In this document: positions 1 through 64,000 of the stretch, one piece after another | Layout of the letters: each line of letters starts with the position of its first letter | Numbering within the stretch: position 1 is the stretch's first letter | Source: Escherichia coli | GTDB lineage: Bacteria > Pseudomonadota > Gammaproteobacteria > Enterobacterales > Enterobacteriaceae | DNA: 64,000 nucleotides | Direction: 5' to 3' (one strand) | Assembly (NCBI RefSeq): GCF_041248615.1 | Contig: NZ_CP158426.1 | Translations under genes and position numbers: made by a program | Notes under the pieces: model-generated | What the model was told of the DNA's origin: nothing | Database searches by the model: none | Seen by the model: the letters and a program-made list of their open reading frames with translations, nothing else

Positions 1-246
1 AGGCAGTTCGCCAAAGCGTTTGGCAACGGCCTCTCCGAGCAGAGTCGATTTATTACTCTCAATCACATCACGCAGTGAAACGATATCTCCGGCGGCATTC
101 TGCACTCGTGAACTGCTTTTTGGATGTGCGCCCATCCACAGCTCGGCCATCGGCTGGCTGGACGGATTTTCCATACCATAAAGTTCAGTCAACGCCGTTT
201 TGCTGCCCCAGGCATAGTTTTGCACTGAGTTAATGAGTTTTTGCAT
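1..246 (-). CDS. manA: Mannose-6-phosphate isomerase, 5' part only (N-terminal 82 codons; gene continues beyond window start)
   Basis: Reverse-strand translation from ATG (complement of 244-246) reads MQKLINSVQNYAWGSKTALTELYGMENPSSQPMAELWMGAHPK..., recognisable ManA N-terminus; divergent from fumA as in K-12. Confidence 0.85.
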   Translation of the reverse strand, partial: MQKLINSVQNYAWGSKTALTELYGMENPSSQPMAELWMGAHPKSSSRVQNAAGDIVSLRDVIESNKSTLLGEAVAKRFGELP

Positions 247-444
247 GATCAATCCCTGTTTTAATGTGGAAATTAATCCCGCTATTAAAGCAAGAATCCT
301 ACGGGAAGTAACCTGGAGCCGCAAAAAGTCGTACTAGTCTCAGTTTTTGTTAAAAAAGTGTGTAGGATATTGTTACTCGCTTTTAACAGGGCAACGGAAC
401 ACCCGCCCAGAGCATAACCAAACCAGGCAGTAAGTGAGAGAACA

Positions 445-2091
445 ATGTCAAACAAACCCTTTCATTATCAGGCTCCTTTTCCACTCAAAAAAGATGATAC
501 TGAGTATTACCTGCTAACCAGCGAACACGTTAGCGTATCTGAATTTGAAGGGCAGGAGATTTTGAAAGTCGCACCCGAAGCGTTAACTTTGTTGGCGCGT
601 CAGGCGTTTCATGATGCGTCATTTATGCTGCGTCCGGCTCACCAACAACAGGTGGCCGACATTCTGCGTGACCCAGAAGCCAGCGAAAATGATAAATATG
701 TGGCGCTGCAATTCCTGCGTAACTCCGACATCGCGGCGAAAGGCGTTCTGCCAACCTGTCAGGATACCGGCACCGCGATTATTGTTGGTAAAAAAGGGCA
801 GCGTGTATGGACCGGTGGCGGTGATGAAGCGGCGCTGGCACGCGGTGTCTATAACACTTATATCGAAGATAATCTGCGCTACTCGCAAAACGCGCCGCTG
901 GATATGTATAAAGAGGTGAATACTGGCACCAATCTACCAGCGCAGATCGATCTTTATGCCGTTGATGGCGACGAGTACAAATTCCTCTGTATCGCCAAAG
1001 GTGGCGGTTCGGCAAACAAGACGTATCTCTATCAGGAAACCAAAGCGTTACTAACGCCGGGGAAACTGAAAAATTACCTGGTTGAGAAGATGCGCACGCT
1101 GGGTACGGCGGCCTGTCCTCCGTATCATATTGCGTTCGTTATTGGTGGAACTTCTGCAGAAACGAACCTTAAAACGGTGAAACTGGCTTCCGCTAAATAC
1201 TATGATGAACTGCCAACGGAAGGGAATGAGCACGGACAGGCGTTCCGCGATGTGGAACTGGAAAAAGAATTGCTGATCGAAGCGCAAAATCTTGGTCTGG
1301 GTGCGCAGTTTGGCGGTAAATACTTCGCTCACGACATCCGCGTGATTCGCCTGCCACGTCACGGCGCATCCTGCCCGGTCGGTATGGGCGTCTCCTGCTC
1401 TGCTGACCGTAATATCAAAGCGAAGATCAACCGTCAGGGGATTTGGATCGAAAAACTGGAATATAATCCAGGCAAATATATCCCGGAAGAGCTGCGCAAA
1501 GCGGGAGAAGGCGAAGCGGTGCGCGTTGACCTTAACCGTCCGATGAAAGAGATCCTCTCACAGTTGTCGCAGTATCCCGTTTCTACACGCTTATCGCTTA
1601 ACGGCACGATTATCGTTGGTCGTGATATTGCTCACGCCAAACTGAAAGAGCGGATGGATAACGGTGAAGGGCTGCCGCTGTACATTAAAGATCATCCGAT
1701 TTACTACGCGGGTCCGGCCAAAACGCCGGAAGGTTATGCTTCCGGTTCTCTTGGCCCAACGACCGCCGGCCGGATGGATTCTTATGTCGATCAACTGCAA
1801 GCGCAGGGCGGAAGTATGATCATGCTGGCGAAAGGCAACCGCAGCCAGCAGGTGACGGATGCCTGTAAAAAACACGGCGGCTTCTACCTTGGCAGTATCG
1901 GTGGTCCGGCCGCTGTATTGGCGCAGGGTAGTATTAAGAGCCTGGAATGTGTTGAATATCCGGAACTGGGAATGGAAGCCATCTGGAAAATTGAAGTGGA
2001 AGATTTCCCGGCATTTATCCTTGTGGATGATAAAGGAAATGACTTCTTCCAGCAGATACAACTTACACAGTGCACCCGCTGTGTGAAATAA
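445..2091 (+). CDS. fumA: Fumarate hydratase class I (aerobic), 548 aa
   Basis: Track ORF 548 aa, [18 protein letters not shown]...; ATG at 445; intrinsic terminator follows. Confidence 0.96.
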
Positions 2092-2095
2092 ACAG

Positions 2096-2120
2096 AGCCG
2101 CCCTTCGGGGCGGTTTTTTT
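2096..2120 (+). terminator. Rho-independent terminator of fumA
   Basis: GC stem GCCGCCC/GGGCGG with TTCG loop followed by T7 run, 5 nt after fumA stop. Confidence 0.8.
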
Positions 2121-2233
2121 ACATGGCACGAAAGACCAAACATTTGTTATCAAATAGTAAATAATGAGTGAGCTAAAAGTTGCTTAACGAAAGCAAAACA
2201 GAAAGAAAAAATTAATCAGGTGAGGAGCAGGCC

Positions 2234-5941
<3,708 letters not shown>

Positions 5942-5944
5942 CGC

Positions 5945-6664
5945 TTATTCCCATGCATGAGGCGCAAAAAGATAGCCTTTGTTACGCACAGTTTTAATGC
6001 GATAAGGTTCTGCGGCGTTATCGAGCAGTTTTTTTCTTAACCGCGAAATAGCCACGTCCACGCTACGATCCAGTCCGTCATAACTGACGCCGCGTAAATT
6101 TTTCAGCAATGCATCGCGGTCCATGATTTGCCCGGCATGGGTAGCTAATTCCCACAATAATTCGAAATCAGCTGTCGAGAGCGAGATTTCAGTGTTAGCC
6201 AGGGTGACTACGCGGTTGATGGGATCGATGGTCAACGTGCCGAAATGCAGGGCTTTGTAGGGAGTCAGAGACGTTTCCTGAAGACCTTTGGTCAGTGTGG
6301 CTTGCTCATTCTGACGCAAATGCAAACGTAAACGCGCTAGCAAAACAGCAGGGGGCGTCGTTTTGAGAATATAGTCGCAGGCACCCATTTCCAGTGCCAG
6401 GATGTGGTTCATATCGCTATCGAGAGAGGTTAGAAGAACAATCGGTCCAGACCACTTTGCGCGTAAATCACGACAAATGGTCATGCCGTCCTTGCCTGGT
6501 AGCATGATGTCGAGTAACACCAAATCCGGATTTTCTCGCAAAATAGTTTCTTCGGCCCGGTCGCCGCGCGGTTCCACGGTAACCTGCATATCATGTTTTG
6601 CCAGGTACGCAGCAATCAGTGAACCGACTTCCGCATCATCTTCCACAAATACGATAGTGTTCAT
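5945..6664 (-). CDS. rstA: Two-component response regulator RstA (OmpR family), 239 aa
   Basis: Track ORF 259 aa; start placed at internal MNTIVFVEDD (complement ATG 6662-6664) giving 239 aa receiver + winged-helix domain. Confidence 0.9.
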   Translation of the reverse strand: MNTIVFVEDDAEVGSLIAAYLAKHDMQVTVEPRGDRAEETILRENPDLVLLDIMLPGKDGMTICRDLRAKWSGPIVLLTSLDSDMNHILALEMGACDYILKTTPPAVLLARLRLHLRQNEQATLTKGLQETSLTPYKALHFGTLTIDPINRVVTLANTEISLSTADFELLWELATHAGQIMDRDALLKNLRGVSYDGLDRSVDVAISRLRKKLLDNAAEPYRIKTVRNKGYLFAPHAWE

Positions 6665-6792
6665 AACATTCACGGTAGATATAAAAACGTCACAATACAC
6701 CGCGCTGTTTTTACTTACTATCAATCGTTTCTAAACAAGGTTTCATCAGGTATTCTACTGATAACTTGTTATGGAAGTGTTAAGGTAAAAAG

Positions 6793-7128
6793 ATGGGGCT
6801 GGTAATCAAAGCCGCGCTCGGTGCGCTGGTAGTGCTGTTGATTGGTGTTTTAGCAAAAACGAAAAATTATTATATCGCCGGGCTGATCCCACTTTTCCCG
6901 ACCTTTGCGCTCATCGCGCATTATATTGTTGCCAGCGAACGCGGCATTGAAGCCTTACGCGCAACCATCATTTTTAGCATGTGGTCGATTATTCCCTATT
7001 TTGTTTACCTGGTGTCGCTGTGGTATTTCACCGGAATGATGCGCTTACCCGCTGCTTTTGTTGGTTCTGTTGCGTGTTGGGGGATAAGCGCATGGGTGTT
7101 GATTATATGCTGGATAAAGCTGCATTAA
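6793..7128 (+). CDS. ydgC: GlpM-family small inner membrane protein, 111 aa
   Basis: Track ORF 111 aa, highly hydrophobic; position between rstA and folM. Confidence 0.85.
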   Translation: MGLVIKAALGALVVLLIGVLAKTKNYYIAGLIPLFPTFALIAHYIVASERGIEALRATIIFSMWSIIPYFVYLVSLWYFTGMMRLPAAFVGSVACWGISAWVLIICWIKLH

Positions 7129-7847
7129 CGCAGATGACGACCGCCATCAAGAGGGAAACTGCGTCCGGTGACAAAGCAGCTGGTAAGTAAGTAATCGACC
7201 AGGTCGATTACTTCTTTCTCGCCAGGCGCGGTTTTCATCAGTGATTTATTCAGCGCCTGTTGTCGATATTCGGCATCATCATGCTCATTAAACAGGATCA
7301 GCGATGGCGCAATAGAATTCACTTTCACTTCCGGTGCCAACTTGCGGGCAAACGAGCGGGTCATATTATCCAGTGCCGCTTTGCTTGCAGCATAGGCAAT
7401 ATGTTTGTCGCTACCGCGCTCCACCACATAATCGGTAAAGTGAATAATATCGCTGGCGGCGTGTCCGTGCCCACGCAGTAATCTTTCCAGGGCATGGTTG
7501 AGTAGATATGGGGTATTAACGTGGATCTGCATCATGCAAGCCAGTACGTCGGTCAGTGGTGTACTTGGTTTTTCTGCCATCCACGCGCTGGCGTTATGCA
7601 AAATAGCACGCAGGCCATGGGTGCTTTTTAGTACTTCATCGGCAAACGCCATCACACCGTCGTTGGTCGAAAAATCAGCCTGAATACACTGCGCACCTGC
7701 GTTAATCAGTCCATCAATGGCTGGATAGTGCGTCCGATAGCTGATAATCACCGGTTGCTTTTGATTAATGAAATGCCATGCGAGGGCGAGGCCGATGCGA
7801 CGACCACCGCCAGTAATTAATATTGGCAAGGGCTGGGCTTTACCCAT
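7125..7847 (-). CDS. folM: Dihydromonapterin reductase (SDR family), 240 aa
   Basis: Track ORF 240 aa with SDR Rossmann motif (ILITGGGRRIG); 4-nt convergent overlap with ydgC. Confidence 0.9.
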   Translation of the reverse strand: MGKAQPLPILITGGGRRIGLALAWHFINQKQPVIISYRTHYPAIDGLINAGAQCIQADFSTNDGVMAFADEVLKSTHGLRAILHNASAWMAEKPSTPLTDVLACMMQIHVNTPYLLNHALERLLRGHGHAASDIIHFTDYVVERGSDKHIAYAASKAALDNMTRSFARKLAPEVKVNSIAPSLILFNEHDDAEYRQQALNKSLMKTAPGEKEVIDLVDYLLTSCFVTGRSFPLDGGRHLR

Positions 7848-7883
7848 CGTTATCTCCTTTGCTATCCAACGATGGGATGAACG

Positions 7884-9266
7884 TTATCCCACCAGCATCC
7901 AGGTCGCCGGAACTGAGGCAATTAACAGCATGCCAATCAGCACCATTTCCTGACGATTCAGTACATTATCATGGGTATGCGTTTTACGCGCGTACAGGAA
8001 AACCAGCAGCCCCGGTGCATACAGAACAACGGATAACAGCAAGTGCATTGGACCAGAGGCGTACAATAACCATAAGCCATAAATGCAGGCACCGACACCT
8101 ACCGCTTTATGCAGTGGACGGGTTGCGATTTTCAGCAAGAACGCGCCGACCAGGAAATAGGGCACCAGAATCATTTCTGAGGCGATGGTCAGCAATGTGT
8201 TGTAATCGGAACCGGTCAGCCAGATGAGCACCAGACAAATTTGCACGCAGATGTTGGTCAGCCACAGTGAAGCGGATGGCGCAGCTTGTGCGTTCTGGCG
8301 CGCAAAAATGCGCGGGAATGCTTTATGAGTGGCGGCAAGGAACGGAACTTCTGCTGCCATGATGGTCCAGCTTAAGTACGCGCCGCAAACGGAAACGATC
8401 AAACCGGCAGCGATGATGATTTCGCCCCACGGTCCCATCATTTCCACCATCAGACCGGCCATTGACGGGTTACGAATTTCAGCCAGTTCAGGACGTGCCA
8501 CCACGCCCAGCGAAAGCAGCGTTACCAGCAAATAAACGCCCAGAGCGGAGAGAACCGCCAGCAGTGTCGCTTTGCCAACATCACGCTTATTACGCGCACG
8601 CGCAGAAACAACCACGGCACCTTCCACACCAATGAAAACCCACAGGGTGATCAGCATGGTGTTTTTCACCTGTTCCCACACGGGTACGCCAAGTGCAAGT
8701 CCGGTGAAGTCGAGCTTGAAGGTATCCAGTTTGAACATCATTATCGCCAGCACAACAAACAGACCCAACGGCAACAATTTTGCCAGTGTCGCCACAAGGT
8801 TAATGCTGGCAGCGGTTTGCACCCCGCGCAGGATCAAAAAGTGAACAATCCACAATAAAGCCGATGCACCGACGATCGATTGCCAGGTATTACCATCGCC
8901 AAACAGGCGCAATTCCGGCGTGTCCGTAAAAAAGCTTAACGCGGAAAAAACGATCACCAGATAGGAGACGTTGGCGATGACCGCGCACAGCCAGTATCCC
9001 CATGCGGAACAAAAGCCGATTAGCTCGCCAAACCCTTCGCGGGCATAGGTAAAGATACCGCCGTCAAGTTCGGGACGAATGCGCGTGAGGATCAGCATGG
9101 CAAAGGCCAGCAATAAAATGCCTGCGCCAGTAATACCCCAGCCGATGAGCAGTGCTGCCGGGCTGGCAACTGCCGCCATATTTTGCGGCAGACTGAAAAC
9201 ACCCGCGCCCAGCATTGAGCTTAATACCAGCGCGGTGAGTGCGCTCAGTCCCAGTTTCTTTTCCAT
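7884..9266 (-). CDS. ydgI: Putative arginine:ornithine antiporter (APC family), 460 aa
   Basis: Track ORF 460 aa polytopic membrane protein; synteny upstream of folM. Confidence 0.88.
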   Translation of the reverse strand: MEKKLGLSALTALVLSSMLGAGVFSLPQNMAAVASPAALLIGWGITGAGILLLAFAMLILTRIRPELDGGIFTYAREGFGELIGFCSAWGYWLCAVIANVSYLVIVFSALSFFTDTPELRLFGDGNTWQSIVGASALLWIVHFLILRGVQTAASINLVATLAKLLPLGLFVVLAIMMFKLDTFKLDFTGLALGVPVWEQVKNTMLITLWVFIGVEGAVVVSARARNKRDVGKATLLAVLSALGVYLLVTLLSLGVVARPELAEIRNPSMAGLMVEMMGPWGEIIIAAGLIVSVCGAYLSWTIMAAEVPFLAATHKAFPRIFARQNAQAAPSASLWLTNICVQICLVLIWLTGSDYNTLLTIASEMILVPYFLVGAFLLKIATRPLHKAVGVGACIYGLWLLYASGPMHLLLSVVLYAPGLLVFLYARKTHTHDNVLNRQEMVLIGMLLIASVPATWMLVG

Positions 9267-9400
9267 CGATATCCAGTGATTAAAACGTGATAAGAAGAAT
9301 AAATATTAGGGCAAAACGCATAAAAATGGAGTTTGCCACTGAAGCGCGGGATTTTACGAAGAGATGTGTCTGCATGCAATGGTCGCGGGGAAATTTGTGA

Positions 9401-9432
9401 CTAAAAATGCGAAAGGCGGCATCAAGCCGCCT
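9401..9432 (-). terminator. Rho-independent terminator downstream of ydgH
   Basis: Stem AGGCGGC/GCCGCCT with ATCAA loop; on the minus strand followed by U-rich tract (complement of CTAAAAATGCGAAA). Confidence 0.6.
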
Positions 9433-9451
9433 TATAGGAGTAACTGAATAG

Positions 9452-10396
9452 TTATTTATACAGATCTGCGCTGACGGTCAGGTTATTACCACGTTCCTGC
9501 CACTGGCGGGTGATGTGGTAATACTTAGCACCTTTCTTCGCGGCACGTTTCGCAACCTGATAGGAGACTTCGGTCATGTTGCCGTAGTTGCCAGAGAATT
9601 TGATGCTGTCGAACGGGACCATCATCGCTGCGGTCGCTTTGTTCAGTTCTTCGACTTTAGTGCCATCCGGGAGCGTGACGGTGTAACGCCCGCCTTTTGA
9701 TGACTGGGTTTCAAAGAAGCGACCGACTTCAGAACTTGGTGATGCGGTAGTCGCAACACCCGGGATCTCAACTTTCTTCGCGGCTTCGCCACCGGCAGCC
9801 AGAGCTGCACGTCCTGCTTCGGAATCTGCCGGGATCACATCCGGGCTCTGGACGATACGTTTCTTAGCATCTTTTTTATAGATGAATGCAGTAATACGCT
9901 GGTTGCCGCCCTGGTTGGCATCGATTTGACGAACGATGTAGAAAGAGTAGGCACCTTTCGCTTTTGCCGCTTTGGTGATGGCATCATTGACTTCTGGCTG
10001 GCTACGATAAAAGCCCTGGACGGTGACCGTGTCAAACGGTTCAATCAGAACGGCCTGATCTTTCGGCAGTTCGACAACCCCGTTAATTACGCGATTACTT
10101 GTTTCTTCTGCTTTTTCAGCATCGGCTTTATAGAGGTCAGCGACCACACGCCAGTTACCGCTGTTACCAAAATCAGAAGTGTCGACAACATAAAAAGAGG
10201 CGGCACCTTCTTTATCTGCGCGACGAGAAACGGCTTTCACCGCTTCGCCAATAGCATTAAAACGACCGGTAACCACTACACGGTCAAAAGGTTTAACCGC
10301 TGCCGCTTGCTCCGGTGTCAGTTCTGTTGCTGCGTTAACGGAGAATGCCGTAGCAGAAAGCAGTGCCGACGCCAGGAGGGTGTTCTTAAGCTTCAT
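9452..10396 (-). CDS. ydgH: Periplasmic protein YdgH (three DUF1471-like repeats), 314 aa
   Basis: Track ORF 314 aa with signal peptide and internally repeated ~90-aa modules. Confidence 0.88.
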   Translation of the reverse strand: MKLKNTLLASALLSATAFSVNAATELTPEQAAAVKPFDRVVVTGRFNAIGEAVKAVSRRADKEGAASFYVVDTSDFGNSGNWRVVADLYKADAEKAEETSNRVINGVVELPKDQAVLIEPFDTVTVQGFYRSQPEVNDAITKAAKAKGAYSFYIVRQIDANQGGNQRITAFIYKKDAKKRIVQSPDVIPADSEAGRAALAAGGEAAKKVEIPGVATTASPSSEVGRFFETQSSKGGRYTVTLPDGTKVEELNKATAAMMVPFDSIKFSGNYGNMTEVSYQVAKRAAKKGAKYYHITRQWQERGNNLTVSADLYK

Positions 10397-10856
10397 AAAA
10401 ATAATCCTTCGCCTTGCGCAAACCAGGTACTGGTATTGTTATTAACGAGAAACGTGGCTGATTATTGCATTTAAACGGTGTAACTGTCTGCGTCATTTTT
10501 CATATCACATTCCTTAAGCCAATTTTAATCCTGCTCAAATGACCGTCTATGCTTAAAAAACAGCCGTATCAGCATCAATACTACTGAAGCAACTGAATTG
10601 TATAAGTTAATTTAATGTTAAGTAGTGATTCGTGCCGGGGCGATGTCTCGTTTTACCTGACCGTCGAAGACAATTATCAGTCTTTATCCGGCGTTCTAAG
10701 GTGTTTATCCCACTATCACGGCTGAATCGTTAATATTTTGCGAGTTCACGCCGAAATACTGATTTTTGGCGCTAGATCACAGGCATAATTTTCAGTACGT
10801 TATAGGGCGTTTGTTACTAATTTATTTTAACGGAGTAACATTTAGCTCGTACATGA

Positions 10857-12452
<1,596 letters not shown>

Positions 12453-12459
12453 GGGGTAA

Positions 12460-13851
<1,392 letters not shown>

Positions 13852-13855
13852 CCCT

Positions 13856-13884
13856 GACGGCCTCTGCGGAGGCCGTCACTCTTT
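13856..13884. terminator. Hairpin shared by convergent pntB and tqsA (probable bidirectional terminator)
   Basis: GACGGCCTC/GAGGCCGTC perfect 9-bp stem with TGCG loop, followed by T-rich tract on plus strand; overlaps tqsA stop. Confidence 0.6.
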
Positions 13885-14910
13885 ATTGAGATCGCTTAAC
13901 AGAACGGCGATGCTTTGACCTCCCGCTGTTTGTTCAAGCGCAATTTTGACAATAATTGTCAACGGCACGGAAAGCAGCATACCCACCGGTCCTAACAACC
14001 ATCCCCAAAAAATCAACGACAAAAATACCACCAATGTCGAAAGCCCCAGCCCACGTCCCATGATGCGCGGCTCCAGAATATTGCCGAAGACCAGATTAAT
14101 CAGCAGATATCCCGCCAGCACCAACAACGCTTCGTAGAAGCCATTAAACACCAGTACCTGAGCGATAGGGGGAATTGCCGCGAGAACTGAACCAATATTC
14201 GGGATGTAATTAAGCGCAAAGGCCAGCAATCCCCAGACAAAAGCGAAGCGAACATCGAGTGCGGCGAGCATCGCCCAGGCGACCAGGCCGGTGATGATGC
14301 TGATGGCTGTTTTCAGCACCAGATAATGAGACACACTGTCAATCGCACGCTGAATCGCCGCCATCCCTTCAACCGGACGCGCCATCATTTGCTGAAATTT
14401 TCCGGGCAATTGTGGCACTTCGAGCAGCATAAACAGCACCGTCAGCAGCAATAAAAAGATTGATGACATGGCATTAGATAACTGCGTCAATAAGTTGGTG
14501 AGCAACGTCATCGCCGCGTTCGGATCAATGTAATGCGCCAGTTGGTCAACTGAGACGTCAATCCCTACGCGTTGCAACAACGGTTCAAGAGCTTGCAGCG
14601 GCGTCATAATAGAGTTGCGATATTGCGGTAACGTCCGCGTCAACTCGTTGAGTGCGGAACCCAGATAAGCTAACAGCAACACCATCGCCATCACGATGAT
14701 GGTCATCAAAATCGACACTGCCAGTACACGCGGCACACGCCAGCGGACCATGTGTTGCACCAGCGGGTTAAGAATAACAGCAATAAATAATGCGAGAATA
14801 AACGGCACGATGATCTCGGCGGCAAAACGGATACCGCAGAGAATAATGACCAGCATTCCCAACATAATGACGATTTTTAGGCCATTGAGCGTGATGATCG
14901 GCTTTGCCAT
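13876..14910 (-). CDS. tqsA: AI-2 transporter (AI-2E family), 344 aa
   Basis: Track ORF 344 aa polytopic membrane protein; synteny. Confidence 0.88.
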
Positions 14911-15321
14911 GCTTGTCCCCGTTTTTTCTTCCTTTGCTAATAATAATGTCTTTTTCGCTCCGTCATCATAACGAAAATCAAACCGCTCAGGTAAAGAAGT
15001 GAAAATATTTTGAGTTAATTCTTAAGCTATGATACAAATCAGGCGTGTTCAACTACCGAGGACAATTATCATCCGCGATGACGAGAAGCAACACTGCGGA
15101 TAATTGTAATATTATGGACAATTTGTTCAGGACGTTATTTTCTACATTTACCCATCTTCGTACCTCATCCACTATCTTGCTCGTAGGTGAGCAGCACTGG
15201 CGCAACGCGCTTTAGTCCTTTCTTCTGCTTAAGCTTGCGCTATGCGCGGGGCTTGACCACTTTACTTTGGTTTCGCTGAATTAAGCGAAAATTAAAATAA
15301 TTCTCTTGCAGGAGAAGGACA

Positions 15322-15687
15322 ATGTATATTTATTGGATTTTATTAGGTCTGGCTATTGCTACAGAAATTACCGGTACGCTGTCTATGAAATGGGCGAGCG
15401 TCAGTGAGGGAAATGGCGGCTTTATTTTAATGCTGGTGATGATTTCTCTGTCGTATATATTTCTCTCTTTCGCCGTTAAAAAGATCGCCTTAGGCGTGGC
15501 TTATGCGCTGTGGGAAGGTATCGGTATTTTATTTATTACCTTGTTTAGCGTTTTGTTATTCGACGAAAGTCTATCGCTGATGAAAATTGCCGGGTTAACC
15601 ACCCTGGTCGCCGGGATTGTATTGATCAAATCAGGTACCCGTAAAGCGCGTAAACCTGAACTGGAGGTGAACCATGGCGCAGTTTGA
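15322..15687 (+). CDS. mdtJ: Spermidine export protein MdtJ (SMR family), 121 aa
   Basis: Track ORF 121 aa, 4-TM SMR fold; RBS GGAGAAGG upstream; overlaps mdtI by 14 nt. Confidence 0.9.
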
Positions 15688-16003
15688 ATGGGTTCACGCC
15701 GCATGGCTGGCATTGGCAATCGTGCTGGAAATCGTTGCTAACGTCTTTTTGAAATTTTCTGACGGCTTTCGTCGCAAAATATTTGGCTTGCTCTCCCTGG
15801 CTGCGGTGCTGGCTGCCTTTAGTGCGCTTTCTCAGGCCGTTAAAGGGATCGACTTGTCTGTCGCTTATGCATTGTGGGGCGGGTTTGGTATTGCCGCCAC
15901 GTTAGCCGCAGGTTGGATCTTGTTTGGTCAACGGTTAAATCGTAAAGGCTGGATTGGCCTGGTGCTGCTGTTGGCTGGAATGATCATGGTGAAACTTGCC
16001 TGA
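15674..16003 (+). CDS. mdtI: Spermidine export protein MdtI (SMR family), 109 aa
   Basis: Track ORF 109 aa SMR-family protein; RBS GGAGGTG upstream. Confidence 0.9.
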
Positions 16004-16008
16004 TGAAC

Positions 16009-16050
16009 ACGCTGCCCGCGCTGTCGGGCAGCGTTTGAACATTATTTTTG
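16009..16050. terminator. Hairpin plus T-run between convergent mdtI and ydgD
   Basis: ACGCTGCCCG/CGGGCAGCGT 10-bp stem followed by TTGAACATTATTTTT. Confidence 0.6.
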
Positions 16051-16863
16051 CGACAGTTGATCCAGCCTGTCGCGAAAACCGGTAACAGAAATGGCCCGGT
16101 TATCGGCGCGCCAGCGATCTTTCGCGGCAGGAGCCGAACTTTGCACCCCAATTAATTGCCAGCCGTCATCGGTATGCAACATCAGAGGCGAACCGCTGTC
16201 ACCTGGCAAGGTATCGCACTGATGTGACATCACCGACGTTTGCGCCCAGCCAGTCACTTCACAGTTTTGATGACTGTACAACGTATCGAGATGATCTTCA
16301 GGGTATCCCGCCTGAGTCACTTTACGACCTGCTGCTTTTAATGCGGCGGTAAGCGCGGCTTTATCTCCCTCAAATAACGGCAACGGTGTAATGCCAGAAG
16401 GGGGATTACGTAGCACAATCAAACCGAAGTCCCACGGCGCAGCTGCGGGAGGAACAATCCAACCATCCCCATCTGCTTTTAACCGCTTTCCCAGTGTCGG
16501 GTCAACGCGGCCTTCTATGTCGTGGATCTCATAGCGCCAAAGACCTTTATTTGACACAAAACGCAGCGCCACCGCTTTATCGGCTTTACCCTTTGGCGGC
16601 GTCAATAAACAGTGTCCTGCCGTTAATGCCAGATTGGGTGCGATCAGCGTCGCCGTACATAAATTGCCGCTGGCCGTTTCCAGTTGGCCAACCGCATCCC
16701 ACGGTGATTGGGTCGTGTCATTCACTGGCACACGATCATCATGACCAAAAAACAGGGTGCTGACCTCATCGTTTGCCGATTTGGCAACGTCTGGTTTATC
16801 TGCAAACACAAAAGCAGACGTCAAACTAATTGCACCCAACACTACAGCAATGGTTGTACGCAT
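16042..16863 (-). CDS. ydgD: Secreted trypsin-like serine peptidase (S1 family), 273 aa
   Basis: Track ORF 273 aa with signal peptide, TAGHC histidine motif and GDSGSP serine motif. Confidence 0.85.
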
Positions 16864-16962
16864 ATCACACTCTGGTGGGTAATTATGATTATTAAAAGCA
16901 AACCCTCATAAATACTATAGACGGGACGGGATGAAAGTGGGAGTAAAATCAGATAACTACGA

Positions 16963-17046
16963 TCAGGAAAGATAAAAACGGGCGGCAATCAGTGCGCATA
17001 AAATAAGGATGATAAGAATGAACTCAAAGCGATAACGGCCCACCAT
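16963..17046 (-). CDS. ydgU: 27-aa hydrophobic small protein MVGRYRFEFILIILILCALIAARFYLS
   Basis: Manual translation; GGAGGG RBS 5 nt upstream of ATG; position between ydgD and asr matches my recollection of the K-12 small protein YdgU, identity not verified. Confidence 0.45.
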   Translation of the reverse strand: MVGRYRFEFILIILILCALIAARFYLS

Positions 17047-17138
17047 ACTACCCTCCGCTAAAGGCGGTGCTAAACGTTATCCGCTTAGCACCGTAATTTT
17101 CAGGCGCGAGGGGGCGCGCCAGCATTACTATTGATAAC

Positions 17139-17447
17139 TTACGCTGCGGGTTGTGCAGCAGGTTTTGCCGGTTGCTGATGGCTGTGTTTCTTGGCGTGTT
17201 TCTTCGCTGCCTGCGCTTTTTGTTCAGGAGCTTTCTGTTCAGCTTTGGCATTTTTATGATGCTTTTTAGCCGCCTGCGCTTTCTGGGCAGGTGCTGCTTT
17301 ATGCTGTTTTTTATGATGTGTGGTTTTCGCCGGCGCTGCTTTGGTGGTCGTCGCAGTCGGAGCAGGTGTGGTCGCAGTCTCTGCAGCAAAGGCAGCAGAA
17401 GACAGACCCATAGCAGCGGCAACAACCAGAGCTAATACTTTTTTCAT
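17139..17447 (-). CDS. asr: Acid shock protein, 102 aa, Ala/Lys/His-rich low-complexity periplasmic protein
   Basis: Track ORF 111 aa; start placed at [21 protein letters not shown] (complement ATG 17445-17447) giving signal peptide + KAQAAKKH repeats. Confidence 0.85.
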
Positions 17448-17829
17448 TGTCATACCCTCAATTTGTTTTTTCATTTAACCCCACTGCGGGGCCGTTGAAA
17501 TAACTATATCCCTGGGAATGGCAGACTTCCGTGAGTGGTTGGTTTCAGCGTGTAACGATATGTACAAACGCTGAATAAATTACAGCGTTGATAATAACGT
17601 ATTGTGACTTAAGGGAAATTTAGCTACCAATAATAGTAGTCTTGATCAGGTTAACTATTTTACTACTTACAAAGCGGTAGAATAACTGCGCATCAGTAAT
17701 AAATGACACACAGCAAAATGAATCCGTTTATTTGGGTACTTATAATCCTGATGACACTAGATGCGCTGCGGGAATTGGCTGGCGCTTCGTCTATTTTAGG
17801 ATGGCTATTAACGTTGGTTTGAGCAGGCA

Positions 17830-17871
17830 ATAAGTCCGGATGGGTATTTACCGCAGTCCGGACTTATTTTT
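17830..17871 (+). terminator. Plus-strand intrinsic terminator abutting the ynfM stop codon
   Basis: Perfect 11-bp stem ATAAGTCCGGA/TCCGGACTTAT with 16-nt loop followed by TTTT; orientation is plus although no annotated plus-strand gene lies upstream. Confidence 0.5.
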
Positions 17872-19124
17872 CAGGCGTGCAGACGACGATGCAAACGCGT
17901 CCCGACCAGCAGAGCAATGACCAGCATCAGAGCAATAAATGCGCCGACGCCGTTCCAGCCATAGTTATGCCAGAAAACACCACCCAGCGTCCCGGCAATA
18001 CTCGACCCCAGATAGTAACTGAACAGATACAGCGAGGAGGCCTGGCCTTTAGCGCGTTTTGCGCGGGGGCCGATCCAGCTGCTGGCAACGGAGTGGGCTG
18101 CGAAGAATCCGGCTGAGAAGAATAACATTCCGGCAAAGATCAGCCACAGCGAGCTAAATAAGGTCATCAGTAAACCAAACAGCATAACCCCCGTCGAAAA
18201 CAACATCACCGGACCGCGCCCATAGCGGGTGGTCATGGTTCCGGCTTTGGGTGAGCTCCATGTACCGGTCAAATAAGCCAGCGATAATAAGCCAACCACG
18301 GCCTGGCTGACATGCCAGGGGGAGAGCATCAACCGATAGCCGATGTAATTAAACAGCGTGACGAACGACCCCATCAGCAAAAAGCCTTCTGCGAACAATA
18401 ACGGTAATCCCCGGTCACGCCAGTGCAGACGAAAGTTGATAAACAACGTCTTAGGTCGCAGCGAAGTCGGGCGAAAATGGCGTGATTCAGGGAGGATTTT
18501 CCAGAACATTAACGCCGAGGCCAGCGCGAAACAACCGATTGCCGCCAGCGCAATTCGCCAGTTGAAAAAGTCCGTGAAGACACCGCTAATTAAGCGTCCG
18601 CTCATGCCGCCAATTGAGTTGCCGCTGATATACAACCCCATCGAAAAGGCCACGAAACTGGGGTGGATTTCCTCGCTAAGATAAGTCATGCCAACAGCTG
18701 CTACGCCACTTAACGAAAGCCCAATCAAGGCGCGCATAATCAAAATGCCGTGCCAGCTGGTCATCATTGTCGAAAGTAACGTACAAATGGAGGCCAACAG
18801 TAGCGCCGTGACCATCACTGGTTTGCGACCAATGGCATCGGATAACGGGCCAGTAAACAGCAAACCGATAGCCAACATCGCCGTGGAAATGGACAGTGAA
18901 ATACTACTGTTCGCGGGCGTTAAGCCAAACTCCTGCGAAAGCACCGGAAGGATAGGTTGCACACAATAGAGAAGTGCGAAGGTTGCCAGTCCGGCAGAGA
19001 ACAGCGCCAGGGTGACGCGCATAAATTGCGGCGTACCGCGTTTAATAAATTGATTTGGCTGAGAAATGCTTTGCTTGTCAGTGTCGCTTGCCGGAGCGCC
19101 ATCAACAGTTGTAGTACGGCTCAC
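17871..19124 (-). CDS. ynfM: MFS transporter, 417 aa
   Basis: Track ORF 417 aa, 12-TM MFS-like; synteny. Confidence 0.88.
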   Translation of the reverse strand: MSRTTTVDGAPASDTDKQSISQPNQFIKRGTPQFMRVTLALFSAGLATFALLYCVQPILPVLSQEFGLTPANSSISLSISTAMLAIGLLFTGPLSDAIGRKPVMVTALLLASICTLLSTMMTSWHGILIMRALIGLSLSGVAAVGMTYLSEEIHPSFVAFSMGLYISGNSIGGMSGRLISGVFTDFFNWRIALAAIGCFALASALMFWKILPESRHFRPTSLRPKTLFINFRLHWRDRGLPLLFAEGFLLMGSFVTLFNYIGYRLMLSPWHVSQAVVGLLSLAYLTGTWSSPKAGTMTTRYGRGPVMLFSTGVMLFGLLMTLFSSLWLIFAGMLFFSAGFFAAHSVASSWIGPRAKRAKGQASSLYLFSYYLGSSIAGTLGGVFWHNYGWNGVGAFIALMLVIALLVGTRLHRRLHA

Positions 19125-19230
19125 TTGAAATCCTTGCTAAATATGCCTGTGGATCAGGCTTATGAATAGATTAGGAAAATGGAATTGTTCTGTCTAATAT
19201 ATTAATAATCTCAAATAAGATGTTTTAAAT

Positions 19231-20124
19231 ATGAATATTGAACTTCGTCATCTGCGTTACTATGTTGCTGTTGCAGAAGAGCTGCATTTCGGGCGCGCCG
19301 CTGCCCGCCTGAATATTTCGCAACCGCCGCTAAGTCAGCAGATTCAGGCACTGGAGCAACAAATCGGTGCCCGACTGCTGGCACGAACTAATCGCAGTGT
19401 ATTGCTGACGGCAGCAGGAAAACAGTTTCTTGCAGATAGTCGGCAAATCCTGTCAATGGTGGATGACGCTGCCGCTCGCGCTGAAAGACTGCATCAGGGT
19501 GAAGCGGGGGAGTTGCGCATTGGTTTTACTTCGTCCGCTCCTTTTATTCGGGCAGTGTCCGATACGTTATCGCTGTTTCGCCGTGATTATCCCGATGTCC
19601 ATTTACAAACCCGCGAAATGAACACTCGCGAGCAAATCGCTCCGCTCATTGAAGGAACGCTGGATATGGGATTGCTGCGTAACACAGCGTTACCGGAGAC
19701 GCTTGAACACGCAGTCATCGTCCATGAACCGCTTATGGCGATGCTCCCGCACGATCATCCCTTGGCAAATAACCCGAGTGTAACGCTGGCTGAACTGGCG
19801 AAAGAACCCTTTGTCTTTTTTGATCCGCACGTAGGGACAGGGCTGTATGACGATATTCTCGGGCTGATGCGACGTTACAATTTGACGCCCGTCATCACTC
19901 AGGAGGTGGGTGAGGCAATGACCATCATCGGTCTGGTTTCCGCTGGTCTGGGTGTTTCAATTTTGCCTGCGTCATTTAAACGTGTTCAGCTCAACGAAAT
20001 GCGCTGGGTGCCGATTGCTGAAGAGGATGCGGTTTCTGAAATGTGGTTGGTCTGGCCGAAACACCATGAACAAAGTCCGGCTGCGCGTAACTTTCGTATT
20101 CATCTGCTGAATGCTCTCAGGTGA
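19231..20124 (+). CDS. ynfL: LysR-family transcriptional regulator, 297 aa
   Basis: Track ORF 297 aa with N-terminal LysR HTH (MNIELRHLRYYVAVAEELHFGRAAARLNISQPPLSQQIQALE); divergent from ynfM. Confidence 0.88.
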   Translation: MNIELRHLRYYVAVAEELHFGRAAARLNISQPPLSQQIQALEQQIGARLLARTNRSVLLTAAGKQFLADSRQILSMVDDAAARAERLHQGEAGELRIGFTSSAPFIRAVSDTLSLFRRDYPDVHLQTREMNTREQIAPLIEGTLDMGLLRNTALPETLEHAVIVHEPLMAMLPHDHPLANNPSVTLAELAKEPFVFFDPHVGTGLYDDILGLMRRYNLTPVITQEVGEAMTIIGLVSAGLGVSILPASFKRVQLNEMRWVPIAEEDAVSEMWLVWPKHHEQSPAARNFRIHLLNALR

Positions 20125-20258
20125 GGGAAATTTCAGCGAAAAAGCCCGAAAAATGTGCTGTTAATCACATGCCTAAGTAAAAATTTGACGACACGTATTG
20201 AAGTGCTTCACCATAGCCTACAGATTATTTCGGAGCGCGAAAATATAGGGAGTATGCG

Positions 20259-21479
20259 GTGGTTGCTGAAAATCAGCCTGGGCACATTGATCAAATAAAG
20301 CAGACCAACGCGGGCGCGGTTTATCGCCTGATTGATCAGCTTGGTCCAGTCTCGCGTATCGATCTTTCCCGTCTGGCGCAGCTGGCTCCTGCCAGTATCA
20401 CTAAAATTGTCCGTGAGATGCTCGAAGCACACCTGGTGCAAGAGCTGGAAATCAAAGAAGCGGGGAACCGTGGCCGTCCGGCAGTGGGGCTGGTGGTTGA
20501 AACTGAAGCCTGGCACTATCTTTCTCTGCGCATTAGTCGCGGGGAGATTTTCCTTGCTTTGCGCGATCTGAGCAGCAAACTGGTAGTGGAGGAGTCGCAG
20601 GAACTGGCGTTAAAAGATGACTCGCCATTGCTGGATCGTATCATTTCCCATATCGATCAGTTTTTTATCCGCCACCAGAAAAAACTTGAGCGTCTGACTT
20701 CGATTGCCATTACCTTGCCGGGAATTATTGATACGGAAAATGGTATTGTACATCGCATGCCGTTCTATGAGGATGTAAAAGAGATGCCGCTCGGCGAGGC
20801 GCTGGAGCAGCATACCGGCGTACCGGTCTATATTCAGCATGATATCAGCGCATGGACGATGGCAGAGGCCTTGTTTGGTGCCTCACGCGGGGCGCGCGAT
20901 GTGATTCAGGTTGTTATCGATCACAACGTGGGGGCGGGCGTCATTACCGATGGTCATCTGCTACACGCAGGCAGCAGTAGCCTCGTGGAAATAGGTCACA
21001 CGCAGGTCGACCCGTATGGGAAACGCTGTTATTGCGGGAATCACGGCTGCCTCGAAACCATCGCCAGTGTGGACAGTATTCTTGAGCTGGCACAGCTGCG
21101 TCTCAATCAATCCATGAGCTCGATGTTACATGGACAACCGTTAACCGTGGACTCATTGTGTCAGGCGGCATTGCGCGGCGATCTACTGGCAAAAGACATC
21201 ATTACCGGGGTAGGCGCGCATGTCGGTCGCATTCTTGCCATCATGGTGAATTTATTTAACCCACAAAAAATACTGATTGGCTCACCGTTAAGTAAAGCGG
21301 CAGATATCCTCTTCCCGGTCATCTCGGACAGCATCCGTCAGCAGGCCCTTCCTGCGTATAGTCAGCACATTAGCGTTGAGAGTACTCAGTTTTCTAACCA
21401 GGGTACGATGGCAGGGGCTGCGCTGGTAAAAGACGCGATGTATAACGGTTCTTTGTTGATTCGTCTGTTGCAGGGTTAA
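20259..21479 (+). CDS. mlc: ROK-family global regulator Mlc (DgsA), 406 aa, GTG start
   Basis: Track ORF 406 aa MVAENQPGHIDQIKQTNAGAVYRLIDQ...; GTG at 20259. Confidence 0.92.
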   Translation: MVAENQPGHIDQIKQTNAGAVYRLIDQLGPVSRIDLSRLAQLAPASITKIVREMLEAHLVQELEIKEAGNRGRPAVGLVVETEAWHYLSLRISRGEIFLALRDLSSKLVVEESQELALKDDSPLLDRIISHIDQFFIRHQKKLERLTSIAITLPGIIDTENGIVHRMPFYEDVKEMPLGEALEQHTGVPVYIQHDISAWTMAEALFGASRGARDVIQVVIDHNVGAGVITDGHLLHAGSSSLVEIGHTQVDPYGKRCYCGNHGCLETIASVDSILELAQLRLNQSMSSMLHGQPLTVDSLCQAALRGDLLAKDIITGVGAHVGRILAIMVNLFNPQKILIGSPLSKAADILFPVISDSIRQQALPAYSQHISVESTQFSNQGTMAGAALVKDAMYNGSLLIRLLQG

Positions 21480-21603
21480 CATTTTTTAACTGTTCTACCA
21501 AAATTTGCGCTATCTCAATTTGGGCCAGGAAAGCATAACTTAGACTTTCAAGGTTAATTATTTTCCTGGTTTATATTTGTGAAGCATAACGGTGGAGTTA
21601 GTG

Positions 21604-22299
21604 ATGCTGAAGCGTTTCTTTATTACCGGTACAGACACTTCTGTAGGGAAAACGGTGGTTTCCCGCGCATTGCTACAAGCGTTAGCCTCCCAGGGAAAAA
21701 CGGTTGCGGGATATAAACCCGTAGCGAAGGGGAGCAAAGAGACACCCGAAGGGCTGCGTAATAAAGATGCCCTGGTGTTGCAGAGTGTTTCAACCATCGA
21801 ACTGCCTTATGAAGCAGTTAATCCTATCGCGTTAAGCGAAGAAGAAAGTAGCGTGGCGCACAGTTGCCCAATCAATTACACCCTCATTTCAAACGGCCTG
21901 GCAAACCTGACCGATAAAGTCGATCATGTGGTGGTAGAAGGGACTGGCGGCTGGCGCAGTCTGATGAATGATTTGCGTCCGCTCTCTGAATGGGTGGTGC
22001 AGGAACAACTGCCGGTATTGATGGTTGTCGGTATTCAGGAAGGTTGCATTAACCATGCACTGCTAACAGCTCAGGCGATCGCCAACGACGGGCTACCGCT
22101 CATTGGCTGGGTGGCTAACCGAATCAATCCAGGACTGGCGCATTATGCGGAAATCATTGATGTGCTCGGTAAAAAACTTCCGGCACCGCTCATTGGTGAA
22201 CTGCCTTATCTGCCGCGCGCCGAACAGCGTGAACTGGGGCAATACATCCGCTTAGCTATGCTGCGCAGTGTGCTGGCGGTAGATAGAGTCACGGTGTAA
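21604..22299 (+). CDS. ynfK: Dethiobiotin synthetase paralogue (BioD-like), 231 aa
   Basis: Track ORF 235 aa; start placed at [17 protein letters not shown] (ATG 21604) with P-loop; 3' end overlaps clcB 3' end by 48 nt. Confidence 0.85.
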
Positions 22300-23508
22300 A
22301 GTCCGCGAAATTACCGACGCAATTACGCAGGCAATCAATAAACCGGGGAGTAGCTGATACTCCCCGGTCATTTCACATATCATCAACGTCGACATAATCG
22401 GCGCGTGCGTGGTTGCCGCCAACAGTGTCGCCATCCCGGTCAATCCGAGTAAAAGCGTAATTTCTTCGCCATCAGGGAACCATAATCCCAGGCTACGACC
22501 ATACAACATGCCAATGGCAAGACCGATAAATAGCGTCGGTGTAAAGACACCACCGGGCGCGCCAGAACCACTACTCGCCAGCACGGCAAACAGTTTACAG
22601 AGGAAGATCCCGGCAATGATCATTAACAGTGGCGGGGCGGTTAAAAAGGATTGTACGGTGCTATAGCCGTTGCCCCACACTGCAGGTGTGAACAGGGAAA
22701 GCAGCCCCACGATCAACCCGCCCAGTGCCAGTTGCCAGGGCGGCGCAAGTTTGAGACTCACAAATCCACGATGACAGGCGTTCATTAACGTTAACAACAG
22801 TGGTCCGCACAGACCTGCCAGCACACCTGTACTGATAATCAGCGCATAGTCACGAGCCTGAACCGTCACTGAGAGTTGTACGCTGTAGAGTAACGCGTCG
22901 CTATGATTAATCAGATTGCTAACCAGCAACGCCACGACGGCGGAAATAATCACCGGGCCGAGAGAGGCCAACATCATAGTGCCAAACAGCACTTCGGCTA
23001 TAAATAAACTGCCAGCAAGCGGGGCGCGATAGGCCGCAGCCATTCCCGCCGCAGCTCCACAGGCGATCCATAATTTCCACTCCTGGCGTGGCGTAAAACG
23101 TTGGGCAAAACAGGAGGCGGCAAGGGCAGCTAAAAGAATCATCGCACCTTCGCGACCAATTGCACTGCCGCTGGTTACTACCAGCAGAGAGGCAAGCGAT
23201 TTAACCAGGCTTGCTGCGTAATCGAACTGCCCATCGGTTTGCAACGCTTCCATGTAATCGGTCGGCGCATGAGGGCGTTGCTGGGTAAATTTCTGCCAGC
23301 CCATCAGCAACAAACCCGCCGCCAGTCCGCCGAGCGCCGGAGTTAGCAGCCGTCGCCACGGGGAAAGATTTGTCGCTGCATTGACCAGACTGCCCGAGTC
23401 ATTATTGAGGAACAACCACTCCAGTAGCAGCATCGTATGACGAAACCCGGCAACGGCAAAGGCCGCGAGAATACCGACGACTGTTGCGATAAGCAGACGG
23501 CGGAACAT
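22252..23508 (-). CDS. clcB: ClC-family voltage-gated chloride channel, 418 aa
   Basis: Track ORF 438 aa; start placed at [12 protein letters not shown] (complement ATG 23506-23508); GSAIGREG and GGVFTP ClC motifs present. Confidence 0.88.
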
Positions 23509-23702
23509 AGTGCGCAGATCCGGATAGATGTGTAGATGATGCATGAGCAGAAATGGGCAATGAAACACGGGCGACTATTTTGCGGCAAAAGAAGCCAGAC
23601 GCAAAAGCAGTGCGTGCTTTAAGAGATAAAAAAACGTGACACTGTAACCTATTATTGCCGAATTGCGCGTAATCGCCACCATCCGGCAATATTACGGTGA
23701 TT

Positions 23703-24317
23703 CTATCGAAAGAGTGGTTTAACCGCGACAGGAATTAACAGTTGTGATTGCCATTGCGCCAGCGTTAAGCGAGCCAGTTCACCCAGTGCACGGTAGAAAG
23801 GGTGTTCTGCTTTTTCGATAAAAACGTCAAGAAAACGTGTTGACCACGGAAAAAGGTGCCATGCCAGCAATTCTTCGCATTCTGTCTGGCGACCATTCTC
23901 CGCCAACCACGCAGCCATCAACAGCAGTGAACCAAAATGATCTTCCGGTTCGTTTTGCTTCATTTCAAACTGAATGCCTTTCTCGCGCATCCACTGACGA
24001 AGTGCCAATGTTGAATCGCCAAACAGCACAGATTCGCGATCCAGCCAGACCGACCCCCACGGCGGTGATGGCAGAGCCCACGGACCGACAAACAAACGCT
24101 GCCAGGCCTGGGCGTGAGTCTCTTCACACTGTGTCTGAAAAGCCGTCACCAGCGGCGCTAATGACGCTTCTGGTAGAGGCCACTGAGTTTCCCAGCCGTC
24201 ACGGGTGAGTACCGCAACCAGAGGTGCGGCTTCCGCACTCTCTGGAGCGTAATAAAACAGCGCGCCCAACACGCGCGCCGCGACAGAAAAATTATCTTGC
24301 TGTGAAAAATGGGTCAT
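23703..24317 (-). CDS. dmsD: Tat proofreading chaperone DmsD, 204 aa
   Basis: Track ORF 207 aa; start placed at MTHFSQQDNFSVAARVLGALFYY; follows ynfEFGH. Confidence 0.9.
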   Translation of the reverse strand: MTHFSQQDNFSVAARVLGALFYYAPESAEAAPLVAVLTRDGWETQWPLPEASLAPLVTAFQTQCEETHAQAWQRLFVGPWALPSPPWGSVWLDRESVLFGDSTLALRQWMREKGIQFEMKQNEPEDHFGSLLLMAAWLAENGRQTECEELLAWHLFPWSTRFLDVFIEKAEHPFYRALGELARLTLAQWQSQLLIPVAVKPLFR

Positions 24318-24359
24318 TCCTAACATCCTGAAATGTGCGGGTTGCCCCGCACCAATTTG

Positions 24360-25214
24360 TTAACCTGCAATAGCCATTCCTACCGTCATGTGCAGGCCAT
24401 AAAAGAGCACACGCCCGATCATCTCACCGCCAAGTATGAGGATTAGCCCCAGAACAAGTCCGGCAACGTGAGGTTCACGGCGACGAATGAGCGGACAAAG
24501 CCAGCATCCTAGACCTGCGCATAACAATACCACACGCCAGACCTGTAAGGAGGCGTAATCTGGTACCAGTGCGCTGGCTTGTTGTACGGATGAGTGAATA
24601 GACGCCAGAGACAAACCTTGCAGCACAATCACCCCGGCACAAGCGATCAGCGCCAGAACGCTAATGATGGCAAATGGTGTGGTATTAAATGTAACGCGGG
24701 CTGCCCGCAGAATTGTGGCAGCAAGTATTGGACCGCTCAACAATACTGTCAGGAAGAAAGCCAGCGTAGTGTAACCGTTATACCAGGTTGGCACTGTGTC
24801 GATTTGATACACGCAGGTCATCATCCAGACGAAAATGACGCCGAGCGCCATGCTGACAAGTAACCAGAGTTTCCCCAACGCTTGCGGCATTTTACCGATG
24901 ACTGCCACCAGCCACCATAATCCGCCAACGGCAAAAAATATGGAACCGGCAGCAATCTCGTTACTCAGACCAGAAGCTCCGATTCGATTCAGCGAGTTAA
25001 ACGCTCGCAGTGGCGATCCCAGGTGCATGACAGAGGCAATAAACCCGATGCCCATCAACAGCCAGAGGAAAAACATGCCACGGACAATACGCTGACGGTC
25101 TGCGTCATTATTGGCGGCGAACCAGCCAATTCCGCTAACAATCAGCGCGCCTACTACGCATTGACCCAATACGGTAAAGATAACCAGTGGCCATTCATGC
25201 CATCCATTTCCCAT
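24360..25214 (-). CDS. ynfH: DmsC-like membrane anchor subunit of DMSO-reductase paralogue, 284 aa
   Basis: Track ORF 364 aa; start placed at MGNGWHEWPLVIFTVLGQ (complement ATG 25212-25214), 1 nt after ynfG stop. Confidence 0.88.
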   Translation of the reverse strand: MGNGWHEWPLVIFTVLGQCVVGALIVSGIGWFAANNDADRQRIVRGMFFLWLLMGIGFIASVMHLGSPLRAFNSLNRIGASGLSNEIAAGSIFFAVGGLWWLVAVIGKMPQALGKLWLLVSMALGVIFVWMMTCVYQIDTVPTWYNGYTTLAFFLTVLLSGPILAATILRAARVTFNTTPFAIISVLALIACAGVIVLQGLSLASIHSSVQQASALVPDYASLQVWRVVLLCAGLGCWLCPLIRRREPHVAGLVLGLILILGGEMIGRVLFYGLHMTVGMAIAG

Positions 25215-25215
25215 T

Positions 25216-25833
25216 TTACACTTCCTCCGGATTAGCCAGATAACCAGTGGTATCGCCGGTCGGGCGGCTGTTGGCGTTAGGTTTGATAACGATATTGGGT
25301 TTTGTGAAATGCGCGCGCGGTAGTGGCGCGACGGCAGCCAGAGTGCCGTGCTTCTGGCGCAGCTCTTCAATTGGACCGAACTCAAGTGCACGCAGCGGGC
25401 AGGATTCGACACATATGGGTTGTTTCCCCTCGGCGACGCGCGAATAACAACCATCGCACTTCGTCATGTGTCCTTTTTCAGCATTGTACTGTGGCGCGCC
25501 GTACGGACAAGCCATGTGGCAGTAGCGGCAGCCGATACAAACATCTTCATCAACCACCACAAAGCCATCTTCACGCTTATGCATTGCGCCGCTGGGGCAG
25601 ACTTTTGTACATGCGGGGTCATCGCAATGGTTACAGGAGATGGAGAGATAATAAGCGAACACGTTCTGGTGCCAGACGCCATTATCTTCCTGCCAGTCGC
25701 CGCCAGCATATTCATAAATACGGCGGAAACTGACTTCCGGGCCAAGATCTTTAAAATCTTTGCACGCCAGTTCGCAGGTTTTACAGCCAGTACAGCGGCT
25801 GGAATCGATAAAAAATCCATATTGTGTGGTCAT
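25216..25833 (-). CDS. ynfG: DmsB-like 4Fe-4S ferredoxin subunit, 205 aa
   Basis: Track ORF 205 aa with four CxxCxxCxxxCP clusters. Confidence 0.92.
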   Translation of the reverse strand: MTTQYGFFIDSSRCTGCKTCELACKDFKDLGPEVSFRRIYEYAGGDWQEDNGVWHQNVFAYYLSISCNHCDDPACTKVCPSGAMHKREDGFVVVDEDVCIGCRYCHMACPYGAPQYNAEKGHMTKCDGCYSRVAEGKQPICVESCPLRALEFGPIEELRQKHGTLAAVAPLPRAHFTKPNIVIKPNANSRPTGDTTGYLANPEEV

Positions 25834-25843
25834 GGGCTACTCC

Positions 25844-28270
25844 TTAAACCTTTTCGATCTGGACAAGATTGCTGTGCGACGGGTTTCCCTTTGCCAGCGG
25901 TGAAGGGCGGTGAGAGGTCAGAATATTGATACTGCCGCCGTGATCGACCCGGTCACCAAACATATCCGCTTTAAGCCACGCACCTTGCCCGATGGCGGTA
26001 ACGCCAGGCAGAATACGCGGAGTCACTTTTGCGGCAATCAGCATTTCTCCATTATTGTTAAATACCCGCACGGTATCGCCATGACGGATACCGCGTGCCT
26101 GAGCATCAATAGGGTTGATCCACACCTCTTGTGGGCAGGCCTGCTGTAACACATCAATATTGCCGTAGCTGGAGTGGGTACGCGCTTTGTAGTGGAAGCC
26201 CGTTAGCTGCAGTGGATAGGTTTTCCGCAGGGGATCGTCCCAGCCATCAAAACCTGGGGTATACGCAGGAAGGGGATGAATAATTTCATCTTTTTTCAAT
26301 TCCCAGGTATCCGCAATCGTCGCCAGTCGTTCAGAATAAATTTCGATTTTCCCCGAAGGTGTTTTCAACGGGTTTGCCTGTGGATCTTCACGGAATGCGC
26401 GGAAAGCGACGTAGTGTTCTTCCGGGCATTTTTTCTTAAAGATCCCGGTCGTTTTCATCTCCTCGTAGTCGGGCATCTCAGGGTTACGTTCCTTCGTTTT
26501 CGCATGGAGATATTTGATCCATTCGTGCTGACTGCGGCCTTCAGTAAAGGTTTGATAAACGTCTGGTCCTAAGCGTTTGGCGACTTCGCTCAGCATCCAG
26601 TAGATGGGTTTGCGTTCAAATTTTGCTGAGGTTGCGGGTTGGGCGAGGATCACATAGCCCATATTCCCGGCAGATTCGTGAGAGATAAGGTCTTCTTGCT
26701 CTGTTGGCATCAGGTCGGGCAACAGGATATCGCAATACTTAGCCGAGGCAGTCATGAAGTGGTCAATGCCAACAATCATCTCGCACTTGCTGTCATCCTG
26801 AAGCACCTCATGGGTGTGATTGATGTCGCCATGTTGATTGATCAATGTGTTACTGGCGTAGCACCATAAAAACTTGATGGGGACATCCAGTTTTTCTTTT
26901 CCACGAACACCATCACGGGTCGCGGTCATTTCCGTACCGTGGTCGATGGCATCTGTCCATGTAAAGACGGAAATCTGCGTTTTAACAGGATTCTCAAGCA
27001 TCGGGAACCATTCTACCCCCAGATCCCAGCTACCTTCGCGTACACCTGAGTTGCCGCCGTTTATGCCGACGTTACCGGTGAGAACGGAAAGCATGGCAAT
27101 AGCGCGGGACGTTTGTTCGCCGTTGGAGTGTCGTTGTGGCCCCCAACCCTGACAAATATAAGCAGGTTTTGCTGAACCGATCTCTCGTGCCAACTGGATA
27201 ATTTTTTCTGCCGGTATGCTGGTGATTTTTGCTGCCCATTCCGGCGTTTTAGCTATGCCGTCAGGCCCTTCGCCCAGAATATAGGCTTTATAATGCGCGT
27301 TACGTGGTGCGTTGGCGGGCAGCGTTTTTTCATCGTAACCAACACAATATTTGTCGAGAAATGGCTGATCGACCATGTTTTCAGTAATCAGTACCCAGGC
27401 AATCGCACAGGCCAGTGCGCCATCGGTGCCTGGGCGAATTGGCAGCCATTCATCTTCACGCCCGGCAGCAGTGTCGTTATAACGTGGATCGATGACGATC
27501 ATACGTGCGTTTGAACGTTCTCGGGCTTGCTCGACGTAGTAAGTGACACCACCGCCGCTCATCCGGGTTTCTGCCGGGTTATTTCCGAACATAACGACCA
27601 GTTTCGTATTGGCTATATCATCCGGGCTGTTGCCATCATTGGCACCGAACATATAACTCATTGCGGCACTGATCTGTGCGGTACTGTAGCTGCCATAGCG
27701 ACTGAGAAAACCACCGCAAGAGTTCATCAGACGGTACGGGACGTTTGAGTTGGTGATGTTTCCGCCATCTACGCCTGTTCCATAGAGAACATGTACAGCC
27801 TCATTGCCGTAATCTTTTAGGATCCGCCGAAGATTATCACTGATGGTATCCAGGGCTTCGTCCCAACTTATCCGTTCAAATTTACCTTCACCGCGCTTGC
27901 CGACGCGCTTCATGGGATATTTCAACCTATCAGGATGATTCATCCGTCGGCGGATAGAGCGCCCGCGTAAACACGCTCGAACCTGATGATTACCGTAGAC
28001 GTCGTCACCTGTCGTATCAGACTCCACCCAGTACACGGTGTCATCTTTCACATGCAAACGTAACAGACAGCGGCTCCCGCAGTTAACGGTGCAGGAACTC
28101 CAGACCGCTTTCTCTTCTACCGGTGCCTCTGCCGCTCGGACCATTTGGGAAAATGGCAGAGTGAAAGCACTGCTTGCCAGCGCGAGACTGCCAAGTGCGG
28201 AGGTTTTCATCAGACTTCTACGGCTGATTTCAGCCTTCATGAGCGCCTCTGTGGTATGGATTTTCATCAT
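25844..28270 (-). CDS. ynfF: DmsA-like molybdopterin oxidoreductase catalytic subunit (Tat signal), 807-808 aa
   Basis: Track ORF 808 aa with twin-arginine motif (SRRSLMKTSALGS) and Mo-bisMGD domain; start may be the second Met. Confidence 0.9.
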   Translation of the reverse strand: MMKIHTTEALMKAEISRRSLMKTSALGSLALASSAFTLPFSQMVRAAEAPVEEKAVWSSCTVNCGSRCLLRLHVKDDTVYWVESDTTGDDVYGNHQVRACLRGRSIRRRMNHPDRLKYPMKRVGKRGEGKFERISWDEALDTISDNLRRILKDYGNEAVHVLYGTGVDGGNITNSNVPYRLMNSCGGFLSRYGSYSTAQISAAMSYMFGANDGNSPDDIANTKLVVMFGNNPAETRMSGGGVTYYVEQARERSNARMIVIDPRYNDTAAGREDEWLPIRPGTDGALACAIAWVLITENMVDQPFLDKYCVGYDEKTLPANAPRNAHYKAYILGEGPDGIAKTPEWAAKITSIPAEKIIQLAREIGSAKPAYICQGWGPQRHSNGEQTSRAIAMLSVLTGNVGINGGNSGVREGSWDLGVEWFPMLENPVKTQISVFTWTDAIDHGTEMTATRDGVRGKEKLDVPIKFLWCYASNTLINQHGDINHTHEVLQDDSKCEMIVGIDHFMTASAKYCDILLPDLMPTEQEDLISHESAGNMGYVILAQPATSAKFERKPIYWMLSEVAKRLGPDVYQTFTEGRSQHEWIKYLHAKTKERNPEMPDYEEMKTTGIFKKKCPEEHYVAFRAFREDPQANPLKTPSGKIEIYSERLATIADTWELKKDEIIHPLPAYTPGFDGWDDPLRKTYPLQLTGFHYKARTHSSYGNIDVLQQACPQEVWINPIDAQARGIRHGDTVRVFNNNGEMLIAAKVTPRILPGVTAIGQGAWLKADMFGDRVDHGGSINILTSHRPSPLAKGNPSHSNLVQIEKV

Positions 28271-28327
28271 TACTCACTTATTGCTTTTCAAACAAAATGT
28301 CATGTCAGAATTTATGGTTGTAGTGGG

Positions 28328-30754
28328 TTATATTTTTTCGATCTCGACCAGATTAGTGTGCTGCGGGTTTCCCTTCGCCAGTGGTGAAGGGCGCAGAGTG
28401 GTTAGCGTATTCACACAGCCGCCATGGTCGATTTTATCGCCAGACATATTGGCCTCGTGCCAGGCTCCCTGGCCCATAGCGCTAACCCCAGGGAGAATGC
28501 GTGGTGTCACTTTGGCTGGTAGCCGAACTTCGCCACGATGGTTATACACCCGCACCATATCGCCGTTGGCAATCCCACGTTTCTGTGCATCTATAGGGTT
28601 GATCCACACCTCCTGACGGCAGGCAGCCTTCAGGACATCAATGTTGCCGTAGGTCGAGTGAGTACGGGATTTGTAATGGAAACCAAACAGTTGCAGTGGG
28701 AAGGTTCTACGTTCAGGGGAGTCCCAGCCTTCAAAGGTTGAGGCATAAACTGGCAGTGGGCTTATCACTTCATCTTTTTCCAGTTCCCAGGTACGGGCAA
28801 TTTCCGCCAGCTTGCTGGAATAAATTTCAATCTTACCGGAAGGCGTTTTAAGTGGATTTGCCTCGGGGTCGTCACGAAATGCTTTGTAGGCGACAAAATG
28901 ACCATTGGGATCTTTACGCTTATAGATACCCATTTTTTTCAGTTCGTCGTAAGACGGTAACGCCGGATCTTTGGCAAGCATTTTGGCGTACAGATGTTGT
29001 AACCATTGTTCCTGCGTGCGACCTTCTGTGAACTTTTGATAGACGTCAGGTCCAAGACGTTTCGCGACCTCACTCAGGATCCAGTAAATCGGTTTGCGTT
29101 CGAATTTTTCGCTGGTGACTGGCTGAAGGAAAATGAGATATCCCATGTTACCGGCGTAGTCGTTAGGAATAATATCTTCCTGCTCAACGGTCATCAGGTC
29201 TGGCAGCAGAATGTCGGCATATTTTGCCGATGAGGTCATAAAGTTTTCGATGACCACAATCATTTCGCATTTCGATTCGTTCTGCAGAATTTCATGCGTT
29301 TTGTTGATGTCAGAATGCTGATTAACCAGGGTATTTCCCGCGTAGTTCCAGATGAACTTAATGGGCACATCCAGTTTATCTTTGCCCCGGACGCCGTCGC
29401 GGATTGCCGTCATTTGCGGGCCATGATCGATAGCATCCGTCCAGCTGAAGCAGGAGATTGACGTTTTGACCGGATTATCCAGCACCGGTAGGCGTTCTAT
29501 GGTAATGGTATAGGTCGATTCACGCGCGCCACTATTCCCGCCGCTGATGCCGACATTGCCCGTCAAAATAGGCAACATAGCAATAGCGCGTGCGGTCAGC
29601 TCACCGTTTGCCTGGGGTTGCGGCCCCCAGCCCTGGCAGATATAAGCGGGTTTTGCTGTGCCAATTTCACGCGCCAGCTTGATGATACGGTCCACCGGGA
29701 TACCGGTAATTTGCGAAGCCCACTGCGGCGTTTTCGCTGTTTTATCATCACCTTCACCAAGAATATAGGCTTTATAGTGACCATTTTTTGGTGCATCTGC
29801 GGGTAAGGTTTTTTCGTCATAGCCGACGCAGTATTTATCGAGAAAAGGTTGATCAACGAGATTTTCGTTAATCAATACCCAGGCAATACCCGCAACCAGC
29901 GCGGCATCGGTGCCCGGGCGAATAGGTAGCCATTCGTCTTCACGACCAGCAGCTGTATCGGTATATCGCGGATCGATAACAATCATTTTTGCGTTCGATT
30001 TCTCGCGCGCTTTTTCAAGAAGATAAGTGATGCCACCGCCGCTCATGCGGGTTTCTGCCGGGTTGTTACCAAACATCACGACCAGCTTGCTGTTTTCAAT
30101 ATCCGTGGTGCTGTTGCCATCATTACTGCCGTAGGTGTAGGGCATGGCACAGGAAATTTGCGCGGTGCTGTAGGAGCCATACTGGTTGAGTGAACCGCCG
30201 TAGCAGTTCATCAGGCGTTTGACCGCCGAGGCGGATGGCGAAGAGCGGGTCATATTGCCGCCAACGATCCCTGAAGAGTACTGAATATATACAGCCTCAT
30301 TGCCATATTGTTCGACGGTTTTTTTCAGGCTACTGGCGATAGTATCCAGGGCTTCATCCCAGCTAATCCGTTCGAATTTGCCTTCGCCGCGTTTGCCCAC
30401 GCGTTTCATTGGGTAATTCAAGCGATCGGGATGATTAATACGCCGACGGATGGAGCGACCGCGCAAACAGGCACGTACTTGATGATTGCCATACTCGTCG
30501 TTGCCGGTGTTGTCAGTTTCCACCCAGGTCACTTCATTATCTTTAACATGCAGACGAAGTGCACAGCGGCTACCACAGTTGACGGAACAGGCACCCCAGA
30601 CCACTTTCTCGCTGGCCTGCTGTACCGCTGCCGCTGCACTGCGCAGGGTGAACGGTAAAGAAAAACCGCCTGCAGCCAGCGCCAGAGAACCTATCGCGGT
30701 AGATTTAACGAGTGTTCTGCGGCTGATGCCCACCATTTGTTCATTTTTGGACAT
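28328..30754 (-). CDS. ynfE: DmsA-like molybdopterin oxidoreductase catalytic subunit (Tat signal), 808 aa; selenate reductase paralogue
   Basis: Track ORF 808 aa, paralogous to ynfF (about 75% nt identity at 3' ends by eye); twin-arginine motif SRRTLVKSTAIGS. Confidence 0.9.
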   Translation of the reverse strand: MSKNEQMVGISRRTLVKSTAIGSLALAAGGFSLPFTLRSAAAAVQQASEKVVWGACSVNCGSRCALRLHVKDNEVTWVETDNTGNDEYGNHQVRACLRGRSIRRRINHPDRLNYPMKRVGKRGEGKFERISWDEALDTIASSLKKTVEQYGNEAVYIQYSSGIVGGNMTRSSPSASAVKRLMNCYGGSLNQYGSYSTAQISCAMPYTYGSNDGNSTTDIENSKLVVMFGNNPAETRMSGGGITYLLEKAREKSNAKMIVIDPRYTDTAAGREDEWLPIRPGTDAALVAGIAWVLINENLVDQPFLDKYCVGYDEKTLPADAPKNGHYKAYILGEGDDKTAKTPQWASQITGIPVDRIIKLAREIGTAKPAYICQGWGPQPQANGELTARAIAMLPILTGNVGISGGNSGARESTYTITIERLPVLDNPVKTSISCFSWTDAIDHGPQMTAIRDGVRGKDKLDVPIKFIWNYAGNTLVNQHSDINKTHEILQNESKCEMIVVIENFMTSSAKYADILLPDLMTVEQEDIIPNDYAGNMGYLIFLQPVTSEKFERKPIYWILSEVAKRLGPDVYQKFTEGRTQEQWLQHLYAKMLAKDPALPSYDELKKMGIYKRKDPNGHFVAYKAFRDDPEANPLKTPSGKIEIYSSKLAEIARTWELEKDEVISPLPVYASTFEGWDSPERRTFPLQLFGFHYKSRTHSTYGNIDVLKAACRQEVWINPIDAQKRGIANGDMVRVYNHRGEVRLPAKVTPRILPGVSAMGQGAWHEANMSGDKIDHGGCVNTLTTLRPSPLAKGNPQHTNLVEIEKI

Positions 30755-30853
30755 AACTCACTCCCTGTTCTTTATCGTTATATAAAAGTTTATATATTGA
30801 ATATTTAGCGCGCTAACAATAGAGGGAGTCTACCTATTTTGGGTTAAGAATTA

Positions 30854-30867
30854 TTAATCCATATCAA
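30854..30867. promoter_or_regulatory. Candidate FNR half-palindrome site upstream of ynfE
   Basis: TTAAT-CCAT-ATCAA (consensus TTGAT-N4-ATCAA, 9/10) about 106 bp upstream of ynfE ATG. Confidence 0.35.
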
Positions 30868-30913
30868 TAGAAGGGTATGAGTAATAAGGTGGGATTATGT
30901 TGTATGTTCAAAT

Positions 30914-30936
30914 CGCCGGATGTGTCGTATCCGGCG
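30914..30936 (-). terminator. Hairpin downstream of ynfD (weak terminator candidate)
   Basis: CGCCGGA/TCCGGCG stem with 9-nt loop; only a modest U-tract on minus strand. Confidence 0.35.
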
Positions 30937-30952
30937 TGCAATCGATAATGTA

Positions 30953-31258
30953 TTACTGCGGTTCGGCAGGCGCGCCATCCTGGGTAGACTGCGCGGGAGC
31001 AGAGACGTTACCGCTGGTGGTGCGGGTGTAGAGAATTTTATGCGTATCATTAGCGCAATGCCCGACGACCTGGGAATCAGGCTGATCAACCTGGTCATTG
31101 GGTACAATACTTAACGTGAAGCTGCTTTCGGGAACGCCATTATTGATAATGCGCTGTGATATATCGCTCTGTATGCGCTCACAGGATCCCGGCGCGGCGA
31201 GTACCGCGGGTGAGGCGAGGGCGAGCAGAAGCGCGGCACAGCAGGTTGAGAGTTTCAT
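30953..31258 (-). CDS. ynfD: DUF1161 family secreted protein, 101 aa
   Basis: Track ORF 115 aa; start placed at MKLSTCCAALLLALASPAVLA signal peptide (complement ATG 31256-31258). Confidence 0.8.
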   Translation of the reverse strand: MKLSTCCAALLLALASPAVLAAPGSCERIQSDISQRIINNGVPESSFTLSIVPNDQVDQPDSQVVGHCANDTHKILYTRTTSGNVSAPAQSTQDGAPAEPQ

Positions 31259-31365
31259 CATAAGCTCCTTACGCGAAGATAACTTCTTTAAGCATAGCAT
31301 TTAACGTGTAAAGTACTGTATTTGCTACTATGATTGAGAATCATCTCTACTCTCTGGTGACTGTT

Positions 31366-32076
31366 GTGAAATACAAATTACTGCCATGCTTACTCGCGAT
31401 ATTCCTCACAGGATGTGACCGCACAGAGGTAACACTTTCATTTACCCCTGAGATGGCCAGTTTCTCTAATGAATTCGATTTTGATCCGCTGCGTGGTCCG
31501 GTAAAAGATTTCACTCAGACATTAATGGATGAGCAAGGTGAAGTGACGAAACGTGTTTCGGGGACTTTGTCGGAAGAAGGCTGTTTTGATTCACTCGAAT
31601 TACTGGATCTGGAAAATAATACCGTGGTCGCTCTGGTACTGGACGCCAATTATTACCGTGATGCCCAGACACTGGAGAAAAGAGTTCGTTTGCAGGGAAA
31701 ATGCCAGCTTGCTGAATTACCTTCTGCCGGGGTGAGCTGGGAAACCGATGATAATGGCTTTGTGATTAAAGCCAGCAGCAAACAGATGCAGATGGAATAT
31801 CGCTATGATGATCAGGGGTATCCGCTGGGTAAAACCACGAAAAGTAACGACAAAACATTATCTGTCAGCGCCACGCCATCAACGGATCCGATCAAAAAAT
31901 TAGATTACACAGCGGTTACTTTACTGAATAATCAACGGGTTGGTAATGTAAAACAGAGCTGCGAATATGACAGTCACGCCAATCCGGTGGACTGTCAGCT
32001 AATCATTGTTGATGAAGGAGTAAAACCCGCCGTCGAACGGGTTTACACCATCAAAAATACTATCGATTATTATTAA
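31366..32076 (+). CDS. ynfC: UPF0257 lipoprotein, 236 aa (GTG start; alternative ATG at 31330)
   Basis: Track ORF 248 aa; lipoprotein signal KYKLLPCLLAIFLTGC begins at GTG 31366. Confidence 0.78.
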   Translation: MKYKLLPCLLAIFLTGCDRTEVTLSFTPEMASFSNEFDFDPLRGPVKDFTQTLMDEQGEVTKRVSGTLSEEGCFDSLELLDLENNTVVALVLDANYYRDAQTLEKRVRLQGKCQLAELPSAGVSWETDDNGFVIKASSKQMQMEYRYDDQGYPLGKTTKSNDKTLSVSATPSTDPIKKLDYTAVTLLNNQRVGNVKQSCEYDSHANPVDCQLIIVDEGVKPAVERVYTIKNTIDYY

Positions 32077-32078
32077 TG

Positions 32079-32639
32079 CTATTGTGCGGTCGGCTTCAGT
32101 AGAGTCTGACCCGGTGTTTTGTGCTCTGCCAGATACTGATGCTGGAATATGCACATGCGAATGGCATTACGATATTGACCATTAATAAAGAACTCGTGCA
32201 TCAATTCACCTTCAACCGTAAAGCCAAGCTTGCGGTAAATGTGAATCGCTTTTTCATTCTCTTTATCAACGATCAGATACAGCTTATAGAGATTGAGAAC
32301 GGTGAAGCCATAGTCCATTGCTAATTTGGCGGCACGGGTTGCCAGACCTTTCCCTTGATACTCCGGGGAGATAATTATCTGAAATTCTGCGCGGCGATGA
32401 ACATGGTTAATTTCCACCAGCTCCACCAGACCGGCTTTTTCGCCGTCACATTCCACCACAAAGCGCCGTTCGCTCTGATCGTGAATATGCTTATCGTACA
32501 GATCAGAGAGTTCAACAAAGGCTTCGTAGGGTTCCTCAAACCAGTAACGCATCACACTGGCGTTATTGTCGAGTTGATGTACATAGCGTAAATCTTCACG
32601 CTCCAGCGGGCGTAGCTTAACACTGTGGGCGCTTGGCAT
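32079..32639 (-). CDS. speG: Spermidine N1-acetyltransferase, 186 aa
   Basis: Track ORF 186 aa [23 protein letters not shown]..., GNAT fold. Confidence 0.95.
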
Positions 32640-32673
32640 AACGTGTCCTTACATTCCTTAAATCAATAACAGG

Positions 32674-33015
32674 TTAGGGGGTAATAACGCGGCCAGTTCG
32701 ACGGTCCAGGCAGCGCAAAGTATTTGGCTCCCAGTAGGCATTGATGTTGGCGCTTTGCTCACATTTATCGCGGTTATCAAAAGCGGCGTCGGCTTTATCC
32801 CACTCTTTTTCAGTGCGTTTATTCACTTTCTGGCGCAGATTGCGCGTGTCATTCCATTGCTCTTTTTCCATAGCGGCGTGCTGGCGGCTTTGTGCACTGT
32901 CGCCAGACTCAATCACCAGTTTGTTAGTTTCGGCATGAACAGTTGTGCTCAATGCCAGTGCGCAAGGCAGCAGAAAAGCGAGCAGGCCAATTCGTTTGCT
33001 GAGAGTAATTTTCAT
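32674..33015 (-). CDS. ynfB: UPF0482 secreted protein, 113 aa
   Basis: Track ORF 113 aa with signal peptide; synteny. Confidence 0.85.
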
Positions 33016-33149
33016 AATTCATTCCCTGTGTGAATGATTAAAGGTGATTCTACACCATCCAGTGCGAACGCAAAACGTACCAGGAGGATGTTTATATTGA
33101 TGATATTATGTCGTCCTATAACTATACATGAAGTCAATAAGTGACAAAG

Positions 33150-33476
33150 ATGATTAAAACAACGTTACTATTTTTTGCTACTGCGCTGTGTGAAATTATT
33201 GGATGCTTTCTGCCCTGGTTGTGGTTAAAACGAAACGCCAGTATCTGGCTGTTGCTTCCGGCGGGGATTTCTCTGGCACTGTTTGTCTGGTTGTTAACGT
33301 TGCATCCTGCGGCGAGTGGGCGTGTTTACGCGGCTTATGGTGGCGTTTATGTCTGCACGGCGTTGATTTGGCTGCGTGTTGTGGATGGCGTGAAACTGAG
33401 TCTTTATGACTGGACGGGGGCGTTGATTGCGCTTTGCGGCATGTTGATCATTGTTGCGGGCTGGGGGCGCGCGTAA
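33150..33476 (+). CDS. ynfA: UPF0060 small membrane protein, 108 aa
   Basis: Track ORF 111 aa; start placed at [19 protein letters not shown] (ATG 33150). Confidence 0.85.
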
Positions 33477-33520
33477 GGACATAAATCCATTTTATCAATA
33501 AGATACAAGTAAGTGTCAGC

Positions 33521-33552
33521 TGACAAAAGATATTCTATTTCATCTTTTGTCA
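33521..33552. promoter_or_regulatory. Perfect inverted repeat TGACAAAAGAT-N10-ATCTTTTGTCA upstream of rspA (candidate operator)
   Basis: 11-bp arms, 10-bp spacer, centred about 145 bp upstream of rspA ATG; overlaps shorter palindrome GTCAGCTGAC. Confidence 0.4.
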
Positions 33553-33681
33553 ACCATTCACGGCGCAAATATACGCCTTTTTTTGTGATCACTCCGGCTT
33601 TTTTTGATCTTTATACTTGTATGGTAGTAGCTCAGTTGCGTAGATTTCATGCATCACGACAAGCGATGCAAGGAATCGAAC

Positions 33682-34896
33682 ATGAAGATCGTAAAGGCTG
33701 AAGTTTTTGTTACCTGTCCGGGGCGTAATTTCGTCACATTAAAAATCACTACTGAGGACGGTATTACGGGCCTTGGGGATGCCACCCTCAATGGACGTGA
33801 GCTTTCCGTGGCCTCTTATTTGCAGGATCACCTTTGTCCGCAGCTTATTGGTCGCGATGCGCACCGTATCGAAGATATCTGGCAGTTTTTCTATAAAGGT
33901 GCTTACTGGCGTCGCGGTCCGGTTACGATGTCGGCCATTTCAGCGGTTGATATGGCGCTGTGGGATATTAAAGCCAAAGCTGCCAACATGCCGCTTTACC
34001 AGTTACTCGGCGGCGCGTCTCGTGAAGGGGTGATGGTTTATTGCCATACCACCGGTCACAGTATTGATGAAGCTCTGGATGATTATGCCCGTCATCAGGA
34101 GCTGGGATTCAAAGCCATCCGCGTGCAGTGCGGAATCCCTGGTATGAAAACCACCTACGGCATGTCGAAAGGCAAAGGTCTGGCTTATGAACCCGCAACC
34201 AAAGGACAGTGGCCGGAAGAGCAGCTGTGGTCGACGGAGAAATACCTCGATTTCATGCCGAAATTGTTTGACGCGGTACGTAACAAGTTTGGTTTTAATG
34301 AACATTTGCTGCATGACATGCACCATCGCTTAACGCCTATTGAAGCGGCGCGCTTTGGTAAAAGCATTGAAGATTATCGCATGTTCTGGATGGAAGACCC
34401 GACGCCTGCGGAAAACCAGGAATGCTTCCGTCTCATTCGCCAACATACCGTCACACCCATCGCGGTGGGTGAAGTCTTCAACAGCATCTGGGACTGCAAG
34501 CAACTGATTGAAGAGCAACTTATCGATTATATCCGCACTACGCTGACCCACGCGGGTGGCATTACCGGTATGCGCCGGATTGCCGATTTTGCTTCGCTGT
34601 ATCAGGTACGTACTGGCTCACACGGTCCTTCCGATTTGTCACCAGTCTGCATGGCTGCGGCGCTGCACTTTGATCTGTGGGTCCCCAATTTCGGTGTCCA
34701 GGAATACATGGGTTATTCCGAACAAATGCTCGAAGTCTTCCCGCACAACTGGACTTTCGATAACGGCTATATGCATCCGGGAGACAAACCGGGTCTTGGC
34801 ATCGAATTCGATGAAAAGCTGGCGGCGAAATATCCCTATGAACCTGCTTATCTGCCAGTCGCACGTCTGGAAGATGGCACGCTGTGGAACTGGTAA
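33682..34896 (+). CDS. rspA: Starvation-sensing protein RspA (enolase superfamily, mannonate dehydratase-like), 404 aa
   Basis: Track ORF 415 aa; start placed at [17 protein letters not shown] (ATG 33682) with AGGAA RBS. Confidence 0.92.
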
Positions 34897-34907
34897 GGAG
34901 TAAGATA

Positions 34908-35927
34908 ATGAAAAGCATTTTAATTGAAAAACCGAATCAACTGGCAATTATCGAACGCGAAATACCTACCCCGTCAGCGGGTGAAGTACGAGTAAAAGTG
35001 AAACTTGCCGGAATTTGTGGTTCAGATAGCCATATTTATCGTGGGCATAATCCTTTTGCGAAATATCCGCGCGTCATTGGACATGAATTTTTTGGCGTCA
35101 TTGATGCAGTGGGTGAAGGCGTGGAAAGCGCCAGAGTCGGTGAACGCGTTGCTGTCGATCCGGTGGTCAGCTGTGGGCATTGCTATCCGTGCTCTATAGG
35201 TAAGCCGAACGTTTGTACAACACTGGCTGTATTAGGTGTGCACGCTGACGGTGGTTTCAGTGAATATGCCGTGGTTCCGGCAAAAAATGCGTGGAAAATT
35301 CCTGAAGCAGTGGCCGATCAATATGCGGTGATGATCGAACCTTTTACCATTGCGGCGAACGTAACCGGTCATGGTCAACCGACTGAAAATGATACCGTTC
35401 TGGTTTACGGTGCCGGTCCAATCGGCCTGACGATCGTTCAGGTATTAAAAGGCGTCTATAACGTTAAAAATGTGATTGTTGCCGATCGCATTGATGAACG
35501 ACTGGAAAAAGCGAAAGAGAGCGGGGCTGACTGGGCGATTAATAACAGCCAGACACCGCTTGGCGAGATTTTCGCTGAAAAAGGCATAAAGCCGACATTA
35601 ATTATCGATGCGGCTTGTCATCCTTCTATCCTGAAAGAGGCCGTAACTCTGGCTTCTCCAGCGGCACGTATTGTATTGATGGGCTTCTCCAGTGAACCGT
35701 CTGAAGTGATTCAGCAAGGAATTACCGGAAAAGAACTCTCTATTTTCTCTTCACGCTTAAATGCAAATAAATTCCCGGTCGTTATCGACTGGTTAAGTAA
35801 AGGGTTAATTAAACCAGAAAAATTAATTACCCATACGTTTGATTTCCAGTATGTTGCTGATGCCATTAGTTTATTTGAACAGGATCAAAAACATTGCTGC
35901 AAAGTCTTACTCACTTTTTCTGAATAA
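34908..35927 (+). CDS. rspB: Starvation-sensing protein RspB (Zn-dependent alcohol dehydrogenase family), 339 aa
   Basis: Track ORF 347 aa; start placed at MKSILIEKPNQ (ATG 34908) with TAAGGAG RBS; GHEFFG and GCG motifs. Confidence 0.92.
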   Translation: MKSILIEKPNQLAIIEREIPTPSAGEVRVKVKLAGICGSDSHIYRGHNPFAKYPRVIGHEFFGVIDAVGEGVESARVGERVAVDPVVSCGHCYPCSIGKPNVCTTLAVLGVHADGGFSEYAVVPAKNAWKIPEAVADQYAVMIEPFTIAANVTGHGQPTENDTVLVYGAGPIGLTIVQVLKGVYNVKNVIVADRIDERLEKAKESGADWAINNSQTPLGEIFAEKGIKPTLIIDAACHPSILKEAVTLASPAARIVLMGFSSEPSEVIQQGITGKELSIFSSRLNANKFPVVIDWLSKGLIKPEKLITHTFDFQYVADAISLFEQDQKHCCKVLLTFSE

Positions 35928-35984
35928 TACCAATAACGGCGAGTAAGTAGTACGCATCTTACCTCTTTTTTAGAGATAACCATT

Positions 35985-37352
35985 ATGACAATAGAAAAAC
36001 ACGAAAGAAGCACTAAGGATTTGGTGAAAGCAGCAGTATCGGGATGGCTGGGCACAGCGCTTGAATTTATGGATTTCCAGTTATATTCGCTCGGCGCAGC
36101 GTTAGTGTTTCATGAAATATTTTTTCCTGAATCATCAACGGCAATGGCGTTAATTCTGGCAATGGGAACCTACGGTGCAGGTTATGTGGCGCGTATTGTC
36201 GGAGCATTTATTTTCGGCAAAATGGGCGACAGAATCGGGCGTAAAAAAGTACTCTTTATTACCATCACCATGATGGGGATCTGTACCACCTTAATTGGTG
36301 TGTTACCGACCTATGCACAGATTGGTGTTTTTGCACCCATCTTGCTGGTGACGCTGCGTATTATTCAGGGATTGGGTGCAGGTGCGGAAATTTCCGGTGC
36401 CGGTACGATGCTGGCGGAATATGCGCCAAAAGGTAAGCGCGGAATTATCTCCTCATTTGTGGCTATGGGGACTAACTGCGGAACCTTGAGCGCAACGGCA
36501 ATCTGGGCCTTTATGTTCTTCATTCTCAGTAAAGAGGAACTGCTTGCGTGGGGATGGCGTATACCGTTCCTGGCGAGCGTTGTCGTGATGGTCTTTGCTA
36601 TCTGGTTGCGTATGAATCTGAAAGAAAGCCCGGTCTTTGAGAAGGTTAACGACAGCAACCAACCGACAGCAAAACCTGCACCTGCTGGTAGCATGTTCCA
36701 GAGCAAATCCTTCTGGCTGGCAACAGGGCTGCGTTTTGGTCAGGCTGGTAACTCCGGTTTAATTCAGACTTTCCTTGCAGGCTATTTAGTGCAGACGTTA
36801 TTGTTTAACAAAGCAATTCCAACAGATGCATTGATGATTAGTTCGATTCTCGGCTTTATGACCATTCCGTTCCTTGGTTGGTTATCCGATAAAATTGGTC
36901 GCCGGATCCCGTATATTATTATGAATACCTCCGCGATTGTGCTGGCATGGCCAATGCTTTCTATCATCGTAGATAAAAGCTATGCCTCGAGCACCATTAT
37001 GGTTGCACTGATTGTGATTCATAACTGTGCGGTGCTGGGATTATTTGCTCTGGAAAACATTACCATGGCAGAAATGTTCGGCTGTAAAAACCGCTTTACC
37101 CGGATGGCTATTTCTAAAGAAATTGGTGGTCTTATCGCTTCCGGTTTTGGTCCTATCCTGGCGGGTATTTTCTGCACCATGACGGAATCCTGGTATCCGA
37201 TCGCCATTATGATCATGGCATATTCAGTGATTGGTTTAATCTCTGCGCTGAAAATGCCAGAAGTGAAAGACCGTGATTTAAGTGCACTGGAAGATGCCGC
37301 GGAAGATCAACCGCGTGTTGTAACAGCTGCGCAACCTTCAAGAAGTCTGTAA
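35985..37352 (+). CDS. ydfJ: MFS (metabolite:H+ symporter-like) transporter, 455 aa, intact
   Basis: Track ORF 455 aa; lies directly after rspB, whereas in K-12 (from memory) this gene is disrupted by the Qin prophage. Confidence 0.82.
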   Translation: MTIEKHERSTKDLVKAAVSGWLGTALEFMDFQLYSLGAALVFHEIFFPESSTAMALILAMGTYGAGYVARIVGAFIFGKMGDRIGRKKVLFITITMMGICTTLIGVLPTYAQIGVFAPILLVTLRIIQGLGAGAEISGAGTMLAEYAPKGKRGIISSFVAMGTNCGTLSATAIWAFMFFILSKEELLAWGWRIPFLASVVVMVFAIWLRMNLKESPVFEKVNDSNQPTAKPAPAGSMFQSKSFWLATGLRFGQAGNSGLIQTFLAGYLVQTLLFNKAIPTDALMISSILGFMTIPFLGWLSDKIGRRIPYIIMNTSAIVLAWPMLSIIVDKSYASSTIMVALIVIHNCAVLGLFALENITMAEMFGCKNRFTRMAISKEIGGLIASGFGPILAGIFCTMTESWYPIAIMIMAYSVIGLISALKMPEVKDRDLSALEDAAEDQPRVVTAAQPSRSL

Positions 37353-37357
37353 ATCCT

Positions 37358-37392
37358 CCATCCCTTCTCTTACCGGAGAGGGGATTTTTTAT
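37358..37392 (+). terminator. Rho-independent terminator of ydfJ
   Basis: Stem ATCCCTTCTC/GAGAGGGGAT (one mismatch) followed by T7 run. Confidence 0.6.
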
Positions 37393-37441
37393 TCATATAA
37401 CAAAACATGCAGCTTGCCATATTTAAATTTAAGGAATTGTT

Positions 37442-38902
37442 ATGGGAAATAATTTGTTATCAGCAAAAGCGACACTCCCTGTTTATGATCGTAATAACCT
37501 GGCCCCAAGAATTGTTCATTTAGGCTTTGGTGCATTTCACCGTGCGCATCAGGGCGTGTATGCCGATATTCTTGCTACAAAACATTTCAGTGATTGGGGA
37601 TATTATGAGGTCAATTTAATCGGCGGCGAACAGCAAATTGCCGATTTACAACAGCAAGATAATCTTTATACCGTTGCGGAAATGTCGGCCGATGCGTGGA
37701 CGGCTCGCGTCGTTGGCGTCGTTAAAAAAGCCTTGCACGTACAGATTGATGGCTTAGAAACCGTGTTGGCTGCGATGTGTGAACCGCAAATCGCGATTGT
37801 CTCTCTGACAATCACCGAAAAAGGGTATTTCCACTCTCCGGCGACCGGACAGTTAATGCTCGATCACCCGATGGTCGTTGCCGACGTACAAAATCCCCAC
37901 CAGCCGAAAACTGCAACAGGGGTGATTGTCGAGGCGCTGGCTCGCCGTAAAGCGGCAGGACTTCCCGCATTTACCGTCATGTCATGTGACAACATGCCAG
38001 AAAACGGTCATGTTATGCGTGACGTTGTCACTTCCTACGCGCAAGCTGTTGATGTAAAACTGGCACAATGGATCGAAGAAAACGTGACTTTCCCATCAAC
38101 AATGGTGGACCGTATTGTGCCCGCAGTGACGGAGGATACGCTGGCGAAAATCGAACAACTTACCGGTGTGCGCGATCCTGCTGGCGTTGCCTGTGAACCT
38201 TTCCGCCAGTGGGTAATAGAAGATAACTTTGTTGCCGGACGTCCGGAATGGGAAAAAGCGGGAGCCGAACTGGTTAGTGATGTGCTGCCTTATGAAGAGA
38301 TGAAGTTGCGCATGCTCAACGGCAGTCATTCATTCCTGGCGTATCTGGGGTATCTTGCCGGATATCAGCACATTAATGACTGCATGGAAGATGAACATTA
38401 TCGTCATGCAGCGTATGCCTTGATGTTGCAGGAACAAGCGCCGACGTTGAAAGTGCAGGGTGTTGATTTGCAAGATTACGCTAACCGATTAATTGAACGC
38501 TATAGCAACCCGGCGCTACGTCATCGAACCTGGCAGATTGCGATGGATGGCAGCCAGAAATTGCCACAGCGGATGTTGGATTCTGTTCGCTGGCATCTGG
38601 CGCATGACAGCAAGTTCGATCTGCTGGCGCTGGGCGTCGCAGGTTGGATGCGTTATGTGGGTGGTGTTGATGAACAGGGAAATCCGATAGAAATCAGTGA
38701 CCCACTGTTACCTGTTATTCAGAAGGCTGTACAAAGTAGTGCCGAAGGGAAAGCGCGCGTCCAGTCATTGCTGGCGATTAAGGCGATCTTTGGTGATGAT
38801 TTGCCAGACAATAGCTTGTTTACTGCAAAAGTGACGGAAGCGTACTTGTCTTTATTAGCGCATGGTGCGAAAGCGACCGTGGCGAAATATTCCGTGAAGT
38901 AA
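37442..38902 (+). CDS. ydfI: Mannitol dehydrogenase-family oxidoreductase, 486 aa
   Basis: Track ORF 486 aa with long-chain mannitol/fructuronate dehydrogenase N-terminal Rossmann motif. Confidence 0.88.
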
Positions 38903-38929
38903 AAAAGCAATGCCGCCATCGGCGGCATT
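38901..38929 (-). terminator. Rho-independent terminator of ydfZ
   Basis: Stem AATGCCGCC/GGCGGCATT with ATC loop; on minus strand followed by U6 (complement of AAAAAA 38901-38906). Confidence 0.7.
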
Positions 38930-38936
38930 CACACGC

Positions 38937-39140
38937 TTAGTTCATGCCGAGACGAATCAGGTCCAGAGGTGCCAGTTTCTCTTCACAACCTTCAACAACT
39001 ACGGTTTTTCCGCGGCGGATTTGCTCAGCGGTCAGACCTTCAGTATCAATCGACAGGATCTTGCCAGTGTGACCGGTGCCGCTAACCATAACACGGCTGC
39101 CAGTGGTGATTGCGTTACGGTTACGATCGTAGGTCGTCAT
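38937..39140 (-). CDS. ydfZ: Small protein YdfZ, 67 aa
   Basis: Track ORF 67 aa [29 protein letters not shown]... Confidence 0.85.
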
Positions 39141-39316
39141 AGGTGTTTTCTCCTTTCTGATTTACAGTCGAAGCCCACGTAACGGGCGCAATATAAATAC
39201 TCCTGTCGAGTGAAATATTTTTTGTTTTTGATCAAGCTCACATCTTTTTTGATGCATGCATGAGCCATAAGGCGGGGGGAAAGACTCTCACCCCGGATGG
39301 GATGAGAGGAAATGAA

Positions 39317-40003
39317 TTACTCTTCGCTAAACCAGTCGCTGTTTTCCTGGCGGATCTGGCGCACGGATTCGCTGATTTCCTGCAAATGTTGCGTCATTGC
39401 ACGTTCTACCGCATCGCCATCACGTTTTTGCAGGGCAGAGAAAATATCAAGATGCTGGCGTAACAGCATTTCTGGTGGAGAAACGTGGTCGAAACTCATA
39501 TAGCGCACGCGATCAACGGTCGCTTTCAGGTTCTCAATGGTATCCCACGCCAGTTGACAGTCGGCAATCTGGGTCAGGAGTTGATGGAAGTTGTCATCAA
39601 GTTCAAAAAAATCATCCAGTTGCTTGCGCTCAATGGCAATGCGTTGCTGGTGAAGATTTTGTTCCAGTTGGTAGCACTGGCTTTCGGTAATCATGCTCGC
39701 CGCCCGACGCGCCACCGCGCACTCAATGGCCTGACGGATAAAACTGCCGTTGCGCACCTGGGCCATGGAAATTTTGTTGACGTAGCTGCCACGCTGCGGA
39801 CGAATTTGAATCAGGCCGTTTTCCGCCAGTTTAATAAAGGCTTCACGAACCGGCTGGCGTGACACATTGAAACGAACAGAAACTTCTTTTTCCGACAACG
39901 GTGTGCCTGGTGCAATCAGGCAATGGACAATGTCGCGACGAAGAATACGATAAATCTGCTGATTGACAGGCTGTGTGGGATTAAGTTGCGTTTCGACGGT
40001 CAT
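39317..40003 (-). CDS. ydfH: GntR/FadR-family transcriptional regulator (RspR), 228 aa
   Basis: Track ORF 228 aa with N-terminal GntR HTH and FCD domain. Confidence 0.9.
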
Positions 40004-40091
40004 TCGTTCTTGCTTGTGAGTGAGTTAACTGCATGAGTCTACCACTTTTTTGTGACAAGCAATAACCCGGCAGTTACGCCGGGTATAAAAA

Positions 40092-40838
40092 TTACTGACG
40101 GTGGACATTCAGTCCGGCATAGCTTTGGGTAACCGGCATCATTTCCAGGGTATTGATATTGACGTGAGCAGGCAGCGTTGACACCCACCAGACGGCTTCG
40201 CTGACATCTTCTGGCGTCAATGCAACGGTATTTTGATAGGTTTTTTCCGCTTTACCGTCATCGCCTTTAAAGCGGACATTGGAAAACTCGGTGCCACCCA
40301 CCAGACCCGGCTCGATGTCGGTGACGCGCACCGCCGTACCATGCAGGTCCGTACGCAGATTCAGGCTAAACTGACGAACAAACGCTTTCGTCGCACCGTA
40401 AACGTTACCACCGGCATACGGCCAGCTGCCTGCCGTTGAGCCAATGTTAATAATATGACCATGATTACGTTCAACCATACCCGGTAAGACGGCGCGCGTC
40501 ATATATACCAGGCCTTTGTTGTTGGTATCAATCATCGTTTCCCAGTCTTCAACGCTGGCTTTATGCGCAGGCTCCATGCCCAACGCCAGACCGGCATTAT
40601 TTACCAGGATATCAATATTGCACCACTCGGCAGGAAGCGATGCCAGCATCTCTTCAATAGCGGCGCGGTTGCGAACGTCCAGTTGGGCGATATACAGATT
40701 ATCTCCCAGTTCGTCTTTTAACTCCTGCAACCGCTCCTGGCGACGGCCAGTGGCGATAACTTTATGCCCTTGTTGAATAAAACGACGAGTAATGCATTCA
40801 CCAAAACCTGCCGTTGCTCCAGTTACTAAAACGATCAT
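40092..40838 (-). CDS. ydfG: NADP-dependent 3-hydroxy acid dehydrogenase (SDR), 248 aa
   Basis: Track ORF 253 aa; start placed at MIVLVTGATAGFG (complement ATG 40836-40838). Confidence 0.9.
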   Translation of the reverse strand: MIVLVTGATAGFGECITRRFIQQGHKVIATGRRQERLQELKDELGDNLYIAQLDVRNRAAIEEMLASLPAEWCNIDILVNNAGLALGMEPAHKASVEDWETMIDTNNKGLVYMTRAVLPGMVERNHGHIINIGSTAGSWPYAGGNVYGATKAFVRQFSLNLRTDLHGTAVRVTDIEPGLVGGTEFSNVRFKGDDGKAEKTYQNTVALTPEDVSEAVWWVSTLPAHVNINTLEMMPVTQSYAGLNVHRQ

Positions 40839-40974
40839 CTCACTGTTCCTCAACGCTTTTGTGTGTCAATAACATAGCACGTGATGCTTAAGAGCGGGTA
40901 ATACTGGTTTGCAAGATTGCACTCCGTTATCAGTAAGCCTACGCTATGGAACACCTCGCGTTCAGGAGAAGAAA

Positions 40975-43020
40975 ATGACAACAATGAATCCTTTCCTTGT
41001 GCAAAGCACACTGCCGTATCTGGCTCCCCATTTTGATCAAATTTCCAATCATCACTATCGCCCGGCATTCGATGAGGGAATGCTGCAAAAGCGGGCAGAA
41101 ATTACTGCCATCGCGCTTAACCCGCAAACGCCTGATTTCAACAATACTATTCTGGCACTGGAACAAAGCGGAGAATTACTTACCCGCGTTACCAGCGTCT
41201 TTTTTGCGATGACTGCGGCGCATACCAATGATGAATTACAGCGTCTTGATGAACAGTTTTCCGCTGAACTGGCGGAACTGGCTAATGATATCTATCTGAA
41301 CGGTGAATTATTCGCGCGGGTAGATGCTGTCTGGCAACGCCGTGAATCCCTGGGGCTTGATAGTGAATCCATCCGCCTGGTGGAGGTGATTCATCAACGT
41401 TTTGTCCTTGCCGGAGCCAAACTTGCGCAAGCTGATAAAGCAAAATTAAAAGTACTGAATACAGAAGCTGCGACCCTGACCAGCCAGTTTAACCAGCGGT
41501 TACTGGCAGCAAATAAATCCGGCGGTCTGGTTGTGAACGATATCGCGCAGCTGGCAGGAATGAGTGAACAAGAGATAGCGCTGGCGGCAGAGGCGGCTCG
41601 CGAGAAAGGTCTGGATAACAAATGGCTGATTCCGCTGCTGAATACCACCCAGCAACCAGCGCTTGCTGAACTGCGCGATCGCGCGACGCGTGAAAAACTG
41701 TTCACTGCGGGCTGGACGCGAGCGGAAAAAAATGATGCCAATGATACCCGCGCTATCATTCAACGTCTGGTGGAGATCCGTGCGCAGCAGGCGAAACTGC
41801 TTGGTTTTCCTCATTATGCCGCATGGAAAATCGCCGATCAGATGGCAAAAACACCTGAAGCAGCACTCAACTTTATGCGGGAAATTGTTCCAGCGGCGCG
41901 TCAACGTGCGAGCGATGAATTAGCCTCCATACAGGCGGTTATCGATAAGCAGCAAGGCGGGTTTAGCGCGCAGCCGTGGGACTGGGCATTTTATGCCGAA
42001 CAGGTACGGCGGGAAAAATTTGATCTTGATGAGGTGCAGCTCAAGCCATATTTTGAATTAAACACGGTGTTGAATGAAGGTGTATTCTGGACCGCGAATC
42101 AGCTCTTCGGTATTAAGTTTGTCGAACGTTTTGATATTCCTGTCTACCATCCTGACGTTCGTGTGTGGGAAATTTTTGATCATAATGGCGTGGGGCTGGC
42201 GTTATTTTACGGTGATTTCTTCGCCCGTGATTCAAAAAGCGGCGGTGCATGGATGGGCAATTTTGTTGAGCAATCAACGCTTAATGAAACGCACCCGGTA
42301 ATTTATAACGTTTGCAATTATCAGAAACCCGCTGCCGGTGAGCCTGCGTTGTTACTCTGGGATGATGTCATAACCTTATTCCATGAATTTGGTCATACGC
42401 TGCACGGCCTCTTTGCCCGCCAGCGTTATGCCACGCTTTCCGGCACCAACACGCCGCGTGATTTTGTCGAATTTCCGTCGCAAATCAACGAACACTGGGC
42501 AACGCATCCGCAGGTATTCGCTCGCTACGCCCGGCATTATCAGAGCGGGGCAGCAATGCCTGACGAACTGCAACAGAAAATGCGTAATGCCAGCCTGTTC
42601 AATAAAGGGTATGAGATGAGCGAACTGCTTAGCGCCGCACTTCTCGATATGCGCTGGCATTGCCTGGAAGAAAACGAAGCAATGCAGGATGTCGATGATT
42701 TCGAATTGCGGGCGCTGGTGGCAGAAAATATGGATCTTCCCGCTATACCGCCACGCTATCGCAGCAGTTATTTCGCCCATATTTTTGGTGGCGGATATGC
42801 CGCAGGTTATTACGCTTATCTGTGGACGCAAATGTTGGCCGATGATGGTTACCAGTGGTTTGTTGAGCAGGGCGGATTAAAGCGTGAAAATGGGCTGCGT
42901 TTTCGCGAGGCGATCCTTTCCAGAGGTAACAGCGAGGATCTGGAACGCCTGTATCGACAATGGCGCGGTAAGGCACCTCAGATTATGCCGATGCTGCAAC
43001 ATCGTGGCTTGAACGTATAA
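40975..43020 (+). CDS. dcp: Dipeptidyl carboxypeptidase II (M3 family), 681 aa
   Basis: Track ORF 703 aa; start placed at MTTMNPFLVQ (ATG 40975) with AGGAGAAG RBS; HEFGH zinc motif present. Confidence 0.93.
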   Translation: MTTMNPFLVQSTLPYLAPHFDQISNHHYRPAFDEGMLQKRAEITAIALNPQTPDFNNTILALEQSGELLTRVTSVFFAMTAAHTNDELQRLDEQFSAELAELANDIYLNGELFARVDAVWQRRESLGLDSESIRLVEVIHQRFVLAGAKLAQADKAKLKVLNTEAATLTSQFNQRLLAANKSGGLVVNDIAQLAGMSEQEIALAAEAAREKGLDNKWLIPLLNTTQQPALAELRDRATREKLFTAGWTRAEKNDANDTRAIIQRLVEIRAQQAKLLGFPHYAAWKIADQMAKTPEAALNFMREIVPAARQRASDELASIQAVIDKQQGGFSAQPWDWAFYAEQVRREKFDLDEVQLKPYFELNTVLNEGVFWTANQLFGIKFVERFDIPVYHPDVRVWEIFDHNGVGLALFYGDFFARDSKSGGAWMGNFVEQSTLNETHPVIYNVCNYQKPAAGEPALLLWDDVITLFHEFGHTLHGLFARQRYATLSGTNTPRDFVEFPSQINEHWATHPQVFARYARHYQSGAAMPDELQQKMRNASLFNKGYEMSELLSAALLDMRWHCLEENEAMQDVDDFELRALVAENMDLPAIPPRYRSSYFAHIFGGGYAAGYYAYLWTQMLADDGYQWFVEQGGLKRENGLRFREAILSRGNSEDLERLYRQWRGKAPQIMPMLQHRGLNV

Positions 43021-43031
43021 ACACCACCAAT

Positions 43032-43061
43032 GGCTGGCCTGGAGAAATCGCCAGGCCAGCC
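43032..43061 (+). terminator. Strong hairpin 12 nt after dcp stop (terminator-like, no U-tract)
   Basis: Perfect 11-bp stem GGCTGGCCTGG/CCAGGCCAGCC with 8-nt loop. Confidence 0.4.
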
Positions 43062-43384
43062 TGGTTAGAGCAGTAATTGCAGCAGCTGGGCGAGGGCAAA
43101 CCTCACCGCTAATGCTAATACCGTTTCGCAGTCGCCAGCAAAATTACTTTTTTTGTATACCCTTCCGTTATAATAATTTTCAAATTTATAAATCTGATTG
43201 TTCTGAAATATGTTTAAGACTCTTTAATCTTCTTCTTACTTTAGTGAGTAAAATTCTCTGAATATTTGACAGCTAGTTGCCTGATTTTAAATGCCTTATA
43301 ACAATTGGCAGTATTCTTATTTGTCAATTATAAAAATAGCAACCAGACTTAATAAGTCAAACCAAACGCAATTAAGGAGTCAGT

Positions 43385-43777
43385 ATGAAATTTCAGGCCA
43401 TTGTATTAGCAAGTTTTCTTGTCATGCCTTATGCGTTGGCAGATGACCAGGGCGGATTAAAACAGGATGCAGCGCCACCGCCGCCTCATGCAATAGAAGA
43501 TGGCTATCGCGGAACCGATGATGCAAAAAAAATGACCGTTGATTTCGCAAAAACCATGCATGATGGCGCTTCGGTTTCACTACGCGGTAATTTGATTTCT
43601 CACAAAGGAGAGGACCGTTACGTTTTTCGCGATAAGAGCGGTGAAATTAATGTTGTTATTCCTGCGGCAGTCTTTGATGGACGAGAAGTTCAGCCGGACC
43701 AGATGATCAACATTAGCGGCAGTCTGGATAAGAAAAGCGCGCCGGCCGTCGTTCGGGTCACTCATTTGCAGAAATAA
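43385..43777 (+). CDS. ydeI: Periplasmic OB-fold stress-resistance protein, 130 aa
   Basis: Track ORF 130 aa with signal peptide [19 protein letters not shown]; AAGGAG RBS. Confidence 0.85.
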
Positions 43778-44031
43778 AAATAAATTAGCCTGATGGCCTG
43801 AACTACTGGGCCATTAGGGTATTGGGTTATGCTATTTGTCATCCTTTTAATTGCGATAATGCAGGCTTAATTTACAGAATTAAACACTTTTTTATCTGCT
43901 GATTTTGTTTCAAATCACAATGTTATCTCAGAGATGACTCATAACTTCGGATTTCTATGAAAATATTGACGTAATTTTGCTTTTCTCCCGTTAGAATAGC
44001 GCGCACAAGGAACTGTGAAAAAGGAGTGGCA

Positions 44032-44943
44032 ATGATCAAGAAGACAACGGAAATTGATGCCATCTTGTTAAATCTCAATAAGGCTATCGATGCCCACTAC
44101 CAGTGGCTGGTAAGTATGTTTCACAGCGTGGTCGCGAGAGATGCCAGTAAGCCAGAAATAACGGATAACCATTCTTATGGACTGTGCCAGTTTGGTCGGT
44201 GGATTGATCATCTGGGGCCACTCGATAACGATGAATTACCTTATGTTCGGCTAATGGATTCTGCCCATCAACATATGCATAACTGTGGTCGGGAATTAAT
44301 GTTGGCTATTGTTGAAAATCACTGGCAGGACGCGCATTTCGACGCCTTTCAGGAAGGGTTGCTTTCTTTTACTGCGGCATTAACCGATTACAAAATTTAT
44401 TTGCTGACGATCCGTAGCAATATGGATGTTTTGACGGGATTGCCGGGTCGTCGGGTTCTTGATGAATCCTTTGATCATCAGTTACGCAACGCTGAGCCTC
44501 TGAATCTTTATTTAATGTTGTTGGATATTGACCGATTTAAATTGGTTAATGATACCTACGGGCATTTAATCGGCGATGTAGTATTACGCACCCTGGCAAC
44601 TTACTTAGCCAGTTGGACGCGCGATTACGAAACGGTTTATCGCTACGGTGGCGAAGAATTTATCATTATTGTCAAAGCGGCTAATGATGAAGAAGCATGT
44701 CGTGCAGGTATCAGAATTTGCCAGTTAGTCGATAACCATGCCATCACACATTCTGAAGGGCATATCAACATTACCGTGACAGCAGGTGTCAGTCGCGCAT
44801 TTCCTGAAGAGCCTCTGGATGTGGTCATTGGAAGAGCAGACCGGGCAATGTATGAGGGTAAGCAAACCGGAAGAAATCGCTGCATGTTTATTGACGAACA
44901 AAATGTGATTAACCGAGTTTCAGCTCCGTTTAACATTCATTGA
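44032..44943 (+). CDS. dgcZ: Zinc-sensing diguanylate cyclase DgcZ (GGDEF), 296 aa
   Basis: Track ORF 305 aa; start placed at MIKKTTEID (ATG 44032) with AAGGAG RBS; RYGGEEF active-site motif. Confidence 0.9.
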   Translation: MIKKTTEIDAILLNLNKAIDAHYQWLVSMFHSVVARDASKPEITDNHSYGLCQFGRWIDHLGPLDNDELPYVRLMDSAHQHMHNCGRELMLAIVENHWQDAHFDAFQEGLLSFTAALTDYKIYLLTIRSNMDVLTGLPGRRVLDESFDHQLRNAEPLNLYLMLLDIDRFKLVNDTYGHLIGDVVLRTLATYLASWTRDYETVYRYGGEEFIIIVKAANDEEACRAGIRICQLVDNHAITHSEGHINITVTAGVSRAFPEEPLDVVIGRADRAMYEGKQTGRNRCMFIDEQNVINRVSAPFNIH

Positions 44944-44967
44944 GAAAACTGATGCTACTGTGTCAAC

Positions 44968-45065
44968 GATCCGTTATCAGTGCAGGAAAATGCCTGTTAG
45001 CGTAAAAGCAAAACACAAATCTATCCATGCAAGCATTCACCGCCGGTTTACTGGCGGTTTTTTTT
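44968..45065 (+). ncRNA. mgrR: Candidate PhoP-dependent small RNA MgrR (~98 nt)
   Basis: Intrinsic terminator (CCGCCGG/CTGGCGG stem + T8) ends at 45065; PhoP-box-like CGTTTA-N5-CATTGA at 44927-44943 and -10-like TACTGT place a TSS near 44968, giving ~98 nt; adjacent to mgtS as I recall for K-12. Confidence 0.55.
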
Positions 45066-45140
45066 CGCCGTCATAAAAATCAGGCCCCTTGTACACAACT
45101 GTAACAAGGGGCCGGTTAGGTGAGGGATTATCTCCGTTCA

Positions 45141-45236
45141 TTAGTCATCCCATTTGTGGCTGAAATACGCGGCCAGAAAACCAGAAAATAAAATTATTCC
45201 CAGTACGGCCATAAAAACATTCATATTACCCAGCAT
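45141..45236 (-). CDS. mgtS: Small membrane protein MgtS (YneM), 31 aa
   Basis: Manual translation MLGNMNVFMAVLGIILFSGFLAAYFSHKWDD with GGAGGG RBS upstream; matches recalled MgtS sequence. Confidence 0.7.
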   Translation of the reverse strand: MLGNMNVFMAVLGIILFSGFLAAYFSHKWDD

Positions 45237-45362
45237 TATTTCCCTCCGTTTATGGTGTGGTGTGTTTCCTCGCTTACCTTAATTTTCATCTCAATGAGAA
45301 AGATATTAGCAGAGGTAACCTAAACGAAGGATGAATTAAATCTTTATTGTGTTCGACTTAAA

Positions 45363-46550
45363 TCAACAAAGCGCGGGCTGCCCCCACGGTCTTGCACGAA
45401 TTCCTTTTAACATCAGCACCCACGCAGCAATGATCACCAACGCTAAGATGATAAACAGCGAGAAAGGCGGCAGACTGGTAAGCACTATGCCACTCACTAA
45501 TGGGTTAATCGCCGCACCAAGCCAGCCTAAAGACTGAGCGGAAAAATAGCTGGCTTTCATTCCTGGCGGCGCAATATGGTCAATCAACATATACTCGCCC
45601 GGCGCATAAATGATTTCACCGACAGTAAATACCGCAGCTGACATACCCCACAATAGCAGGCTGTTGCCGGAAAAAATAAAACCAACCAGACCGATGACGA
45701 AACAGAGGGTGCCTGCTGTCATCAGCGCGCGGATGTTAGCCGGGTTAAGTCGGCGTCCCACGGAATATTGCAACGTAACTACCATGGCAGCATTAACCGG
45801 AAGAACAACCGCAACCACCTTTTCGGCAAAATCACCATCAGCAATCACCATCACATATTGTGAAATGCATGAAGCAAATGCGCCGCTAACAAAGGAAGCC
45901 AGAAAACCAGAGCAGGTAAACCACAACAGTGCTTTATCTTGTAATAAAACTTTCGGCGACCAGACACTGCCTGTTTCCGTGGCGATGATTTTCTCGCTGC
46001 GCTTTACCCAAATTTGAATGAAAAGCATGGGAAACGCGGAACAGATAGCTGCCAGCCAGAAGGGCAGATTGATGCTCTGCATCACCAACAGCGTGCCGAG
46101 CGGCGGACCGATGGTCCAGCCAATGTTTAGCATGGTGTAGTTGATTGAGAAGATTTTCGTTTTGCTGGTGGACGAAAGATTGTCGGCAAACCAGGCTTTC
46201 AACACGGTAGCAAAAACGGAATAGGCGCAGTTAATAAGGGCAAAAAAGAGCACCACCAGCGTCACGTTATTCACTAAAGGAATGGCAATAAAACCACTGG
46301 CGAAGGCGGTAATTGCCAGTAACATATAGCGTTTCTTGTCGAACTTATCCGCCAGGATACCAAAACCGAGGCTAAAAACGACGCCAATAGTGAGCGCAAT
46401 TGTCATCGCATAACCGATTAGATTGACACTCAGGTTGTACTGGCGACTCAAGTAAATGGTCATAAACGGCAGCGTAGCGCCGCGTCCGATGGTTAATAAC
46501 AACGACGAGGTAAGAAGGGCGCTGGTAGAGCGTCGTAGGGATAAGTTCAT
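45363..46550 (-). CDS. ydeE: MFS transporter, 395 aa
   Basis: Track ORF 395 aa, 12-TM MFS. Confidence 0.88.
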   Translation of the reverse strand: MNLSLRRSTSALLTSSLLLTIGRGATLPFMTIYLSRQYNLSVNLIGYAMTIALTIGVVFSLGFGILADKFDKKRYMLLAITAFASGFIAIPLVNNVTLVVLFFALINCAYSVFATVLKAWFADNLSSTSKTKIFSINYTMLNIGWTIGPPLGTLLVMQSINLPFWLAAICSAFPMLFIQIWVKRSEKIIATETGSVWSPKVLLQDKALLWFTCSGFLASFVSGAFASCISQYVMVIADGDFAEKVVAVVLPVNAAMVVTLQYSVGRRLNPANIRALMTAGTLCFVIGLVGFIFSGNSLLLWGMSAAVFTVGEIIYAPGEYMLIDHIAPPGMKASYFSAQSLGWLGAAINPLVSGIVLTSLPPFSLFIILALVIIAAWVLMLKGIRARPWGQPALC

Positions 46551-46744
46551 TTGTCTGTCCGGCAGTGCGTTTCGTTATGTTTTGTTTTAGAGATGTAAAG
46601 AAATAGCATGGCAAAAATCCGAAGTATAGCGACTTATTTGCGCATTAATGCCGTCGTAATCGGCGACTAACGAATCAACTGTTAAAGAAAAGTAAATTCA
46701 GCTAAGTTGATTGCTTACAAAAGATGAAATTCAGAGGCGGTAGA

Positions 46745-47644
46745 ATGTCGCGAAAAGATGGGGTGTTGGCGCTACTGGTAGTGGTCGTATGGGGGCTAAA
46801 TTTTGTGGTCATCAAAGTGGGGCTTCATAACATGCCACCGCTGATGTTGGCCGGTTTGCGCTTTATGCTGGTTGCTTTTCCGGCTATCTTTTTTGTCGCA
46901 CGACCGAAAGTACCACTGAATTTGCTGCTGGGGTATGGATTAACCATCAGTTTTGCGCAGTTTGCTTTTCTTTTTTGTGCCATTAACTTCGGTATGCCTG
47001 CTGGACTGGCTTCGCTGGTGTTACAGGCACAGGCGTTTTTTACTATCGTGCTTGGCGCGTTTACTTTCGGTGAGCGACTGCATGGCAAACAATTGGCGGG
47101 GATCGCCTTAGCGATTTTTGGCGTACTGGTGTTAATCGAAGATAGTCTGAACGGTCAGCATGTGGCGATGCTCGGCTTTATGTTGACCCTGGCGGCAGCA
47201 TTTAGTTGGGCGTGTGGCAACATCTTCAATAAAAAGATCATGTCGCACTCAACGCGTCCGGCGGTGATGTCGCTGGTAATCTGGAGCGCTTTAATCCCAA
47301 TCATTCCCTTCTTTGTTGCCTCGCTGATTCTCGATGGTTCCGCAACCATGATTCACAGTCTGGTTACTATCGATATGACCACCATCTTGTCTCTGATGTA
47401 TCTGGCGTTTGTGGCGACAATTGTTGGTTATGGGATCTGGGGGACGTTACTGGGACGCTATGAAACCTGGCGGGTTGCACCGTTATCGTTACTGGTGCCC
47501 GTAGTAGGACTGGCAAGTGCGGCACTATTGTTGGATGAACGCTTAACGGGTCTACAATTTTTCGGGGCGGTGCTCATTATGACCGGGCTGTATATCAATG
47601 TATTTGGCTTGCGGTGGCGTAAAGCGGTAAAGGTTAGAGGCTAA
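46745..47644 (+). CDS. eamA: Cysteine/O-acetylserine exporter (DMT family), 299 aa
   Basis: Track ORF 306 aa; start placed at MSRKDGVLALLVVVVWG (ATG 46745). Confidence 0.9.
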   Translation: MSRKDGVLALLVVVVWGLNFVVIKVGLHNMPPLMLAGLRFMLVAFPAIFFVARPKVPLNLLLGYGLTISFAQFAFLFCAINFGMPAGLASLVLQAQAFFTIVLGAFTFGERLHGKQLAGIALAIFGVLVLIEDSLNGQHVAMLGFMLTLAAAFSWACGNIFNKKIMSHSTRPAVMSLVIWSALIPIIPFFVASLILDGSATMIHSLVTIDMTTILSLMYLAFVATIVGYGIWGTLLGRYETWRVAPLSLLVPVVGLASAALLLDERLTGLQFFGAVLIMTGLYINVFGLRWRKAVKVRG

Positions 47645-47649
47645 ACCAT

Positions 47650-47693
47650 ACGCACAGAATGTGATGTCAGCACTCTGTGCGTCTGCTTTTATC
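47650..47693 (+). terminator. Rho-independent terminator of eamA; island-side regulator stop codon lies inside its T-tract
   Basis: Stem CGCACAGA/TCTGTGCG with 15-nt loop followed by TCTGCTTTTATC. Confidence 0.6.
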
Positions 47694-48387
47694 GCGGGAA
47701 AAAGTACTTTACCTGGAACTCGAAAATATTGCTGTAAAGTAACGAATAATCCAGCGGAATAGAGTTACTGTCCACAGCCTGGGTCTGAATTTTAAGTATG
47801 GGATCCCGTGGGCTGATCCGTAAAATACTGGCGATTTCTGGGGTAGGAAAAGTAGGGGAGAAAGTTTCAAAGGTGCCAATGATTTTGATCCCGCATTCGT
47901 TCTCAATATACGAAAATTTGGATTTTTGCATATGTGCTACGGTTAAATCAGGAAAACGTGCCACTGACATCCACGTTTCTTCTAATTGTGCTGCATTATC
48001 CTCAATGAATCGCAGTCTCTTTATGTAATAAACCTGCTCACCAGTCACTAAATTCAGCTCAGTCGCAATAGGGGGAGAAGCATCCTGCACTTCAAATTTC
48101 ATAATCTGACTTCCTGCCTCCTTGCCGCTTTTATGCGCAATTTCACTGAAGCTGTTCATGTGATCAATGTGTGCAACAAAATTCTTTTTTTGAATATATG
48201 TTCCTGAACCATGCTTTCTATGAATAATTCCTTCGCCTTCCAGCAAGGATAATGCCTTACGCAGGGTATTACGCGAAACATTATAACGAACAGCGAGTTC
48301 AGCTTCTGACGGCAACAAATCACCAACATGCCATGAATAGCCATTGATCTCGGATTTAAGTAAGCGGGCAATCTTTTGAAAAATCAC
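47689..48387 (-). CDS. GntR/HutC-family transcriptional regulator with UTRA effector domain, 232 aa (bgcR-like), GTG start
   Basis: Track ORF 232 aa; N-terminal GntR HTH (LPSEAELAVRYNVSRNTLRKALSLLEGEGII) ; divergent from the PTS operon. Confidence 0.85.
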   Translation of the reverse strand: MIFQKIARLLKSEINGYSWHVGDLLPSEAELAVRYNVSRNTLRKALSLLEGEGIIHRKHGSGTYIQKKNFVAHIDHMNSFSEIAHKSGKEAGSQIMKFEVQDASPPIATELNLVTGEQVYYIKRLRFIEDNAAQLEETWMSVARFPDLTVAHMQKSKFSYIENECGIKIIGTFETFSPTFPTPEIASILRISPRDPILKIQTQAVDSNSIPLDYSLLYSNIFEFQVKYFFPR

Positions 48388-48502
48388 TTTTGCACCTTTT
48401 AAGAGCCATTGAAAACAAGGAGTTGAGTCCTGATTGGTTTATCGTATGGTCGAGTCGTTTAATTATCACCCTGATGTTGAACAACTTTAGTGCTGTATTA
48501 CT

Positions 48503-48518
48503 GTGATCAATGTACCAG
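48503..48518. promoter_or_regulatory. Candidate CRP site in the PTS operon promoter
   Basis: TGTGA-TCAATG-TACCA (8/10 to TGTGA-N6-TCACA); a TATGAT -10-like hexamer at 48539-48544 would place it near -41.5. Confidence 0.3.
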
Positions 48519-48560
48519 GACGTATAGCTACTGCGGGATATGATATTTACACAATGTAAT

Positions 48561-48574
48561 CTGTTATATACCAG
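48561..48574. promoter_or_regulatory. Candidate HutC-type operator (imperfect palindrome) immediately upstream of EIIB RBS
   Basis: CTGTTATATACCAG resembles GT-N-TA-N-AC style HutC-family operators; overlaps predicted 5' UTR. Confidence 0.25.
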
Positions 48575-48585
48575 TAAGGGAAAAT

Positions 48586-48897
48586 ATGAAAAAGATATTG
48601 TTAGTTTGCGCTGCGGGCATGTCAACCAGTATGCTGGTTAAACGTATGATTGATCATGCTAACGCTATTTCACTTGAAGTTAATATTTCCGCATTGGCGA
48701 TTGCAGAGGCTAAAGGGAAAATTAAAAATAACGAAGTTGACGTTGTTTTACTTGGCCCGCAAGTTCGCTTTCAGAAACCAGAGATTGAAGCTGTTGCACA
48801 GGGGAAAATGCCTGTAGCTGTTATCGAGATGAAAGACTATGGCACCATGAACGGACAGGCAGTTCTTGAATTTGCGATGAAACTACTGCAAGAGTAA
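48586..48897 (+). CDS. PTS lactose/cellobiose-family EIIB component, 103 aa (bgcE-like)
   Basis: Track ORF 103 aa MKKILLVCAAGMSTSMLV... with phosphorylatable Cys in LLVCAAGMSTS motif. Confidence 0.9.
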   Translation: MKKILLVCAAGMSTSMLVKRMIDHANAISLEVNISALAIAEAKGKIKNNEVDVVLLGPQVRFQKPEIEAVAQGKMPVAVIEMKDYGTMNGQAVLEFAMKLLQE

Positions 48898-49010
48898 GAA
48901 TCTAATATTATTAAACTATTACCTGAACTAACTTTTCACACATCATAAAATGGATATGGCATACATGCTTTATTGGGATGTATAAATATCCAGAACAACA
49001 GGTATAAAAA

Positions 49011-50333
49011 ATGGGATTAATGACCTCATTCGAACGTGGAATGGAACGTTTTCTTGTTCCAGTTGCTATCAAGTTAAACTCACAAAAACATGTTGCAGCG
49101 GTGAGAGATGGATTCGTTTTTACGTTTCCAATTATCATGGCAAGCTCATTAATTATATTAATTAACTTTGCCATATTATCGCCCGACGGCTTTATTGCCG
49201 GGCTGCTGCATCTGAACCGCGTTTTCCCCAACCTTGAAAAAGCACAAGCTATTTTTACTCCGGTAATGAATGGCTCTGTAAATATCATGTCAATTATGAT
49301 TGCTTTCCTGGTCGCCAGAAATATGGCGATTAGCTATGAGCAAGATGATCTTTTATGCGGATTAACGGCAATAGGAGCATTTTTTATTGTTTATACGCCA
49401 TATCAGATGATAGATGGGCAAGCATTCCTGACGACCAAATATCTCGGCGCACAGGGGTTGTTTGTTGCTGTTATCGTTGCATTAATCACCAGTGAAATAT
49501 TTTGTCGCTTAGCTCGAAACCCAAAAATCACCATAACGATGCCGGCAGCTGTACCTCCTGCGGTATCGCGTTCATTTAAAGTTTTATTGCCAATATTTTT
49601 TGTCATGGTGTTCTTTTCCGCACTTAATTATTGCCTGACACTGATATCCCCGGCAGGATTAAACGATCTCATTTACACATTAATCCAGACGCCGCTCAAA
49701 CATATGGGAACGAATATCTTTGCGGTAATTATCCTGGGGGCTGTGGGTAATTTCCTGTGGGTGCTGGGGATCCACGGACCTAATACCACCTCGGCAATTC
49801 GAGAAACTGTTTTTTCTGAGGCTAATCTGGAGAATCTCTCCTGGGCCGCTCAACACGGCACTACCTGGGGCGCGCCATATCCGATTACCTGGACTTCTAT
49901 TAATGATGCATTCGCCAACTGCGGCGGTTCAGGTATGACGTTGGGGTTATTGTTGGCTATTTTTATCGCGTCTAAGCGTGCGGAATACCGTGATCTGGCA
50001 AAAATGTCGTTTATCCCCGGTATTTTCAATATCAATGAACCGATAATGTTCGGCCTTCCTATTGTACTTAACCCCATCATGATGGTGCCGTTTATTCTGG
50101 TTCCCATTGTTAACTGTGCCATTGGTTACTTCTTTGTTTCGATGGAAATTATTCCACCGGTTGCTTATGCCGTGCCCTGGACTACGCCCGGACCTTTAAT
50201 TGCTTTCCTCGGAACCGGGGGAAACTGGTTGGCGTTACTGGTGGGTTTTTTATGTTTAGGTGTGGCGACAATGATCTATTTACCTTTTGTTATTGCCGCC
50301 AACAAGGTCAATAACATGACAACTAACGGATAA
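49011..50333 (+). CDS. PTS lactose/cellobiose-family EIIC permease, 440 aa (bgcF-like)
   Basis: Track ORF 440 aa polytopic membrane protein with EIIC-type layout. Confidence 0.88.
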   Translation: MGLMTSFERGMERFLVPVAIKLNSQKHVAAVRDGFVFTFPIIMASSLIILINFAILSPDGFIAGLLHLNRVFPNLEKAQAIFTPVMNGSVNIMSIMIAFLVARNMAISYEQDDLLCGLTAIGAFFIVYTPYQMIDGQAFLTTKYLGAQGLFVAVIVALITSEIFCRLARNPKITITMPAAVPPAVSRSFKVLLPIFFVMVFFSALNYCLTLISPAGLNDLIYTLIQTPLKHMGTNIFAVIILGAVGNFLWVLGIHGPNTTSAIRETVFSEANLENLSWAAQHGTTWGAPYPITWTSINDAFANCGGSGMTLGLLLAIFIASKRAEYRDLAKMSFIPGIFNINEPIMFGLPIVLNPIMMVPFILVPIVNCAIGYFFVSMEIIPPVAYAVPWTTPGPLIAFLGTGGNWLALLVGFLCLGVATMIYLPFVIAANKVNNMTTNG

Positions 50334-50354
50334 TCCCATTTACACAGGAAGGAG

Positions 50355-50672
50355 ATGTTGATGTTTGCAGATGAAGAACTTGTTATGGAGTTACTGATCA
50401 ACGCGGGACAGGCACGTTCTGATGCGATGGAAGCCATACGTTGTGCCGGGCAAAAAGACTGGCAGGGCGCAACTCAGCTAATGGCCAGTTCGGAATTAGC
50501 CTGTCTTCAGGCACATAAGATTCAGACCGCGTTAATTAGTCAGGATGAAGGTTGTGGCAAAATAGAAGTTAATTTAATTCTGGTTCATGCACAGGATCAT
50601 TTGATGAATGCAATATTATGCCAGGATTTAGCCAGGGAAATTATTTCATTAAGAAAAGAGCTCCATGCCTGA
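50355..50672 (+). CDS. PTS lactose/cellobiose-family EIIA component, 105 aa (bgcI-like)
   Basis: Track ORF 105 aa, all-helical EIIA-lac type with conserved His in VHAQDHLM; AGGAAGGAG RBS. Confidence 0.9.
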   Translation: MLMFADEELVMELLINAGQARSDAMEAIRCAGQKDWQGATQLMASSELACLQAHKIQTALISQDEGCGKIEVNLILVHAQDHLMNAILCQDLAREIISLRKELHA

Positions 50673-50676
50673 TTTT

Positions 50677-50702
50677 TTCCTCCAGTGCGATAGCTGGAGG
50701 AA
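50677..50702 (+). other. Intra-operon stem-loop between EIIA and porin genes
   Basis: Perfect 9-bp stem TTCCTCCAG/CTGGAGGAA, 8-nt loop, preceded by T6 and followed by AUUAUUACACUCUU, ending 26 nt before porin ATG. Confidence 0.45.
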
Positions 50703-50724
50703 ATTATTACACTCTTAAGGATAA

Positions 50725-54845
<4,121 letters not shown>

Positions 54846-54874
54846 TGAGACTTCAGGAAGATATTACGGAGATA

Positions 54875-54898
54875 TCAGGCTCTGTGATCAGAGCCTGA
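54875..54898 (-). terminator. Hairpin downstream of marB (terminator candidate for marRAB)
   Basis: 10-bp stem TCAGGCTCTG/CAGAGCCTGA with 4-nt loop, 7 nt beyond marB stop. Confidence 0.5.
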
Positions 54899-54904
54899 CA
54901 ATAA

Positions 54905-55123
54905 CTACATAGCGTGTTGATTATAATAGGGCACGCCGAGCGCATCCGACTTATCACTGCCAGTACCCATGTGATTTAAATCAAACGGTGGTTGTTCCTG
55001 CGATGGGGGAACAACCACGACATTGGCACAGGAAGTAACAACCGGCTGCGTGGTTTGTTCCGCAATGCCCTGCGTGGAAAAGAGAATAAACGCAGCTGCT
55101 ATTGCGGATAAAAGTGGTTTCAT
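54905..55123 (-). CDS. marB: Multiple antibiotic resistance protein MarB, 72 aa
   Basis: Track ORF 72 aa MKPLLSAIAAAFILFSTQGIAEQTTQPVVTSCANVVVVPP... Confidence 0.9.
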   Translation of the reverse strand: MKPLLSAIAAAFILFSTQGIAEQTTQPVVTSCANVVVVPPSQEQPPFDLNHMGTGSDKSDALGVPYYNQHAM

Positions 55124-55154
55124 GATTGCCTCAGTGACGTTGTCACGTTATCAA

Positions 55155-55538
55155 CTAGCTGTTGTAATGATTTAATGGATGTAAAAAGCGCGATTCGCCC
55201 TGCATATTGGTCATCCGGTATTTATGTGGCGGAACATCAAAGTAATTTTTGAAGGTTCGGGTCAGAGTTTGTTGCGACTCGAAGCCATATCGTTCTGCCA
55301 GATAGAGTATCGGCTCGTTACTTTCCTTCAGCTTTTGCGCGATTTCCGTCATCTTACGGCTGCGGATGTATTGGCCTAATGAATGACCGGTTTCTTTTTT
55401 AAACATCCGTTGCAGGTGCCATTTAGAGTAACCCGAACGCTCTGACACTTTCTCCAGTGACAGTGGCGATTCCAGGTTGTCCTCGATCCAGTCCAAAATG
55501 CTATGAATGGTAATAGCGTCAGTATTGCGTCTGGACAT
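55155..55538 (-). CDS. marA: AraC-family activator MarA, 127 aa (alternative start 55544 gives 129 aa)
   Basis: Track ORF 129 aa [48 protein letters not shown]... Confidence 0.93.
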
Positions 55539-55558
55539 CGTCATACCTCTTTTTTTGT

Positions 55559-55993
55559 TTACGGCAGGACTTTCTTAAGCAAATGCTCAAGTGTTGCCAC
55601 TTCGTCCGCCGTCAGGTTTTTTGTTAATTCTTGATGCAGGTCCTGGCCAACTAATTGATGGCATTGTTCACATATTGCCGCGCCGCTGGTGGTAAGTTTT
55701 ACCAGTACGCCGCGCTTGTCATTCGGGTTCGGCAACCTTTCCACCCAGCCTTTACAGACCAGGCGATCCAGCATACGGGTCAGCGCCCCCAGGTCGACCG
55801 ATAACACTCTTTTCAGTTCAACCGGAGTAATACACGCCGCGCAGCGGATAGAGCAGAGCACCTTAAACTGTGCCGCGGTAATATCCAGCGGAGACAGATA
55901 CTCGTTAAGCAGGCGATCTTTCTTCTGATTAACCATATGGATTAAGCGACCCAATGGAATAATTTCATTGAACAGATCGCTGGTACTTTTCAC
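55559..55993 (-). CDS. marR: Repressor MarR, 144 aa, GTG start
   Basis: Track ORF 144 aa [33 protein letters not shown]... Confidence 0.93.
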
Positions 55994-55998
55994 ATTAG

Positions 55999-56010
55999 TT
56001 GCCCTGGCAA
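55999..56010. promoter_or_regulatory. MarR operator palindrome (marO site II)
   Basis: TTGCCCTGGCAA palindrome 6 bp upstream of marR start. Confidence 0.8.
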
Positions 56011-56033
56011 GTAATTAGTTGCAGGGGATAATA

Positions 56034-56045
56034 TTGCCCAGGCAA
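56034..56045. promoter_or_regulatory. MarR operator palindrome (marO site I)
   Basis: TTGCCCAGGCAA palindrome. Confidence 0.8.
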
Positions 56046-56067
56046 GTATAAGTCAAATGAATGAATT

Positions 56068-56092
56068 GACCGATGCCACGTTTTGCTAAATC
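56068..56092 (-). promoter_or_regulatory. marbox (MarA/SoxS/Rob binding site) of the marRAB promoter
   Basis: Minus-strand GATTTAGCAAAACGTGGCATCGGTC matches recalled marbox. Confidence 0.7.
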
Positions 56093-56204
56093 GGTTCAAG
56101 TTTTGGTCAGTGCGATGCAAGGCTAGCTAAAGAGTGACACTTTATCGTTGTTTACCCCTTATACTTTTCGCTGATAACCCAGATACACAGGATAACAACC
56201 ACCA

Positions 56205-56870
56205 ATGTTAGATTTATTTAAAGCAATTGGCCTGGGGCTGGTGGTGTTACTACCGTTAGCTAACCCATTAACAACTGTCGCGTTATTTCTTGGCCTGGCA
56301 GGCAACATGAACAGTGCCGAACGTAATCGTCAGTCGTTGATGGCCTCGGTGTACGTCTTTGCCATCATGATGGTGGCGTATTACGCCGGGCAACTGGTGA
56401 TGGATACATTTGGCATTTCGATTCCCGGTCTGCGAATTGCAGGCGGCTTAATCGTCGCGTTTATCGGTTTTCGGATGCTCTTTCCGCAACAGAAAGCAAT
56501 TGATTCACCGGAAGCGAAAAGCAAGTCGGAAGAGCTGGAAGATGAACCCAGCGCCAATATTGCTTTTGTACCACTGGCAATGCCAAGTACCGCCGGTCCG
56601 GGAACCATAGCGATGATTATTAGCTCGGCGTCCACAGTGCGTCAGAGTTCAACCTTTGCTGATTGGGTACTGATGGTTGCGCCGCCGCTGATCTTTTTCC
56701 TGGTGGCGGTTATTTTGTGGGGAAGTCTACGCAGCTCTGGCGCAATTATGCGGCTGGTGGGTAAGGGGGGCATTGAAGCGATCTCCCGTCTGATGGGATT
56801 CCTGCTGGTATGTATGGGGGTGCAGTTTATTATTAACGGCATCCTGGAAATCATTAAAACGTACCACTAA
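56205..56870 (+). CDS. marC: MarC-family inner membrane protein, 221 aa
   Basis: Track ORF 221 aa; divergent from marRAB. Confidence 0.92.
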
Positions 56871-56894
56871 AAAAGGCCCGAATGGGCCTTTCAA

Positions 56895-58085
56895 CTATTG
56901 CGTCTGTTCTTCGAGTGTCACTGGCCAGCGGCGGAAAATGATGATTGACCATATTAACGCGGCAAAAGCAGGCACCGCGCCCACATAACCAATCATCGAC
57001 ATTGACCAGTGCAGACTGACCTGATTACCTACCAACGCACCCGCGCCGATTCCAATATTAAATATCCCGGAGAATAGCGCCATCGCGACGTCGGTAGCAT
57101 CTGGTGCCAGCGCCAGCACTTTAACCTGCATACCAAGCCCGATGATCATCATCGCTATCCCCCAGAAAATACTCAGCACCCCGAGGTGTATTTCACTGTT
57201 CGCCGCAGGTAGCAGCAGTGCCAGGCACACCAGCAACAGCGCAATCGCCGTACTTACCAACGCAGACGCATACTGATTACCCAGTTTACCGAAAATCACG
57301 CTGCCAATAATGCCCGCACCACCGAGTAATAACAGTAATGCCGTGGCAAAGTTGGCGCTGAATCCCGCAATGTTTTGCACAAAAGGCTCGATATAGCTGT
57401 ATGCCGTGTAATGGGCGGTGACAACCACCACAGTTAACAAATAAATGCTCATCAATGCCGGGCGGCGGAATAATAGCGGGAGGCTTTTCAGCGAACCGGA
57501 ATGCTCACTGGGCAGTAAGGGAAGTAACTTAATCAGGCACAAAAGGGTGATAAGCGCCCCGATACCAATCGCGAAGAAGGTCATTCGCCAACCGAAATAC
57601 TGCCCCACAATGCGCCCGAGAGGTAAACCTAAGACCATCGCCAGTGCAGTACCGGTGGCAATTAAACTCAATGCCTGTGCTCGCTTCCCGGCCGGAGCCA
57701 TACGGATCGCCAAAGACGCCGTAATCGACCAGAAAATCGCATGTGCAAAAGCCACACCAATGCGACTGATCACCAGAACGGTAAAACTCCACGATAAAAA
57801 CGACAGTACGTGGCTGGCAATAAACACCACAAACAGGCAGATCAGTAATTTGCGCCGTTCAACCTGGCTGGTCATTAACATAAAAGGCAATGACATTAGC
57901 GCTACTACCCATGCGTAAATGGTCAACATAATGCCGACCTGAGCGGTTTGCATGTGAAAACTTTGCGCAATGTCAGAGAGCAGGCCAACTGGGACAAATT
58001 CGGTGGTGTTGAAGATGAAGGCGGCGACTGCCAGCGTAACGACCCGTAGCCACGCCACTTTGCGGGAAACAGTGTTTGTTGTCAT
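56895..58085 (-). CDS. sotB: Sugar efflux MFS transporter SotB (YdeA), 396 aa
   Basis: Track ORF 396 aa, 12-TM MFS. Confidence 0.9.
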
Positions 58086-58234
58086 AACAGATTATCGGGT
58101 GAGTTGCGAAAAAGTGATGAAATGATCTTAAAACGGTTAATGATGTGAATACAATGCATTTGTGATCTGGATCGCGTTTTCCGTTTCTCTGACGCTGATT
58201 CTTTCACGCGTCAGAGAGTCGGTCACATCACGGT

Positions 58235-59350
58235 TTAATAACGTTCAGGGAGGTCTGGCGTTTTGGAGGTTGCGGGTATAGGTGGTCTGACAGGGGAGCG
58301 AGGCCTGTTTTTCACCAGGTCTTCATGAGTAACTTTTGGCGGCGTTTCATTTTTTACAAAAAGTTTGAGGGTCTTGCACGCCATATGTTTGATAATTTTA
58401 TCATCACTTAATGATGCTGGCATCAACACGTCAATCAAATCACTTTCATTGGGATTCATAAATTGGTGATAGTGCAATAACATATTGGCGAAAAATAAAA
58501 ATAAGTCCTGAAAATGTGGAAAATCTTGTTCTGCTAAAATGGATAAAAAGCAGATGCAGACTTCGGGTAGTACATGTTTGTTAGAACCTAGTGAATCCAT
58601 CAGACTTTGCAATAAATCCTCTTTTAATTCGCTGTCCGTTATGTCGAGAATAGCGGTGAGCAAGTTAGGTTCTTTATTCCCGAACCATCTGTGAACCTCA
58701 GAGTTATTCCATAATCGGGGGAGTATGACAAAATTACCGCGAGAGATAAAATTCAGGACAAGCAAATCAAACTGGCGTAAGTAATCTGCAGCGGTATGGT
58801 GATCCGGATGCAGGGGTTCAATATGTGGCGTATGCGCTCTTTTGATAGGAACGCCAGGGTTGATCATTGGAAATTGTTCAATAAAATCATTCAGAAACAG
58901 AAAGAGTACACGCTCGACGCCGGTCTGAAATACGCGCCCCATAGTGACAGGCTTTGGGTTGGGAGCGCAAAAAATATTAATTTCCCCATCATGGCGGAAA
59001 TTATCTAAATAAATAGGGCTTAAATTTATTACTACCTGAAATTCAATATTTTCTTTGTGTCTTCCATTCCTGGCAGGATAAGTGAGTTTAAATTGAACTT
59101 TTTCATTGTATAGCGTGTCGTTACCCCGGAAAGAGGTTCTCTGAATATATGATAAGTTATCAAGGTTATTAAATATCTTTTTTGTGGCTGAGCTGATGTT
59201 TAAAGACGTACGCCACTCTTCATCACATATTATTGTACTTAGCGCATCAATAAAATCCTTTAAAACTTCTTTTACCTGAGGTGCAATATTACGAACGGGA
59301 AAATCATCAGGAAGAGATATGTAATTGCTGATGCTTACTGGCGTAACCAT
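58235..59350 (-). CDS. yneK: Uncharacterized protein YneK, 371 aa
   Basis: Track ORF 371 aa; position between sotB and yneJ. Confidence 0.8.
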   Translation of the reverse strand: MVTPVSISNYISLPDDFPVRNIAPQVKEVLKDFIDALSTIICDEEWRTSLNISSATKKIFNNLDNLSYIQRTSFRGNDTLYNEKVQFKLTYPARNGRHKENIEFQVVINLSPIYLDNFRHDGEINIFCAPNPKPVTMGRVFQTGVERVLFLFLNDFIEQFPMINPGVPIKRAHTPHIEPLHPDHHTAADYLRQFDLLVLNFISRGNFVILPRLWNNSEVHRWFGNKEPNLLTAILDITDSELKEDLLQSLMDSLGSNKHVLPEVCICFLSILAEQDFPHFQDLFLFFANMLLHYHQFMNPNESDLIDVLMPASLSDDKIIKHMACKTLKLFVKNETPPKVTHEDLVKNRPRSPVRPPIPATSKTPDLPERY

Positions 59351-59433
59351 ATTTGCCCCATATAGTCATAAGTCATCGGAGCATCACTATATAGAGCATA
59401 TTAGCCGCAAGAACTATCAAAAATAGCTCATTG

Positions 59434-60309
59434 CTAACTCTGTTTTGCCGAGTCAGACACATCCAGTAGTTGAATAAATGCCTCAAGCGGACGCGTTTTT
59501 GCACCGCGACGCCAGACCAGCCATGTTGTTAACCAACGCCATTGCTCAGCTAACGGCCACGCCTCAACCTGGTGATGCCCCGGCATACTTTCCAGCATAG
59601 AGCGCGGAATAAGCGCAATACCTGCTCCTGCGACCACACAGGCCAACATTCCGTGATAAGACTCCATCTCATGGATAGTTCCCGGAGCGGCACCGTCAGC
59701 ATGAAACCAGCTCTCGAAGTGGCGACGATACGAACAATTGGCGCGGAAGGCATAAATGTTACTGCCATTAACCTGACTGGCGCGGGTTACTGGCGCATGT
59801 CCTTGTGGCGTGACGATCATCAGCTCCTCGCGGTACACCGGTATCCCGTCAATGGCAGTATGGTTAATGGGCCCATCAATAAACGCTGCATTCAGTTTTC
59901 CCTCCAGCACACCTTCCAGCATAGTGCCGGAAGGGCCGGTGGAAAGTGAAAACTGAATTTTGGGATAACGACGGTTAAATTCCGCCAGCGTGGCCGGAAT
60001 GCGCACTGCAGCGGTGCTTTCCAGCGAACCAAGAGAAAATAAACCTTGCGGCTCATCGCCAGCGACAACGCTCCGCGCTTCATCCACTAACGCGAGAATT
60101 TGTTGGCTATAGCGTAAAAAGTTATGCCCGGCAGGCGAGAGACGTAAACGCTGATTCTCGCGAATAAACAGATCAACCCCCAGTTCTGTTTCCAGCTGGC
60201 GTAGACGGGTAGTGAGATTCGACGGCACGCGATGCACTTTTGCTGCAGCCTGGGTAATGCTGCCAGCTTCGGCAACCGCGTTGAACATCTCCAGTTGGGT
60301 CAGATCCAT
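59434..60309 (-). CDS. yneJ: LysR-family transcriptional regulator, 291 aa
   Basis: Track ORF 291 aa with LysR HTH ([40 protein letters not shown]); divergent from sad. Confidence 0.88.
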
Positions 60310-60409
60310 GGCATTCTCAATTCGTGAATAAGTGGCTTAATATTATTCATTTTCAAGCAAGAGTAAATCTGCGTATATTTTTACCATAACCCATAAAGGA
60401 GATACCCCG

Positions 60410-61798
60410 ATGACCATTACTCCGGCAACCCATGCAATTTCGATAAATCCTGCCACTGGTGAACAACTTTCTGTGCTGCCGTGGGCTGGCGCTGACGATA
60501 TAGAAAACGCACTTCAACTGGCGGCAGCAGGCTTTCGCGACTGGCGCGAGACAAATATAGATTATCGTGCTGAAAAACTGCGTGATATCGGTAAGGCTCT
60601 GCGTGTCCGTAGCGAAGAAATGGCGCAAATGATCACCCGTGAAATGGGCAAACCAATCAACCAGGCGCGCGCTGAAGTGGCGAAATCGGCGAATTTGTGT
60701 GACTGGTATGCAGAACATGGTCCGGCAATGCTGAAGGCGGAACCTACGCTGGTGGAAAATCAGCAGGCAGTTATTGAGTATCGACCGTTGGGGACAATTC
60801 TGGCGATTATGCCGTGGAATTTTCCGTTATGGCAGGTGATGCGTGGCGCGGTTCCCATCATTCTTGCAGGTAACGGCTACTTACTTAAACATGCGCCGAA
60901 TGTGATGGGCTGTGCACAGCTCATTGCCCAGGTCTTTAAAGATGCGGGTATCCCACAAGGCGTATATTGCTGGCTGAATGCCGACAACGACGGCGTCAGT
61001 CAGATGATTAAAGACTCGCGCATTGCTGCTGTCACGGTGACCGGAAGTGTTCGTGCGGGAGCGGCTATTGGCGCACAGGCTGGAGCGGCACTGAAAAAAT
61101 GCGTACTGGAACTGGGCGGTTCGGATCCATTTATTGTGCTTAACGATGCCGATCTGGAACTGGCGGTTAAAGCGGCGGTAGCCGGACGTTATCAGAATAC
61201 CGGACAGGTTTGTGCAGCGGCAAAACGCTTTATCATCGAAGAGGGAATTGCTTCGGCATTTACCGAACGTTTTGTGGCAGCTGCGGCAGCCTTGAAAATG
61301 GGCGATCCCCGTGACGAAGAGAACACTCTCGGACCAATGGCTCGTTTTGATTTACGTGATGAGCTGCATCATCAGGTGGAGAAAACCCTGGCGCAGGGTG
61401 CGCGTTTGTTACTGGGCGGGGAAAAGATGGCTGGGGCAGGTAACTACTATCCGCCAACGGTTCTGGCGAATGTTACCCCAGAAATGACCGCGTTTCGGGA
61501 AGAAATGTTTGGCCCCGTTGCGGCAATCACGATTGCGAAAGATGCAGAACATGCACTGGAACTGGCTAATGATAGCGAGTTCGGCCTTTCAGCGACCATT
61601 TTTACCACTGACGAAACACAGGCCGGACAGATGGCGGCACGTCTGGAATGCGGTGGGGTGTTTATCAATGGTTATTGTGCCAGCGACGCGCGAGTGGCCT
61701 TTGGTGGCGTGAAAAAGAGTGGCTTTGGTCGTGAGCTTTCCCATTTCGGCTTACACGAATTCGGTAATATCCAGACGGTGTGGAAAGACCGGATCTGA
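60410..61798 (+). CDS. sad: NAD-dependent succinate-semialdehyde dehydrogenase, 462 aa
   Basis: Track ORF 462 aa aldehyde dehydrogenase family (ELGGSDP, catalytic Cys in GQVCAAAKR); AAGGAG RBS. Confidence 0.92.
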
Positions 61799-61861
61799 CG
61801 CTACATATTCAGCTCTGATATACTCGCAGGTCTTTTCAGACCTGCGGTCCAGGAGTAGAAA

Positions 61862-62788
61862 GTGGCAGTCGCCATGGATAATGCAATTTTAGAAAACATC
61901 TTGCGGCAAGTGCGGCCGCTCATTGGTCAGGGTAAAGTCGCGGATTATATTCCGGCGCTGGCTACGGTAGACGGTTCCCGATTGGGCATTGCTATCTGTA
62001 CCGTTGACGGACAGCTTTTTCAGGCCGGAGACGCGCAAGAACGTTTTTCCATTCAGTCTATTTCCAAAGTGCTGAGTCTCGTTGTCGCCATGCGTCATTA
62101 CTCCGAAGAGGAAATCTGGCAACGCGTCGGCAAAGATCCGTCTGGATCACCGTTCAATTCTTTAGTGCAACTGGAAATGGAGCAGGGTATTCCGCGTAAT
62201 CCGTTTATTAATGCCGGTGCGCTGGTGGTCTGCGATATGTTGCAAGGGCGATTAAGCGCACCACGGCAACGTATGCTGGAAGTCGTGCGCGGCTTAAGCG
62301 GTGTGTCTGATATTTCCTACGATACGGTGGTAGCGCGTTCCGAATTTGAACATTCCGCGCGAAATGCGGCTATCGCCTGGCTGATGAAGTCGTTTGGCAA
62401 TTTCCATCATGACGTGACAACCGTTCTGCAAAACTACTTTCATTACTGCGCTCTGAAAATGAGCTGTGTAGAGCTGGCCCGGACGTTTGTCTTTCTGGCT
62501 AATCAGGGGAAAGCTATTCATATTGATGAACCTGTGGTGACGCCAATGCAGGCGCGGCAAATTAACGCACTGATGGCGACCAGTGGTATGTACCAGAACG
62601 CGGGGGAGTTTGCCTGGCGGGTGGGACTACCGGCGAAATCTGGCGTTGGTGGCGGTATTGTGGCGATTGTTCCGCATGAAATGGCCATCGCAGTCTGGAG
62701 CCCGGAACTGGATGATGCCGGTAACTCGCTTGCGGGCATTGCTGTCCTTGAACAATTGACGAAACAACTAGGGCGTTCGGTTTATTAA
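61862..62788 (+). CDS. glsB: Glutaminase 2, 308 aa, GTG start
   Basis: Track ORF 308 aa [34 protein letters not shown]... (serine-dependent glutaminase family, SISK motif). Confidence 0.9.
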
Positions 62789-63147
62789 TGCAGTCTCTCG
62801 ATCCACTCTTCGCGCGTTTATCCCGTTCAAAATTTCGCTCTCGGTTTCGTTTGGGCATGAAAGAGCGTCAGTATTGTCTGGAGAAAGGCGCGCCAGTCAT
62901 CGAACAACATGCGGCGGATTTTGTCGCTAAACGTCTTGCTCCGGCATTACCGACTAATGACGGTAAGCAAACCCCCATGCGCGGGCATCCGGTGTTTATC
63001 GCTCAGCACGCCACTGCAACCTGTTGTCGCGGTTGTCTGGCTAAGTGGCATAACATTCCGCAGGGTGTTTCGTTAAGCGAGGAACAACAACGTTATATCG
63101 TGGCGGTAATCTATCACTGGTTGGTTATACAGATGAATCAGCCATGA
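62788..63147 (+). CDS. yneG: DUF4186 family protein, 119 aa
   Basis: Track ORF 119 aa; ATG overlaps glsB stop (TAATG). Confidence 0.8.
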   Translation: MQSLDPLFARLSRSKFRSRFRLGMKERQYCLEKGAPVIEQHAADFVAKRLAPALPTNDGKQTPMRGHPVFIAQHATATCCRGCLAKWHNIPQGVSLSEEQQRYIVAVIYHWLVIQMNQP

Positions 63148-63285
63148 TAATTGCGGAAAACGATAAAATAGCATTCCCAGGATATCTTTATTTGCCGCCG
63201 CTGTCAGCGAACATGCTATCCTTTATAAGAATTTACTTATTACGTTGAGATAATTGCCACCCGCAATTGTATGGACAGATAATTA

Positions 63286-64000
63286 ATGCATGTACAGCCC
63301 ATTTCAACTTTCCGTTTGTTCCAGGAAGGTCATCTGCTACGTAATAGCATCGCTATTTTTGCGCTAACCACGCTGTTCTATTTCATTGGTGCAGAGTTAC
63401 GGCTGGTTCACGAACTTTCTCTTTTCTGGCCGCTGAATGGCGTAATGGCGGGGGTGTTTGCCCGCTATGTCTGGCTTAATCGGCTGCATTACTATGCGAT
63501 CAGTTATGTGGCGATGCTGGTTTATGATGCCATAACCACCGAATGGGGGCTGGTTTCACTGGCTATCAATTTCTCCAATATGATGTTTATTGTTACCGTC
63601 GCCTTACTGGTCGCGCGGGATAAGCGTCTGGGGAAAAATAAGTACGAACCAGTAAGTGCCTTACGGCTATTTAATTACTGTCTGATTGCCGCATTATTAT
63701 GCGCTATTGTCGGGGCGATTGGTTCGGTCAGTATTGATAGTCTGGATTTCTGGCCTTTGCTTGCGGACTGGTTCAGTGAGCAATTCTCAACGGGCGTGTT
63801 GATCGTGCCTTGTATGCTGACGTTGGCTATTCCGGGAGTGCTGCCGCGCTTTAAAGCAGAACAGATGATGCCCGCCATCGCGCTTATTGTGTCGGTTATT
63901 GCCTCGGTAGTCATTGGCGGAGCGGGGAGTCTGGCGTTCCCACTGCCTGCATTAATCTGGTGTGCAGTGCGCTATACGCCGCAGGTAACATGTCTGTTGA
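63286..64000 (+). CDS. dgcF: Membrane-anchored diguanylate cyclase DgcF (YneF), N-terminal part only (runs off window end)
   Basis: Manual translation from ATG 63286 is open to the window end (MHVQPISTFRLFQEGHLLRNSIAIFALTT..., multi-TM); not in track because no stop. Confidence 0.7.
   Translation, partial: MHVQPISTFRLFQEGHLLRNSIAIFALTTLFYFIGAELRLVHELSLFWPLNGVMAGVFARYVWLNRLHYYAISYVAMLVYDAITTEWGLVSLAINFSNMMFIVTVALLVARDKRLGKNKYEPVSALRLFNYCLIAALLCAIVGAIGSVSIDSLDFWPLLADWFSEQFSTGVLIVPCMLTLAIPGVLPRFKAEQMMPAIALIVSVIASVVIGGAGSLAFPLPALIWCAVRYTPQVTCLL

Follow-up and report, generated by a model that had tools for sequence, protein, structure and literature searches.

The genes dcp and ydeJ of Escherichia coli converge on a gap of a few tens of nucleotides, and in the 64-kb stretch of DNA analysed here (the window) this gap raises the question of how the two transcription units are brought to an end, as it is occupied by a strong hairpin that lacks the T-run of an intrinsic terminator and is bordered by a ydeJ gene from which most of the coding sequence has gone. 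The hairpin might be a 3'-end structure, a terminator of some other kind, a repeat, or a trace of the event that removed ydeJ.

The dcp-ydeJ locus

A segment of 1.2 kb around the locus (window positions 42600-43800) is 100% identical to NZ_LT599825.1, from E. coli isolate NRZ14408. The elements of the gap and its borders are the following:

43018..43020, + strand: stop codon TAA of dcp (sequence; RefSeq annotation of the identical record NZ_LT599825.1)
43026..43029, unstranded: 5' half of an outer helix, ACCA (MFE and centroid structures, both strands)
43032..43042, unstranded: left arm of the hairpin, GGCTGGCCTGG (sequence)
43043..43050, unstranded: loop, AGAAATCG, the part that differs most from one E. 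coli strain to another (AGATATCG, ATTTATCG, ATTTACCG)
43051..43061, unstranded: right arm, CCAGGCCAGCC (sequence)
43062..43065, unstranded: 3' half of the outer helix, TGGT, which overlaps the first base of the ydeJ stop codon (complementary strand)
43065..43145, - strand: 3' remnant of ydeJ, 81 nt (last 26 codons plus stop), annotated as a pseudogene (annotation; alignment to intact K-12-type ydeJ)
43143..43144, unstranded: junction of the ydeJ deletion (pairwise and multiple alignments)

K-12-type strains have an intact ydeJ of 519 nt, and their dcp-ydeJ gap measures 43 nt (also in MG1655) against 44 nt in the window. Compared with these strains, 475 bp are missing (positions 2044-2518 of the K-12-type locus L002), corresponding to ydeJ codons 1 to ~146 plus 35 bp upstream, which bears out the 'ydeJ-less gap' noticed in the original prediction. 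The stop codon of the remnant is at 43067-43065 on the minus strand, and the deletion junction lies 82 nt beyond the hairpin. Next to the junction is a run of seven T (43150-43156) created there by the deletion; we considered it as part of a terminator and rejected it, since no GC hairpin precedes it in the fold.

A two-sided stem-loop without a U-tract

The inverted repeat at 43032-43061 (GGCTGGCCTGG-AGAAATCG-CCAGGCCAGCC) forms a perfect stem of 11 bp, nine of which are G-C pairs, closed by a loop of 8 nt, and begins 11 nt past the dcp stop codon, as originally described. The main stem is lengthened by the 4-bp outer helix, in which 43026-43029 pair with 43062-43065, a bulge of 2 nt lying between the 5' half of this helix and the main stem. 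An 81-nt context folds at -31.1 kcal/mol (z = -2.9) on the + strand and at -33.1 kcal/mol (z = -4.0) on the - strand, and the hairpin remains an independent module when folded in contexts of 145 nt and 276 nt.

What the original prediction had missed is that this element is two-sided. It sits between convergent stop codons, where it takes up 30 of the 44 nt and begins 3 nt past the stop of ydeJ. Because the sequence is a near-perfect palindrome, the same stem-loop forms equally in dcp-sense and ydeJ-sense RNAs, at about -25 to -29 kcal/mol. Both arms of the stem consist of NCTGG pentamers in tandem, and CCWGG (Dcm) sites are present at 43038, 43051, and 43060, that is three in 27 bp, where their mean spacing in the window is ~400 bp.

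Canonical intrinsic terminators carry a U-tract of ~7-8 nt directly 3' of the stem. We could not find any such tract right after the stem on either strand, the first 8 nt (TGGTTAGA on + and ATTGGTGG on -) containing three T each, nor any A-tract upstream of it, and a consensus terminator scan did not call the hairpin. The missing T-run had thus been correctly noted. An E-value search of 42500-43600 against Rfam 15 returned chance-level matches only, the best overlapping one being ar7, which scores 14.9 bits where the family's gathering score is 60 (E = 2.7).

A probable shared 3' end for convergent transcripts

The hairpin between dcp and ydeJ is best classed as a known kind of element, a 3'-end stem-loop devoid of a U-tract and common to a convergent pair. 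With moderate confidence, and by analogy with described systems, we favour the reading that it is the shared 3'-end stem-loop of the convergent units dcp (+) and ydeJ (-), which would pause the polymerase and block exonucleases, release being achieved by Rho or by collision. We prefer this reading because the hairpin fits both the Rho class and the collision class of 3' ends, and because the dcp-sense RNA past it is untranslated antisense sequence which, after a G-rich start, becomes C-rich.

Concerning the Rho class, nearly all Rho-dependent transcripts of E. coli end just past stable stem-loops without U-tracts or A-tracts, with a mild enrichment of C over G downstream, and these ends are made when PNPase and RNase II trim back transcripts that Rho has terminated diffusely further downstream; REPs account for 24% of such stem-loops (Dar and Sorek, 2018; PMC6061677). 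The dcp/ydeJ hairpin is similarly a stable, GC-rich stem-loop shortly past a stop codon (that of dcp), has neither a U-rich tail nor an upstream A-tract, and is not a REP. It differs in that G outnumbers C in the 40 nt directly downstream on the + strand (C7:G15), a composition that is not rut-like. A region where C predominates comes only after these:

43102..43141, + strand: C-rich, G-poor stretch (C14:G7), 41-80 nt downstream in the dcp-sense RNA (composition count)

This stretch is a candidate Rho-loading region, and in K-12-type strains the antisense-ydeJ RNA beyond +100 likewise has 13-19 C against 8-10 G per 40 nt. The original proposal of a 'Rho-dependent or RNase-protective 3' structure' therefore stands as the best available reading, in virtue of its match to the class of Dar and Sorek and of the C-rich stretch, the support being one of analogy.

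Concerning the collision class, Ju et al. (2019) and a follow-up preprint (10.1101/2022.10.23.513370) describe bidirectional terminators between convergent genes which encode hairpins, unlike intrinsic terminators, and the preprint proposes that such hairpins pause the polymerase and bring about termination via head-on and trailing collisions. As presented in the preprint, the overlapping bidirectional terminators of Ju et al., with ynaJ-uspE as the model, resemble the dcp/ydeJ locus in having a short gap between convergent stops filled by a palindromic hairpin that folds in both transcripts, unlike a strong intrinsic terminator. However, ynaJ-uspE is there given a longer U-tract on one side, whereas the hairpin studied here has none on either, and in the window strain the partner of dcp is an 81-nt pseudogene remnant. 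Terminators of this class are further marked by overlapping 3' ends from the two strands and by a dependence on convergent transcription.

Under the favoured reading of a shared pausing and blocking stem-loop, the same structure would form just past each stop codon in dcp and ydeJ RNAs and, as it has no U-tract, would not act as an efficient intrinsic terminator. RNA polymerase would pause at the hairpin, and the polymerases getting past it would run into untranslated antisense sequence with more C than G, where Rho would release them or, if the ydeJ promoter of the strain is active, they would come off on colliding head-on with an opposing polymerase. PNPase and RNase II, both 3'-to-5' exonucleases, would afterwards degrade the tail as far as the hairpin and so produce a stable mRNA 3' end. 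In the window strain, since ydeJ is reduced to an 81-nt remnant, the hairpin would now serve mainly dcp.

We looked for mapped RNA ends in supplementary files 1-3 of Adams et al. (2021), whose coordinate format was verified on the mgrR and ydfG entries. Their curated Term-seq list has no 3' end between MG1655 positions 1,622,824 and 1,628,294 (~5.5 kb), hence none for dcp or ydeJ, and no Rho-termination region is reported between these positions, supplementary file 2 having none at 1624-1627 kb. This absence may reflect low expression, and not a negative result at the hairpin. No entries for dcp or ydeJ are present in the TERMITe tables or in the supplement of the collision preprint (10.1101/2022.10.23.513370). 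In Salmonella, ydeJ (rdsA) is described in the literature as having a low mean expression score and a supercoiling-sensitive promoter.

Hairpins at gene ends across the window

The window contains five perfect inverted repeats with stems of 11 bp or more and loops of 3-10 nt, against 0.14 expected from dinucleotide shuffles of the window (~35-fold), and they cluster at gene ends, above all in convergent gaps. The dcp/ydeJ hairpin is well beyond chance, yet hairpins of this type are over-represented in this genome in general. We folded each convergent gap of the window, using the RefSeq gene map. Nine convergent pairs have gaps of 24 bp or more, and every one of these gaps holds a strong hairpin. 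In ydfI/ydfZ, marC/ydeA, and dgcZ/mgtT the gap hairpin has a T-run on one side; in pntB/tqsA (13855-13878), in the gap between the bgl pseudogene and marB (54875-54898), and in dcp/ydeJ, T-runs are absent on both strands. The dcp/ydeJ hairpin is therefore one instance of a recurrent architecture. Taken alone it matters little, since it is already known that the mRNAs of E. coli have a protective stem-loop at their ends, with or without a U-tract, and that a single palindromic hairpin is often common to two convergent genes; the dcp/ydeJ hairpin adds one more example.

Several neighbouring structures can be recorded beside these. The hairpins at 13855-13878 (pntB/tqsA), at 16009-16034 (mdtI/ydgD), and at 54875-54898 (glycosyl-hydrolase pseudogene/marB) are perfect, GC-rich, 9-10 bp long and have weak or absent T-runs in convergent gaps. 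The remaining perfect 11-bp inverted repeats are found inside the 3' end of folM (7189-7213), inside clcB downstream of bioD (22342-22368), between ynfA and rspA, where the repeat is AT-rich (33521-33552), and inside marB (54988-55018). At ~53100-54328 an IS3-family transposase gene with a programmed frameshift interrupts the family 1 glycosyl hydrolase gene, which belongs to a PTS/porin sugar-utilisation cluster separating eamA from marB in this strain.

Variation of the hairpin within Escherichia

In an alignment of nine E. coli sequences variation is greater in the loop than in the stem, and the 44-nt spacer as a whole is more polymorphic than the adjoining dcp codons. Most E. coli have the loop AGATATCG, which contains GATATC and makes the 30 bp a 28/30 symmetric DNA palindrome; this symmetry is broken by the loop of the window strain, AGAAATCG, and by the B2-type loop, ATTTATCG. 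The stem also varies. The left arm of K-12 is short of one G, and the stem of RM9975 has an uncompensated U.C mismatch. In B2-type strains (~1,390 genomes) a G of the right arm is replaced by A, again uncompensated. The resulting C.A mismatch weakens the dcp-sense stem from -28.8 to -18.2 kcal/mol, and the ydeJ-sense stem has a tolerated G.U at this place (-25.6 kcal/mol). The compensating T-A pair was found in none of the 5,426 complete E. coli genomes, a synthetic compensated query matching at best with one mismatch.

A hairpin is kept in every sampled E. coli variant and in two divergent Escherichia, with folding energies of -15 to -29 kcal/mol on the + strand and -17 to -29 kcal/mol on the - strand. 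Compared with E. coli, the divergent Escherichia L012 (Dcp 94% identical) has one compensatory change from a G-C to a U-A pair, and its hairpin has lost the outermost pair and gained a C-G pair at the base of the loop, that is a shift of register. These comparisons provide modest evidence that the hairpin as such, rather than a particular sequence, has been maintained in Escherichia, and the element appears loosely conserved.

Such variation bears on a further reading, namely that the palindrome has no present function, has been inherited in Escherichia and is slowly drifting, and only seems meaningful as intergenic hairpins are common. Uncompensated mismatches in large lineages, with no compensated variant in 5,426 genomes, the polymorphism of the spacer relative to dcp, the lack of a recorded 3' end or Rho region in Adams et al. 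(2021), and the unrelated sequences of the hairpins past dcp in other genera are all consistent with neutral drift. We nonetheless consider it unlikely, given the ~35-fold excess of long perfect stems over shuffles in the window and their concentration at gene ends and convergent gaps, the stable fold in all variants, the compensatory pair and register shift in L012, and the presence of some hairpin near the dcp stop in almost every species examined.

Structures downstream of dcp in other enterobacterial species

In 38 of 80 enterobacterial species representatives we identified a textbook terminator past dcp, formed by CCGGG-N-CCCGG followed by a T-run and usually preceded by an A-rich stretch; the sequence shared by these 38 species (flanks of L015-L089) is AACCGGGC-N-GCCCGGTTTTTT. 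The figure comes from a motif count, automated scoring of hairpins and T-tails having undercounted the T-runs by absorbing A/U flanks into stems. This terminator is found in Citrobacter, Enterobacter, Leclercia, and Klebsiella. None of the five Escherichia representatives has it, and unrelated hairpins lacking a U-tract stand there instead. The canonical terminator and the hairpin of the window are alike in their position past dcp and in being GC-rich stem-loops of similar size, but the latter lacks both the T-run and the A-tract and is unrelated in sequence, and the Escherichia hairpins are not homologous to the CCGGG terminator. A replacement of the dcp terminator in Escherichia would fit the idea of terminator turnover, in which Rho-independent and Rho-dependent types are switched.

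More generally, the hairpins downstream of dcp in other genera are unrelated in sequence to those of Escherichia, and in nearly all the species looked at a hairpin of one kind or another lies within ~60 nt of the stop codon of dcp; this suggests that selection acts on the presence of a hairpin and not on its sequence. We found only two loci outside Escherichia where a convergent ydeJ is within reach of dcp: in Citrobacter sedlakii it adjoins dcp, and in Salmonella enterica subsp. diarizonae it lies ~0.7 kb away.

The hairpin might alternatively be a weak, non-canonical intrinsic terminator, a strong stem-loop with a partly U-rich tail at which some polymerases would be released with no need of Rho or of collisions. 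The stem is indeed very stable, and the tails (AUUGGUGGUGUUUAUA on the ydeJ strand and UGGUUAGA on the dcp strand) are partly U-rich, that of the minus strand having 8 U in 16 nt; moreover, the ynaJ-uspE element released 9% and 39% in single-molecule assays despite poor U-tracts (10.1101/2022.10.23.513370), and transitional cases with reduced U content have been discussed (Dar and Sorek, 2018; PMC6061677). However, there are only three T in the first 8 nt on each strand and no upstream A-tract, the terminator scan made no call, the curated MG1655 list of Adams et al. (2021) has no Term-seq 3' end there, and 38 of the 80 species show what a textbook terminator past dcp looks like. Intrinsic release on its own is for these reasons quite improbable, and we retain the shared stem-loop acting with Rho or collision as the preferred reading.

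Distribution of ydeJ among E. coli genomes

Of the 5,426 complete E. coli genomes, 3,618 have the ydeJ body and ~1,800 do not, so that about two thirds of the genomes have an intact ydeJ facing dcp across the hairpin and about one third have kept the hairpin without the ydeJ body. In the one B2-type strain compared, R4, the deletion junction is the same as in the window and is accompanied by a second deletion into ydeI. The common junction suggests a single ancestral deletion; if the deletion was single, the retention of the hairpin in genomes lacking ydeJ reflects shared descent and is not independent evidence of selection.

The control region between ydeI and ydeJ has been retained:

43284..43360, - strand: ydeI-ydeJ divergent control region, with two sigma-70-like sites facing the hairpin and the ydeJ remnant (consensus scan; alignment)

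These promoter-like sites have equivalents in K-12-type strains, and their count is not above that of shuffled sequences. Residual convergent transcription may therefore persist in the window strain, from sites that are weak and at chance-level counts. It is conceivable that a short orphan transcript starts in the retained ydeJ promoter region and has its end at the hairpin. According to the literature, sRNAs have been predicted in Shigella on the far side of ydeJ.

The presence and absence of ydeJ may amount to a natural test of a stricter version of the collision model, in which the hairpin would be a pause site that needs an oncoming polymerase, its weakening in B2-type strains would reflect relaxed selection, and an orphan RNA of ~200-300 nt (a size taken from the promoter-like sites) would possibly end at it. 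We regard this combination as improbable and put it forward as a long shot. Were a collision-only pause true, dcp read-through should rise in strains lacking ydeJ, and strains with and without ydeJ that retain the hairpin could serve as a comparison set for the RNA polymerase collision model of bidirectional termination.

Readings at the level of DNA

That the palindrome is a DNA-level site, either bound by a dimeric protein or serving as a cluster of Dcm methylation sites, and not an RNA structure, is very improbable. With the common loop AGATATCG the 28/30 symmetry of most E. coli would suit such a site, as would the density of CCWGG; however, the centre of the palindrome is its least conserved part, a position between two convergent stops is not operator territory, and the clustering of CCWGG follows from the stem sequence itself.

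The hairpin resembles REP/BIME palindromes, which are also extragenic, GC-rich, found in 3' UTRs and ascribed a possible role as terminators or stabilisers (10.64898/2026.03.23.713779), but it differs from them in being single copy in each genome, with no family of copies. At E <= 1e-3 a search of the 5,426 complete E. coli genomes gave 5,409 places in 5,408 records, and overall about 5,410 of these genomes have the hairpin once, its locus being found in 5,416; at E <= 10 the median is still one place per genome, with extra weak places only in strains having the most symmetric stems. By an estimate from bit scores, the extra places fit a match of the palindrome with its own reverse strand. There is no second exact copy of the hairpin arm in the 64-kb window.

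The original prediction raised the possibility of a repeat-element remnant bordering the gap. In a wider form, with the hairpin derived from a dispersed repeat (REP/BIME-like or the end of a mobile element), as a remnant or a copy, which mediated or marks the ydeJ deletion, this notion draws on its palindromic, GC-rich and extragenic nature and on the proximity of a deletion, but is next to untenable in view of the single place per genome, the self-matching nature of the weak extra places, the absence of another arm copy in the window and of an Rfam match, and the presence of the hairpin in strains with ydeJ intact. The single locus per genome in the 5,426 genomes, together with the lack of a second arm copy in the window, rules out a generic repeat element; a deletion scar is ruled out by the hairpin standing beside the intact ydeJ of K-12-type strains, where it lacks one left-arm base, and by the 82 nt that separate it from the junction. 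A few matches fall on plasmid-labelled records (4-7 places for the dcp-ydeJ spacer and two for ydeJ), and these may be chromosomal segments in plasmid records.

What the first reader, a model, noticed from the sequence alone, without database searches (positions are those of the whole stretch)
44944..45362. Small-gene pair invisible to the ORF track: mgtS (31 aa) and an MgrR-like sRNA between dgcZ and ydeE
Manual translation of the minus strand gives a 31-aa hydrophobic protein with a strong RBS that matches the recalled MgtS sequence. Convergent to it on the plus strand, a PhoP-box-like direct repeat, a -10-like hexamer and a canonical intrinsic terminator delimit a ~98-nt transcript, consistent with MgrR. 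The same terminator could instead simply terminate dgcZ.
Basis: partly seen in the sequence, partly recalled or inferred. Interest (0 to 1): 0.4.

Follow-up and report, generated by a model that had tools for sequence, protein, structure and literature searches.

The report
Known E. coli mgrR–mgtS small-gene locus

Summary
The window is E. coli chromosome (100% identity to several strains).

- **mgrR:** Window 44968-45065 (+) is the 98-nt sRNA MgrR. It aligns end-to-end with K-12 gene b4698, 97 of 98 bases. It lies inside a Rfam RF01407 (STnc560) match of 281.9 bits, E 1.8e-64.
- **mgtS:** Window 45141-45236 (-) is mgtS, base-for-base identical to K-12 b4599. It matches the NCBIfam equivalog NF033842 at E 5.8e-23.
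Two more published small ORFs are chained to mgtS through overlapping TAATG junctions. They are mgtT (45037-45141, 34 aa, b4775) and the 17-aa leader ORF "CDS58" (45236-45289).
- **PhoP box:** The conserved mgrR PhoP box (44927-44943) lies upstream of the finding's start coordinate, inside the 3' end of dgcZ.
- **Own promoter:** Across 94 enterobacterial mgrR loci the promoter is conserved, although a dgcZ homolog lies upstream in only 15 of 77. So mgrR has its own promoter and is not just the tail of dgcZ.

Interest is low.

The parts
44032..44943 (+). dgcZ (diguanylate cyclase), the upstream neighbour. In this strain it is 7 codons longer than in K-12, because K-12's TAA stop is TCA here (SNP at 44921).
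   Evidence: RefSeq annotation of a 100%-identical strain; alignment to K-12; ORF list.
44927..44943 (+). mgrR PhoP box, CGTTTA-acatt-CATTGA: two half-sites 11 bp apart, ending 12 nt before the -10. It overlaps the last codons and the TGA stop of this strain's dgcZ.
   Evidence: This block is conserved across genera whatever the upstream gene. That PhoP binds it is inferred from the motif and from published PhoQ/PhoP dependence of mgrR (PMC6239178; 10.1101/2021.06.30.450655).
44953..44961 (+). mgrR extended -10, TGcTACTGT. The hexamer TACTGT is 44956-44961, 6 nt before +1.
   Evidence: Read from the sequence. TGnTA is conserved at fixed spacing in 76 of 94 loci (strict) and 94 of 94 (relaxed).
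44968..45065 (+). mgrR, a 98-nt Hfq-dependent sRNA. It has a 5' hairpin (44972-45002), an A-rich single-stranded stretch (about 45003-45019), the seed U55-A68 (45022-45035, TATCCATGCAAGCA) and a terminator stem-loop (45039-45058) with a U8 tail (45058-45065).
   Evidence: K-12 ncRNA b4698 is co-linear with it, 97 of 98 bases. Rfam RF01407 scores 281.9 bits. The MFE is -25.9 kcal/mol, z -2.9. Terminator scan. Seed and ARN positions come from PMC6239178.
45037..45141 (-). mgtT, a 34-aa ORF (MNGDNPSPNRPLVTVVYKGPDFYDGEKKPPVNRR). Its ATG overlaps the mgtS stop (TAATG). It runs through the mgtS terminator hairpin and ends in the antisense of the mgrR terminator, overlapping mgrR by 29 nt.
   Evidence: ORF list. 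Annotated as mgtT in RefSeq and as K-12 b4775. DNA identical to K-12. Literature: Weaver et al. 10.1101/511675; PMC11429745.
45075..45113 (-). mgtS intrinsic terminator: hairpin 45113-45083 (GGCCCCTTGT...ACAAGGGGCC) followed by a T run at 45079-45075. It lies inside the mgtT ORF.
   Evidence: Fold of the minus strand. In the 34-sequence alignment, 8 of 10 stem pairs show compensatory changes and a T run follows in each.
45141..45236 (-). mgtS (formerly yneM), a 31-aa single-helix membrane protein. Its Shine-Dalgarno GGAGGG is at 45247-45242.
   Evidence: NCBIfam NF033842 at E 5.8e-23. DNA identical to K-12 b4599.
45236..45289 (-). Leader ORF 'CDS58', 17 aa (MKIKVSEETHHTINGGK). Its TAA stop overlaps the mgtS ATG (TAATG). 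It is present only in E. coli proper.
   Evidence: Translation. Same peptide listed as CDS58 in PIRT-seq supplementary file 5, where the SPA-tag signal was weak. Absent in all other genera and in E. albertii.
45303..45337 (-). mgtS promoter: PhoP box AATTCA (45337-45332)-N5-CGTTTA (45326-45321), then 12 nt, then the -10 TAATAT (45308-45303). This is the same 12-nt box-to--10 spacing as at mgrR.
   Evidence: Sequence. Conservation in 47 distinct mgtS upstream regions. PhoQP-dependent reporter activity is published (PMC11429745).
45363..46550 (-). ydeE (MFS dipeptide exporter), the co-directional upstream neighbour of mgtS. A terminator-like hairpin at 45388-45372 overlaps its last codons.

Best explanation
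This is the E. coli mgrR / mgtS low-magnesium locus, a compact pair of convergent PhoP-activated transcription units.

**Plus strand.** A PhoP box (44927-44943) and an extended -10 (44953-44961) drive a 98-nt transcript (44968-45065) that ends at its own intrinsic terminator. This is MgrR. According to the literature it binds Hfq and uses its single-stranded seed (45022-45035) to repress eptB, ygdQ and pitA mRNAs.

**Minus strand.** A second PhoP box and -10 (45337-45303) drive an mRNA with three ORFs chained by TAATG overlaps:
- the E. coli-only 17-aa CDS58;
- the conserved 31-aa membrane protein MgtS, which according to the literature stabilises the Mg2+ importer MgtA and acts on PitA;
- the 34-aa MgtT.

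The mgtS mRNA has its own conserved terminator (45113-45075).

**What is shown here:** sequence identity to the K-12 genes, family membership, promoter and terminator conservation, and terminator covariation.

**What is taken from the literature or inferred:** PhoP binding, Hfq dependence, the targets, and the MgtA/PitA effects.
For: - Rfam RF01407 (STnc560) scores 281.9 bits, E 1.8e-64, over the full model.
- K-12 annotates mgtS b4599, mgtT b4775 and mgrR b4698 in the same order and orientation between ydeE and dgcZ.
- A 501-nt alignment to K-12 shows only 4 substitutions, none in mgtS or mgtT and one at MgrR +4.
- The MgtS peptide hits NF033842 at 80.6 bits against a cut-off of 35.
- The locus is present in 5416 of 5426 complete E. 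coli genomes.
- The strict mgrR promoter motif is found in 76 of 94 loci. It occurs only 80 times in all 1.64 Mb of loci, on both strands. The relaxed form is in 94 of 94.
- The mgtS terminator covaries at 8 of 10 pairs.
- Papers report PhoQ/PhoP-dependent, convergent transcription of mgrR and mgtS (10.1101/2021.06.30.450655), the 98-nt MgrR with seed U55-A68 (PMC6239178), and the PhoQP-dependent mgtS-mgtT operon (PMC11429745).
Against: - No expression data exist for this strain.
- The PhoP consensus match is not significant on its own. Here the mgrR box has 5 mismatches to KGTTTA-N5-KGTTTA.
- The primary papers that mapped the mgrR +1 and PhoP box (Moon & Gottesman 2009), and Wang 2017 and Yin 2019 on MgtS, were not held in the library. 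The box assignment therefore rests on my conservation analysis.
- The genome scan used the MgrR seed as an exact pattern, so invariance of the seed among the loci follows from how they were found.
Confidence: 0.97

Rival explanations
1. The plus-strand terminator at 45039-45065 merely ends dgcZ mRNA. The 98-nt stretch would then be the dgcZ 3' UTR, with no promoter of its own.
For: No other terminator-like site lies between the dgcZ stop (44943) and 45039. dgcZ read-through very probably does end here as well, and the two roles are compatible. The promoter lies partly inside dgcZ.
Against: The promoter block and the sRNA are conserved in genera where no dgcZ homolog lies upstream: only 15 of 77 loci with at least 1.1 kb of upstream flank have one, and in Salmonella ydeI is upstream instead. 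K-12 annotates an independent ncRNA. Published work shows PhoQ/PhoP-dependent induction of MgrR.
Confidence: 0.02
2. MgtT, and likewise CDS58, is not a protein under selection for its own sequence. It would be a translated by-product of ORFs that happen to be open across RNA elements.
For: - MgtT codons about 10-20 are the mgtS terminator hairpin, which covaries as RNA.
- Its C-terminus, EKKPPVNRR*, is the antisense of the mgrR terminator.
- In 48 distinct mgtS loci the overlapping ORF is 0-53 aa long with unrelated C-termini, and it often stops before or inside the hairpin.
- One E. coli-clade genome has MgtS 100% identical but MgtT only 82% identical.
- CDS58 exists only in E. coli proper.
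- Deletion or overexpression of mgtT gave no phenotype (PMC11429745).
Against: The overlapping start T(A/G)ATG and the N-terminus M-N-x-D-N/S-P-x-P are kept in about 40 loci, with some synonymous third-position changes. MgtT and CDS58 were detected with SPA tags.
Confidence: 0.55
3. The 31-aa ORF is a chance open frame and is not expressed.
For: Seventy-three ORFs of at least 20 aa overlap 43000-47500, so a short ORF alone means little.
Against: It gives an equivalog-level HMM hit. It is conserved next to mgrR in 45 of 94 loci across at least seven genera, with nearly invariant GFLAAYFSHKWDD. It has a strong SD. It is annotated in 5400+ genomes.
Confidence: 0.005

Closest known systems
MgrR sRNA of E. 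coli K-12 (b4698); Rfam RF01407 STnc560 (Salmonella name)
   Same: Same length (98 nt), same ends, same seed, same terminator, same position between dgcZ and mgtT/mgtS. 97 of 98 bases are identical.
   Different: One substitution at +4 (C here, T in K-12), outside the predicted 5' hairpin. Upstream, K-12's dgcZ stop TAA is TCA here, so dgcZ translation runs into the PhoP box.
MgtS (YneM), 31-aa regulator of MgtA and PitA (K-12 b4599; NCBIfam NF033842)
   Same: Identical coding DNA. Same PhoP-type promoter, SD and terminator.
   Different: Two flanking substitutions only: GGAGGG here against GGAGGC in the SD region (45242), and T against G (minus strand) in the spacer of the PhoP box (45331).
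MgtT (K-12 b4775; Weaver et al. 2019) and CDS58 (PIRT-seq, NAR 2025)
   Same: Identical peptides, and the same TAATG overlaps with mgtS.
   Different: One synonymous change in CDS58 (GGG against GGC, Gly16).
Canonical PhoP-activated promoters (mgtA, phoP, mgrB type: direct repeat (T/G)GTTTA-N5-(T/G)GTTTA in place of a -35). The reference architecture is recalled from memory, not checked here.
   Same: Both promoters here have two half-sites 11 bp apart that end 12 nt before the -10, with no good -35.
   Different: The half-sites are degenerate (CGTTTA/CATTGA and AATTCA/CGTTTA). Binding was not tested.

Membership tests
MgrR / Rfam RF01407 (STnc560) | Covariance-model score above the curated gathering threshold | tested here: met
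   281.9 bits against 55, E 1.8e-64, model positions 1-214 of 214.
MgrR / Rfam RF01407 (STnc560) | Orthology with the experimentally defined K-12 mgrR (same ends, same neighbours) | tested here: met
   b4698 aligns to 44968-45065 with 97 of 98 bases identical; the order ydeE-mgtS-mgtT-mgrR-dgcZ is the same.
MgrR / Rfam RF01407 (STnc560) | Single-stranded seed U55-A68 that pairs with eptB and ygdQ | tested here: met
   TATCCATGCAAGCA at 45022-45035 is identical to K-12. In the MFE only A60-G62 of the seed are paired, in one weak 3-bp helix that the centroid structure reduces to 2 bp. Positions come from PMC6239178. Pairing to targets was not tested.
MgrR / Rfam RF01407 (STnc560) | Rho-independent terminator with a poly-U tail; A-rich (ARN)n stretch for Hfq (Class II sRNA) | tested here: met
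   8-bp stem plus U8. The terminator stem is conserved in 75 sequences. The A-rich stretch is present in the sequence. Hfq binding itself cannot be tested with these tools.
MgrR / Rfam RF01407 (STnc560) | PhoQ/PhoP-dependent transcription from its own promoter | tested here: inconclusive
   A conserved PhoP-box-like repeat and extended -10 are present in 94 of 94 loci (relaxed) and 76 of 94 (strict). The consensus match is not significant alone. Expression was not measured.
MgtS (NCBIfam NF033842, equivalog) | HMM score above the curated cut-off over the full length | tested here: met
   80.6 bits against 35, residues 1-31 of 31, E 5.8e-23.
MgtS (NCBIfam NF033842, equivalog) | 31-aa single hydrophobic helix, strong SD, PhoP-type promoter, own terminator | tested here: met
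MgtS (NCBIfam NF033842, equivalog) | Binds and stabilises MgtA and modulates PitA | not testable with these tools
   Literature only (10.1101/2021.06.30.450655; references listed).
MgtT (K-12 b4775) | 34-aa ORF whose ATG overlaps the mgtS stop, identical to the K-12 product | tested here: met
   There is no NCBIfam model for it.
MgtT (K-12 b4775) | Conserved as a protein beyond Escherichia | tested here: not met
   An ORF with this end (…KKPPVN[RW]R*) is found only in E. coli and E. albertii. A third Escherichia-like locus (L101) has a 30-aa form with a different C-terminus. Elsewhere the ORF is 0-53 aa with different ends. This does not affect membership of the window's copy; it bears only on whether the protein has a function.

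The most novel reading that the evidence does not exclude
The conserved feature downstream of mgtS may not be the MgtT protein. It may instead be a translationally coupled, proline-rich mini-ORF (T(A/G)ATG start, M-N-x-D-N/S-P-x-P) that delivers ribosomes onto, or right up to, the 5' arm of the mgtS terminator.

Ribosome occupancy there could be sensitive to Mg2+ or proline, as in the mgtL and mgtP leaders. It could then tune termination against read-through. In E. coli, read-through means antisense transcription across the 3' end of mgrR, which would link the outputs of the two convergent PhoP-induced genes.

My evidence neither supports nor excludes this beyond the conservation pattern.
Probability: 0.07. 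Interest if true: 0.45.

Novelty: already known. Interest (0 to 1): 0.08.

Why it matters
It matters little beyond annotation quality. mgrR, mgtS and mgtT are curated K-12 genes, and CDS58 was published in 2025.

The case does show that a reader working from sequence alone can recover real sub-50-aa genes and sRNAs that standard ORF tracks and PGAP omit; PGAP names mgtS and mgtT but not mgrR.

The by-products are modestly useful:
- a cross-genus definition of the mgrR and mgtS promoters;
- covariation support for the mgtS terminator;
- evidence that the MgtT and CDS58 sequences are largely dictated by overlapping RNA elements and are restricted to Escherichia.

Tried and rejected
1. **PhoP consensus scan of the window**. 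It gave 19 hits against 17 expected, and neither real promoter was among them. It is uninformative, so I dropped it as evidence.
2. **The 44921 SNP as damage to the mgrR PhoP box.** I first thought this SNP (K-12 TAA to TCA) hit the box (GTTTAA to GTTTCA). I rejected that: the hexamer is not conserved outside Escherichia, and the conserved box is one helical turn downstream.
3. **RNAalifold on the MAFFT alignment of 75 MgrR sequences**. It recovered only the terminator. The 5' hairpin is too variable in sequence and length for a sequence-based alignment, so I make no covariation claim for it.
4. **Primary papers.** Moon & Gottesman 2009, Wang 2017, Yin 2019 and Hemm 2010 were not held. The experimentally mapped +1 and PhoP box could not be checked against my assignment.
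5. **A regex search for MgtS** missed divergent Kluyvera homologues. I replaced it with tblastn.
6. **Chance hits of the 18-nt seed** in unrelated genomes (L028, L041, L050, L058, L064, L090, probably L033 and L098) were excluded because no terminator T run follows the match.

Full report
**Observation**

The region 44700-45600 was read on both strands.

The minus strand carries a 31-codon ORF at 45141-45236, MLGNMNVFMAVLGIILFSGFLAAYFSHKWDD. GGAGGG lies 5 nt upstream of its ATG.

The plus strand carries a terminator with an 8-bp stem, 6 G-C pairs, a 4-nt loop and a T run at 45039-45065. The coordinates it proposed for the RNA (44968-45065) turn out to be exact.

**Identity**

A Rfam scan of the whole 64-kb window returns one hit: RF01407 STnc560, the Salmonella name of MgrR. 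It covers 44934-45147 (+) at 281.9 bits against a gathering score of 55, E 1.8e-64.

The 501 nt around the finding are 100% identical to several E. coli chromosomes. The region is present in 5416 of 5426 complete E. coli genomes.

RefSeq annotation of an identical strain gives dcp, ydeI, dgcZ, mgtT, mgtS, ydeE and eamA. The curated K-12 record adds ncRNA mgrR, b4698, 98 nt. Aligned to K-12, mgrR maps to 44968-45065 with one substitution at +4. mgtS and mgtT are base-for-base identical. The MgtS peptide matches the NCBIfam equivalog NF033842 at 80.6 bits, cut-off 35.

The annotation shows mgtT at 45037-45141 (-), 34 aa. Its ATG overlaps the mgtS stop (TAATG), and its 3' end overlaps mgrR by 29 nt on the opposite strand. 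It was discovered by Weaver et al. (10.1101/511675). It has been described as part of a PhoQP-dependent mgtS-mgtT operon with no deletion or overexpression phenotype (PMC11429745).

The mgtS leader holds a further 17-codon ORF at 45289-45236, MKIKVSEETHHTINGGK, whose TAA overlaps the mgtS ATG. This is exactly "CDS58" of the PIRT-seq study, which detected it weakly with an SPA tag (PMC12350097).

The locus therefore holds four published small genes in about 330 bp.

**Promoters**

A scan of one genome per species with the MgrR seed region (AATCTATCCATGCAAGCA) returned 106 loci. About 95 of them are true enterobacterial mgrR genes.

Their upstream regions share one block: (C/T)GTTTA-N5-yrTTGA, then about 9-10 nt, then TGnTA. 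A strict regular expression finds it in 76 of 94 loci. It gives only 80 hits in all 1.64 Mb of loci on both strands. A relaxed form is present in 94 of 94.

In the window this places three elements:
- the PhoP box at 44927-44943 (CGTTTAacattCATTGA);
- the extended -10 at 44953-44961 (TGcTACTGT);
- +1 at 44968.

The upstream hexamer AGTTTC (44916-44921) forms a neater direct repeat with CGTTTA. It is not conserved outside Escherichia.

The mgtS promoter has the same architecture: AATTCA-N5-CGTTTA (45337-45321), 12 nt, then TAATAT (45308-45303). It is conserved in 47 distinct upstream regions.

The bare PhoP consensus is not enriched in the window, with 19 hits against 17 expected. The case rests on conservation and on published PhoQ/PhoP dependence. 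PhoP binding itself is inferred.

**The dgcZ rival**

No other terminator lies between the dgcZ stop (44943) and 45039. dgcZ read-through probably ends at the mgrR terminator too.

mgrR nonetheless has its own promoter. A DgcZ homolog lies upstream in only 15 of 77 loci with enough flank. In Salmonella ydeI is upstream, and in Enterobacter, Klebsiella and others neither gene is. The promoter block is kept throughout.

**Terminators and the nature of mgtT**

The mgtS terminator is the hairpin 45113-45083 plus a T run at 45079-45075. It is conserved, with compensatory changes at 8 of 10 pairs in 34 sequences.

It lies inside the mgtT ORF. MgtT's last nine residues (EKKPPVNRR) are the antisense of the mgrR terminator.

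Across 48 mgtS loci the overlapping ORF is 0-53 aa long. An ORF with the E. coli C-terminus is found only in E. coli and E. albertii; elsewhere the ORF often stops just before the hairpin or inside its loop. The coupled start and an N-terminal M-N-x-D-N/S-P-x-P are nevertheless conserved. CDS58 exists only in E. coli proper.

I read this as RNA-level constraints dictating most of both peptide sequences. Whether the conserved coupled, proline-rich start has a regulatory role at the terminator remains open, and I think it unlikely (see the novel case).

**MgrR structure**

The 98-nt RNA folds into a 5' hairpin, a largely unpaired A-rich and seed region, and the terminator (-25.9 kcal/mol, z -2.9). 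This agrees with published probing (PMC6239178).

RNAalifold on a MAFFT alignment recovered only the terminator. I make no covariation claim for the 5' hairpin. Seed invariance among the loci follows from how the scan was done.

**Distribution**

mgtS lies convergent to mgrR in 45 of 94 loci. These include Escherichia, Citrobacter, Salmonella, Kosakonia, Phytobacter and Pluralibacter, plus a divergent form in Kluyvera. It was not found next to mgrR in the Klebsiella, Raoultella, Lelliottia and Leclercia loci, nor in those of named Enterobacter species.

**Verdict**

The locus is already known and is annotated in K-12. Interest is low. The added value is the fuller parts list, corrected promoter coordinates, and the evidence on mgtT and CDS58.

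Noticed in passing
window 44920-44943: K-12's dgcZ stop codon TAA is TCA here (SNP at 44921). DgcZ therefore gains 7 residues (SAPFNIH), and its new TGA stop sits inside the second half-site of the mgrR PhoP box. The exact 57-mer with this allele occurs in 149 of 5389 E. coli records, against 4382 of 5416 for the K-12 version. Another E. coli-clade genome (L016) has TTA at the same codon.
   Followed up: partly
window 43144 (between dcp and ydeI): About 475 bp present in K-12 (L002 4238-4713, most of ydeJ) are missing here. RefSeq annotates a small pseudogene remnant in the gap.
   Followed up: partly
window 45283-45264 (-), mgtS 5' UTR: The block TTAAGGTAAG(A/C)GAGGAAAC is strongly conserved across genera in the mgtS leader. 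The CDS58 reading frame over it is not conserved, so it is probably an RNA-level element of unknown function.
   Followed up: no
window 45139-45116 (-) and homologous loci: Downstream of mgtS, the overlapping start T(A/G)ATG and the codons M-N-x-D-N/S-P-x-P are conserved in about 40 loci, right up to the terminator hairpin. The rest of the ORF is not conserved. The arrangement resembles proline-rich attenuator leaders but sits at a 3' end.
   Followed up: partly
Kluyvera loci L020, L044, L048, L049, L060, L106, L107: A divergent MgtS (about 60% identity...SGKWND) ends only 4-7 nt (24 nt in L029) from the antisense A run of the mgrR terminator, with no separate mgtS hairpin. The mgrR terminator appears to serve both convergent genes.
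   Followed up: no
L015 (Enterobacteriaceae bacterium RIT691), oriented positions 7642 and 9236: There are two copies of the 3' two-thirds of mgrR 1.6 kb apart. Only the first has the PhoP-type promoter, and the second is the one next to mgtS.
   Followed up: no
L007 (MAG labelled Caldithrix), L013 (Proteobacteria MAG): L007 carries E. coli-identical mgtS, mgtT and ydeE, and L013 carries an Enterobacter-like mgrR. This is probably enterobacterial contamination or mis-binning of these MAGs.
   Followed up: no
E. coli genomes H51, H53, H54: Strain EC8 has an IS200C insertion within the locus. In the two O157:H7 genomes listed, the match covers only query positions 1-437 (window 44900-45336), ending in the mgtS promoter, so the ydeE side is different there. 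PIRT-seq also reports the operon elsewhere in 11.7% of isolates.
   Followed up: no
window 45045-45061 (+): The best PhoP-consensus match in the whole window (1 mismatch, GGTTTACTGGCGGTTTT) is the mgrR terminator itself. This shows how little the bare consensus means.
   Followed up: yes

Follow-up and report, generated by a model that had tools for sequence, protein, structure and literature searches.

How a six-gene island came to lie between eamA and marB in one part of the Escherichia coli population, and whether the uninterrupted junction of other strains, K-12 included, is the original state of the locus or the trace of a loss, was addressed with a window of 64,000 nucleotides of an E. 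coli chromosome (contig NZ_CP158426.1; identical to the chromosome of strain NRZ14408), i.e., the whole stretch of DNA that was analysed. Gene calls were taken from the RefSeq annotation and from a list of open reading frames, and protein families from NCBIfam, which assigned the cargo of the island to a lactose/cellobiose PTS, a LamB-type porin and a 6-phospho-beta-glucosidase. The regulator of the island faces away from these genes, and Pfam matches located GntR and UTRA domains on its homologues of Citrobacter, Salmonella and E. albertii. On the other side of the island, marB is followed by marA and marR, all on the minus strand (Table 1). With a GC content of 42.6%, the island stays below the 47-49% of its flanks; this lower value, together with the presence of the same module elsewhere in other species, speaks for a foreign origin.

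Table 1. Features of the eamA-marB region in the window (positions count from the first nucleotide of the window).
Feature	Coordinates	Strand	Basis
eamA (O-acetylserine/cysteine exporter)	46745-47644	+	RefSeq; C-termini compared across species
Island-side left spacer	47645-47688		Alignments to empty sites; folds; kept in E. albertii
Imperfect direct repeat, left copy GATGTCAGCACTCTGTG	47663-47679	+	Local alignment
bgcR, GntR/UTRA-family regulator	47689-48387	-	RefSeq, NCBIfam
PTS IIB (lactose/cellobiose family)	48586-48897	+	RefSeq, NCBIfam
PTS IIC (lactose/cellobiose family)	49011-50333	+	RefSeq, NCBIfam
PTS IIA (lactose/cellobiose family)	50361-50672	+	RefSeq, NCBIfam
Carbohydrate porin (LamB family with Sugarporin_N)	50728-52401	+	RefSeq, domain matches, NCBIfam
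GH1 6-phospho-beta-glucosidase gene, 5' fragment (pseudogene in the window strain)	52426-53088	+	RefSeq
IS3-family (IS2-like) element, 1332 bp	53089-54420	-	RefSeq, comparison with intact gene
Glucosidase gene, 3' fragment (stop codon 54846-54848)	54421-54848	+	RefSeq
Imperfect direct repeat, right copy GATATCAG-GCTCTGTG (ATGTCAGGCTCTGTG in SCU-485)	54871-54886	+	Local alignment
Right hairpin TCAGGCTCTG tgat CAGAGCCTGA, presumed marB/glucosidase-side terminator	54875-54898		Folds, alignment
marB, last gene of marRAB (stop codon 54905-54907)	54905-55123	-	RefSeq

Judged on gene content and order, the island is the already described bgc beta-glucoside operon, whose composition and arrangement, as given in PMC3585215 (citing Neelakanta et al., 2009), agree with those of the window. 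As in that operon, a divergent GntR-type regulator is present on the minus strand, and the IIB, IIC and IIA genes, the porin gene and the phospho-beta-glucosidase gene follow one another in a single direction. The window differs from the described operon in its glucosidase gene, which is broken by the IS3-family element with 349 bp of the gene replaced or lost. This insertion was found in one of 5426 E. coli genomes, that of the window strain itself, and strain SCU-485 (L002) carries an intact island with an unbroken glucosidase gene. Once activated, a bgc locus would be expected to let its host use cellobiose, arbutin or salicin for growth. Neelakanta, Sankar and Schnetz are said to have reported in 2009 that the operon also occurs in E. 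albertii, with homologues in Citrobacter, Enterobacter and Klebsiella. Such a distribution is in line with the matches to the module that were seen here in E. albertii, Citrobacter and Enterobacter. The literature search on the eamA-marB junction and on the bgc gene names returned nothing further.

Comparison of the island with empty sites of the K-12 type, which the initial annotation had proposed as a means of defining the breakpoints, gave an exact position on the left. Homology extends through the eamA stop codon (47642-47644) and the first base that can no longer be aligned is 47645, so that the break lies at 47644|47645 and the hairpin found behind eamA (47650-47682) belongs to the island side. 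The junction is hence not located inside the eamA terminator, as had been assumed, but directly behind the eamA stop codon, and the left hairpin is distinct from the hairpin of K-12-type empty sites, GCCCCGAnnnnTCGGGGC. On the eamA side of the break, the gene ends in AAG GTT AGA GGC TAA in the island allele vs AAG GTG GGA AGT TAA in K-12, with four substitutions in its last three codons. The arms of the left hairpin occupy 47650-47658 and 47674-47682, and its predicted folding energy is -17.4 kcal/mol (plus strand, z = -3.1) and -23.3 kcal/mol (minus strand, z = -4.6), none of 200 shuffled sequences being as stable. It is followed by CTGCTTTTAT, the T-run also being written CTGCTTTT or CUGCUUUU, and the bgcR stop codon (complement of 47689-47691) falls within this T-run, exactly where the initial annotation had located it. 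In E. albertii the hairpin is conserved with a single compensatory pair, C-G to A-T. It is presumed to be a bidirectional terminator serving eamA on the plus strand and bgcR on the minus strand.

At the other end of the island, the right hairpin starts 26 nt past the glucosidase stop codon, in agreement with the earlier coordinates, and consists of a 10-bp stem closed by a 4-nt loop, with folding energies of -18.8 and -20.4 kcal/mol on the two strands (z = -3.1 and -4.3). It recurs in E. albertii and in the deletion scar of a further Escherichia genome described below. Neither junction hairpin was flagged by a simple scan for promoters and intrinsic terminators, the left one because its loop is too large (a 15-nt loop region), the right one because a T-run is absent on either strand, and an Rfam search of 47300-55300 at permissive thresholds returned no match. 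Both stems are stable and conserved, and the two hairpins are regarded here as putative terminators.

The ancestral state of the locus was derived from a scan based on EamA, with one genome per species, which yielded 80 loci; marA was found in 76 of them. The distance between eamA and marA remains within 450 nt in 70 of these 76 Enterobacteriaceae loci, and the gap contains a single shared hairpin with the core GCCCCG(C)..(G)CGGGGC (arms AAAAAGCCCCGC..GCGGGGCAAAA). The GCCCCG..CGGGGC core is essentially invariant across about 60 species, and in other genera the hairpin is preceded by an A-run, corresponding to a clear U-run on the marB strand. Within the genus, a GCCCC..GGGGC hairpin occupies the empty sites of E. 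fergusonii, E. whittamii, Escherichia sp. E1V33 and SCPM-O-B-8794, as well as those of E. coli: among 5426 complete E. coli genomes, the island was present in 2481 and a contiguous empty site with this hairpin in 2855. In the empty sites of strain A_5 and of K-12 J53, 30 nt separate the stop codons of eamA and marB. Because both the tight gap and the hairpin are shared across species, the empty state with one terminator is ancestral. Hence, the island was not inserted between two convergent terminators, as first thought, since the gap that received it held only one.

The initial annotation had left room for a deletion scar at this locus. Under such a scenario E. coli would have inherited the island, and removal of the latter would have produced the K-12-type empty site, a view to which two observations lend themselves: the EamA C-terminus of island alleles has kept the ancestral form KVRG*, while that of K-12-type empty alleles is the derived KVGS*, and deletions of the island do occur. 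One of them, in Escherichia sp. MOD1-EC7003 (L007), indicates what such an event leaves behind. There, eamA runs at ...GGCGTAA|TCTCATCGCC... into the final 33 nt of the glucosidase gene, this remnant being followed by the variant right hairpin; the junction is a true deletion of the island. In contrast, no island-derived base is left in K-12-type empty sites, and the hairpin in their 30-nt spacer, which a deletion could not have rebuilt, also occurs in E. fergusonii, E. whittamii, E1V33 and about 60 other species. Moreover, searches of 5426 E. coli genomes for a scar of the MOD1-EC7003 type and for an empty site with the variant right hairpin (GCTCTG..CAGAGC) retrieved neither. The derivation of the K-12-type site by deletion is therefore extremely improbable, and K-12 should not be regarded as a deletion derivative at the eamA-marB locus.

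In the MOD1-EC7003 scar (L007, 10870-10966), the EamA C-terminus is chimeric, being built from the last glucosidase codons. The island also decays in place, as illustrated by the insertion sequence of the window strain and by two partial deletions in E. albertii, a fusion of the porin and glucosidase genes (L088, 9001-11037) and a deletion extending from mgtS into the porin gene of the island (L089, 365-2227). These decay events in E. albertii are independent, and a further E. albertii genome shows a porin region without a gene call (L091, 12902-14658).

On the right, certain identity with empty sites resumes at about 54899-54903, and the position of the break depends on the origin of the right hairpin. 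The latter can be aligned to the ancestral one (CAGGCTCTG..CAGAGCCTGA vs CAAGCCCCG..CGGGGCCTGA): the stems differ by two mirrored C-G to T-A changes that keep the pairing, and the 3' flank is shared, with an alignment score reached by 182 of 5000 shuffles, i.e., modestly better than expected from shuffled sequence. On this basis, the right hairpin would be the ancestral eamA/marRAB hairpin modified by two compensatory changes, with the break near 54875, a reading that we hold to be rather probable. The other candidate is a terminator belonging to the glucosidase gene itself, which would have arrived with the cargo while the ancestral hairpin was deleted at insertion; the junction would then coincide with the GCCTGA microhomology at about 54893-54898. 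Microhomology at junctions is typical of illegitimate recombination, and its presence here fits such an origin, as does the fact that certain homology to empty sites starts only at GCCTGA / AACTAC. Besides, about 60 other species show no variation in the GCCCCG/CGGGGC core, so that four substitutions in it would be unusual. However, the right hairpin lies as far from the marB stop codon as the ancestral one does, its differences in the stem are mirrored transitions that preserve pairing, and its 5' flank CA(A/G)G matches as well. The ancestral hairpin on the marB side was retained by all four other cargos found at this locus (see below), and no such hairpin follows the glucosidase gene in the modules of C. 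koseri, C. freundii and S. salamae. An origin with the cargo is thus a real possibility, though we incline toward a modified ancestral hairpin. Whether ancestral or borne by the cargo, the hairpin confines the right breakpoint to the interval between 54875 and 54898, which brackets this end where the left one could be fixed to the base.

The age of the insertion can be estimated from E. albertii, in which the island occupies the same junctions with both spacers and both hairpins recognisable (type strain, L009, and L088, L089 and L091). Identity between E. coli and E. albertii amounts to 80-84% for bgcR, IIB, IIC, IIA and the porin gene and to 89% for the 3' fragment of the glucosidase gene (bgcA), while in the flanks it amounts to 82-84% for dgcZ, ydeE, eamA, marB, marC and ydeA and to 88-91% for marA and marR. 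Since the island has diverged as much as its flanks, it is as old as they are and its acquisition was old, as the initial annotation had suggested in preference to a recent site-specific integration. In the phylogeny of the genus, E. albertii usually falls outside those cryptic clades in which the empty site is of the ancestral kind. If so, a single ancient insertion would require either a long-lived polymorphism or an early transfer between species.

The same six-gene module, with porin identities of about 80-83%, occurs at locations other than eamA-marB in C. koseri, the C. freundii complex and S. enterica subsp. salamae. Its neighbours are the genes of a transketolase and a DUF1176 protein in the C. 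freundii complex, and those of a serine acetyltransferase and a SpoU methylase in S. enterica subsp. salamae (L086, 5944-12137, and L087, 5955-12142, for the pair). As in Escherichia, the module is thereby placed in both groups between convergent 3' gene ends. No conserved sequence was detected outside the two terminal stop codons among the copies of C. koseri, C. freundii and S. salamae; with nothing conserved beyond its coding ends, the module has no recognisable ends of its own. One contig, labelled as a metagenome-assembled genome of Caldithrix sp. (L004, SMXE01000224.1), was 99% identical to E. coli EamA, MarA and MarR and is almost certainly an E. coli contamination of that assembly.

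The signatures by which mobile elements usually betray themselves were then searched for at the junctions. ARAGORN detected no tRNA or tmRNA in 40000-62000, and the RefSeq annotation of the island contains no integrase or recombinase, only the six bgc genes and one IS3-family transposase. The earlier statement that integrase and tRNA are absent hence holds, with the addition that the island does house a transposase, that of the element at 53089-54420. Neither terminal inverted repeats nor a target duplication were found at 47645 or 54875-54898, and flanking insertion sequence copies are absent, the sole insertion sequence being internal and specific to the strain. Exact-word and seed-extension searches for direct or inverted repeats across the junctions yielded three short words, two of them (10 and 9 nt) located in coding sequence and the third a 7-mer, all within or near the range of shuffled sequences and none at the breakpoints. 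The initial annotation had seen no direct repeats, which is correct for exact copies at the breakpoints but overlooks a weak, imperfect repeat of 15-16 nt, ATGTCAG(CA/G)CTCTGTG, one copy of which begins 19-21 nt into the island from the left, the other being at the right hairpin's 5' arm.

This repeat is the one feature that could speak for a site-specific integration at an att-like core followed by loss of the recombinase gene. In SCU-485 the seven bases ATGTCAG are exact, and the score was reached by 20 of 3000 shuffles, a figure drawn from several comparisons and uncorrected for multiple testing. Nevertheless, the repeat contains a gap and a mismatch, with one further mismatch in the window; in E. 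albertii it is degraded to CTCTGTG (7 nt; 382 of 3000 shuffles, not significant), and no copy of it exists in empty sites. It is also displaced from the left breakpoint, and it behaves neither like an att core nor like a target duplication. The absence of both an integrase and a tRNA, as well as the lack of conserved ends in the module copies of other genera, likewise argue against such an integration, which we judge very unlikely. The repeat itself probably reflects no more than the resemblance between the arms of the two hairpins.

Within E. coli, nearly all differences between the flanks of ordinary island and empty alleles fall in the final 15 nt of eamA. Such near-identity of the flanks is what frequent recombination up to the junction would produce. 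A distinct situation was encountered in 369 genomes, the matches listed all being O157:H7, in which the empty site is part of a sharply bounded tract of about 1.15 kb reaching from the start of eamA to marB (8500-9650 of L092, E. coli O157:H7 PV15-279; also L084). This tract has diverged by about 12% from K-12 vs 0-3% in the surrounding DNA, and its eamA shows 19 mismatches over 900 positions with that of Escherichia sp. E1V33. To judge from these sequences, the tract looks like an import from another species, the arrival of which may have removed the island, and the resulting mosaic fits island loss through allelic replacement. The eamA and marB alleles of O157:H7 resemble those of a cryptic Escherichia clade, which matters for typing and for the interpretation of variation in the mar region. 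A second presence/absence difference was noticed near eamA-marB: in O157:H7 (L092, 5613-7074), ftrA and a gene with a rhodanese domain lie as an extra pair between mgtS and ydeE, and both are missing in K-12 and in the window strain.

The interval between eamA and marB has also received other DNA, insertions unrelated to bgc being present in six of the 76 loci with marA. They comprise Rhs fragments in a C. amalonaticus genome (L017), a LuxR-family gene with an open reading frame of 1379 aa in C. sedlakii (L040), a sugar-acid utilisation operon in Superficieibacter (L082), a small open reading frame in Enterobacter (L071), presumed by eye to encode an acetyltransferase, and a non-coding, MITE-like element of 0.6-0.75 kb in C. 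portucalensis (L013, 6990-7740) and C. youngae (L044, 10912-11470). The latter sits within the loop of the eamA/marB hairpin, is bounded by terminal inverted repeats (CCGTTCAGTTAA / TTAACTGAACGG) and holds palindromes in its interior. REP-like inserts were seen in addition in a Citrobacter metagenome-assembled genome and in E. fergusonii (L014 and L090). Several unrelated cargos have thus settled, lineage by lineage, between one and the same pair of core genes, as in a hotspot, and the four large ones (Rhs, LuxR with its 1379-aa frame, sugar-acid operon and acetyltransferase frame) have kept the ancestral hairpin on the marB side.

The simplest reading of this slot is tolerance, only those insertions surviving that spare both the eamA frame and the marRAB terminator, and such a filter would make the slot a few bases wide. 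An active process directed by the hairpin or the A-tract, and repeatedly delivering cargo devoid of integrase to this slot across the Enterobacteriaceae, is in our opinion unlikely, and none of the observations calls for it. If true, it would also deliver bgc into the similar gaps behind Citrobacter and Salmonella genes.

Taken together, these data lead us to propose, with a probability of about 0.75 for the whole account, that bgc entered this locus by a single, old, integrase-free insertion and is now exchanged as an allele. A lower-GC module of about 6.2 kb, in which bgcR is divergent from the IIB-IIC-IIA, porin and 6-phospho-beta-glucosidase genes, would have been inserted once, long ago, into the gap of a few bases that separated the eamA stop codon from the one hairpin terminating the convergent marRAB operon. 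The original event was presumably one of illegitimate recombination. The module terminates on either side in the 3' end of a gene, so that promoters and reading frames were left intact. Its left hairpin now stands behind both eamA and bgcR, and the one on the marB side stayed beside marB. The insertion is common to E. coli, to E. albertii and, as a scar, to a cryptic Escherichia lineage, with identical breakpoints. Within E. coli, presence and absence would behave as two alleles swapped by homologous recombination in the flanks, rather than by excision of the island.

The junctions are accordingly the ends of an operon already known, at a hotspot of a familiar kind, which amounts to ordinary genome history and involves no new element. 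A characterised cryptic operon with a familiar mode of turnover holds little discovery value, and the use of these results lies in annotation and comparative work; in particular, the hairpin behind eamA in bgc-positive strains differs from the K-12 terminator.

Among the known systems, a comparable one is bgl, the evolutionary fate of which has been followed across the species E. coli (PMC2646131). That article makes no mention of bgc, marB or ydeD. Both bgl and bgc are cryptic beta-glucoside operons of E. coli, but they differ in locus and in genes. With respect to the mode of turnover, Oliveira, Touchon and Rocha reportedly described in 2017 hotspots of integrase-free transfer that lie between core genes and are turned over by recombination in the flanks. 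The eamA-marB slot resembles such core-gene hotspots in its varied cargo, in the lack of mobility genes and in one allele replacement with clear tract boundaries. Unlike hotspots in general, it is extremely narrow, extending from a stop codon to the A-tract or hairpin of the neighbouring terminator, and in each case the ancestral hairpin appears to survive on one side of the insert.

Follow-up and report, generated by a model that had tools for sequence, protein, structure and literature searches.

Promoter layout of the Escherichia coli bgc β-glucoside operon: a predicted class II CRP promoter and a candidate upstream site for BgcR

Comparison of the bgcR–bgcE control region of E. coli with orthologous regions of other enterobacteria pointed to a class II CRP promoter in front of the bgc operon, at which the regulator BgcR would act from an upstream dyad, whereas a palindrome in the predicted 5′ UTR would not be the operator. 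We give this reading a probability of roughly 0.6. The logic of CRP and BgcR control was reportedly worked out genetically by Neelakanta, Sankar and Schnetz in 2009, and the present finding therefore adds little to it. Two modest additions are a base-precise promoter model backed by conservation, with CRP at −41.5 and a −10 hexamer at 48539–48544, and a candidate BgcR site that differs from the operator expected for a HutC-type protein. The operon forms an accessory sugar-utilization island that reportedly is overrepresented among extraintestinal pathogenic E. coli. All positions below (Table 1) are those of the window, i.e., the whole stretch of 64,000 nucleotides of E. coli DNA that was analyzed.

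Table 1. Features of the bgc island and its control region in the window
Feature	Position	Strand	Remarks
bgcR	47689–48387	minus	GntR/HutC-subfamily regulator, 232 aa, GTG start (Pfam, RefSeq WP_000577190.1)
Ribosome-binding site of bgcR	48392–48399	minus	AAAGGTGC on the minus strand, GCACCTTT on the plus strand; read from sequence
Conserved block AAAACAAGGAGTT	48412–48424	none	AAAACA-N4-GTT; from the alignment
Dyad, candidate BgcR site	48457–48482	none	GTTTA-N16-TGAAC, 26 bp, centre 48469.5; family consensus GTTCA-N16-TGAAC
CRP site, 22-mer TACTGTGATCAATGTACCAGGA	48499–48520	none	Degenerate in E. coli; core 48502–48517, centre 48509.5
−10 hexamer of the bgcE promoter	48539–48544	plus	TATGAT, conserved spacing
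Predicted transcription start	48551	plus	Plus or minus 2–3 nt; placed 7 nt downstream of the −10 hexamer
Imperfect palindrome CTGTTATATACCAG	48561–48574	none	Arms CTGTTAT and ATACCAG, 6 of 7 pairs; about +11 to +24 in the predicted 5′ UTR
Shine-Dalgarno sequence of bgcE	48576–48581	plus	AAGGGA; read from sequence
bgcE	48586–48897	plus	PTS EIIB of the lactose/cellobiose family, 103 aa, first gene of the operon (Pfam PTS_IIB, NCBIfam)
bgcF	49011–50333	plus	EIIC (ORFs, Pfam/NCBIfam, RefSeq)
bgcI	50355–50672	plus	EIIA (ORFs, Pfam/NCBIfam, RefSeq)
bgcH	50728–52401	plus	LamB-type porin (ORFs, Pfam/NCBIfam, RefSeq)
bgcA	52420–54848	plus	GH1 6-phospho-β-glucosidase, interrupted (Pfam, RefSeq)
Transposase of the IS3-family element in bgcA	53100–54328	minus

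The bgc island and its control region

Positions 47689–54848 of the window are the E. coli bgc island for uptake of β-glucosides and cellobiose, which has already been described. ORFs and Pfam/NCBIfam matches placed bgcR divergent from bgcE-F-I-H-A, which code for EIIB, EIIC, EIIA, a LamB-type porin and a GH1 protein, and the RefSeq annotation has eamA and marB as the flanking genes. This combination of a divergent GntR-type regulator with PTS IIB, IIC and IIA, a porin and a phospho-β-glucosidase agrees in gene set and order with the description of bgc given in PMC3585215. The block was 100% identical to that of E. coli NRZ14408 and was carried by approximately 2,495 of 5,426 complete E. coli genomes. 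It is thus present in only part of the species, as well as in E. albertii, and has homologs in Citrobacter, Enterobacter and others, in keeping with an accessory island; orthologs were found in E. albertii, Citrobacter, Salmonella, Enterobacter, Kluyvera, Raoultella, Cedecea, Yersinia and Erwinia. The abstract of the 2009 study is said to give a similar distribution, with bgc in a subset of E. coli and in E. albertii, and homologs in other enterobacteria.

The bgcA copy of this strain carries an IS3-family element that divides it into fragments located at approximately 52426–53157 and 54420–54848, both of which are pseudogenes in RefSeq. The Pfam Glyco_hydro_1 match covered only profile positions 5–200 of 453 and was followed by rve integrase domains. 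Because bgcA is interrupted, the operon cannot be fully functional in this strain. A search at seed 9 found no inverted repeats of the element in bgcA. Most other E. coli matches had no insertion at this exact position.

BgcR has the architecture of the HutC subfamily, an N-terminal GntR winged helix-turn-helix domain (PF00392, residues 4–65, 8.4e-19) followed by a C-terminal UTRA effector domain (PF07702, residues 87–218, 6e-30), and its closest relatives among solved structures in the PDB were YvoA/NagR, YydK and DasR. The GTG start that had been proposed for its gene from the sequence was supported: the GTG and an AGGTG ribosome-binding site were conserved in the aligned orthologs, the RefSeq protein has the same start and, at both ends, the same boundaries as the ORF, and the GntR domain begins at residue 4. 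The block CACTTTTGCACCT around the ribosome-binding site was conserved in 13 sequences. The 198-bp interval that separates the regulator from the EIIB gene, 48388–48585, was likewise confirmed by the ORFs and Pfam matches. No Rfam family was matched within 48300–48700.

Our comparison comprised E. coli and 13 orthologous regulator-to-operon regions, whose regulators were 51–86% identical: those of E. albertii, three Citrobacter, Salmonella, Enterobacter asburiae, Superficieibacter, the assembly P0012, Kluyvera, Raoultella, Cedecea, Yersinia and Erwinia. They were gathered by protein search and contig look-ups; a contig scan with BgcR gave only three loci. The interval was 187–200 bp long in 12 of the 14 regions. 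A GntR/UTRA homolog at locus L021 (4812–5001), which has a GH1 gene and a gene for a glucose-family EIIBC as neighbors, was rejected as a bgcR ortholog: it was 48% identical, belonged to a different operon and lacked both the conserved layout and the dyad described below. It appears to belong to another family of regulators that recognizes a different operator.

Within E. coli, the control-region allele of the window (48370–48610) is in the minority, as 231 E. coli records were ≥99% identical to it and 2,278 were 95–99% identical. None of the 17 polymorphic positions among E. coli alleles fell in a dyad half-site, in the CRP 16-mer or in the −10 hexamer. One of them, C/A at 48550, lies next to the predicted transcription start, and a G/A polymorphism at 48580 falls in the Shine-Dalgarno sequence of bgcE.

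On the bgcR side, a further conserved block was found 25–37 nt upstream of the GTG (48412–48424). Its ACA and GTT were invariant across genera, and it had two differences between E. coli and E. albertii. This block could be the core promoter of bgcR or an autoregulatory site.

Putative CRP site and −10 hexamer

The CRP consensus is TGTGA-N6-TCACA. A CRP-like 16-mer described in the earlier note, TGTGATCAATGTACCA, is indeed present, once in the window, but one position away from where it had been placed (48502–48517, not 48503–48518). It agrees with the consensus at 8 of 10 core positions (TGTGA-N6-TACCA), its left half being perfect and its right half matching at 3 of 5. We scored the site with an approximate weight matrix, symmetrized and built from 17 classical CRP sites, the training sites of which score 3.3–16.9 bits. 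The E. coli 22-mer reached 3.2 bits and ranked 292nd of 63,979 window positions, with approximately 0.8 equally good matches expected per 198 bp; in isolation, it is not beyond chance. The best match to the matrix in the window was ATTTGTGATCTGGATCGCGTTT (58158–58179, 17.6 bits), approximately 73–94 bp upstream of the start of the minus-strand gene ydeA (sotB).

Evidence for the site came from the orthologs. The half-site TGTGA(T/C)C was conserved in all 14 aligned regions, as cTGTGA(T/C)C, and the aligned 22-mer scored 8.9–14.75 bits in eight orthologs, or nine counting Erwinia: Salmonella and Enterobacter asburiae (14.75 each), Superficieibacter (13.7), C. koseri (13.3), Citrobacter On2M (11.2), Erwinia (10.1), P0012 (9.8), Yersinia (9.2) and Cedecea (8.9). 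The aligned site was the best CRP match of its region in 9/13 cases, or 10/14 with Erwinia. In Kluyvera, Raoultella and C. amalonaticus the promoter-proximal half-site was poor (4–6 bits), and the E. albertii site scored 0.6 bits. Between E. coli and E. albertii, the block 48493–48516 was invariant (P ~0.001). Judged by conservation and spacing, the CRP site looks real, and the E. coli and E. albertii sites appear to be decayed copies of one that is strong in other genera. The decay concerns the promoter-proximal half, which reads TACCA followed by GGA in E. coli and TAACAAAA in orthologs that reach up to 14.75 bits.

The TATGAT hexamer noted previously as −10-like is also present in the window, and it is again not beyond chance when taken in isolation in E. 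coli; together with the CRP site, it is conserved in 14/14 regions, both in sequence and in the exact spacing. A TAnnnT hexamer began exactly 37 bp after the start of TGTGA in all 14 regions, compared with no more than 3/14 at every other offset from 10 to 61. The orthologous hexamers include TATGAT, TAATAT, TATTAT, TAACAT, TAAAGT and TACAGT, and 8 E. coli alleles and E. albertii all have the same hexamer. The −10 hexamer begins 29.5 bp downstream of the centre of the CRP site, which places that centre at −41.5 relative to the predicted start. Class II CRP promoters are defined by a CRP site centred at this position.

A consensus promoter scan of the control region found no sigma-70 promoter on the plus strand because there is no recognizable −35 element, and the class II geometry explains this missing element. 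The proposal that a catabolite-activated promoter reads into the EIIB gene is therefore supported by the fixed spacing. The 5′ UTR of bgcE would be approximately 35 nt long, counted from the predicted start. The same scan reported ATAACA-16-TATCAT (9/12) on the minus strand at 48540–48567, directed toward bgcR and overlapping both the palindrome and the plus-strand −10 hexamer; minus-strand matches were not above chance, with 2 found and 1.5 expected.

Candidate sites for BgcR

An unbiased search for perfect spaced dyads common to the orthologous regions ranked GTTCA-N16-TGAAC first. It was present with no more than one mismatch in 14/14 regions, always at a similar position, 68–70 bp from the bgcR start (91 bp in Yersinia) and 18–19 bp before TGTGA. 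In E. coli its centre falls at approximately −81.5 from the predicted start and approximately 40 bp upstream of the CRP centre, a position that suits an upstream co-activator. With the bgcR start codon 69 bp away, the dyad may act on bgcR as well. With one mismatch allowed, such dyads are not rare in the E. coli window (3 found, 2.1 expected). Exact copies were clearly enriched beside bgcR: 6 were found in 95 kb of orthologous loci, compared with approximately 0.09 expected, and all of them were located in regulatory regions next to this gene.

Five of the six exact copies were in bgcR-operon intergenic regions. The sixth, GGTTCA-N16-TGAACC, is a second copy in Cedecea neteri (L012, 4765–4790), between bgcR and an adjacent ROK-kinase/GH1 gene pair. 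The surrounding 356-bp stretch (L012, 4709–5064) contained six TGAAC/GTTCA half-sites, compared with approximately 0.7 expected; the CRP/−10 layout of the bgc promoter was absent from this upstream region, in which only the dyad and the extra half-sites were present. This copy is located 57 bp after the bgcR stop codon and 275 bp before the ROK gene, with a T-run after it, and its placement means that it could have another role.

Operators of the HutC family are roughly 10–20 bp palindromes with the canonical core GT-N-TA-N-AC / TGT-N4-ACA. The dyad does not have this compact form. Its half-sites are separated by 16 bp and their centres are 21 bp apart, i.e., about two helical turns, unlike known HutC-family operators. 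We consider the dyad most likely to be the best candidate for the BgcR binding site; if BgcR does bind there, the mode of binding would be atypical for the family.

The atypical spacing would fit another reading, in which the dyad belongs to the promoter of the divergent bgcR gene or is bound by a different factor, and BgcR binds instead at the 48412–48424 block or at TATTTACACA (48544–48553), which overlaps the end of the −10 hexamer and the predicted start. We regard this as unlikely. The block is conserved in orthologs, and its equivalent in C. amalonaticus contains an exact HutC core, TGTATAAACA, but in most species it is a poor match to that core, with 2–3 mismatches. TATTTACACA is the only match to the core TGTNTANACA with one mismatch in the region, where 0.05 such matches would be expected per 198 bp; however, E. 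albertii has not kept it (3 mismatches) and other genera have nothing equivalent, and it was rejected as the main operator for this lack of conservation. Moreover, the dyad is the one candidate with an exact further copy, at a second β-glucoside promoter region beside a bgcR ortholog, which favors the dyad as the BgcR site.

The earlier note had proposed a repressor bound in the 5′ UTR, with the imperfect palindrome CTGTTATATACCAG just upstream of the bgcE ribosome-binding site as a HutC-type operator. The palindrome is present where the note had placed it. In this scheme CRP would activate the promoter and BgcR would repress it from the palindrome until an inducer releases it. Most characterized members of the HutC family are indeed repressors, e.g., BguR, GmuR, YvoA/NagR and DasR, and the TGT...ACC of the palindrome loosely resembles TGT-N4-ACA operators. 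However, a match to TGTNTANACA within 2 mismatches was not found at the palindrome. Its 8-mer TTATATAC has one mismatch to the HutC core, and 0.56 such matches are expected per 198 bp. The palindrome itself is at chance level: the window contains 89 palindromes of 14 bp with no more than one mismatched pair, which corresponds to 0.28 per 198 bp, and to 1.6 when spacers of 0–4 are allowed.

Conservation of the palindrome is confined to Escherichia. It was invariant in the 8 E. coli alleles and matched at 13/14 positions in E. albertii, but given the 24.7% intergenic divergence between the two species the latter corresponds to P ~0.10, and with 17 polymorphic columns among the E. coli alleles an unbroken 14-mer is unsurprising. 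Near-palindromes similar to the AT-rich TTAATATATTAA occupy the same place in the clade of Citrobacter, Salmonella and Enterobacter, which share only an AT-rich core (TTAATAT) with it. In the alignment, nothing comparable was found at this position in Kluyvera, Raoultella, Cedecea, C. amalonaticus, Yersinia and Erwinia, although these have kept the regulator, the CRP site and the −10 hexamer. The predicted 5′ UTR folded with −7.4 kcal/mol (z = −0.56 relative to shuffled sequence), giving no sign of a structured leader or of a hairpin at the palindrome. In addition, PMC3585215 describes BgcR as acting positively on bgc. Repression from this palindrome is thus distinctly improbable, and the sequence is probably a leader segment conserved within Escherichia and not an operator. 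Taken as a whole, the model of the earlier note was borne out for the CRP site and the −10 hexamer and not for the operator, and it had missed the dyad upstream, which among the regulator-like elements is the best conserved.

It is very improbable that cTGTGA(T/C)C is the recognition sequence of BgcR and not a CRP site, CRP dependence then being indirect or exerted via another site: the low scores of E. coli and E. albertii as CRP sites, the family-wide conservation of the left half alone and a TGTGAAC in the Cedecea ROK-GH1 upstream region would agree with this, but a good full CRP site (9–15 bits) is present in eight or nine genera and is mostly the best match of its region, the exact −41.5 geometry is kept in 14/14, and neither a second copy nor an inverted partner, as would be typical of a dimeric GntR site, is evident.

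Proposed mechanism and comparison with known systems

In the preferred reading, a class II CRP promoter with BgcR at the upstream dyad, the bgcE promoter would depend on activators, having the −10 hexamer TATGAT and no usable −35. CRP bound at −41.5 would overlap the −35 position and directly contact RNA polymerase. Because the promoter-proximal half of the E. coli CRP site is decayed, CRP alone is probably insufficient, and a second activator, BgcR, would be needed. BgcR on the dyad would help CRP and/or RNA polymerase to occupy the promoter, such that RNA polymerase is brought to this promoter without a −35 element by cAMP-CRP at −41.5 and dyad-bound BgcR together.

In Escherichia, the weak proximal half-site would make BgcR indispensable and keep expression low, and a single substitution giving a stronger CRP site or −10 hexamer would be expected to bypass BgcR. 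Two substitutions illustrate the effect on the matrix score, which rises by 4.1 bits with C48515A and by 5.2 bits with G48519T; G48519A, or a change of the −10 hexamer from TATGAT to TATAAT, would be further candidates. The abstract of the 2009 study reportedly states that bgc expression is CRP-dependent and that a single-base promoter mutation, bgc*, makes it independent of BgcR, and the predicted bypass agrees with this phenotype. The decayed sites of E. coli and E. albertii (3.2 and 0.6 bits) fit a cryptic phenotype and also a requirement for a second activator, which suggests that bgc is cryptic in Escherichia through a CRP site degraded relative to other genera.

A broader version of this proposal extends it to at least 10 enterobacterial genera, in which a HutC-family activator would act on a wide dyad at approximately −81.5 together with a class II CRP site, the crypticity of the Escherichia operon being due to decay of the CRP half-site from TAACAAAA to TACCAGGA. 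We hold it tentatively, at somewhat less than even odds. If true, activation by BgcR from a wide dyad would represent a non-canonical DNA-binding mode and a non-canonical regulatory role for the HutC family.

The gene set, gene order and distribution are those of the published E. coli bgc operon, and the window carries that locus, with the difference that bgcA of this strain is split by the IS3-family element. As in class II CRP promoters such as galP1, the putative CRP site of bgcE is centred at −41.5 from the predicted start and the −35 element is weak or absent. In contrast to simple class II promoters, the proximal half of the bgcE site is degenerate (TACCA), and the promoter apparently needs an operon-specific activator bound upstream, i.e., it would be co-dependent.

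Two other E. coli systems for related sugars are relevant. Like bgc, bgl is a cryptic β-glucoside system with a sub-optimal CRP site that single-base changes can unlock, in the case of bgc reportedly so. The two differ in that bgl involves H-NS silencing and antitermination by BglG, whereas bgc has a GntR-type activator and a PTS of the lactose/cellobiose family. The bgl promoter is cryptic and CRP-dependent, and point mutations within its CRP site switch it on (PMC2646131). The chitobiose/cellobiose operon chb (chbBCARFG) resembles bgc in its PTS family (IIB, IIC, IIA) and in a cryptic cellobiose phenotype, but it is regulated by the AraC-type protein ChbR and by NagC from a different promoter layout, while bgc uses a GntR/HutC protein.

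With respect to its protein family, BgcR shares the GntR winged helix and the UTRA domain with BguR of S. pneumoniae, GmuR of B. subtilis, YvoA/NagR and DasR, and HutC-family repressors of cellobiose-type PTS operons have the same kind of target operon. These repressors bind compact palindromes with a TGT-N4-ACA core that overlap the core promoter, for example AAAAATGTCTAGACAAATTT in the case of BguR. BgcR is unlike them in being reported as a positive regulator, in the lack of a conserved canonical core in its control region and in its candidate site, a wide dyad at approximately −81.5.

Follow-up and report, generated by a model that had tools for sequence, protein, structure and literature searches.

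Stem-loops between co-transcribed genes are a familiar means of giving the segments of one mRNA different stabilities, as exemplified by the REP hairpins between malE and malF of Escherichia coli, the puf hairpins of Rhodobacter capsulatus and the processing of papB-papA. RNA elements are also found in sugar uptake systems related to the one treated here, where the sRNA ChiX, the chiP porin and an intercistronic decoy in chbBC of the chitobiose PTS operon are functionally connected. The general principle of segmental mRNA stability in operons has been reviewed (PMC2777011), and the same work describes a stem-loop followed by an A/U-rich stretch as a classical RNase E substrate and secondary structure as an impediment to 3' exonucleases. 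Furthermore, Hfq and RNase E act on the A/U-rich region of the ompA leader (PMC2777011), and Hfq binds next to the RBS of manX, in a PTS operon (PMC5861419).

The stem-loop considered here is located between the EIIA and porin genes of the bgc operon, in a stretch of 64,000 nucleotides of E. coli DNA (the window). The bgc beta-glucoside operon of E. coli is the subject of the account by Neelakanta, Sankar and Schnetz (2009, AEM 75:2284), which is not known to describe the hairpin; the window carries the same locus, with the GntR regulator and the EIIB-EIIC-EIIA-porin-glucosidase order. The bgc beta-glucoside operon has been described with BgcR as its positive regulator (PMC3585215), and corresponds to c1955-c1960 of CFT073 (PMC2831201). 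Literature searches employing bgc names, CFT073 locus tags and PTS/porin intercistronic hairpins, with the original bgc paper outside their scope, returned no description of the element. Likewise, Rfam 15 gave no match at the hairpin, even at E <= 10 around the operon, and a search of the whole window at gathering score returned STnc560 alone. The hairpin thus appears to be previously undescribed, with no Rfam family and no entry in the literature searched. It represents an unexceptional type of functional mRNA structure, one of the familiar class of intercistronic stem-loops, and most likely marks a decay or processing boundary rather than a true terminator. Since the kind of element is well known, the gain is incremental.

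The bgc operon and its intercistronic stem-loop

Genes were annotated from an ORF list and from RefSeq record NZ_LT599825 (E. coli NRZ14408), which is 100% identical to the window, with the bgcA coordinates converted from this record to those of the window. Gene order and annotation place an accessory island between eamA (ydeD) and marB, and this island has the composition of a bgc locus, i.e. a divergent GntR regulator and then EIIB, EIIC, EIIA, porin and phospho-beta-glucosidase. The relevant features are as follows, with the supporting sources in brackets:

47689-48387, minus strand: bgcR, divergent GntR-family regulator (ORF list; RefSeq 'GntR family transcriptional regulator')
48586-48897, plus strand: PTS EIIB, first gene of the operon (ORF list, synteny, RefSeq)
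49011-50333, plus strand: PTS EIIC (ORF list, synteny, RefSeq)
50355-50672, plus strand: PTS EIIA, lactose/cellobiose family (the RefSeq start is 50361)
50670-50672, plus strand: EIIA stop codon TGA
50676-50703, plus strand: conserved RNA stem-loop, 11 bp in its extended form (folds, pair probabilities, covariation, covariance model)
50676-50686, plus strand: 5' arm, UUUCCUCCAGU
50677-50685, pairing with 50694-50702: perfect 9-bp core of the stem-loop
50687-50692, plus strand: loop GCGAUA, 6 nt
50693-50703, plus strand: 3' arm, GCUGGAGGAAA
50704-50716, plus strand: A/U-rich single-stranded spacer UUAUUACACUCUU, from the hairpin to the Shine-Dalgarno sequence (alignment, constraint, tail scores)
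50717-50721, plus strand: porin Shine-Dalgarno sequence AAGGA, 6 nt 5' of the ATG (sequence; purine-rich block aligned in all orthologues)
50728-52401, plus strand: bgcH, carbohydrate porin, LamB/BglH-like, 557 aa (ORF list, synteny, RefSeq)
52426-53157, plus strand: bgcA 5' part, 6-phospho-beta-glucosidase (RefSeq; the intact gene is seen in locus L001)
53100-54328, minus strand: IS3-family transposase with programmed frameshift, interrupting bgcA (RefSeq)
54420-54848: bgcA 3' part, beyond the IS3-family element
54875-54898: perfect 10-bp hairpin TCAGGCTCTG / CAGAGCCTGA, between the convergent bgcA and marB

The IS3-family element splits the 6-phospho-beta-glucosidase gene, and the bgc operon of this strain is consequently non-functional for catabolism; the first-pass annotation had correctly assigned EIIA, porin and glucosidase to a single operon that is disrupted here. 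The hairpin at 54875-54898 is followed by no U-tract on either strand and is likely the end of the bgc operon, so that the operon end, too, would be marked by a tail-less hairpin. In the 113-nt spacer between EIIB and EIIC (48898-49010) an imperfect hairpin is present at approximately 48951-48992 (GGAUAUG...AUAUCC); hairpins fold in this spacer in the orthologues also, yet no obvious conservation of sequence or structure was found by eye. A full-length match to STnc560, an Hfq-binding sRNA family of Rfam, lies about 5.5 kb upstream of the conserved hairpin (44934-45147, plus strand; 281.9 bits, E = 1.8e-64), and we take this match to be the MgrR region, beside mgtS/mgtT.

The stem-loop sits in the 55-nt spacer that runs from the EIIA stop (50672) to the porin ATG (50728), between two co-oriented, closely spaced genes that annotation and synteny assign to one operon. 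The distances to this stop and this ATG had been given correctly to within one base. Positions 50677-50702 read TTCCTCCAG/TGCGATAG/CTGGAGGAA, an inverted repeat of 9 bp without mismatch, its arms 8 nt apart, and the same repeat was recovered independently in a window-wide scan for perfect hairpins. The original description of a perfect 9-bp stem with an 8-nt loop is accordingly sound, whereas the attribute GC-rich was generous, as G-C accounts for five of the nine core pairs. Folding free energy, one of the checks suggested in the first-pass annotation, ranged from -16.2 kcal/mol for the 26-nt element to -20.1 kcal/mol for 45 nt. In the 26-nt fold (ViennaRNA) a closing U.G pair forms and leaves a 6-nt loop, the z-score is -5.96, and none of 200 shuffles was equally stable. 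In context the stem can be lengthened by three U-A pairs to 11 bp (z = -7.1 for the 45-nt fold), and within 326 nt of surrounding sequence each pair of the hairpin has a probability of at least 0.97.

Perfect hairpins of at least 9 bp are considerably enriched in the 64-kb window, where 17 hits, falling at about 11 sites, compare with 1.8 +/- 1.2 for dinucleotide-shuffled sequence, and this roughly tenfold excess indicates that such stems are non-random as a class. Other examples, all with loops of 3-8 nt, are found at 7189-7213, 13855-13878, 16009-16034, 22343-22367, 38909-38929, 43034-43059, 50976-51000 (within the porin coding sequence), 53051-53072 and 61825-61846.

Conservation and variation of the helix

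The orthologue survey, performed with the porin protein as query and one genome per species, yielded 32 loci. The alignment comprises 19 sequences, the window included, which represent the orthologous operons with an alignable porin-upstream region: Escherichia (E. coli and E. albertii), Salmonella diarizonae, Citrobacter, four Kluyvera, two Raoultella, Klebsiella sp., Cedecea, several 'Enterobacter sp.' isolates, Buttiauxella and Ewingella. In all 19 loci the same place is occupied by a hairpin of 8-11 bp, and RNAalifold returned this helix only. Standard pairs occupy 95.2% of the stem cells, and both-sided changes, e.g. C-G to U-A or A-U to G-C, were observed in seven of the ten pairs. The observed covariation score was reached by none of 500 column shuffles, and when the partner columns were slid as a control, pairing amounted to only 22-56%. 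Conservation of the stem in other copies of the island, a further check that had been suggested, was in other words strongly positive and accompanied by compensatory changes across the 19 loci.

Among the 115 most diverged species pairs the stem retains an identity of 0.59, compared with 0.25 for the loop and 0.35 for the four-fold sites of the porin gene; loop and four-fold sites are saturated at that divergence. The two C-G pairs at the base never vary, and the arms differ in composition throughout, the 5' arm being rich in pyrimidines (CCUYC) and the 3' arm in purines (GRAGG). Conservation of the stem with compensatory changes argues for a selected RNA structure, and the excess of G.U over A.C cells in the stem alignment (8 vs 2) favours RNA of the sense strand, not antisense RNA or DNA. 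Judged from the alignment, the stem-loop is kept by natural selection as a sense-strand RNA helix.

A covariance model built from the 19 sequences and searched over 297 kb matched these 19 sites alone, one of them in the window; nothing was detected upstream of the paralogous porins, and no second copy in the window. The paralogous porin loci (L019-L025, L028-L031 and L034; 49-60% identity) have other upstream genes and no similar hairpin. In the Erwinia loci L019, L021 and L025 (approximately 2890-3000), where the porin is 58-59% identical, a different structured region precedes the porin gene with no EIIC or EIIA nearby, and this region may be a different regulatory leader.

The repeat could also be read as a DNA-level palindrome, i.e. 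an operator for BgcR or another dimeric protein or a recombination site, as a REP-like repeat, or as a chance inverted repeat. It is indeed perfect at the DNA level, and either strand could form it. However, the arms change by compensatory substitution and the spacer varies in length, which is the opposite of operator behaviour, and G.U pairs are tolerated on the sense strand only, in the above ratio of 8 to 2. Among 5426 complete E. coli genomes, 2503 carry the island and its hairpin, each as a single copy at this locus, which speaks against a REP-like repeat, as does the lack of a second copy in 297 kb. Chance is excluded by the cross-species conservation and the shuffle z-scores. Taken as a group, these readings are scarcely credible. 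A REP/BIME element in particular was rejected, as BLAST searches with 141-nt and 38-nt queries gave a median of one place per genome, always this locus, and the covariance model found no second copy.

The position of the hairpin was measured in 17 loci, the imperfect stems of Citrobacter and Cedecea neteri being left out. The stem lies 23-30 nt from the porin ATG. Its separation from the preceding stop codon is 3-13 nt in loci with EIIA upstream, and 17-76 nt in those of Kluyvera, Cedecea, Enterobacter sp. and Buttiauxella, in which EIIC takes that place. In these latter genera the EIIA gene is absent between EIIC and porin (L006, L007, L011-L016, L027 and L033, approximately 2790-2940), and it was not found within 3 kb on either side; the sequence 5' of the hairpin can still be aligned to that of Ewingella at the EIIA stop and just after it. 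On these alignments, the simplest reading would be that EIIA was lost and the hairpin retained. The operon can also exist without the hairpin: Erwinia psidii has the EIIA-porin arrangement and no hairpin, and in Raoultella sp. BIGb0138 (L010, 2791-2931), which retains EIIA remnants, a deletion took the hairpin and left the A/U-rich box and the Shine-Dalgarno sequence in place. The Kluyvera loci contain an additional small hairpin, UUCGUCAGGGAAAGACGAA-like, which immediately follows the EIIC stop, upstream of the porin hairpin (L006, 2868-2900, and the equivalents in L007 and L014).

Within E. coli, 2064 of 2505 records match a 38-nt core at 100% identity, and a further 339 at 90-95%. Two of these 339, SCAID URN1 (urine) and the probiotic A0 34/86, have lost one C from the 5' arm, and one of the two also has a loop change; the fold is weakened but kept (-13 to -15 kcal/mol). 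In E. coli TUM14664 (L039, 1591-2375) the porin Shine-Dalgarno sequence is the exact insertion point of an IS1 element, placed after AAGG and thus between hairpin and ATG. In other strains the porin or the glucosidase gene is interrupted by IS1, IS2 or IS3, suggesting frequent inactivation of the distal operon genes.

The A/U-rich box and the readings it allows

An A/U-rich spacer is located downstream of the stem in all 19 loci. This box reads AAAUAAUAAUUAUA in Cedecea, Enterobacter sp., Ewingella and Buttiauxella, (C)AUUAUAAUUA in Kluyvera, AUAUAAUAAUUA in Klebsiella and UAUUAUAAAAAUA in Raoultella, and the spacer of the window, UUAUUACACUCUU, is the counterpart of AAAUAAUAAUUAUA. Between Cedecea and Ewingella/Buttiauxella the box is 0.88-0.94 identical, with four-fold sites at 0.40-0.45, and it is conserved as sequence outside the Escherichia, Salmonella and Citrobacter group. 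The spacer at 50704-50716 is a candidate RNase E, Hfq or S1 site, and at the same time it forms a weak 'U-tail'.

This tail, together with a stable G+C-containing stem-loop of 9-11 bp (dG -16 to -20 kcal/mol), is the basis for regarding the hairpin as a leaky Rho-independent terminator or attenuator, which would lower transcription of porin and glucosidase relative to the PTS genes. The interrupted U-rich stretch noted in the first-pass annotation is real: the tail of the window is TTATTACACTCTT, with 4 T in the first 8. A consensus terminator scan, for which at least 5 U in the 8 nt directly 3' of the stem were required, gave no call for the window allele, Cedecea neteri or Klebsiella sp. Two tail alleles, TTATTACA and TTATTATA, occur in E. 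coli; the latter belongs to the major allele, in which C to T at 50709 raises the count to 5 T in 8, and this allele was called terminator-like, as was the hairpin of Kluyvera georgiana (5 of 8; tail CAUUAUAAUU). The calls for UUAUUAUACU after the stem of the major E. coli allele and for CAUUAUAAUU in K. georgiana thus favour termination, as do UAUUUUAG after the imperfect stem of Citrobacter (by eye) and a borderline nT of 2.63 for the window allele.

However, the window allele with its 4 U in 8 was not called, and the U content of most orthologue tails is 2-4 in 8. Most of these tails start A-rich (AAAUAAU or AUAUAAU); in Cedecea, Enterobacter, Ewingella and Buttiauxella they begin with AAAUAAU or AAUAAU, and in these four genera and Klebsiella an A-run start is combined with 2-3 U in 8. 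A d'Aubenton-Carafa-type score was negative in 17 of 17 loci (-3 to -57; window -10), a result that is indicative only, as modern energies were used in the formula. It is an A/U-rich sequence that selection conserves 3' of the stem, not a U-tract. As most orthologues have an A-rich tail, termination cannot be the conserved function, and strong termination would presumably be harmful given the essential phospho-beta-glucosidase downstream. Termination in Escherichia is conceivable, at most in leaky form, and would not be what preserved the helix across genera. As an explanation of the element, a leaky terminator is unlikely. Of the two mechanisms that had been put forward at the outset, processing or stability fits the conserved anatomy as a predicted role; the partial terminator is marginal, confined to Escherichia and not conserved.

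A BglG/LicT-type arrangement of RAT and terminator with antitermination was rejected, as the only regulator of the island is of the GntR family and there is neither a canonical terminator nor an Rfam match.

The constraint on the box at the sequence level has also raised the question of an internal promoter, in which the A/T box would serve as the -10 element (TATAAT) for porin and glucosidase and the hairpin would merely close the upstream unit. TATAAT-like hexamers are found in several genera: TATAAT itself is present in four Kluyvera species, Klebsiella sp. BIGb0407 and an uncultured Cedecea, 16-22 nt upstream of the ATG, and TATACT/TATATT occurs in Cedecea-type loci. The major E. coli allele has TATTAT/TATACT, whereas the window allele has TATTAC or TACACT at this place. 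Moreover, no two-hexamer sigma-70 match was obtained at the site in the window and four further loci, the -35 position would fall inside the hairpin, whose sequence varies freely, a TGn extended -10 is lacking, the 5' UTR would be only about 10-15 nt long, and the covarying stem would be left unexplained. An internal promoter is consequently very improbable.

Alternatively, hairpin and A/U box may together constitute a functional porin 5' leader of the ompA type, setting or regulating porin translation and stability, with no dependence on the PTS genes, through an S1/standby site or through Hfq and an sRNA. The order of elements is that of such a leader, i.e. a hairpin and then an A/U-rich segment directly 5' of the Shine-Dalgarno sequence, and the ompA leader (PMC2777011) and the manX RBS (PMC5861419) provide precedents. 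Further points in its favour are the constant distance between hairpin and ATG (23-30 nt, against 3-76 nt to the upstream stop), the sequence-specific constraint on the A/U box, and a row of three ARN triplets (AAUAAUAAU) in the boxes of Cedecea, Enterobacter, Ewingella and Buttiauxella. Against this, the ARN pattern is not kept in Kluyvera, Raoultella and Escherichia. For ChiX and MicA (from MG1655) and for MgrR/STnc560 (from the window), both full-length and 25-nt windowed duplex energies with the porin leader were no better than with shuffled targets. In silico deletion of the hairpin, furthermore, left the predicted accessibility of the RBS unaltered (0.49 against 0.48, p = 0.52, 17 loci). 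Overall, a leader function of the ompA type is unlikely. A related proposal, that hairpin and box form an undescribed cis-regulatory motif of bgc-type operons whose reader would be a trans-acting factor, either Hfq together with an sRNA or some other RNA-binding protein, is rather improbable. If true, such a factor would gate porin and glucosidase independently of the PTS transporter, as an internal-operon counterpart of ChiX/chiP or MicA/ompA.

Four more specific candidates were tried and discarded. A role of the hairpin as a simple RBS insulator is not supported, the predicted RBS accessibility being unchanged after in silico deletion. GGAGG in the 3' arm cannot act as Shine-Dalgarno sequence of an N-terminally extended porin, as there is no in-frame start, upstream stops are close, and the motif is too far from the ATG. 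CsrA-type sites were dismissed since, by eye, GGA is conserved in the alignment neither in the arm nor in the Shine-Dalgarno sequence, and an RNase III site since 9-11 bp is too short.

A candidate mRNA boundary and its known counterparts

The explanation that we prefer, with slightly less than even confidence, is that the hairpin acts as a boundary of mRNA decay or processing between the PTS and the porin-glucosidase segments, a proposal that follows from the anatomy of the element. It would be a cis-acting stem-loop in the sense-strand polycistronic bgc mRNA, bgcE-F-I-H-A (EIIB, EIIC, EIIA, porin and phospho-beta-glucosidase), with a helix of 9-11 bp at a set distance of 23-30 nt from the porin start, the A/U-rich leader and the Shine-Dalgarno sequence coming directly after it. 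Cleavage of the RNase E type within the neighbouring A/U-rich tract would cut the PTS part off from the porin-glucosidase part. The hairpin, then a 3'-terminal barrier, would shield the EIIB-EIIC-EIIA segment from PNPase and RNase II, and the porin-glucosidase segment would be exposed to independent decay and translation control. In this manner the level of the inner-membrane transporter could be uncoupled from those of the outer-membrane porin and the glucosidase. The interrupted U-run of Escherichia may add some leaky termination, which would not be part of the conserved function. An intercistronic stem-loop in which structure is selected over sequence, with an adjacent single-stranded A/U-rich segment that is a predicted RNase E-type substrate, is the constellation expected for a stability or processing hairpin.

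Several observations count against a boundary of this kind. From the constant distance between hairpin and ATG, a link to the initiation of porin translation may be suspected, for which a pure 3' barrier has no need, and the A/U box is under sequence-specific constraint, with TATAAT in several genera. The module might in truth serve a specific reader of the box, such as Hfq, S1, an sRNA or RNA polymerase. The absence of the hairpin from the loci of Erwinia psidii and Raoultella sp. BIGb0138 also counts against it, and the terminator-like calls for the major E. coli allele and K. georgiana leave room for some partial termination there.

The locus provides a clean, covariation-supported structured RNA inside an accessory sugar-utilisation operon, and the hairpin could join RNA-motif catalogues. 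Roughly half of E. coli genomes carry the bgc operon, many extraintestinal pathogenic lineages among them. Should the hairpin determine the ratio of PTS to porin and glucosidase, it would be part of the balancing of inner- and outer-membrane uptake components. Natural variants constitute ready-made tests, namely the B2 allele with its weakened stem, the C/T polymorphism of the tail across the terminator threshold, and the IS1 insertion at the porin Shine-Dalgarno sequence.

Compared with Rho-independent terminators and attenuators, the element shares a G+C-containing stem of 9-11 bp, a loop of 4-6 nt and, in E. coli, an interrupted U-run; it differs in having no conserved U-tract, in the A-rich tails of most orthologues and in the failure of the window allele in the consensus scan. 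With the ompA 5' UTR and manX it has in common an outer-membrane or PTS mRNA in which a hairpin and then an A/U-rich segment immediately precede the Shine-Dalgarno sequence. Unlike the ompA 5' UTR, however, the bgc module is internal to a polycistronic mRNA, and it has no sRNA partner among ChiX, MicA and MgrR. The ChiX/chiP/chbBC system likewise combines a homologous PTS family and an RNA element between two genes with RNA control of a sugar-specific porin, whereas ChiX of MG1655 shows no complementarity to the bgc region above that of shuffled controls. As in malE-malF, puf and papBA, a stable hairpin lies between co-transcribed genes with an A/U-rich single strand beside it, and unequal abundance of the two parts would be expected. 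The bgc hairpin is single-copy, resembles no dispersed family in sequence and is not a REP element. Finally, malE-malF, puf and papBA need no fixed distance to the downstream start, whereas the bgc hairpin keeps one.
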